A stretch of DNA of 32,000 bases from a cyanobacterium endosymbiont of Epithemia turgida isolate EtSB Lake Yunoko. Lineage in GTDB: Bacteria > Cyanobacteriota > Cyanobacteriia > Cyanobacteriales > Microcystaceae. Under the pieces are notes generated by a model. It saw only the letters and a list, made by a program, of their open reading frames with translations, was not told the origin of the DNA and made no database searches. Positions 1 through 32,000 of this stretch are shown in pieces. The stretch lies in the NCBI RefSeq assembly GCF_000829235.1, contig NZ_AP012549.1:1230001-1262000 (forward strand), read 5' to 3'. Each line of letters begins with the position of its first letter. Position 1 is the stretch's first letter. A program made the translations under genes and the position numbers.

Positions 1-850
1 CAAATCTATCGTCTGAACTTTAACCTTAAATAAACTTTCTACTGCTAAGACATCTGCCATGTCATTAAATTTAACTGTTTGCCAATTTAACATTATATAT
101 CATCGGTATAATATTATACTTGTCAAGTAAAATTTACTCTTCTTTGGCTGTATAGAAATAAAAAATATAGCAAGATAAAACCTAAGCTCAGTACTATATC
201 TTTGCATATTTAATGGGATTGCTCTAATCAAAACGGATAAAATTTTAGCTCCAGTTAAAGAAAATATTTAGCAATAGTTAATAAAAACAATTCATTTTCA
301 CCAATTCAAGTTATTTTTAGAAAACCCCTTAAACAAATAATTACTATTTTTAAATAATTAACTTATCTTGATAATTTTTTGAACTTAATTTTTAGCTCAA
401 CTACTTAAATTTGGTTTTTAATCAACTAAAGCAAGATGGCTTTATTTTATATACTAGGAAGAGCTCAACTACTAACTAACTTCGGTTGAGATATCACCAA
501 GTTGAATAACTTTTATGACTATGATTCAGTTTGACTTATTGAATAATTTTTGCAGTTTAAAAAGCTCTCACTGAAAGACTGGTTAAAATTACGCAAAAAC
601 ATATCCCAATCATTTTGAGACGTTTAGTAACCCTAATAGTTTTTTATTATTTTGTTCTGGTTAAGGAACGATGTGTATAATTAAATATACTCTGTGTGTT
701 ATCCGGTAATTCCATAGTCGTGTCATAAGAGTAGGTTGAAAGTGTATACCAAGTAAGAAGGTAAAATTAATTACTTACTATAAATTAACTTGATTTCCTT
801 CAGTATCTATGTTTAAGATCCGAGGTGATTTATAAATTTCATCGGTAATT

Positions 851-1432
851 ATGGTTTTAACTTCAATGATAATGTTACCTAGACGCCTACAGCCTTTGAC
901 TACTATTGCTCTGATTCCTATGAGTTTATTTATTCCCAACATTTTGTCCCTACCCCTCGTTGCTGGGAATGCAGATTGGAATCAATTCGATGTCTGTATA
1001 ACTCAAATTGCCCAATATGGGGTCGAACAAGATAAAGCTGCATTAGCCTGTTCCGATGCACTAATTCCTAAAGAGTTATCCCAATGTGTCACTATGATTT
1101 ATAGAGCTACTCCTATTGCAGGGGATGATGCCCTTAATGCTTGTTATCAAGTGAGGCGACCTATTGATTTGGGTCACTGTGTGGCTGATATTTATAATGC
1201 AATTCCTAATCTCTCTTTAACATCTACTAAAAACCGGACAACTACTGCAAAAGAACCTTCTTTATCAACCCTTTTGACTTCTTGTCGAGCAAGTTTGCGT
1301 CCAGGGTATTATTCAGAATGTGTCATTGCAGTCAATCGAAATTTACCTGATATAACTCCCACTCAAGCATTAAATAAATGTCTTGCGGCTGAAGATTTTC
1401 CTCGTGCTTTGTTTCCTGTTTATGAGCAATAA
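851..1432 (+). CDS. hypothetical exported cysteine-repeat protein
   Basis: 193-aa ORF with a hydrophobic signal-like N-terminus (LTTIALIPMSLFIPNILSLPLVAG). Eight Cys lie in four degenerate units of the form C-V/I-x3-I..AL-x2-C..P-x2-L. No enzymatic motif recognised. The true start could be one of the internal Met codons. Confidence 0.55.
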   Translation: MVLTSMIMLPRRLQPLTTIALIPMSLFIPNILSLPLVAGNADWNQFDVCITQIAQYGVEQDKAALACSDALIPKELSQCVTMIYRATPIAGDDALNACYQVRRPIDLGHCVADIYNAIPNLSLTSTKNRTTTAKEPSLSTLLTSCRASLRPGYYSECVIAVNRNLPDITPTQALNKCLAAEDFPRALFPVYEQ

Positions 1433-1662
1433 AATAAGTTATCTATTGATAGTTTACCGTCTCTAATTACTGCTGTTATTTCGCAGAGTATCTTAAGACA
1501 ATTTTATCAGTAACGATAGAGAAACATAGAAAATTTTACTCATCCTAAACGCTTATACCCTAATATACTTTAACTAATAATTTTGTAAACCTTAGTAAAA
1601 AATTTTTTAATTATTTTAGATAATTAATAATTAATTGATGAAAAATATTTAATTTTGAATCT

Positions 1663-3003
1663 CTACAACTTTTCTCGTAAACGATAAATAAAAGTATGAG
1701 CATCAACTTCATTAATGATATTCTGGATAACAGTACTTGAACCCACTGGACTCCAACTACAGCCTTTTTCTAAATATTCTTGAGCTGCTTTCCCAACAAT
1801 GTAAGCATAATATCCAGCAATTCCCCCCTGCATTGTAGCGGTACTTCCATATGTCATTAATGCAGCTGAACTTTCTAAAAAACTGACGGCAGCAAGGGTA
1901 CTTTTTCCGAGTCCCAAAATGAATAATGTAGTTAGTTCCCCTAATAATAATCCACCTGAACTAACAAGAATTTTTTTCCAAAGTTTTCCCGCCTCATAAC
2001 TGGTAATAGGCAATCCATACAATCGAGCTAAAGCTCGAATTAAAGCCAAATCAGTTATCGCTCCTCCAATGAGATCTAAAAATACAACGGGATTAATTGC
2101 AACAGCTAGGGCTTTAGATTTAGTAAAATTCCAAATAATAGTCTCTGCTTCTTTTTCACGAATTGCTAGAGTTTTTTTTGCAATATTTTCTTCTGCTTCT
2201 TTTGCTTGCATTAATACATTTAAAGATAATAATGATCGCCCTTCTTGATTCAGAACAGTTAATATTTTTCGGCGTAACTCCTCCACTTGAGGAGATGGAG
2301 TTTCCCATTCTTCTATCACTTTACCATCAGGATATTTAACCTTTACAAGAACAGGTTGGGGTTCAGCTGCTACCCTTACAATTTCTTCGGGAGACAGAAT
2401 ATAGTTTTGTTTGTCTGTTTTGATTACTTGTAGTTGTTGATAAATTTCTTGACAATCTTGGTAGGGATAAAGATCGATTTTATTGAACACTAAAATTAAG
2501 GGCTTTTGACTACGTTGCAGTTCCTCTAGTGCTTCATATTCGGTACGAGTAATATCTCCCGCTACCACAAACAAAATTAAGTCAGCTTGATATGCTACTT
2601 CTTTAGCCATATTTGCCCTAGTTTTTCCTTCAATCTCATCTAGTCCAGGAGTATCAATAAATTCTACCTGAACTTTATCGCCAGGAGGTTTCCAGCGAAC
2701 AGATTTTGGCCACTGAGTTACCCCATGCAAGGGACCTGTATCGAGGAGTGTTTGTCCAATTAAAGCATTAATAACAGCAGACTTACCGCGACTGACTAAA
2801 CCAAAAGTCGCAATTCTAATGATATTTTGTTCAAGTTTATCTAAAGCTCCTTTGAGGATTTGTAAATCTTTACGTACAGCAGCTTGGAGTTCAGGATCAG
2901 GGGGATAATTCCAATGACGACGAAAACTCCCATACCAAGACAAGGTATGCTGAAGGCTAGTGTGGGCTTGTTGAAGATGAATTTCCTGTCGCGAAGAAAG
3001 CAT
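1663..3003 (-). CDS. membrane-associated GTP-binding protein (small GTPase domain plus DUF697-like hydrophobic C-terminal domain)
   Basis: 446-aa ORF. G1 is GLVSRGKSAVINALIG, G3 is DTPGLDE, G4 is NKID. The C-terminal third is glycine-rich and hydrophobic, as in cyanobacterial DUF697 GTPases. Confidence 0.85.
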   Translation of the reverse strand: MLSSRQEIHLQQAHTSLQHTLSWYGSFRRHWNYPPDPELQAAVRKDLQILKGALDKLEQNIIRIATFGLVSRGKSAVINALIGQTLLDTGPLHGVTQWPKSVRWKPPGDKVQVEFIDTPGLDEIEGKTRANMAKEVAYQADLILFVVAGDITRTEYEALEELQRSQKPLILVFNKIDLYPYQDCQEIYQQLQVIKTDKQNYILSPEEIVRVAAEPQPVLVKVKYPDGKVIEEWETPSPQVEELRRKILTVLNQEGRSLLSLNVLMQAKEAEENIAKKTLAIREKEAETIIWNFTKSKALAVAINPVVFLDLIGGAITDLALIRALARLYGLPITSYEAGKLWKKILVSSGGLLLGELTTLFILGLGKSTLAAVSFLESSAALMTYGSTATMQGGIAGYYAYIVGKAAQEYLEKGCSWSPVGSSTVIQNIINEVDAHTFIYRLREKL

Positions 3004-3215
3004 ATAATATAGACTACCTACTGATAGGATGGCAAAAATTTAGCCAAATCATAGCAAACATTAACAATTTTTAAAATTAATGATCACAATTATAGAGAGT
3101 TACACATTTACAAATTGCATCAAATATACAGTTTTTGGAATATATAAAGCAGTCACTACATGCTATGGTAACCCAAAATTATTTAACAATAATCAAATAT
3201 TCTATGAAGTAAGAA

Positions 3216-3251
3216 GAATCTATTTTAGTTTGAATGCTCTAAAATAGATTC
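3216..3251. repeat. perfect 12-bp inverted repeat (GAATCTATTTTA / TAAAATAGATTC) with a 12-nt loop
   Basis: Read directly from the sequence. Shares the ATCTATT/AATAGAT core with the palindromes at 26247-26293 and 26389-26428. Confidence 0.8.
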
Positions 3252-3293
3252 GTGGTAATTTAAAAATTTAATTTTTTTTTGCTTTTAATTTAA

Positions 3294-3354
3294 TTAGTGC
3301 TTTATTCCTTACATCTCATTACTCCTCACTTAATAACAACTTATAAAGCACTAA
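3294..3354 (+). ncRNA. candidate structured element: 12-bp stem (TTAGTGCTTTAT / ATAAAGCACTAA) with ACTCCTCAC in its 38-nt loop
   Basis: Perfect 12-bp inverted repeat. The loop carries ACTCCTCAC (3321-3329), which matches 9 of 11 nt of the Yfr1 core ACUCCUCACAC. No clear promoter or terminator was found. Confidence 0.2.
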
Positions 3355-5099
3355 GTGAAATAGTTAAGATTTTACTGTATTTACTAAATAAAAATTTATT
3401 AATTACACATAATTACTCGAATATATAATAGTAGTTACAAATAAATTAGTTACTTTTATTCAATCAAAAAAATATTTTTACTAGATTAATTTAAGCTTTA
3501 TTTTTTTAGTATTATCAATATATAAAATTAACCAATAGTATTAAATTAACTAGTACTTTTCGTGATTAAGACTTATATGTTTGGGCTTTTAACATTAGCA
3601 TATATCATTTCCATAAATGAGATATATTCTCAAAATAACTGAAGATGATTACACTATAAATATTAATATTTAGTGATTAGATACCAAGTATAAAGATATA
3701 AATTAGATTCAACCGTTAATTTTTTCATAAGAGTTATGATAGCTACTTTCTATTTGAAGAAGTTCTTCTTTTTTCTTTTAGAAAATACTTTATATTTTTC
3801 AAGCAACTATATTTAAGTTAATTTTTAAATGTATAACTTATAGTTAAATATTTTTTAATACTTGTGAAATAACATCTAATACCAAGTCTAATTGTCAGAT
3901 TCTCCTAAAACATATAAAAAAATTAACCCAAAATAAGGTTAAATTTCTTTAATTTTATCTTTTATTTAACTGAGGATGTCACTCTTACTCAGAGCTACTT
4001 TTTTGATTTTTTATCAATCATTTCAAAATACTTATTAACTTAATGCTAATCTACTAACATCTATCATCTTTCTACAAGCTCTAGTTATAGAAAGTAAGCT
4101 GATAAATATTTTTGAGCAATTTCTGCCAGAAAACTATTTGGCATTATCTTCTATTAATAAAATTTTTTTCCGTATAATTCCATATCTTTAGCTGAATTTA
4201 GTTAATAAAAATTTAGCTATTTTGTATTCGCTCTTGTAATTTAATTCCATAAGGGGTTTCCTAATAATGGTTTAATAAATCTATAAACACATAACTATTC
4301 ATAGTCCTGAATTACTATAGCAGTTATTTTTTTCTGATTGGCTTTAATTCTACTCTAGGTTCATCAAAAACTATATATCTATGATGATTTGACTGAGTTA
4401 AACATAGCAATATAGCGCTATTTGTTCAATCACTCCTACAGCCTTGTAACTAGGTAGATATAAGAAATAAATTGGTAAATTGATTCTGTATATATGTGGA
4501 TTGGAGACTAAAATTTTAATAAAACAGAAGATAAAAATTTCGGTTTAGACTTCTCAAAACGAACTGGATTTAGACTAAGTCCTCTACAACAATCTTTATC
4601 TTCTGAATGTTGGTCCATTAGAGAATAATCATATTTATGGCTTTTTATCTTTACACAATTATGGATCGTTTATAACCTTTTTATATAGTAGTTACTCCGG
4701 ACCAGCTTGGTATATTATCAGTACAACATCACTTCCGAGTGATAAGAATGGAGGAACGGAATACGATAGCATTGCTTATATAAAATCAACTAAAAACAAT
4801 CTAGTTATCGGAACGATTGACAATACAATAGTAGATTTCCAAACCTATTTATTTCTTTAGCTACTCTCGATGACAGCGATTTCTCAGTACTACGCTATAA
4901 GAACCTCGATGTAAGTTGGGTAGAATTGGTGGGTGGTTCAGGAGAATCATAGTCTTGACCCAATAAGTCTGACATTCTGTCGAACAGGGGAGCTCATTTG
5001 CTATGGTAGACGGTGGACTTTATAACTAGAACCGAAGTTCTATAAATCTAGTTCCGACTCAATTTCGTTCTTTCGAAGTTAGAAAATTAGATTGTGATA

Positions 5100-5128
5100 T
5101 TGCCTATTAGATTTTTAGTGACTATTAT
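5100..5128 (+). promoter_or_regulatory. sigma70-like promoter TTGCCT-N17-TATTAT
   Basis: -35 TTGCCT at 5100-5105, a 17-nt spacer, and -10 TATTAT at 5123-5128. It sits just upstream of the hairpin and CUCCUCACAC motif. -10-like hexamers are common in AT-rich DNA. Confidence 0.3.
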
Positions 5129-5135
5129 TTACCCA

Positions 5136-5260
5136 GCAATCAGAAAGAGAGCCAACGACTTTCCATGTTTCGTCTTGGCTCTCTTTTTGGTTCGCTCCTC
5201 ACACTGCTAAAAGTATATATAACTCACAGGGATTTGTCACTATACTTAAGAAAAATTTTC
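5136..5260 (+). ncRNA. candidate Yfr1-like sRNA (5' stem-loop, single-stranded GCUCCUCACAC, weak 3' stem-loop)
   Basis: Strong hairpin at 5144-5186. CTCCTCACAC at 5195-5204 matches 10 of 11 nt of the conserved Yfr1 core ACUCCUCACAC. A weak 7-bp AT stem (5211-5217 / 5241-5247) is followed by AAGAAAAATTTT. A promoter-like element lies at 5100-5128. Confidence 0.3.
5144..5188. terminator. strong hairpin with flanking A- and T-tracts, a possible bidirectional intrinsic terminator
   Basis: AAAGAGAGCCAA-C-GAC / GTC-TTGGCTCTCTTT gives 12+3 bp with one bulge and a 12-nt loop. It is followed by TTTTTGG on the + strand and TTTCTGATT on the - strand. It lies about 90 nt downstream of the minus-strand ORF ending at 5278. 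Confidence 0.5.
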
Positions 5261-5277
5261 GATTTATGCGTCATGAA

Positions 5278-6177
5278 TTATAATTGGGATCTTGGAAAGT
5301 TTCCCAAGTGACTGTACCACAGCCATTTTAATAAATGCTGACTTATAGCAATTAATCCTAATCGAGCTTGAGATAATTGGAGATTATTTTGAGCTAAATC
5401 TCCAAAAATTCGGCAATTACGTTCAAAATCTAAAATAGATTCGCTTAATTGAGTTCCAAGCTTATTCCAGGTTACTGAAGGATTGTTAACTGACCGATCA
5501 ACAGTGATAACCACCTGATTAATTAGGGCTAAGGCGGATCGATGGGTAAGCCGTAATTGATAATTATTTTTCAGCCAAGGAATAGGATCGGGAACTTTCC
5601 AAGGCAATGTTAAGTCGCCCGAAGCCTCTGACTGAAAAGTAATTAACCCCTCTGTCTCTCCTAAACGTAATAAAGAACAACACCTCGCATAGGTATATTC
5701 AATAAGAAATAAATTATCAGCTTTTTTTGGTATTTTAGATAAGTTAGGTTGAAAAAATATCTTTTGTCCTAATAATTGTAACCAAAGGACAAGAGTGTGA
5801 TCGCTCACCTCAAAATCTAACCACCCTGGGTCAATGAGTTTCATTGTCAATGTTAATTGGGAAAATTCTTGATCGTCAAAATTAGATTGAGCTTTCAACA
5901 TAGAAAATACCTGTTGTGCAATCTCAATAGGAGATAGAGAGAGCTTACTTGACAGTTGCATGGCTATCGCACAACGATAAGTAATCGGAGTAGAAGAGGA
6001 TAAGCGGGACACAGCTAAAATTTTATGAGGTAAATTCAATGAGGGTTCTTTAAAGAATTGTAAATTGATTAATAAGCGTGATAATTGTTTTTGTAATTGT
6101 TGTTGAATAGATAAATCTTTTAAAAAAATTTTAAAAGAAGTATAATCAGTATTTAAAAGACGAGTTTTCATAGTCAA
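5278..6177 (-). CDS. DALR anticodon-binding domain protein (arginyl-tRNA synthetase-like, lacking the catalytic core)
   Basis: 299-aa ORF. The N-terminal part resembles the ArgRS Add-1 domain (ITYRCAIAMQLSSKLSLSPIEIAQQV ... IDPGWLDFEVS, compare GDY..N.A..LAK.L...P..IA and PGFINF). The C-terminal part resembles the DALR domain (IEYTYARCCSLLRLG, compare VQYAHARI.SILR; and QARLGLIAISQHLLKWLW). No HIGH or KMSKS region lies between them. Confidence 0.65.
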   Translation of the reverse strand: MTMKTRLLNTDYTSFKIFLKDLSIQQQLQKQLSRLLINLQFFKEPSLNLPHKILAVSRLSSSTPITYRCAIAMQLSSKLSLSPIEIAQQVFSMLKAQSNFDDQEFSQLTLTMKLIDPGWLDFEVSDHTLVLWLQLLGQKIFFQPNLSKIPKKADNLFLIEYTYARCCSLLRLGETEGLITFQSEASGDLTLPWKVPDPIPWLKNNYQLRLTHRSALALINQVVITVDRSVNNPSVTWNKLGTQLSESILDFERNCRIFGDLAQNNLQLSQARLGLIAISQHLLKWLWYSHLGNFPRSQL

Positions 6178-6680
6178 TACTTAAATATGAGCAAATAAAC
6201 TTGTTGTAAATGTTATTGATTTTAGTTAACAACCTGATAAGAAGGTTTTTACTCGACACATCCTTAAATATATCTTTGCTATTTAGAAATAATCGAGTAT
6301 AATTAATTGTGTATCGGTTCGTTTAGACTATTAATAATTTATACCTTGATTGTTGATGTTATATAATTGATTACCACTTTTATTGCTACTTGACTTGTAA
6401 ATACAGAAGGTATTGGTAAGTCTCCTATCAGCGGCAATGACATCATTTCTACTATGGTAACTTCTACTTGTGGCTATTGGGTTACAGTTTTGTCCTATCT
6501 GGAATATAGTTTTTATAAATAAACGCTTTATATCGAGAATTATATTAATTATTTTTAATTTTTTGATTATGATTTACTATCATTGTAGTTGTCTTTATAA
6601 ATTAAGCAGCGGAGCGTTTTGCTTTATATTAACTTTCTAAACTGACTACAATATTTTCACATATTCGTTATACATAACGA

Positions 6681-6752
6681 TTTTAAATTGGGTAGATCAT
6701 AATAACAGCAGCAGGTGAATCAGCCAATTATGCCTTCATCAGTTATTAACCT
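6681..6752 (-). repeat. dispersed 72-bp repeat, copy A, carrying promoter-like TTGGCT-N17-TATTAT on the minus strand
   Basis: About 83% identical by eye to 9811-9882, in the same orientation. On the minus strand, -35 TTGGCT is at 6727..6722 and -10 TATTAT at 6704..6699 with a 17-nt spacer, pointing toward the 5278-6177 ORF. Confidence 0.6.
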
Positions 6753-7563
6753 AATTACCGGATTGATATCTCGATAATTATGGAGTTCTTAATTTTACCA
6801 ATATTATTAATTTCTTACCAAGAGTTTCGAATAGAGTTAAATTCTGAAGAATATCGTTTTATCTTATTAAGAAATAAGACCTCAATAAAAGAAAATTTTT
6901 CTACTCCATAAGGGAATATTTTGATTTTTTTTATTACTTAATAATATCAAAAAAAACGATTTAAAAATATTTAACTAATTGTTAGTTTAATCAAGAATAT
7001 TACTAGTTTTTATTGCTTTAGCGTAGATATTTATTTTAAAAATTTAACTTATTTTAATGAAAATTATTATTGTTAGCTACAGCAGAAACATGTAAAAAAA
7101 CTAATACAATTTAGTTAAATGTTTCTGCAATAAAAACCCTCATTAATTAGTATTGTTACTTTATATAAAACAAAGATAGGTACATATTACAATACGATAT
7201 ATAAGTTATTGATGTTAAACTAATTTATGATTTTGGATCATAGAAATAAATTTTACATAGAATGTTCAAAATATTTTTTTATTATTTACTTGCTATTGTA
7301 AATTTTTTCTACTTTAAAATACTTAAATTTTTATCAATTATTTTTTATCAATTAAGATAGTATTATATCGACTAACACTAGGTTTTTAATTTTTAAAATT
7401 GTAAAGAATCAATAAATATTAACAAATAATATTTATTGGTAAGATATTTATACTAAAATAGCAAAAAATATTGTTTTTAAAAAACTGATAAGTATCTTTT
7501 AAAATTTGCTATTTCTTGACTTTTCTTGATTAGAGTTGCATATTTAAAATACCCATAAAATCC

Positions 7564-8730
7564 TTATTTACTTTTTTTATATCCCAAAATTTCCATTGCC
7601 ACGCGATTGCATACCCCCACTTCTCCTAAGAGAGTACACATTTGATCATAATTTTCTAAGGTTTTTTGACGACGTTCAGTATTAAGCAACAAGTCTAAAG
7701 ACTCTTGTACAATACGATCTATAGTTGCTTCTTCCTGTAATAATTCAGGAACAATTTCTTCCATCATCACTAAGTTTGGAGGAGACATAAAAGGAATAGA
7801 AAACTTTAAAATATTACGAGCAATCCACATAGTTAAAGGATTGACTAAACATAATACTAATTGAGGAATTCTAAGTAAAGCTAATTCTAAATTAACAGTC
7901 CCTGATTTAGCGATAGCGAAATCTGCTGCAGCCATTACCTCTAAAGCTTTTTGTCCCTCAAGCAAAGTAATCGAAAGTTGATAGGTATTAACTGTTGCTT
8001 TAATGGTATCGTGATATTCACTCAGAGAAATAGGAAGTAAAAAATGAAGATCAGGAATTTTTTCTTGAAGTTTTTGGGCTGCTTTACACATCCGAGGAAG
8101 GTGATATTTCAACTCTTGATAACGGGAAGCCGGAAATAAGGCGACTACCGTTTGACCGGAATCAATATTTAATCTAAGACGGGCTTCTTCACGGCTAGGA
8201 GCTTGAGTCATACGATCTAGTAGGGGATGACCAACCCACTTAACTTGAACACCTTTTTCTGCAAAAAATTGGGCTTCTTCAGGAAAAATTGCTAAAAGAA
8301 GATCAGTAATATGAACGAACTGTTGAATAATTTTACTATTGGGAGTCCAGACCCAAGATTGAGGAGCGATGTAATAGATAATAGGAACTTCAGGGAAATG
8401 CTTGCGAGCATATTGACCAAAGGCGGAATTAGGTCCCATATAATCAATAAGAATAAGAATATCAGGGAGATTTTGTCGCAAATATTGTTTAACTCGACGT
8501 TGTGTTAACCAAGTAGGAATAATAAACGGAAGAGACTCAACAATACCAATAGACCCAATAGCCGCGGTATTCCCTAACAATTTTGCACCCGCTTGTGCCA
8601 TGAGATTACCACCCAAGGCTAGAATTTCCAAAGGGATACCTTGACCTTCGGCTTGTTGGTAAAGAGCTTCAACCAACATTGAGCCCTGTAAATCCCCAGA
8701 TACTTCCCCTGTACTGATAAAAATTCGCAT
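7564..8730 (-). CDS. lpxB: lipid-A-disaccharide synthase
   Basis: 388-aa ORF. The N-terminus MRIFISTGEVSGDLQG matches the LpxB GE.SGD motif. Similarity to LpxB runs the full length (IAPQSWVW, AKSGTVNLELAL, PNLVMMEEIVPELLQEE). It lies 49 bp downstream of lpxA. Confidence 0.93.
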   Translation of the reverse strand: MRIFISTGEVSGDLQGSMLVEALYQQAEGQGIPLEILALGGNLMAQAGAKLLGNTAAIGSIGIVESLPFIIPTWLTQRRVKQYLRQNLPDILILIDYMGPNSAFGQYARKHFPEVPIIYYIAPQSWVWTPNSKIIQQFVHITDLLLAIFPEEAQFFAEKGVQVKWVGHPLLDRMTQAPSREEARLRLNIDSGQTVVALFPASRYQELKYHLPRMCKAAQKLQEKIPDLHFLLPISLSEYHDTIKATVNTYQLSITLLEGQKALEVMAAADFAIAKSGTVNLELALLRIPQLVLCLVNPLTMWIARNILKFSIPFMSPPNLVMMEEIVPELLQEEATIDRIVQESLDLLLNTERRQKTLENYDQMCTLLGEVGVCNRVAMEILGYKKSK

Positions 8731-8779
8731 AGATTCTCTAAAAAATGTAAATGAACCCCATGACTGGTGCTGTTTGTCT

Positions 8780-9610
8780 CTAAGCTTTCGCTGGAATGGG
8801 TCCGCGTCGTTTTTCTCCCGTGGCAGATTCCATCAAAAAATGATGAAGATACTTAACATATTCGTTATCATAGATCTTTGATAATTGCTCTAGAGCTTCT
8901 TTAAATGTAAAATTCGAACGATAAAGGAAACGAAAGGCTTCCTTGAGGTATCCTATGTCTTGGGTGGTAAGTCCAGCTCTTTTGAGTCCAACTAAATTGA
9001 GTGATCGCACCCGTGATGGATTTCCTTCGATCATCATAAACGGAGGAGCATCTCTATCAATACGACTCATCCCCCCTAGCATGGCATTACGTCCGATGCG
9101 AACAAATTGATGAACCCCTAATGCTCCACCAATAACTGCTCGTGATTCAATATAAACATGACCAGCTAAAGCGACAGCATTGGCAATAATGACATTATCT
9201 TCAATCACACAGTTGTGTGCAACATGGACATAAGCCATCAATAGGTTATGATTACCAATCTGGGTCACCTCATCGGCGTGGGTTGCTCTATTAATAGTGA
9301 CAAATTCTCTAATGATATTGTGGTCTCCGACCTTAGCACAACTGGCTGCTCCCTTATATTTTAAGTCTTGGGGGTCTGAACCAATAACAGCATTTGGAAA
9401 AATACGATTACCAACTCCAATTTCTATTGGTCCTTCAATAATAGCATGAGGCCCAACAATGGTTCGAGCATCAATTTTTACATTGTCTCCAATCACCGCA
9501 TAAGGGCCGACTTCTACGGTGGGGTGTAGTTCTGCTTTCGAGTGAATAATGGCAGTAGGGTGGATTGGGGTACTCAAAGAGGTATCTCCCTTGGTTTGAT
9601 AGGTCAGCAT
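8780..9610 (-). CDS. lpxA: acyl-ACP--UDP-N-acetylglucosamine O-acyltransferase
   Basis: 276-aa ORF. It has a long left-handed beta-helix hexapeptide-repeat region (IHPTAIIHSKAELHPTVEVGPYAVIGDNVKI...) and an LpxA-type helical C-terminal domain (GLKRAGLTTQDIGYLKEAFRFLY). Confidence 0.93.
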   Translation of the reverse strand: MLTYQTKGDTSLSTPIHPTAIIHSKAELHPTVEVGPYAVIGDNVKIDARTIVGPHAIIEGPIEIGVGNRIFPNAVIGSDPQDLKYKGAASCAKVGDHNIIREFVTINRATHADEVTQIGNHNLLMAYVHVAHNCVIEDNVIIANAVALAGHVYIESRAVIGGALGVHQFVRIGRNAMLGGMSRIDRDAPPFMMIEGNPSRVRSLNLVGLKRAGLTTQDIGYLKEAFRFLYRSNFTFKEALEQLSKIYDNEYVKYLHHFLMESATGEKRRGPIPAKA

Positions 9611-9810
9611 TAAATTTTTGTTCTAGCTTACAGGGTATTTAAGTAAAAGAGACACAAAGTCGTATCCGTTTTATTTTATGTAAATACAATTACTGTAGCT
9701 AAAGGAGTCAAACTTTAGGGGATTTGACTGCCTTTTGCCAATTAAGTACAGAGCTTTATTGCGTCACATCATACAAAATACCATTCCTGTTCATTTTTTT
9801 CTTATAGTAG

Positions 9811-9882
9811 TTTTCAATTGGGTAGCCCATAATAACAGCAGTAGGTAAACCAGCTAATTATGTATTCATAGGTTACTAAACC
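9811..9882 (-). repeat. dispersed 72-bp repeat, copy B, carrying promoter-like TTAGCT-N17-TATTAT on the minus strand
   Basis: Same element as 6681-6752. On the minus strand, -35 TTAGCT is at 9857..9852 and -10 TATTAT at 9834..9829 with a 17-nt spacer. It lies about 220 nt upstream of the lpxA start codon. Confidence 0.6.
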
Positions 9883-10909
9883 AACCGTTTCATTTATACT
9901 TTGATTGATTGATACCTCTATGATTTTATAATTTTTGAGTACAAAAATATCCTTTAATTTATAACTAACAGTTTTAATTGAGTTGAAATCAGAATAGTAA
10001 TAAACAATACGAGTTTTACTTCTATAGATTCCATTATTTTTCTAGAATTTGTAGCTTTATCAGCCGGTGAATTATCTTTAACCACATAATTTTTGAGATT
10101 CTATGGTACCAGCATTTCTATTTTATTAGTGAAAAGAGCTCAAAAAATCGATGTAGTAAATTTATAAATGAACGTAATATTTTTTAAAAATTATTGGAAC
10201 ATTTATTATAAGCTTGTTTTCCTTTAGTTGTTCTGGTAAAGTGACGGCGTATAGTTAACTTATACCCAATTTTGTCAATATAAACTAGGTTTTAACGTTT
10301 TGGTTCTCCAAGTTTCCTTGAAAATTACTAACCAAATAATTGAAACCCATCTGTGTAAGGTTCTAAGGCAGAAAGTATCCTTGTGTCAGGTCAACTTGAA
10401 ATTTGGGGCAGAAACAAATATATTAAGAATACCGACTATATGTAATACTTATTTTTTATGTAAGTCAATATTTATGGTTCGTAAAAAATATCCTTATATT
10501 GTTCTAGAAATTATTCAATAAAATTAAGTTTCTTTACCTCAATCTAAAGTAGGCTTTTAAAAGCATAAAACAAAAGTTGAATATTTATCTTTGCTTTCCA
10601 AGACATAAGAAAAAAATAATAAAATTATAATTATTTTTTAAAATTTATACCAGTCCTAGAGTTCATTGATTACTCTTATTGTTAGTTTCTATGATTTTAG
10701 TCAAAATATCCATGGAGTATAGCTTGATTGTTGTAGTTTGTTAACTTTATTTGATTTAAAAATCTTTTAGAAAGACGAAGATCGTTATTAAGTTGTTTGA
10801 AAGTAAATAAGGAAACTAATGAGGAAATTTGATATTAATGACCGAAGGAATAATACTTAAAATTTTTAAAATACAAATATTAAGATATAATTTCGTTACT
10901 TATGATTTG

Positions 10910-10954
10910 ATCAATAAATACAATCTAATAATAGATTAGATTGTATTTATTGAT
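10910..10954. repeat. perfect 20-bp inverted repeat with a 5-nt loop
   Basis: 10910-10929 (ATCAATAAATACAATCTAAT) pairs perfectly with 10935-10954. The loop is AATAG. It sits in a gene-free AT-rich region. Confidence 0.85.
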
Positions 10955-11353
10955 GATTAGACAAAGATAATAACTTGTAAAATTACAGCCAAAAGTTAAA
11001 TATCTATTGAGATAAAAATAGGATTGATATGATACCATGAAGTATGGTGACATTCTCTCGACATATTAAACGCTATAAATAAGCTAAATTATTTTTCTTT
11101 ATTTAAAAAATTTAATATTTTAAATTTATTTAACACTCATTTAAGTTACTAAGTTCTATTCAGCTTGTTAAATATTATTTTTAATATTAATATCTGGAAA
11201 ATATTATTGAAAAATTATTTTAGTTCTTGATGGTTTGCTTATTAATAAAATTATTATCAAATTTAGGCTATGTTGGGTTTTGACGAACTTTTATTATTTT
11301 AAGTTTGGTAAAGTCGGTTACTATCACTCTTGATGAGCAGTACTCAAATATAA

Positions 11354-12035
11354 TCAACCAACTTTAAGATTATCAAGAAAAGACTCTCCTGATCCTTCAA
11401 GACGATCACCTCCATTTTCTAAAACATAGCCTCGACCAGCAATCAACAGAGCTTTTTGGGAGTTGTGTTCTACTTTAACAATAGCTTTTAATGGCTTCGA
11501 TTTACTCAAAAATATTATCAACTAAAATGAGGGCTAGGGCAGCTGAAGGTTCATCTAAAAGTGACAAATCAGGATCAAGCATTAAAGCTCGTTCCATCGC
11601 TAACATTTGGTATTTTCCCCCTGATAGCTTACCAACTCGTTTGGGACGACGTTGTTCCAAACAAGAAAACATGGTCTAAATACGATGTTTATCCTCTTTT
11701 AAAGAGCCTTTTTTAATAAATGCTCCCACTTCTAAGTTGTCATCGATGGTTAAGGCAGAAAAAAGATTAGAAATTTGAGGAATATAGTACATCTCATGGC
11801 GGATAATTTTATCTTATGGCACCCGAGCGATATTTTCTACTTTAAAGATGATTTTGTTCTGTTTAGGGGTTAATAGTCCATAAATAGTTTTGGCAAATGT
11901 AGACCTTTCTATCCCATTAGGACCAATTACATCTACTAATTCCCCGGAGACAAGGCAAAAGTTAATCCCTTGCAATATATTGAAGTCTTCAACTTATCCT
12001 GCATAAATACTTTCTATTTATAAGATATTTTCCAT
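11354..12035 (-). pseudogene. decayed ABC-transporter ATP-binding subunit (LivF/BraG/NatE/UrtE family)
   Basis: Minus-strand conceptual translation: MENIL*IESIYAG*VEDFNILQGINFCLVSGELVDVIGPNGIERSTFAKTIYGLLTPKQNKIIFKVENIARVP*DKIIRHEMYYIPQISNLFSALTIDDNLEVGAFIKK...HRI*TMFSCLEQRRPKRVGKLSGGKYQMLAMERALMLDPDLSLLDEPSAALALILVDNIFE*IEAIKS(frameshift)IVKVEHNSQKALLIAGRGYVLENGGDRLEGSGESFLDNLKVG*. There are five in-frame stops and at least one frameshift. Walker A is degraded (GPNGIERST versus GPNGAGKST). The LSGG signature and Walker B (LLDEPS) are still readable. Confidence 0.85.
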
Positions 12036-12129
12036 AGAATTTAAAATCATCAATAATTAGGGTAAAAACTAACTAAAAACTTTTTAATGTCGCTCCTCTG
12101 AGCCTTTGATAACCTCTATTTTAGACTAT

Positions 12130-12357
12130 TTAGAATTGTGTTTTCTGCAATTCAGGGCGTTCTTCTGGAATAATTGCGCCTTCAACTGGACAAACTGTTA
12201 TGCAAATTCCGCAGTCAATACAGGTTTGAAAGTCTATCCAATACCAATCAGTTCCATTAACATTTTTGCCCGGACCTTCATGGATGCAAGCAACAGGACA
12301 AACATCTACACAGTCAGCAACCCCTTGACAGGTTTCAGTAATGATAGTATGTGGCAA
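12130..12357 (-). CDS. small dicluster ferredoxin, probably 7Fe type ([3Fe-4S][4Fe-4S])
   Basis: 75-aa ORF. The second motif is the canonical CIDCGICITVCP. The first motif, C-QG-V-AD-C-VDV-CP, has Val where the second Cys would be, which is typical of 3Fe-4S sites. The start codon is TTG, preceded by GGAGG with a 6-nt spacer. Confidence 0.85.
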   Translation of the reverse strand: MPHTIITETCQGVADCVDVCPVACIHEGPGKNVNGTDWYWIDFQTCIDCGICITVCPVEGAIIPEERPELQKTQF

Positions 12358-13549
12358 AGTGTTTCCTCCAAGTTTTAATGTTTGAATGTCATAGTTTTCT
12401 TATTGTGGCAGACTTTCTTCTCTTATTTCAACGAAATTTTCTCACTTTTGAATATATAAAAAGACTAAATATGCCTTTGTTTCTTGAGCTATTTATTCAA
12501 TATCAATTTCTGAGTGATTTTAAGGAGGGGATAACTTATTCAACTTTAATACTACCTTTAAATCTTGATTGTTCAAGGTATCTAATCTACTTACTACTGG
12601 ATAGATAACACACTTGTTCATTGGTATTAATAATCGGACATTGTAGTAGGATAAAAGCAATTTATAGTTAACCGAGTCCTTTAATATAGTCGCTAAAACT
12701 GGGGGTTAGGAGTCGTTGTACCTATTTAGGACTGATCATCTAACTTAAGTATTTAAAATAAACGTTACATTCATTAGATTTTAGTTTTTATGTTAAATCA
12801 CTGTGCATTATATTCAGTAAAATTTAATAGTTATGCCGAACTGATGATGTAGAAATAAACCATTTTTAAAATCAATTAAAATTGATTTTAAATCTCTTAT
12901 ACTATTTTCTAAACCATCCTTGATTTAAGATGGGTATCAACTTCCCCAGTCTAAACATTGGACTGGGTTCTCAACAATTTTTTGGTATAATAAATTGTTA
13001 ATTTCAATGAATTACTTTGATAGTCCTGATAGAAAATTTTATATATCTATTATCTGATTAATCTTTATTAAATTAGAGAATATTATATATAATATATCTA
13101 TTAGAATTTAGCTCTTAGTTCTATTTTAAGCTCTATTTATTCTTAAGTAAAAAATTTATTTTGTTGTCTATTTATGAAGTATTTTTACCCTTCAACTAGT
13201 ATTTTGAAGTTGTATTAACTGGTTTAGTGAAATACAATATATATCTTGCTAATTCAGGGTTTTATGTTAGGGTTTTTGCTATATTTTTCTTGTTGTTAAG
13301 AATAAATAACTTCTTTTCTTTACTTAGTTTATTTGTAGTTTTACAGAGCTTTTTATTAATCACATCGTCAAGTTACTTAGTGATTTATTTTTTAAATAAA
13401 CTGATGTTTTTTAAATAAATAGTATTGTTACTGTCATATTTTACAGATTATAAGGGATGTTCGGCAAATAATTAAATCTAATTATTTGAGAAAAAGAACG
13501 CAACCCTCGAGCCAATCTTCAATCTATTTATAAAATAAGTCTACTTGCC

Positions 13550-13580
13550 AATCTGTAGATGTACTTTATGTCTACAGATT
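13550..13580. promoter_or_regulatory. 10-bp perfect inverted repeat AATCTGTAGA / TCTACAGATT (11-nt loop) upstream of dapB
   Basis: Read directly from the sequence. It is part of a cluster of five GTAGA/TCTAC words between 13539 and 13664, about 25-150 bp upstream of the dapB ATG. Confidence 0.35.
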
Positions 13581-13686
13581 AGTAAAAATTCCCTGTAGTT
13601 ATAGAAGACTTGACGATAAAAGTGTTAAATAGGTTAAAATACAAAAAATATGCGATTTGTAGACTTATTCTTTAGGATAATTATTA

Positions 13687-14514
13687 ATGACAACTGAATC
13701 TTTAATTCCAGTAGTAGTAAACGGAGCAGCAGGTAAAATGGGGCGTGAAGTCGTTAAGGCTGTTTCTCAAGCTGAAGATATGATGTTAGTCGGAGCAGTA
13801 GATCACAACCCTGATTATCATGGGCAGGATGTCGGAGAAGTAGCTGGATGTGGGGCATTAGAGGTACCGATTATTAATGATTTGCAAAGTATTTTAGTGT
13901 TAGCCGCCGAAAAAAAGGTACAAGGGGTCATGGTGGATTTTACTCGCCCCGATGGGGTCTATGAGAATGTGCGAAGTGCGATTGCTTATGGAGTACGGCC
14001 AGTGGTAGGAACAACAGGATTAAGTGAAGAAAAAATCAAAGAATTAGGAGAATTTGCTGAAAAAGCTAGTACCGGATGTTTGATTATCCCTAATTTTTCC
14101 ATTGGTATGGTGTTATTACAACAAGCGGCTATTCAAGCATCCCAATACTTTAATCATGTAGAGATTGTTGAACTTCACCATAATCAAAAGGTAGATGCAC
14201 CCAGTGGAACCGCTGTTAAAACGGCTCAGATGTTGTCAGATTTGGGCAAAATGTATAACCTTCCTTCTGTGAAAGAAACAGAAACTATTCAAGGAGCAAG
14301 AGGCGGGTTAGGAAATAATAATATCAGAATTCATAGTGTGCGTTTACCTGGCTTAATCGCCCACCAAGAAATTCTTTTTGGGGCAAAAGGAGAACTTTAT
14401 ACTCTACGGCATGATACCAGCGATCGCTCTTGTTATATGACGGGAGTTTTATTGGCTATTCGCAAAATAACTCAACTAAAATCTCTGATTTATGGACTAG
14501 AAAAAATTCTATAA
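13687..14514 (+). CDS. dapB: 4-hydroxy-tetrahydrodipicolinate reductase
   Basis: 275-aa ORF. It has the N-terminal dinucleotide-binding motif [14 protein letters not shown] and the DapB signature [15 protein letters not shown]. Confidence 0.95.
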
Positions 14515-14673
14515 AATAAAAAAAATTAATAATTTTGCATAGATAAACTTTAAGTTAAAAACCTAGTATACTTCTTGTTTAAATCTAGTTCATGCGCTAT
14601 TAGCATGAATATTGACGAAGCATAAATAAAATTAATATCGTCTCAATAAAACTTGATATAATCAAATTTATTC

Positions 14674-14970
14674 TCATTCTGCCTGATATTGAATTAATAT
14701 GAAAGGCAAAACAATTAATGCCTTAAATGAAATAGAAGAATCAACATTCCAAGTTGTTAATTGTTCAGGAGAGGGTTTGTGACTTTAGGCTTTGCTAATC
14801 CAATGTGGCACAAATTTGACATCATCTTTAGCAATAGTAATCCCGACTTCTATTAAGTCTAAATGTTTAGTTACAAAAATGATAGATAGTATCTTTTTTG
14901 CATGGAGCGTTAAATATTGCCATTTAACATCAGAAAGATCTTCACTAAAGCGAGTTTCAAGGTTGTTCAT
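14674..14970 (-). pseudogene. small conserved hypothetical ORF (tentatively DUF2288-like) interrupted by an in-frame TAA
   Basis: The 61-aa ORF (14785-14970) ends ...DDVKFVPHWISKA*. The same frame continues straight after the TAA (14785-14787) for 36 more sense codons (SHKPSPEQLTTWNVDSSISFKALIVLPFILIQYQAE) to a TGA at 14674-14676. The combined length is about 98 codons. The family assignment is from memory only. Confidence 0.5.
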
Positions 14971-15002
14971 TGATTAATTTGCCACAATAACCGCAAAGAT
15001 AG

Positions 15003-15309
15003 ATTATGAATCAACCTCAAGGAGTATACAAAACATTATGAATCAACCTCAAGGAGTATACAAAACATTATGAATCAACCTCAAGGAGTATACAAAACAT
15101 TATGAATCAACCTCAAGGAGTATACAAAACATTATGAATCAACCTCAAGGAGTATACAAAACATTATGAATCAACCTCAAGGAGTATACAAAACATTATG
15201 AATCAACCTCAAGGAGTATACAAAACATTATGAATCAACCTCAAGGAGTATACAAAACATTATGAATCAACCTCAAGGAGTATACAAAACATTATGAATC
15301 AACCTCGAG
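15003..15309 (+). repeat. perfect 32-bp tandem repeat, about 9.6 units, reiterating the queC SD/ATG/first codons
   Basis: The unit is ATGAATCAACCTCAAGGAGTATACAAAACATT. ATGs occur at 15006, 15038 and so on to 15294, ten in total. All copies read as identical. The last copy diverges after ATGAATCAACCTC into the queC body. Confidence 0.97.
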
Positions 15310-15998
15310 CTGTTGTCTTGCTATCTGGAGGTTTAGATTCAGCTACCTCAGCTGCAATCGCTCTCTTCAAAGGTTACAATCTAATTGCCCTTTCTCTACG
15401 CTATGGACAACGCAACGAAAAGGAATTAGCAGCAGCTAAGAAGATCGCTCAAGACTTAGGCATAAGCGAACACTACATTACTGATGTTAATATTGCTCAA
15501 TGGGGAGGATCATCCTTAACTGATAAGTCTTTGACTATTCCTCAAAAGGGAATTCAATCTGATATTATTCCCTCTACCTACGTTCCAGGAAGAAATACTG
15601 TTTTTATCGCTCTTGCTCTCTCTCTAGCAGAAACTAAAGAAGCTAAGGCGATTTTCATAGGGATTAATGCTGTAGATTATTCAGGATATCCTGATTGTCG
15701 TTTGGACTATCTTAAAGCTTATCAAATGTTAGCTAATTTATCTTCAAAAGCAGGAATTGAAGGCAATGCCCCTCAATTAATTGCCCCTTTACTTAGGAAT
15801 TCCAAAGTAGATATTGTACACCGCGCTATTGCTCTAGGGGTAACCATTGAGGATACTTGGTCTTGTTATCAAGGAGGAGAAACCCCCTGTGGCTTATGTG
15901 ATTCTTGTCGTATACGTGATTTCGCCTTAATTGAGGCAGGATACCCTGAATTAGCTACTCCTAAAGGGAGAAGACGATTAACGAACTTCGAAAGTTAG
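15294..15998 (+). CDS. queC: 7-cyano-7-deazaguanine synthase
   Basis: 234-aa ORF. It has the PP-loop [12 protein letters not shown] and a C-terminal zinc-binding Cys cluster ([20 protein letters not shown]). Confidence 0.93.
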
Positions 15999-16209
15999 AA
16001 GAAGAAAAAGTCTTTTACTTCATTCGTATAAATCCGAAAAATAGGACAAAACAAAATTGATGGAATGTAGAGATGATAAAGTTTTGTTTTTTGACAGATT
16101 AGGATATCAGCTTTACGATAAAACCTAAATTTGTCCCTTTAATCAACAGCTTCTTCAGTAACTATAAAACTTAAATAACTAAGTAAGGATAATAGATAGT
16201 CAAGCATAC

Positions 16210-16249
16210 TTTCCATTCCTTAGAATACTTATAATCTAAGGAATGGAAA
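16210..16249. repeat. 13-bp perfect inverted repeat (TTTCCATTCCTTA / TAAGGAATGGAAA) with a 14-nt loop
   Basis: Read directly from the sequence. An A-run follows it on the + strand and a T-run precedes it on the - strand, so it is not a canonical terminator in either orientation. Confidence 0.7.
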
Positions 16250-16612
16250 AAATGATCCTTGTTTTTTATAATTTTTTAGTTTAGAATTTACCATAATTAG
16301 GTTAATAGTAATTTCGTTACAATAAATTATTTTTTATTTTATAGAAGTAAGTATTGCTACAAAAAGATTTATATCTAATAGTTGAGATTAGATTACTATT
16401 CGAGATCTTCTTGAAGAGAAAAATAATTTTTTTAATAAAGTAAAATATTGTTCATATAAACTAATTTTAAAAAAAATTATAATCATTAAACAACGTTTAT
16501 TCTCTTACATTATAGCAAATTAGATCTAAGCTTTAATCACAAAATTAACAAATATCAATGCAGCTGAAATTTTAAGTATTTTATTTTTCATCATACTTTT
16601 TAAAGATCAATA

Positions 16613-17342
16613 ATCCGTGTTCTTATTATAACAGTTATTTTTATTGAGGTTTACAAAACTAACGTTTTGTTCGAACAAGATCATAAAGTTGTTCTATTTA
16701 ACTAAGAGGATAAACTTGCACTAGTAGATAGAATATAAGATAATTATGGCGCGTATAAAGATCTTGCTCTACTAACACAAAAATCATCTCTTTCAAAATT
16801 TAATACTATGTTTGATAACGATAGTTGTAAATTAAATGTTACTTAATCTTTGGTAAAAATTTTATTATATAAGATTGAATATTTTGTTGATGTTCATTCA
16901 ACCTTGATTTATTTAAGATCTCAACAAATGTCCTATTGTGATAAAAAGTAAAGTTAAAAATAGAATTTATAAAACCTAAAAACGGCAGACTTGTACTTCT
17001 ATTCGTTCTACTTATCTCTAAGGTCCTTATAATTGGAGTAATTTACTTGACAAAACTATTGATGATTTCTTCCTGTCTATTCCTGGAAATAGATTACATT
17101 CTACTCAATTTTACTATGTTCAAGATTTAGTTGAAGAAATTGCTTCTTCACTAGAAGATAAAGAAGTGATAGGAAAAATTTATAAAATTTGAGGATAACG
17201 TTATATGATCTTTAATGGATTAGCTTATACCTGTGAAATGGCGGTGAGACACTCAGCAGATGAGCTCAAAAGTATTGGTTATAATTTCAAGCAATTTAAC
17301 TTAAGTAAAAAAAAAATTCTGCTAATATTTATTAAATATTAA
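16613..17342 (+). pseudogene. decayed NAD-dependent epimerase/dehydratase (extended SDR, CSP41-like) gene
   Basis: Conceptual translation: IRVLIITVIFIEVYKTNVLFEQDHKVVLFN*EDKLALVDRI*DNYGAYKDLALLTQKSSLSKFNTMFDNDSCKLNVT*SLVKILLYKIEYFVDVHSTLIYLRSQQMSYCDKK*(frameshift)RIYKT*KRQTCTSIRSTYL*GPYNWSNLLDKTIDDFFLSIPGNRLHSTQFYYVQDLVEEIASSLEDKEVIGKIYKI*G*RYMIFNGLAYTCEMAVRHSADELKSIGYNFKQFNLSKKK. It is collinear with cyanobacterial homologues of the form MRILVMGGTRFIG...VVLFNRG...FD.IFDN.GR...FVY.SS.GVY...TS.RP.YIYGP.NYN...WFF.R...IPG.G...TQ..HV.DLA...G.IYNI.G.RY.TF.GLA...FD.GK.K. There are at least 8 in-frame stops and one frameshift, the Rossmann GGTRFIG motif is lost, and no start codon remains. Confidence 0.8.
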
Positions 17343-17652
17343 ATAAATTAAAATAGTCACAAGAATATCATTGATTTTGGGGCTTAAAAGATTATTTTAA
17401 GAATAAAAATTTGGTATTATAGCATCACAGAACTAACATAGATTTTCTCCTTGATAATTAAAGTTTAACTACCTGAGGTACATATCAAATTATTCTAGTT
17501 TAAACCAAACAAAAATTAAGCTATATAACCTAGAATTATTTATGAAAAATATAATTTATAGATTTTTCATAAACAGCTTTCTTCGATTGATGAAAGAATG
17601 CTGAAGGATATTTTAATTTATTAATTTTAACGACTTTAAAAAATAAATCATA

Positions 17653-18090
17653 TTAATTTACCTTCTCACCTCCTATTAAGAGGTTTTCTGAATTATTATT
17701 AGACAATCCTGAAGAGGATGGATTTTTTTGTTTTTCTAATTCTTGTTTCATAGTTTTTAAGATAGTCGCAAGGTTTTCTTCTTCTGGGAATAATTGAACT
17801 AATTTTTCCATTGGGACAATAGCCCCTTCTAAGTCTTTGAGTTTTAATTTTGCTTCTATTAATCCCTGTAGGGCAGCAGCATTTTGGGGTTCACGTTTTA
17901 ATACCTGTTCATAGCCGTCTGCGATTGCTTGTAACTTTTCTTGTTGGGAACTGTTGGTGGTGGAGATTGCTAATGGATGCGGAGATTGATTGATTGAACG
18001 CGAGAGGGGAAGTATCATAACTCCTAGTAAAGCTAAACCTGAGAGAATAATAACAATTCTTTGCAAGGATTTTTGAGGATTATTGGACAT
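17653..18090 (-). CDS. hypothetical membrane-anchored TPR-like protein
   Basis: 145-aa ORF. It has one N-terminal hydrophobic helix (IVIILSGLALLGVMILPL), then a helical TPR-like segment (YEQVLKREPQNAAALQGLIEAKLKLKDLEGAI). Confidence 0.6.
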   Translation of the reverse strand: MSNNPQKSLQRIVIILSGLALLGVMILPLSRSINQSPHPLAISTTNSSQQEKLQAIADGYEQVLKREPQNAAALQGLIEAKLKLKDLEGAIVPMEKLVQLFPEEENLATILKTMKQELEKQKNPSSSGLSNNNSENLLIGGEKVN

Positions 18091-18199
18091 AATATTAAGG
18101 TTCTAGAGCAAATATTATTAGTTTAGTTAGTGAAATAAAGTCGATATAACACAGTATACAATGCCACATAAAGGTTTATTTCTCTTGCAAAAATATCCT

Positions 18200-18697
18200 C
18201 TAAGTATATCTATGAAAAACGGCTAACCCCAATCCAAAACTCCCTAGACAAACTATCATCAAAATAAACAAAACCTTCCATTGTGGATACCCTTTATCTT
18301 GTAGTTCCAACTTTCCTAGAGTAGCTGCACACAACAACAACAGTAGCTTGATAAAATACTCTAGCCAACAAACCATCAAGACAACGGCAAAAGTCCACCA
18401 GAGCACCGAAATCATAGCGCGATTATCGGATTTAAACCCACTTCCAAATACAATAGTAATCAACGCAACCGGTGCTGCCACCAAACTTGCAGTAATTGTT
18501 AGGACGAGAACCCCAGCTAAGATGTGCAACATCAAAAATACTGTGTCACTTTCGAGAAGCCATCCCCAAGTTTTCCCTTGTTGAATCAAGGAACAAGTCA
18601 AGGATGAGACAGAAAGGCCTACATTCCAGCCAAACAGACAATAGGTGCAAAAAACAACACTCAACGAAAGGAAAGAAGATTTAGTTGACCATGACAT
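18200..18697 (-). CDS. hypothetical integral membrane protein
   Basis: 165-aa ORF with four to five hydrophobic helices. It is co-directional with the TPR-like ORF, separated by a 109-bp gap. No family was recognised. Confidence 0.55.
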   Translation of the reverse strand: MSWSTKSSFLSLSVVFCTYCLFGWNVGLSVSSLTCSLIQQGKTWGWLLESDTVFLMLHILAGVLVLTITASLVAAPVALITIVFGSGFKSDNRAMISVLWWTFAVVLMVCWLEYFIKLLLLLCAATLGKLELQDKGYPQWKVLFILMIVCLGSFGLGLAVFHRYT

Positions 18698-19107
18698 CGT
18701 CGGATGATAAGCGAAACCTGCTAATTTTTATTAGAATTACGTTTTCTTTTAAGTTTTGGTTAAAGTATTTAAACAGTCTAATTCGCTTAGAGATAATCAT
18801 GGGACAAAACATGTTTTTGTAGGTTAAAAAGCCCATTCTGTACCGCGTAAAATGCTCATGGTTAGGAGTATTTCACGACATAATCTGAATTATATAATTG
18901 AAAAAGACATAGGACAACGGATTTCTGAAGTGGGATAAATATCTCAGGTTCATTCTACTTTAGTTAGAGATCGTCTGTAGGTTGAAAATAAAAAAAGACT
19001 TTGTTTTATTTAAGCAAACTTCTTGAGTTGAAAATCTGAAACAGTGATCTTTGAAAAGTCCACCTTTTGAAGTAAATAGGGTATATTAACAAAATAACAA
19101 GACAATA

Positions 19108-20022
19108 CTAGTTTAAGTGTGCCCTGCCTGCATGGTAAGAACTTCTAACTAAAGGGCCTGAACGGACGTGGTAGAATCCTAGAGACCGCCCTATTTTCTC
19201 TAATTCCTCAAATTCTTCAAGAGCCCAGTATTTCTGCACAGGAAGGTGGTCTAAAGACGGACGCATGTATTGTCCTAGAGTAAGGTTATCACATCCCACT
19301 TTTCTTAAATCTTTGAGGGTTTCGATAATTTCTGTTTCTGTTTCCCCATGCCCCAACATCAATCCGGATTTGGTCGGAATGGATTCATCAAGTTCTTTGA
19401 CCCACTTTAAAACACCTAGAGACCGCTCGTATTTAGCCCCTCTTCTCACGAGATTTTGCAGACGTCTAACGGTTTCAACATTGTGATTGTAACAGGCAGG
19501 CTTAGCAGCTACAATGGTAGCGACTCGTTCTCTTTGAGTAATTTCTCCTTCTCTTCCTCCCCAAAAGTCAGGGGTTAGTACTTCAATCTCAGTATGGGGG
19601 TTGCTCCGACGAATGGATTCCATAACCCTGACAAACCAGTGAGCACCTCCATCAGTTAAGTCATCCCGTGCTACAGAAGTTAAAACAACATAGAGTAATC
19701 CTAATAAATTGACCGATTCCGCTATTTTCTGCGGTTCTAAGGCATCTAATGCCATGGGAGAATGACCTTTATCAACTTGACAAAACCCACACGAACGGGT
19801 ACAGGTTGGACCCATTAACAGAAATGTCGCTGTTTTCTGCGCATAACATTCCCCTCGGTTTGGACAACGACCTTCTTCACATATTGTATAAATATTTCTT
19901 CGTTTGGTAATACGTTGAACAGCAGAAATCTCACTGGCTTTACCAATAGAGCGTCTGAGCCAAGGAGGAAGAGATATCAGGTTTGTTCGGTAGTGATTAT
20001 TAGTTGATGTACTTTTTTCCAT
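19108..20022 (-). CDS. lipA: lipoyl synthase
   Basis: 304-aa ORF. It has the auxiliary-cluster motif [12 protein letters not shown] and the radical-SAM motif CTRSCGFC. The C-terminus RSSYHA is typical of LipA. Confidence 0.95.
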
Positions 20023-20107
20023 AGTTAATATGGTATAGAAAATTACACTTTTCTAGTGATCTAAACTATAAGGAAAATATTTAACTTTTTTATCAAAGTC
20101 TGTTTTT

Positions 20108-20165
20108 AAAATTACCCCTTGTCTTAGTAAATCATGTTTGGTTAACTAAGACAAGGGGTAATTTT
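20108..20165. terminator. 21-bp perfect inverted repeat (AAAATTACCCCTTGTCTTAGT / ACTAAGACAAGGGGTAATTTT) with a 16-nt loop; possible bidirectional terminator
   Basis: Read directly from the sequence. The stem ends in A4/T4 runs in both orientations. It lies about 455 nt downstream of the REC-HK stop and about 85 nt upstream of the lipA start, both on the minus strand. Confidence 0.5.
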
Positions 20166-20620
20166 AACTTCTGATGCATTCCCCTTGACAAAAATAATAT
20201 ACTCTTCTAATCATAGCCGTGTAGTAAAAATTCTCAGAAACAAATATATTATTGGCAAAATTTACTTAATAGGAAGGAAAGATTTTTTCTTGAAGTGTGG
20301 CGGCTATGCTTAAATCACTATCCAATTGAATTCGAAGTTAATTTTTGTATTCAAGGAATAAAACAAATTGCTTAAAACTATTAATACTACCTGAATAAAC
20401 TGCACAAAATATCTCGGCTAAAAAATAGAAACTAGACCGATTTGCTGCCAAAATAGATGTTATTGAAGTAAAACCTGATGAAAGTACGCATAATATAAAA
20501 TCTATTAATGTTGACAGCCAAGAGGAATAATTTAACTAAAATACAGATGATAAGACTTGAGAATTAGACGTATATTAACTTAGGGTTTCTCAGTTAATTG
20601 GCTACTTAAAAGTGAAAAGT

Positions 20621-21823
20621 TCAACTAAATTGATTAACATCTTTTTTACTTTCAAAAACTGGCAAAGTAAACCAAAACTTGGCCCCAGCATTTGGATTAG
20701 TGATCACCCCAATTTTCCCCCCATGGGCTTCAATAATTTGACGACAAAGGTAGAGTCCTAAACCTAACCCTAATGTTTTTTTTGCCCGATCTCCTCGGTT
20801 ATATTTTTCAAATAAGTTTTCTGCTTGTTCTGAATTCATTCCTACTCCATCATCAGTTAAGGTACAGATCACCATTTTTTTATCTTGAGAAAATTTTTCG
20901 ATAACTTTTTGAGTATAAAAAGCTAATTTTTGAGAAGTTACAACTTCAGCATTTATGGTTAGTTTTAAACCTGGGGGATTATGTTTAAGAGCATTAGATA
21001 ACAAATTTTCAAACACCCGCCATAAGCGGTCACTATCTCCATTAACTACTGGCAATTCAGGAGAAATTAGGACAGCCAATATACCTTGATGTTCTTTCAG
21101 TATTGGTTGCCATTCTGCAGCTAATTTCTGACTTAATGAAAATAAATCTAAGGAGGTACAATTAAGATGAACTCCTCCCATTTCAAATTGTTGGGTCTCT
21201 ACTAAAGAATTAATTAAATTAAGTTGGCGATCACAACTAGCTACTATCTGTTCTAATACTTCATTAGACATTTCTATGGTTGGCTTATTTTCTTTTCTTC
21301 CTTTTTTAAGTAAGTTTTTTAAAACCATGGCCATCCCTAACACAGGATTACGTAAGTCGTGAGATACCGCGTGAAGGTAAACTCGTAAGGTTTGTTCCGT
21401 TTTTTTTCGTTCTTTTATTTCTTGTTGAAGTTGCTTTTTTTGCCGTTGTATAGTTAATTGATTTTCGACTCTAGCAATAACTTCCTCTTCTTGAAATGGC
21501 TTGCAAATATAGTCTACTCCTCCCACTTCAAAAGCTTTTACCTTATCTAAAATATCGTCAAGTGCACTAATGAAAATAACAGGAATCTCTTTGGTATTTT
21601 GATTATCTTTTAGGGTTTGACAAACTTCATAGCCATTGATTCCTGTCATATTAATATCTAACAAAATGACATCAGGGGGAACTTGAGATACAGTTTTTAA
21701 GGCCATCTGTCCATTAAGAGCCTTACGGACTTTATATCCCTGTTCTGATAACATGGCTGAGAGTAAACGCAGGTTGTCAAGAGTGTCATCAACGACAAGA
21801 AGATTGCCTTTTTCTGAGATCAT
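20621..21823 (-). CDS. response-regulator receiver / histidine kinase fusion protein
   Basis: 400-aa ORF. The N-terminal REC domain reads LLVVDDTLDNLRLL ... LLDINMTGINGYE ... ICKPF. A coiled-coil linker follows, then the H-box HAVSHDLRNP and HATPase motifs (LSNALKHN, DDGVGM, GLGLGLYLC). The start lies 6 bp after the upstream kinase stop. Confidence 0.9.
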   Translation of the reverse strand: MISEKGNLLVVDDTLDNLRLLSAMLSEQGYKVRKALNGQMALKTVSQVPPDVILLDINMTGINGYEVCQTLKDNQNTKEIPVIFISALDDILDKVKAFEVGGVDYICKPFQEEEVIARVENQLTIQRQKKQLQQEIKERKKTEQTLRVYLHAVSHDLRNPVLGMAMVLKNLLKKGRKENKPTIEMSNEVLEQIVASCDRQLNLINSLVETQQFEMGGVHLNCTSLDLFSLSQKLAAEWQPILKEHQGILAVLISPELPVVNGDSDRLWRVFENLLSNALKHNPPGLKLTINAEVVTSQKLAFYTQKVIEKFSQDKKMVICTLTDDGVGMNSEQAENLFEKYNRGDRAKKTLGLGLGLYLCRQIIEAHGGKIGVITNPNAGAKFWFTLPVFESKKDVNQFS

Positions 21824-21829
21824 AAGCTG

Positions 21830-24800
21830 CTAATCATCTAAATTATTATTAACTATTGCCTTATTTGTTAATTCAATAATCTGGCCAAAAAGAAAGTCAT
21901 TAGCCCAGTTTTTTAGAGTAACAGCTAAAAGCTCACCTGTTGGAGTAATTTGAGTAATTAAATCTAGTATGGCATCATCGCTGCACTCTATAGCAGCTTG
22001 GTAAATTTGACTGATCCATTCAGGAGACATCATAGATAATAGTTGCAATAAATCATCGGAGGTATCTTCTTTAACTTCAACATCTGTTTCCCCTGTTTGG
22101 TTATCTTCTTCTCTTATAGACTCGTAAATATAGCAAACACCAAGGTGATGAGCGATCTTATCCCATAAAACTTCTTCTCGAAAAGGTTTTCGCATAAAGT
22201 CATCACATCCAGCTGATAAGACAACATTACGTTCCTCTTCAAAGGCACTAGCAGTTAAAGCGATGATTACGGTAGCCTGCCCTTTGGTAGTAGTTTTGAT
22301 GCGTTGGGTAGCTTCGTAGCCATCGATAATAGGCATTCTCATGTCCATTAACACTAGATGGGGTTCCCACCTTTCCCAAATATCAATGGCTTCTTTTCCG
22401 TTGCTGGCTTGACGAACTTCAAACCCCATCGATGAGAGCAATTTAACTAACAGAATTCGACTTTCTAGGCGATCATCCACAGCTAGAATACGGTATCGGG
22501 GTTGGCCAGAAGCTAATCCAATGACTTTACAAATAGGGGTTTTCGTTTGAATAGCACTAGCCAATGCTATCTGTCCCTTAATTGTAAAAGTAAATAAACT
22601 GCCTTGTCCCAGCACGCTATTAACCTGAATATCACCTCCCATTAACTGCACAAACTTCTGACTAATGGGCAGTCCTAATCCTGTTCCCTCTTGAGCATTA
22701 CGTCCGGTTTCTGTCTGTCCAAAAGTGGCGAATAGTTGATCTATCTCTTCGGAGGCAATACCTAGTCCAGTATCTTCGACTTCAAAGGTAATCATAATTT
22801 CTTTTGATTCCCGATTCCCTTTCACCCGCAGGGTGACACCCCCTTCATCGGTAAATTTAATGGCATTGTCTAATAAATTGATTAAAACTTGCCGTAATTT
22901 CCTTTCATCGGTGGTTAGGTATTGGGGAACTTCTGGGGTATATTCAAAAATCAGTTGTAACCCTTTAGCTTCAGCTTGTAACCTTAGCATAGCTTCTATG
23001 TTAGAAAGCAAGCGATATAGGTCAAAACTATTCTGGTTTAAACTCGTGCGGCCTGCTTCAATTTTGGACATTTCTAGGATGTCGTTGAGCAACGTTAATA
23101 AATGCTCGCCACTGCGTGAGATGATCGACAAATTCTGCTGCTGTTCTTGACTTAAAGTGCGATCACGTTGCAATACCTGAGTGAACCCTAAAATAGCATT
23201 GAGAGGAGTCCGTAATTCATGACTCATACTAGCCAAAAATTCACTTTTAGCACGGTTGGCGGCATCTGCAGCTTCCTTAGCTTTTTTCAGTGCTATTTCC
23301 GCTTGTTTGCGTTGAGTGATATCTCGCACTATAGCGGTAAATACTTTACGTCCCTTAAGTTTAATTTTAGAAATTGAGACTTCGGCTAAAAATTCGCTTC
23401 CATCTTTACAACGACCAAAAACAGGGCTACGACCTCCCATTTGTCGAGCAATTTCAGAGGCTATACTGAAATCCTTAATATGTCGGTGGTGACTTTCACT
23501 AAACCTTTGGGGAATAAGTAGATCAAAGGGGCATCCCAACACTTCTGATGCTTGGTAGCCAAAAGTTTTCTCGGCAGCGTGATTAAACAGGGTAATACAC
23601 TGATTTTCATCAATAGAAATAATCGCCTCATTCGCATTATCTAAAATGCCAGCAAATCTAGCTTTAGATTCAGTTCGTTCTTCTTCTGCTTGAGATCTTG
23701 CTTGGGCAATAGCCAGGAATTCTCCCACTAGTTTTAAGACATTTACGTCTTCTTGAGTCCAATATTTGGTAATTTTTCCGTCAAACCCAAGATAACCTAA
23801 CGTTTGACCAGTAGCTACCATAGGAACTACTACTAGGGTGGGGCTAAGACTATTTTTAAACATCTCCCTTTCGTTGATCGCCTGTCGGGGTAGATCTTCT
23901 AGTGAGTTAACTCGAATAGGATGGCCTTTCAGGAGTTGGTCTGAAAACCAGGGAAAGTCTTGTAAAGTAATATTTTTAGACTGTTTTTTAGTAGAGGGAA
24001 TGTTTTGGTTAAACCATTCATGGGTCATATTCCAAAGGCATTGTTGAGGAGAATGACGTATGATGTAGCCTCGATCACCGTTGGTGAATTCTCCTAAAGC
24101 TGCTAGAGTAAATTCAACGGCAGGATTGAAGTCTTGATCAATTAATTGTCGAGCAATACTGCTAAGTAAACTATCACGTTGAGCTTGCTTTTTTAAGGTT
24201 TCTTCTCGTCGTTGGCGATCAGTGATATCCCTACTAATTCCAATTGATCCCATTAAGTTACCATCAGGGCAGCAAAAGGGGGTTTTCAAGGTGTCGAGAA
24301 GACGACGGCTCCCATCAGGATAAGTAATCCATTCTTCATTACGATGAGCTTGTTTTTGGTGAATCATAACACGATCTTGCTCCCGAAAAAATATGGCTTT
24401 TTCAGGACTAAAAAGATCAAAATCTGTTTTTCCAATAATATCTTTTCTGTCACGTCCGACAAAAGTTTCAAAGGCGTTATTACAGACTTTATAAACCCCT
24501 TGAGGATCTTTACAAAAGATAAAATCAGGAATGCAATCAATTAGAGAGCTTAATAGAATTTGCTCTTGTTTGTGATCGCTAATATCACTGTGTGTTCCTA
24601 CCATTCTAATCGGGTTTCCTTGTTGATCCCAAAGAGCTTGTCCTCGTGATAAAATCCACTTATAAGTTCCATCTTTACATTTGAGTCGAAATTCAACCGC
24701 ATAATGGCTGGTTTGTCTTTCCAAATGAGCTTGCACTGTGGACATTACCCTTTCTCTATCTTGAGGATGTAGCAACATTTTCCAGGTATCAAAATGGTTA

Positions 24801-25051
24801 GATAAATCTTCATTTTGATACCCTAACATTTCTTTCCAACGATGAGAAAAGAAAAGCTCATCGGTTTTGAGGTTCCAGTCCCAAATTCCCTCATTTGTTC
24901 CTTGCAATACTAATTGCCATCGTTGTTCACTTTCGCGCAATTCTTGTTGAATTCTTAAGGTAGCTATTTGGGCTGCTTGTAAGGTCGCAATTTCCCTTTG
25001 TAGTTTTTGGATAATTTGGATAGAGTTTAGTTTTTTGTTGGGAACTGGCAT
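21830..25051 (-). CDS. multi-sensor hybrid histidine kinase (coiled coil, PAS x3, GAF-like, HisKA, HATPase_c, REC, C-terminal extension)
   Basis: 1073-aa ORF. PAS-like blocks include WDWNLKTDELFFSHRWKEMLGY, IFCKDPQGVYKVCNNAFETFVG and ITLFNHAAEKTFGY. It has the H-box SHELRTPLNAILG, N/G boxes (LINLLDNAIKF, DTGLGI, GTGLGL) and a receiver (ILAVDDRLESRILL ... LMDMRMPIIDG ... MRKPF). An acidic/helical tail of about 110 aa follows. Confidence 0.93.
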   Translation of the reverse strand: MPVPNKKLNSIQIIQKLQREIATLQAAQIATLRIQQELRESEQRWQLVLQGTNEGIWDWNLKTDELFFSHRWKEMLGYQNEDLSNHFDTWKMLLHPQDRERVMSTVQAHLERQTSHYAVEFRLKCKDGTYKWILSRGQALWDQQGNPIRMVGTHSDISDHKQEQILLSSLIDCIPDFIFCKDPQGVYKVCNNAFETFVGRDRKDIIGKTDFDLFSPEKAIFFREQDRVMIHQKQAHRNEEWITYPDGSRRLLDTLKTPFCCPDGNLMGSIGISRDITDRQRREETLKKQAQRDSLLSSIARQLIDQDFNPAVEFTLAALGEFTNGDRGYIIRHSPQQCLWNMTHEWFNQNIPSTKKQSKNITLQDFPWFSDQLLKGHPIRVNSLEDLPRQAINEREMFKNSLSPTLVVVPMVATGQTLGYLGFDGKITKYWTQEDVNVLKLVGEFLAIAQARSQAEEERTESKARFAGILDNANEAIISIDENQCITLFNHAAEKTFGYQASEVLGCPFDLLIPQRFSESHHRHIKDFSIASEIARQMGGRSPVFGRCKDGSEFLAEVSISKIKLKGRKVFTAIVRDITQRKQAEIALKKAKEAADAANRAKSEFLASMSHELRTPLNAILGFTQVLQRDRTLSQEQQQNLSIISRSGEHLLTLLNDILEMSKIEAGRTSLNQNSFDLYRLLSNIEAMLRLQAEAKGLQLIFEYTPEVPQYLTTDERKLRQVLINLLDNAIKFTDEGGVTLRVKGNRESKEIMITFEVEDTGLGIASEEIDQLFATFGQTETGRNAQEGTGLGLPISQKFVQLMGGDIQVNSVLGQGSLFTFTIKGQIALASAIQTKTPICKVIGLASGQPRYRILAVDDRLESRILLVKLLSSMGFEVRQASNGKEAIDIWERWEPHLVLMDMRMPIIDGYEATQRIKTTTKGQATVIIALTASAFEEERNVVLSAGCDDFMRKPFREEVLWDKIAHHLGVCYIYESIREEDNQTGETDVEVKEDTSDDLLQLLSMMSPEWISQIYQAAIECSDDAILDLITQITPTGELLAVTLKNWANDFLFGQIIELTNKAIVNNNLDD

Positions 25052-25358
25052 AAGTATGAAGAAGGTTAACTGCCTTATGTCGAACTTAGGTTACGAAACT
25101 ATCTTGAATTAGGATCAAGCCCATTAGTCATATAATTCTATATCGAAAGTTTTTCGAACTACCTCAAAACATTAAAAATTATTTTTTAACTATCTTAGTC
25201 AACTATTTTCTAGCTTAGTTTAAGATAGTCAGTGTGAAAAACCTTTCTGGTTAAGAATAGATTGAACGCCTTGTTGAGAAATAGCAGCACGAATTTGTTT
25301 AGTGCACCTTATCTAGGCTAGTCGAACCTAATAGCCCTTAATTTTATACTGCAAAATG

Positions 25359-25967
25359 TTATGGATATTTTAATATCTTTTTTAAGAATAATCGTCGGGG
25401 AGTTTTTAATAACCAACTTTGCCAAGCCAACTCAATCCTTTGGATTTGATAACCATTATTAAGATAAAGTCGTTTGGCTGGGTAATTATCTTCTAAGACG
25501 TGCAAACTTAGAGAGCGATGTCCCCATTCTAAGGCAACTTGCTCACATTTCTGGAGTAAATGTTTAGCTACGCCCTGTTTTCGATAGGCATGGCTAACGG
25601 CTAAATTACTAATATACAAAGATTGAGAATAGAACCTAGAACCCAGAGTGATTTCTACTGTACCAATAACTGATTCTTGAGAATCATTGAACGTCTCACT
25701 AGGAACCATGGCTACTAAACAACAATAATAAGGAGAATGTGATCGAAACCTGGTGCGCAAATCTTCATGAATTTCCAACCTAAATAAAGGTTGTAGCCAG
25801 GAAAGCCATTGTTTAGGGCTATAAAAACTCCCGATCAGAACCTCGGTAAGCCCCTTAATATCACTCATTTGAGCCACTCGTACTATCACGGGGAGTCTTC
25901 CCAGGTCAATATTACTTGGCTTTTGGGAATAGGAGGAAACCTCGTTATAAAACTGACATAAATCCAC
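25359..25967 (-). CDS. GNAT family N-acetyltransferase
   Basis: 202-aa ORF. It has the acetyl-CoA binding motif A (VSHAYRKQGVAKHLLQKCEQVA) and a downstream LHVLEDNYPAKRLYLNNGY block. Confidence 0.8.
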   Translation of the reverse strand: MDLCQFYNEVSSYSQKPSNIDLGRLPVIVRVAQMSDIKGLTEVLIGSFYSPKQWLSWLQPLFRLEIHEDLRTRFRSHSPYYCCLVAMVPSETFNDSQESVIGTVEITLGSRFYSQSLYISNLAVSHAYRKQGVAKHLLQKCEQVALEWGHRSLSLHVLEDNYPAKRLYLNNGYQIQRIELAWQSWLLKTPRRLFLKKILKYP

Positions 25968-26246
25968 AAAAAATCCAATTTCAAGAGAAATAAGTATAAT
26001 TTTAGTTTTTATACGTCTATTCTGTTTGAAAACAGTTATTTTTTAGCTTTAACTCTCTTCGTTTCATTAAATAATACGCTGGTATTCTAGCATTTGCCCT
26101 TTGATAAAGAAGTGTGGGAATATACAGAACATGGCATTCTTTGTTTCATGTTATGTCACCTGTTTAAGAAAAACATCAAATTACTATTAGCTATTGACTT
26201 AGTAACCATCTTTAAATAAACTCTAAAAACGCAAATTATTTTTTTC

Positions 26247-26293
26247 TATCTATTAAAGAAATTAGAATTAAATTCTAATTTCTTTAATAGATA
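26247..26293. repeat. 47-bp perfect palindrome (23-bp arms around a single central base)
   Basis: TATCTATTAAAGAAATTAGAATT-A-AATTCTAATTTCTTTAATAGATA, verified base by base around centre 26270. Confidence 0.9.
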
Positions 26294-26388
26294 TTTTATT
26301 AGAGTAACTCTTTTTATTTAAAGTTTATTTAACTACCTTATTTAAGCAGATGCATCTTCAAAGATATTGATAGAAGTTGGACAAAATA

Positions 26389-26428
26389 TAAATTTAATAG
26401 ATTATTATTTAATAATCTATTAAATTTA
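26389..26428. repeat. 40-bp near-perfect palindrome (19-bp arms, 2-nt centre)
   Basis: TAAATTTAATAGATTATTA-TT-TAATAATCTATTAAATTTA, verified base by base. It lies 96 bp from the 47-bp palindrome and shares the AATAGAT/ATCTATT core. Confidence 0.9.
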
Positions 26429-28034
26429 GTTTCAACTAAACCACTTGTGTACATTGAGTAATGAGCAATGACAATTACTGTGTCTATCTACTTTTATTTA
26501 CAAGATCTATAGTTTCCTGAAGATATTTACCCTTGAAATCTAAATATTTTATCTACTTACTGGTATGATTTCTTATTTTTTTTAAAAAATTAATAATTTT
26601 TCTAAAAGTTAATTGTACTTTTTCATTTTATTTTTATTTAGTGAACAATCATTGGCTGTTACAAGATTATAAATTTGTTATTTTTGTTTTTTTGTGCTTA
26701 AAGATTTTTTTGCTTTAGGGGAAAATTATTAGGTTGTAATTAAATTACAATAATAAGCTTTTTTTAAAAAAATTAACTGATTTTTTATGTAGTTTAATAT
26801 TTAGTTTTATCTTAGATTTTTATCTTAAATATATTTATCTTTGTATACTCAAATAAGTATTAATTATTAATTTTTTTTTATATTTACATTAAATACCTAG
26901 TATTAAGATGAAGATAAATGAATAAAATTGTACTCTAATTACTTGAGTAATAGCTAGGATTGTCGTTATTATATTAATTGCTGCAATATCCTAATATATT
27001 ACTCTAATAATAGTAGCTTAATTAAATTGATGTGGTTCCTAAATAATATCATTGTTATGCATATATTGATAAATACTTATATTTAAAATGCTAATATTTT
27101 TATTTATCAAAGATTAACAATTTAAAAAATAAATAAATATAAATATCGTTTTAAATAAATCTTAAGATATGTTCTTCCTTTCAATAAATAATATTTAATA
27201 TCGATTGAGGTATATATTTTAAAAGTGTAGATTTTAAATATTAAACACCTAAAATAAAAAAAAGTTATTTTACTCAACCCTGATAAATAATTGTATATAG
27301 GATAAACTACATACAATTATTTATGATAACATATTTTGGGCTGTAATAACTTTAGCAACTACTAAAAAATATGTTTATAATTAAAGTATTTATCCACCAA
27401 AGTCTTTCCAGTATCCTGTTTTAGTTTATTGTCTATGATAGGATGCACAGAGATTAAAGATTTTCTTATCTACAATCTCACGGTCAATTTTAAAAACCCA
27501 ATACATAGTGAATAATATTGTAGATAGTTACTTCAAAACCTATTGGTAAGATCATAATATTTATTTAGACAATCAAGAGTATTGTTATCAATATTTTTTA
27601 AGTATTTTTAATACTTAATTAATTTTTACCTTCACTTCAGTAAATATATAAAAAAGCTATCCTTAAATCACCTTTATATATCATTTTATAACTTCCATTG
27701 AACTATAAAACTAAACCCTTATTAAAATAATAAAACCAGTTACAGTAATTTTGTAAATTTTAGAGTTATATTTCCATATTTTTAGATAAGTACGTTGTAT
27801 TTAAAACTCATGTAATTCCTATAAATTTTGTAGAAAATAATAAATTATTAGGTATTTTATAGAAAAATATTTTTCAGTAGGTTTTGCAAATTATCTATAA
27901 ATTTGATGATAACCTTCCTTTTATTTCTTATATAACTATTAATTCTCTAGATTTAATCAGACCAAGATTTCTATTAGGTATGGATAGATTGTCAAAGTCG
28001 ATCACCTCACTTGATTAGTACGTAATGGTAGAAT

Positions 28035-29207
28035 GTGAAAAATATACCAATAATTTTCCTAGTTAATAATATTATTATGATGAGCAGCACTTATTTTGCT
28101 ACTGTTGCGAGAGGATTAGAAGAAATTGCAGCTAAAGAATTAAAATCACTAGGAGCAAAGGCAGTAAAACCTGATTTTGCAGGAGTTCATTTTCACGGAA
28201 ATAAAGAATTATTTTATCGAGTAAATTTGTGGTCAAGAATTATTTTTCGAATTTTAGTTCCCATCAAAGAAATCAAGAGTTGTAATGCAACTCAGTTGTA
28301 TAAAAACGTTTATAAGATAGATTGGTCTAAGTATTTACAACCCCATCAAACATTTCTTGTTAATTGTACTGGAAGCAATCAAAATTTAAATCATACCCAT
28401 TTTACAGCGTTACAAATTAAAAATGCTATTGTTAATCAACAAAAAAGACGGTTTAACACTCGTTCTAATATTGATATCAAAAATCCTGATATTATTATCA
28501 ATGCTCATATTAATGATAATCATTGTCTTCTAAGTCTAGATAGTTCAGGCAGAAGTTTACATCGGCGAGGATATCGTTCAGCTATGGGATTAGCACCTTT
28601 AAAAGAAACCCTAGCAGCTGCTTTATTAGATATGGCTAATTGGGATGGGAATATTCCTTTTTTAGATCCTATGTGTGGTTCAGGAGTTTTACCTATTGAA
28701 GCGGCCTTAAAAGGGCTCAATATTGCCCCAGGCTTATATCGAAATAAATTTAGTTTTCAGAATTGGCTTGACTTTGATTCAACTATTTATTCTAAAATAG
28801 TTGAAGAAGCCAAAAATAAACAATTGGCCAGGCTAAAAGCTCCTATTTTTGGAAGAGATAAAGATCGAGATGTCATTGGACAAGCGTCCATTAACATAAC
28901 CGCTTGTGGTCTTGATAAAGACATTAAATTAAATCAAGTTCAATTAGAAAAAATTGAAGCCCCAGCCGACAGGGGTATTATCATTTGCAATCCTCCTTAT
29001 GGGAAGCGTATTGGTAGTTCCGAACAATTAGCGACATTATATAAGTTATTAGGTGATGTCTTAAAGCAACGTTTTAAAGGCTGGAATGCTTATATTTTGA
29101 CAGCAAATAAAGAATTAAGCCAACAAATAGGATTAAGAACTTCTCGTCGTATTCCTGTTTATAATGGTTCTCTTCCCTGTACATTACTTAAATATGAATT
29201 ATATTGA
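28035..29207 (+). CDS. THUMP-domain class I SAM-dependent RNA methyltransferase (RlmL/YpsC-like)
   Basis: 390-aa ORF as listed, with a GTG start. A more likely start is the ATG pair at 28077/28080 (MMSSTYFATVARGLE...). It has a THUMP-like N-terminal half, SAM motif I LDPMCGSGVLPIEAA and the catalytic IICNPPYGKRIG. Confidence 0.85.
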   Translation: MKNIPIIFLVNNIIMMSSTYFATVARGLEEIAAKELKSLGAKAVKPDFAGVHFHGNKELFYRVNLWSRIIFRILVPIKEIKSCNATQLYKNVYKIDWSKYLQPHQTFLVNCTGSNQNLNHTHFTALQIKNAIVNQQKRRFNTRSNIDIKNPDIIINAHINDNHCLLSLDSSGRSLHRRGYRSAMGLAPLKETLAAALLDMANWDGNIPFLDPMCGSGVLPIEAALKGLNIAPGLYRNKFSFQNWLDFDSTIYSKIVEEAKNKQLARLKAPIFGRDKDRDVIGQASINITACGLDKDIKLNQVQLEKIEAPADRGIIICNPPYGKRIGSSEQLATLYKLLGDVLKQRFKGWNAYILTANKELSQQIGLRTSRRIPVYNGSLPCTLLKYELY

Positions 29208-29367
29208 TTTAATTTATAAGCAGGAATAATCCTGAAACAGGAAATTCAGTTTAAGATTTTAATCATGGCAGGTTTCAAAAGGGCTAGGATATTTCATTAT
29301 TTCTTATTCCCTTAAAATAATAGTTGAGGCTGTCCTAAATAACTGCCAAGTTGCTCAAGACAGCCTG

Positions 29368-30435
29368 TTAGATTTCATCCCATCCAGTTACCCCTGAAGA
29401 CATAACATAACTAGTAACTGTTGATTCAAAGAAATTTGCTTTAGTATGCGCTGCCTTTTTAGTATCAGAAAACCGCTCTAAATGAGAGTAGGGACTCTTG
29501 TTATATTTAATTTCTGAATAAAGAGGATCTAGCCCGATTGAACGCAACCGAATATTAGCTAAATATTTTGTATATTGTTCGGTACTAGACTCAGTAATTC
29601 CCAATATATTGTCACCAATAATATGATTAGTCCAACGGCATTCATGTTCGACGGCTTTAGCAAACATATCATAAATTTGATCGACAGAATGAGGAAATAC
29701 TTTTCTCGCTTCTGGAATTAATTTTTGATACAGACGAACATGACTTAATTCGTCTCGGTTAATCATTTTAAAAATATCAGCTGATCCTGGCATTAACATC
29801 CTTGACGCTAGATTGTAGAAATAGATGAAGCCATTGTAAAAATACAATCCCTCTAATAAAAAGTCTGCCATTAACGCCACAAAATAATTTTCAGAACTTG
29901 GATCATCAATATATTTTTGGTATAAACTTGCAATGAACTCACAGCGTTCTTTTAAAACTTTATCAGTACGCCAAAACTCATAGACATGATTGCGTCTTTC
30001 TGGAGGGATAATCGTTTCAATGATGTATTGATAACTTTGATTATGCATTCCTTCTTGGGAAATTTGTTCCGCCATACAGAGGCTAACTTCCGGTGCTGTT
30101 ACACTACTTTTAAGGTGTGGAATATTACAGGTTTGAATCGAATCTAAAAAGGTAAGATAAGCTAAAATTCCTTCGTAAGCATACCGTTCATCACTAGTTA
30201 AATTCGTGTAGTCTGTCACATCTTGGGTAATATCTAGCCGTTGGGGAATCCAGAAGTTCTCCCTCATTTGTTGATATAAACTTACCGTCCACGGAAACCT
30301 AACATCATTAAGTTGCATTAGATTTGTTGTGTTACCAAACCAAATAGAACGGTTTTCTATAGTATCATCCCCATCCGGATTAAAAATAGGGTTGATGGGC
30401 ATTTGTCTAGGCAATTTAGTATTAGTTATTATCAT
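29368..30435 (-). CDS. nrdB: class I ribonucleotide reductase small (beta) subunit
   Basis: 355-aa ORF. It has di-iron/tyrosyl radical motifs EGMHNQSYQYI (E-x2-H ... Y at the radical position), LEGLYFYNGF and NRDELSHV (E-x2-H). Confidence 0.9.
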   Translation of the reverse strand: MIITNTKLPRQMPINPIFNPDGDDTIENRSIWFGNTTNLMQLNDVRFPWTVSLYQQMRENFWIPQRLDITQDVTDYTNLTSDERYAYEGILAYLTFLDSIQTCNIPHLKSSVTAPEVSLCMAEQISQEGMHNQSYQYIIETIIPPERRNHVYEFWRTDKVLKERCEFIASLYQKYIDDPSSENYFVALMADFLLEGLYFYNGFIYFYNLASRMLMPGSADIFKMINRDELSHVRLYQKLIPEARKVFPHSVDQIYDMFAKAVEHECRWTNHIIGDNILGITESSTEQYTKYLANIRLRSIGLDPLYSEIKYNKSPYSHLERFSDTKKAAHTKANFFESTVTSYVMSSGVTGWDEI

Positions 30436-31091
30436 AGTGTAATTAAATTAATATACAATTTTTTATGTACAACTAAGCCTATCGTATTATAATTTTACAT
30501 AAAAATCAGTTAATTGAATCCCCAAAATCTAATTTTTATTTTATTTTTATAATTTTATTGATTTATATGTTAATTTAACCTAAATAGGGTTTTAAATAAA
30601 GAATTAGATGAATCTAAAAAAAATTCCTGACAATACAATGAGATAATCCTATTTTATTGGCAATATCTTAAAAAAATTCTAGATTGTGCTCAATCTTTCA
30701 ATAGTATCTAAAAATATATTTATGACATTTAAAATATTTAATTGCTTAATATCTTTTTCAATTATTTATGTATTCAATATTTTTGATGAAATCTTAACAA
30801 ATTTCATTTAGATAATTTTTGAACAATTTTATTTAGGTAGATAATATATATCCATAACTTTTTTGAGAAAAGATATGAATATATATAATAAAAATTTTAA
30901 AAGATAAATATGTTTCTAAATACACTTTTTTAGCTTTTCAATTTTTTTCTATTTATTAAATTAGATCAAGAAGATTGAATTGTATTATATTTTTATAACC
31001 AAAGACAGTGGTCCTTAGTATTTAAACTAAGATTTATAATCTTCTTTTAAATACATAGAAGAACGCAATCTTTTGTCTCGATTAAGATTAA

Positions 31092-32000
31092 TCAATTTGC
31101 ACAAGTGGAACAACCACTATCATACTCTTTAAAATCATCTTTTTGAACAGTTCTAACATAATAAACTGCTTTACAACCTTCTTGCCAAGCTAATACTAAA
31201 GTGTTAAAGATATCCTTAGCATTAATGGTGCGTTCTGGTTCATGGGGAAAATAAACACCTTGATTCAAATTAAACAATAATTCCATAGAAATACCTGTAT
31301 CGATCCACTGCTGTATTTGCCCTACAGCTCTCACTACTTTTTGTTGATCTAAGGTTTTATTTTCAGAGTAAAACCAAAAATATTTTTCAATAAATGGTGG
31401 GGCAACGGGAACAGTTCCTTTTGCCCATTTATCATAAAAGAAACGACTATAAACTGGAAGAATACTAGCTGTACATCCTTGAACTAAAGAAGAGGAGGTA
31501 TTAGGGGCAATTGCAGTAATATGTGAGTTACGAATTCCATAGGTTTGAATATCTTCCGATAACTGTTTCCAACGCTCTTTATGGGTGGCATTTTCTAAAA
31601 ACCATTCTACTGGTTTTGCCCCAATTAACTTACCTTGATGCCATTCACTTCCCACAAAAGCCTGATATGGTTGTCTCTCCTTGGCTAACTCCATAGAAGC
31701 GTGAGTACACCAGTAACTAAATTCTTCAAACAACTGATTAATTTTCGTCAACTGATCATAGGACAGATGGTTCTTTGCCAACCAGTCTGCTAAGCCCATA
31801 CAGCCGATTCCAATAGTACGATATTTATCATTGTGGGCTTTTGCCTCATCAAAAGGACTATTCGTAATATCAATGGTATTGTCTAAAATCCTAACAGCAA
31901 CAGCACAAATATACTTTAGATCCTCGGTATCAAGATTTGCTAAATTCAAGGAGACAAGATTACAAGAATGTGACTCTTTTCCAGAGGAAACATTACTAAA
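31092..32000 (-). CDS. nrdA: class I ribonucleotide reductase large (alpha) subunit, C-terminal part (continues beyond the right edge of the window)
   Basis: The frame stays open from the window edge (FSNVSSGKESHSCNLVSLNLANL...). Conserved blocks are CNL.S.NL, RTIGIGCMGLADWLA, IAPNTSSSLVQGCTASILP and AVYYVRT. A C-terminal redox Cys pair is present (GCSTCAN). The TTG at 31949 in the ORF track is not the true start. Confidence 0.9.
   Translation of the reverse strand, partial: FSNVSSGKESHSCNLVSLNLANLDTEDLKYICAVAVRILDNTIDITNSPFDEAKAHNDKYRTIGIGCMGLADWLAKNHLSYDQLTKINQLFEEFSYWCTHASMELAKERQPYQAFVGSEWHQGKLIGAKPVEWFLENATHKERWKQLSEDIQTYGIRNSHITAIAPNTSSSLVQGCTASILPVYSRFFYDKWAKGTVPVAPPFIEKYFWFYSENKTLDQQKVVRAVGQIQQWIDTGISMELLFNLNQGVYFPHEPERTINAKDIFNTLVLAWQEGCKAVYYVRTVQKDDFKEYDSGCSTCAN

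What the first reader, a model, noticed from the sequence alone, without database searches (positions are those of the whole stretch)
15003..15309. Perfect 32-bp tandem array turns the queC leader into a chain of nine ATGA-coupled 11-codon mini-ORFs
The unit ATGAATCAACCTCAAGGAGTATACAAAACATT is repeated head to tail about 9.6 times with no mismatch that I can see. Each unit holds an ATG, the first four queC codons (M-N-Q-P) and an SD-like AAGGAG 13 nt upstream of the next ATG. Each ATG opens the [14 protein letters not shown]-stop. Its TGA overlaps the following ATG (TTATGA), the classic termination-reinitiation arrangement. Because 32 is not a multiple of 3, successive ATGs rotate through the reading frames. 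The tenth ATG (15294) opens the real queC ([16 protein letters not shown]...). The array fills almost the whole 323-bp divergent region between queC and the broken minus-strand ORF at 14970. Perfect identity implies very recent amplification or ongoing homogenisation. Copy number could act as a tunable or contingency element for queuosine-precursor synthesis by changing leader length, ribosome relay or decoy starts. I know of no described queC regulation of this type, so the function is inference.
Basis: partly seen in the sequence, partly recalled or inferred. Interest (0 to 1): 0.8.

Follow-up and report, generated by a model that had tools for sequence, protein, structure and literature searches.

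The report
Variable tandem repeat before queC
A 32-base piece holding the ribosome-binding site and start of the queC gene has been copied head to tail 9.5 times in a diatom's nitrogen-fixing endosymbiont; close relatives carry 1 to 3.5 copies, so it is a real, fast-changing repeat, most likely a replication-slippage by-product and not a regulator.

Summary
Window 15003..15306 is a perfect 32-bp tandem array of 9.5 copies. It contains nine ATGA-overlapped 11-codon mini-ORFs ([11 protein letters not shown]), and the tenth ATG (15294) opens an intact queC.

The window comes from the spheroid body of the diatom Epithemia turgida, a cyanobacterial endosymbiont. The unit is queC's own translation-initiation region: SD-like AAGGAG, 13 nt, ATG and the first 13 nt of the gene.

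Copy number across relatives:
- 1 copy in five outgroup lineages.
- 2 diverged copies in the Rhopalodia gibberula endosymbiont.
- 1.5 copies in metagenome lineages.
- 3.5 perfect copies in the E. adnata endosymbiont, which differs by 0.7% in coding sequence.
- 9.5 copies here.

An independent read set gives a contig 100% identical to the window. It breaks exactly k-1 bases into the array, so this is not a one-unit assembly artefact.

queC stays under purifying selection. The array RNA is unstructured, and no riboswitch or known RNA family matches. The divergent neighbour gene (DUF2288) is a nonsense pseudogene.

Best reading: a slippage-generated minisatellite in a degrading intergenic region, tolerated because the last unit keeps the native start context. 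The ATGA coupling follows automatically from a 32-nt period and the ATGA start. A tuning or contingency role is untested and less likely. I rate it a new member of a known kind, of modest interest.

The parts
15003..15306 (+). Perfect 32-bp tandem array of 9.5 copies. Unit: ATTATGAATCAACCTCAAGGAGTATACAAAAC.
   Evidence: TRF score 608 with 100% matches. Per-unit check shows 0 mismatches.
15006..15297 (+). Nine identical mini-ORFs (ATG at 15006 + 32n, n = 0..8), each [11 protein letters not shown] then TGA. Each TGA overlaps the next ATG as ATGA.
   Evidence: Translation from every ATG; sequence read.
15275..15280 (+). Last of nine AAGGAG Shine-Dalgarno-like hexamers (first at 15019, then every 32 nt). 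It lies 13 nt before the queC ATG.
   Evidence: Read directly. Single-copy orthologues have (G/A)GGAG or GGAAG at the same place.
15294..15998 (+). queC (7-cyano-7-deazaguanine synthase), intact, 234 aa. Its first 13 nt belong to the repeat unit.
   Evidence: Pfam QueC E = 4e-69. 100% identical to BAP17663.1 of the E. turgida endosymbiont. dN/dS 0.13-0.31 against relatives.
14979..15007 (+). Promoter-like site TTGCCA-17-GATTAT directly before and overlapping the array's left edge. Candidate queC promoter.
   Evidence: Consensus scan, 9 of 12. The block ..AGATAGATTAT / ..ATAGGTTAT is kept in most spheroid-body lineages compared and differs only in L124. Function is inferred, not shown.
14689..14970 (-). 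DUF2288 pseudogene, divergent from queC. The ORF 14785..14970 ends at an in-frame stop (codon 62), and homology continues in frame to 14689.
   Evidence: Pfam DUF2288 E = 1e-11, covering profile positions 2-57 of 91. tblastn with the intact 96-aa orthologue of L119 shows ..HWISKA*SHKPSPEQ...

Best explanation
The array is a hypervariable minisatellite (a variable-number tandem repeat). It was made by slipped-strand or unequal-exchange duplication of a 32-bp segment of queC's own translation-initiation region, in the spheroid-body (diazoplast) endosymbiont lineage of rhopalodiacean diatoms.

Inferred history:
- The ancestor had one copy.
- A first duplication used the 4-bp microhomology CAAG. 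This is present in the ancestral 5' UTR (..ACAAGGAG..) and in the ancestral codons 4-6 (CCT CAA GCx). It produced the junction CAACCTC|AAGGAG.
- The E. turgida / E. adnata / metagenome clade shares a 1.5-copy base state.
- From that base state the array expanded to 3.5 copies in E. adnata and to 9.5 in E. turgida. These changes were recent enough, or homogenised often enough, that every unit is identical.

The array persists for two reasons. Each gain or loss of whole units leaves the gene-proximal unit unchanged, so queC keeps its native SD, spacer and ATG. Also, the divergent neighbour DUF2288 is already a pseudogene, so the shared intergenic region is under little constraint.

If the conserved promoter-like site at 14979..15007 drives queC, the array is an unstructured 5' leader of about 280 nt carrying eight SD-preceded mini-ORFs. 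Ribosomes could start at any of them, stop at UGA inside AUGA, and either reinitiate or leave. I expect only a small net effect on QueC. The mini-ORFs and their coupling are by-products of the period (32 = 2 mod 3) and the ATGA start. They were not selected for.

Shown here: the array, its local origin, copy-number variation, the intact and constrained queC, and the absence of RNA structure or a known RNA family. Inferred: the slippage mechanism, the promoter and leader status, and near-neutrality.
For: - Array and mini-ORFs.
- Source organism: QueC is 100% identical to the E. turgida endosymbiont protein on a 2,794,318-bp contig.
- The unit is the locus's own sequence. The R. gibba endosymbiont reads AAGGAGTATACAAAACATTATGAATCAACCTCGAG once. 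The E. clementina endosymbiont, uoEpiScrs1, L119 and L124 also have one copy.
- Copy-number series with the same junction: 2 in the R. gibberula endosymbiont; 1.5 in L050-L057; 3.5 in L048 (E. adnata, CP076462) and in the independent JGI contig L049; 9.5 here.
- A neighbour-joining tree of dapB + queC puts the 1.5, 3.5 and 9.5 lineages in one clade. E. turgida and E. adnata are 0.7% apart.
- Flanks are 95.3-97.5% identical between those two genomes, while all units are identical.
- Not an artefact. Logan contig L117 (SRR29904087) is 100% identical to window 11187..15032 and ends exactly 30 nt into the array, as expected for a k = 31 graph meeting at least two periods. The 112-bp E. adnata array is shorter than the k = 127 used for that assembly, so it cannot be a collapsed loop.
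- Slippage is a recurrent mutation type at this locus: a 21-bp perfect tandem duplication inside DUF2288 in L051/52/54/55/56, an AAGGA-AAGGA duplication in R. gibba, and published 'complex tandem repeats' elsewhere in the E. adnata endosymbiont genome (PMC11131595).
- queC is still constrained: dN/dS 0.13-0.31.
- DUF2288 has been hit by nonsense mutations three times independently. It is intact only in lineages with one copy of the unit.
- The leader is unstructured, z = +1.49. Rfam gives no hit at gathering threshold and only chance hits at E up to 10.
Against: - Near-neutrality is inferred. It has not been measured, and no expression, TSS or ribosome data were available.
- A 9.5-copy perfect array of a complete SD-ATG module is unusual, and an effect on QueC output cannot be excluded.
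- The exact figure of 9.5 rests on the deposited assembly alone. The independent reads only show at least two periods.
- Whether the R. gibberula two-copy state shares its origin with the E. turgida clade or arose separately is unresolved, because R. gibba branches between them with one copy.
- The association between DUF2288 decay and repeat gain rests on about three lineages against four.
Confidence: 0.68

Rival explanations
1. Selected tuning or contingency element. Copy number sets QueC output, for example by ribosome loading and relay through ATGA-coupled upstream ORFs, by decoy starts, or by mRNA stabilisation. Variation in copy number would be maintained because it lets the endosymbiont or host adjust supply of the queuosine precursor.
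For: - Copy number differs sharply between very close lineages: 1.5, 3.5 and 9.5.
- Every unit is a complete SD + ATG module and each stop overlaps the next start.
- queC is retained under purifying selection.
- There is precedent. Promoter tandem repeats with phase-variable copy number in M. tuberculosis change expression (PMC12817950). Short coupled ORFs can deliver ribosomes to a downstream gene (PMC12548453).
Against: - The coupling geometry is forced by the 32-nt period and the ATGA start, so it is not independent evidence of selection.
- Single-copy orthologues have no upstream ORF.
- The leader is unstructured, so no unmasking by coupling is needed.
- The mini-ORF has 2 of 11 queuosine-decoded codons (Asn AAU, Tyr UAC), about the background rate.
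- An obligate, vertically inherited endosymbiont has no obvious need for stochastic switching.
- Other slippage duplications sit in the adjacent pseudogene.
Confidence: 0.13
2. Transcriptional effect. The repeats multiply promoter-like elements or change promoter geometry. This could act on the minus strand towards DUF2288, giving antisense transcription to the queC 5' end, or on the plus strand for queC, as in mycobacterial promoter tandem repeats.
For: Each unit junction gives a minus-strand sigma-70-like match, TTGAGG-18-TATACT, eight times in total. The region has 15 promoter-like sites against 7.7 +/- 2.8 in shuffles. The E. clementina single-copy sequence has the same minus-strand motif natively (read directly).
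Against: - These are consensus matches only (9 of 12).
- The excess over shuffles is simply the same site repeated.
- The minus-strand target gene is a pseudogene here.
- The motif is not conserved in L119 and L124, where DUF2288 is intact.
- No plus-strand promoter-like site lies inside the units.
Confidence: 0.07
3. Assembly artefact, or a wrong copy number in the deposited genome.
For: Perfect tandem arrays are hard to size. The E. turgida endosymbiont genome dates from 2014, and I could not read its methods. Short-read assemblies of relatives cannot size long arrays.
Against: - An independent run (SRR29904087) gives a contig that breaks exactly k-1 nt into the array, which requires at least two full periods in the reads.
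- Multi-copy arrays with the same unit occur in two other independent assemblies (L048, L049).
- The same junction occurs in at least ten further contigs.
Confidence: 0.04
4. Protein-binding iteron array, or a replication-related element in a genome that lacks dnaA. The 32 bp is about three helical turns, and each unit holds the palindrome GTATAC.
For: Regular in-phase direct repeats. Spheroid-body genomes are reported to lack dnaA (bioRxiv 10.64898/2026.03.19.712447).
Against: The unit is simply the queC start region. Relatives function with 1 to 3.5 copies. There is no GC-skew turn at this position. No binding protein is known.
Confidence: 0.02

Closest known systems
Mycobacterial interspersed repetitive units (MIRU-VNTR)
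   Same: Intergenic minisatellite units of tens of bp with variable copy number. An ORF inside the unit is coupled to the downstream gene with a -4 nt (ATGA-type) overlap, which is thought to minimise the effect on that gene's expression (review PMC12548453).
   Different: MIRUs are a dispersed family found at many loci, apparently mobile, and they insert at start codons. Here the unit is a local duplication of the gene's own initiation region. It is found nowhere else in the 32 kb and is absent as a repeat in single-copy orthologues.
Promoter tandem repeats with phase-variable copy number in M. tuberculosis (e.g. upstream of dop, lpdA, efpA, glpD2)
   Same: Tandem duplication of a gene's upstream control region. 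Copy-number changes are polyphyletic among lineages, and such loci are easily missed or mis-sized by short reads (PMC12817950).
   Different: Those repeats act by changing promoter strength, and they were shown to vary within isogenic populations. Here the duplicated module is the translation-initiation region. No within-population data or expression effect is available.
Simple-sequence contingency loci of host-adapted bacteria (Neisseria, Haemophilus) (from general knowledge)
   Same: Hypermutable repeats at the 5' end of a gene, generated by slippage.
   Different: Those use 1-7 bp units that switch genes on and off by frameshift or promoter spacing. Here whole 32-bp units are added upstream of an unchanged final start, so queC is never thrown out of frame.
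Translationally coupled overlapping genes and regulatory upstream ORFs (termination-reinitiation at AUGA)
   Same: The stop of each mini-ORF overlaps the next AUG by 4 nt, and an SD lies upstream. This is the classic coupling geometry (PMC12548453).
   Different: No conserved leader peptide, no alternative RNA structure and no codon bias suggest sensing. The upstream ORFs are copies of the gene's own N-terminus.
preQ1 riboswitches, the known cis-regulation of queC operons in many bacteria (from general knowledge)
   Same: Location: the 5' region of a queuosine-precursor gene.
   Different: No preQ1-I, -II or -III match, even at E up to 10. No significant fold.

Membership tests
Bacterial minisatellite / VNTR | Head-to-tail repeats of a unit of about 10-100 bp, at least 2 copies | tested here: met
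   Period 32, 9.5 copies, 100% identity.
Bacterial minisatellite / VNTR | Copy number differs among related genomes at the orthologous locus | tested here: met
   1, 1.5, 2, 3.5 and 9.5 copies across spheroid-body lineages.
Bacterial minisatellite / VNTR | Copy-number variation within a species or population | not testable with these tools
   No read-level data. The only other E. turgida-type contig (L117) breaks at the array.
Phase-variable contingency locus / promoter tandem repeat | Repeat-number change switches or grades expression of the adjacent gene | not testable with these tools
   Needs reporter or expression data.
Phase-variable contingency locus / promoter tandem repeat | Repeat change shifts the reading frame of the gene (on/off) | tested here: not met
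   The array lies upstream of the functional ATG. The last unit and the 234-aa ORF are intact in the 1.5-, 3.5- and 9.5-copy lineages.
MIRU-like element | Internal ORF coupled to the downstream gene by a 4-nt overlap | tested here: met
   TTATGA at every junction; [11 protein letters not shown] then stop.
MIRU-like element | Dispersed family present at many loci / inserted from elsewhere | tested here: not met
   No 12-mer of the unit occurs elsewhere in the 32-kb window. The unit equals the single-copy orthologous sequence. The whole genome was not available.
preQ1 riboswitch | Match to the Rfam covariance models for preQ1-I, -II or -III | tested here: not met
   No hit at gathering threshold over the window. 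Only three chance hits to unrelated families at E up to 10 in 14900..15420.
Regulatory leader peptide / attenuator | Upstream ORF conserved in orthologues, with alternative RNA structures or regulatory codon enrichment | tested here: not met
   Single-copy orthologues have no upstream ORF. Folding z = +1.49 for the array and -0.44 for the last units plus the queC start. 2 of 11 Q-family codons.
QueC (7-cyano-7-deazaguanine synthase) | Full-length match to Pfam PF06508 with an intact ORF | tested here: met
   E = 4.4e-69, profile positions 1-209 of 210.

The most novel reading that the evidence does not exclude
Copy number of a self-derived SD-ATG module acts as a heritable translational dial for queC in an organelle-like endosymbiont. 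A train of ATGA-coupled mini-ORFs would load and relay ribosomes to the true start, or titrate them away. Lineage-specific expansion (1.5, 3.5, 9.5) would then reflect selection on queuosine-precursor supply to the endosymbiont or its diatom host.
Probability: 0.1. Interest if true: 0.6.

Novelty: new member of a known kind. Interest (0 to 1): 0.3.

Why it matters
This is a clean, datable example of how tandem repeats arise and grow in a young, organelle-like endosymbiont genome that has reportedly lost its mobile elements. It shows a microhomology duplication of a gene's start region, then rapid expansion from 1.5 to 3.5 to 9.5 copies over less than 1% coding divergence.

Practical value:
- It is a ready-made length marker for telling Epithemia endosymbiont lineages and populations apart.
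- It is a warning that short-read assemblies break or mis-size this locus.
- It is a natural series of 1 to 9 coupled upstream ORFs that could be used to test how reiterated SD-AUG modules affect translation.

It says nothing new about queuosine biology unless an effect on expression is shown.

Tried and rejected
- **preQ1 riboswitch or other known RNA.** Rfam at gathering threshold and at E up to 10 on 14900..15420 gave nothing relevant.
- **Structured leader.** Folding gave z = +1.49 for the array, -0.44 for the last units plus the queC start, and +1.44 as single-stranded DNA. The complementarity between GAAUCAACCUC and queC 15327..15340 is not significant.
- **Queuosine-sensing leader peptide.** Only Asn AAU and Tyr UAC among 11 codons, which is the background level.
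- **Repeat protein.** Both strands carry stops within each 96-nt period, and no ORF of 40 aa or more crosses the array.
- **Dispersed element.** No other copy in the window.
- **Replication origin or iterons.** Rejected because relatives carry 1 to 3.5 copies and there is no skew turn.
- **Searches that led nowhere:**
  - Exact look-ups of the window's QueC and DUF2288 proteins.
  - Both metagenome-contig scans, which hold no spheroid-body loci.
  - The 2014 genome paper, which is not held.
  - SRR29904087, which no paper cites.
  - Spheroid-body papers, which do not mention queC or this repeat.
- **Scripting error.** The dN/dS row for L003 is invalid because I gave a frame-shifted coordinate. 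I ignore it.

Full report
**1. Observation**

The sequence at 15003..15306 is a perfect tandem array with period 32, 9.5 copies, 100% matches and TRF score 608. It is the only strong array in the window. Every unit is identical.

Each of the nine upstream ATGs (15006 + 32n) opens [11 protein letters not shown], and its TGA overlaps the next ATG. The frames rotate because 32 = 2 mod 3. The tenth ATG (15294) opens a 234-aa ORF that is a full-length QueC (Pfam E = 4e-69). AAGGAG lies 13 nt before each ATG.

**2. Where the window comes from**

QueC is 100% identical to BAP17663.1 of the cyanobacterial endosymbiont (spheroid body) of the diatom Epithemia turgida, on a 2,794,318-bp contig. The window fits that source. 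It has about 32% GC, long AT-rich gene-poor stretches and ordinary cyanobacterial housekeeping genes: dapB, lpxA/B, ribonucleotide reductase and histidine kinases. There are no other queuosine genes nearby, no tRNAs and no Rfam hits.

**3. Origin of the unit**

I compared the orthologous loci from other spheroid bodies.

- The R. gibba endosymbiont has AAGGAGTATACAAAACATTATGAATCAACCTCGAG exactly once. More than 20 independent Logan contigs of that lineage agree.
- The E. clementina endosymbiont, uoEpiScrs1, L119 and L124 also have one copy.

So the unit is queC's own SD-spacer-ATG plus its first 13 nt. It is not a foreign element.

The repeat junction CAACCTC|AAGGAG is what a duplication between two CAAG tetramers would give. 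One CAAG sits in the ancestral UTR (..ACAAGGAG.., kept in R. gibba and L124). The other sits in ancestral codons 4-6 (CCTCAAGC, kept in E. clementina, uoEpiScrs1 and L057). The segment between them is exactly 32 bp. This is an inference.

**4. Copy-number series**

| Lineage | Copies |
|---|---|
| Five outgroup lineages | 1 |
| R. gibberula endosymbiont (diverged copies; the first keeps the ancestral ATGATGGAT) | 2 |
| One Logan and seven JGI contigs | 1.5 |
| E. adnata 19Bon2 endosymbiont (CP076462) and an independent JGI metagenome contig (perfect copies) | 3.5 |
| This window (E. turgida) | 9.5 |

A neighbour-joining tree of dapB + queC (1497 nt) groups the 1.5-, 3.5- and 9.5-copy lineages. 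E. turgida and E. adnata are sisters at 0.7% divergence. R. gibba (1 copy) branches next and R. gibberula (2 copies) outside it.

The flanks of E. turgida and E. adnata are only 95.3-97.5% identical, yet all units are identical. The expansions are therefore recent, or the arrays are continually homogenised.

Whether the R. gibberula duplication shares its origin with this clade (with a collapse in R. gibba) or arose separately at the same microhomology is not resolved.

**5. Not an assembly artefact**

A Logan contig from run SRR29904087 is 100% identical to window 11187..15032. It ends exactly 30 nt into the array. That is where a k = 31 graph branches if the reads contain at least two full periods. 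By contrast, 1.5-copy loci assemble straight through in Logan.

The E. adnata array (112 bp) is shorter than the largest k-mer (127) used for that assembly (PMC11131595), so it cannot be a collapsed loop.

The exact figure of 9.5 for E. turgida rests on the deposited sequence alone.

**6. Functional clues**

- queC is intact in every lineage. Pairwise dN/dS is 0.13-0.31 (the L003 row is invalid because of my frame error).
- The only plus-strand promoter-like site near the array is TTGCCA-17-GATTAT at 14979..15007. It sits in a block (..AGATAGATTAT) that most lineages keep. If it is used, transcription starts at about 15011..15016, after the first ATG, and the leader carries eight mini-ORFs.
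- The array RNA is less structured than shuffled controls (z = +1.49).
- No riboswitch-like match exists.
- The mini-ORF has no excess of queuosine-dependent codons.
- The ATGA overlap is forced by the period and by the gene beginning ATGA, so it is not independent evidence of design.

**7. Neighbourhood**

The divergent gene is DUF2288 with an in-frame stop at codon 62. Homology continues to 14689. The same stop occurs in E. adnata and L057. Different stops occur in R. gibberula and R. gibba. The gene is intact (96 aa) only in lineages with one copy of the queC unit.

A separate 21-bp perfect tandem duplication lies inside DUF2288 in one metagenome lineage. R. gibba has an AAGGA-AAGGA duplication at the SD. 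The E. adnata genome paper reports three gaps at 'complex tandem repeats'.

Slippage duplications therefore seem to be a common mutation type in these genomes, and this intergenic region is under relaxed constraint.

**8. Explanation and comparison**

The best-supported reading is a slippage-generated, hypervariable minisatellite. It is tolerated because every unit change leaves the gene-proximal initiation region untouched (confidence about 0.68).

It resembles MIRUs in one respect: an internal ORF is coupled at -4 nt to the downstream gene (PMC12548453). It also resembles the copy-number-variable promoter tandem repeats of M. tuberculosis (PMC12817950). It differs from both because it is a locally derived, single-locus copy of a translation-initiation region.

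A selected tuning role is possible (about 0.1-0.13) but has no positive evidence. A promoter-multiplication effect is a weaker rival. It rests on eight minus-strand TTGAGG-18-TATACT matches. An iteron or origin role and an artefact are both unlikely.

**9. Verdict**

Its evolutionary history can be reconstructed in some detail. In kind it is an ordinary bacterial VNTR, so I class it as a new member of a known kind. The spheroid-body papers I could search do not mention it. Interest is modest (0.3): it is useful as a marker and as a natural experiment on reiterated start sites, but no regulatory role has been shown.

Noticed in passing
window 14689..14970 (-): DUF2288 is a nonsense pseudogene with a stop at codon 62 (14785-14787). 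The same stop occurs in E. adnata and L057. Independent stops occur in the R. gibberula and R. gibba endosymbionts. The gene is intact (96 aa) in E. clementina, uoEpiScrs1, L119 and L124, which are exactly the lineages with a single queC unit.
   Followed up: yes
L051 134..178 (also L052, L054, L055, L056): A perfect 21-bp tandem duplication (CTTTAGCAATAGTAATCCCGA x2.1) inside DUF2288 lengthens the ORF from 60 to 67 aa in one metagenome lineage. It is a second slippage event, about 220 bp upstream of the queC array position.
   Followed up: partly
window 15023..15276 (-): Each unit junction forms a minus-strand sigma-70-like match, TTGAGG-18-TATACT, eight times, pointing towards the DUF2288 pseudogene. 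These are consensus matches only.
   Followed up: partly
window 15327..15340 versus each unit: GAAUCAACCUC in every unit is complementary to GGAGGUUUAGAUUC in queC codons 12-16 (the SGGLDS motif region). The predicted hairpin is not better than shuffles (z = -0.44).
   Followed up: partly
L002 3970..3990; L120-L123: The R. gibba endosymbiont has a 5-bp tandem duplication, AAGGA-AAGGA, at the queC SD. It is identical in more than 20 independent Logan contigs.
   Followed up: no
queC 3' end, window about 15975..15998 and orthologues: The length of the QueC C-terminus differs among spheroid bodies (227, 228, 234, 235 and 245 aa) because the stop codon has shifted.
   Followed up: no
window 3001-4000, 6001-8000, 10001-11000, 16001-17000, 26001-28000: These stretches have 21-26% GC and no ORFs of 90 aa or more. 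They are probably eroded pseudogene remains, consistent with the low coding density reported for these genomes.
   Followed up: no
L118 2451..2501: A run of N lies inside queC in CP191493 (an R. gibba-like endosymbiont). It explains why the protein is annotated as 'partial'. It could be a mask or an assembly gap, and it is unrelated to the repeat.
   Followed up: no
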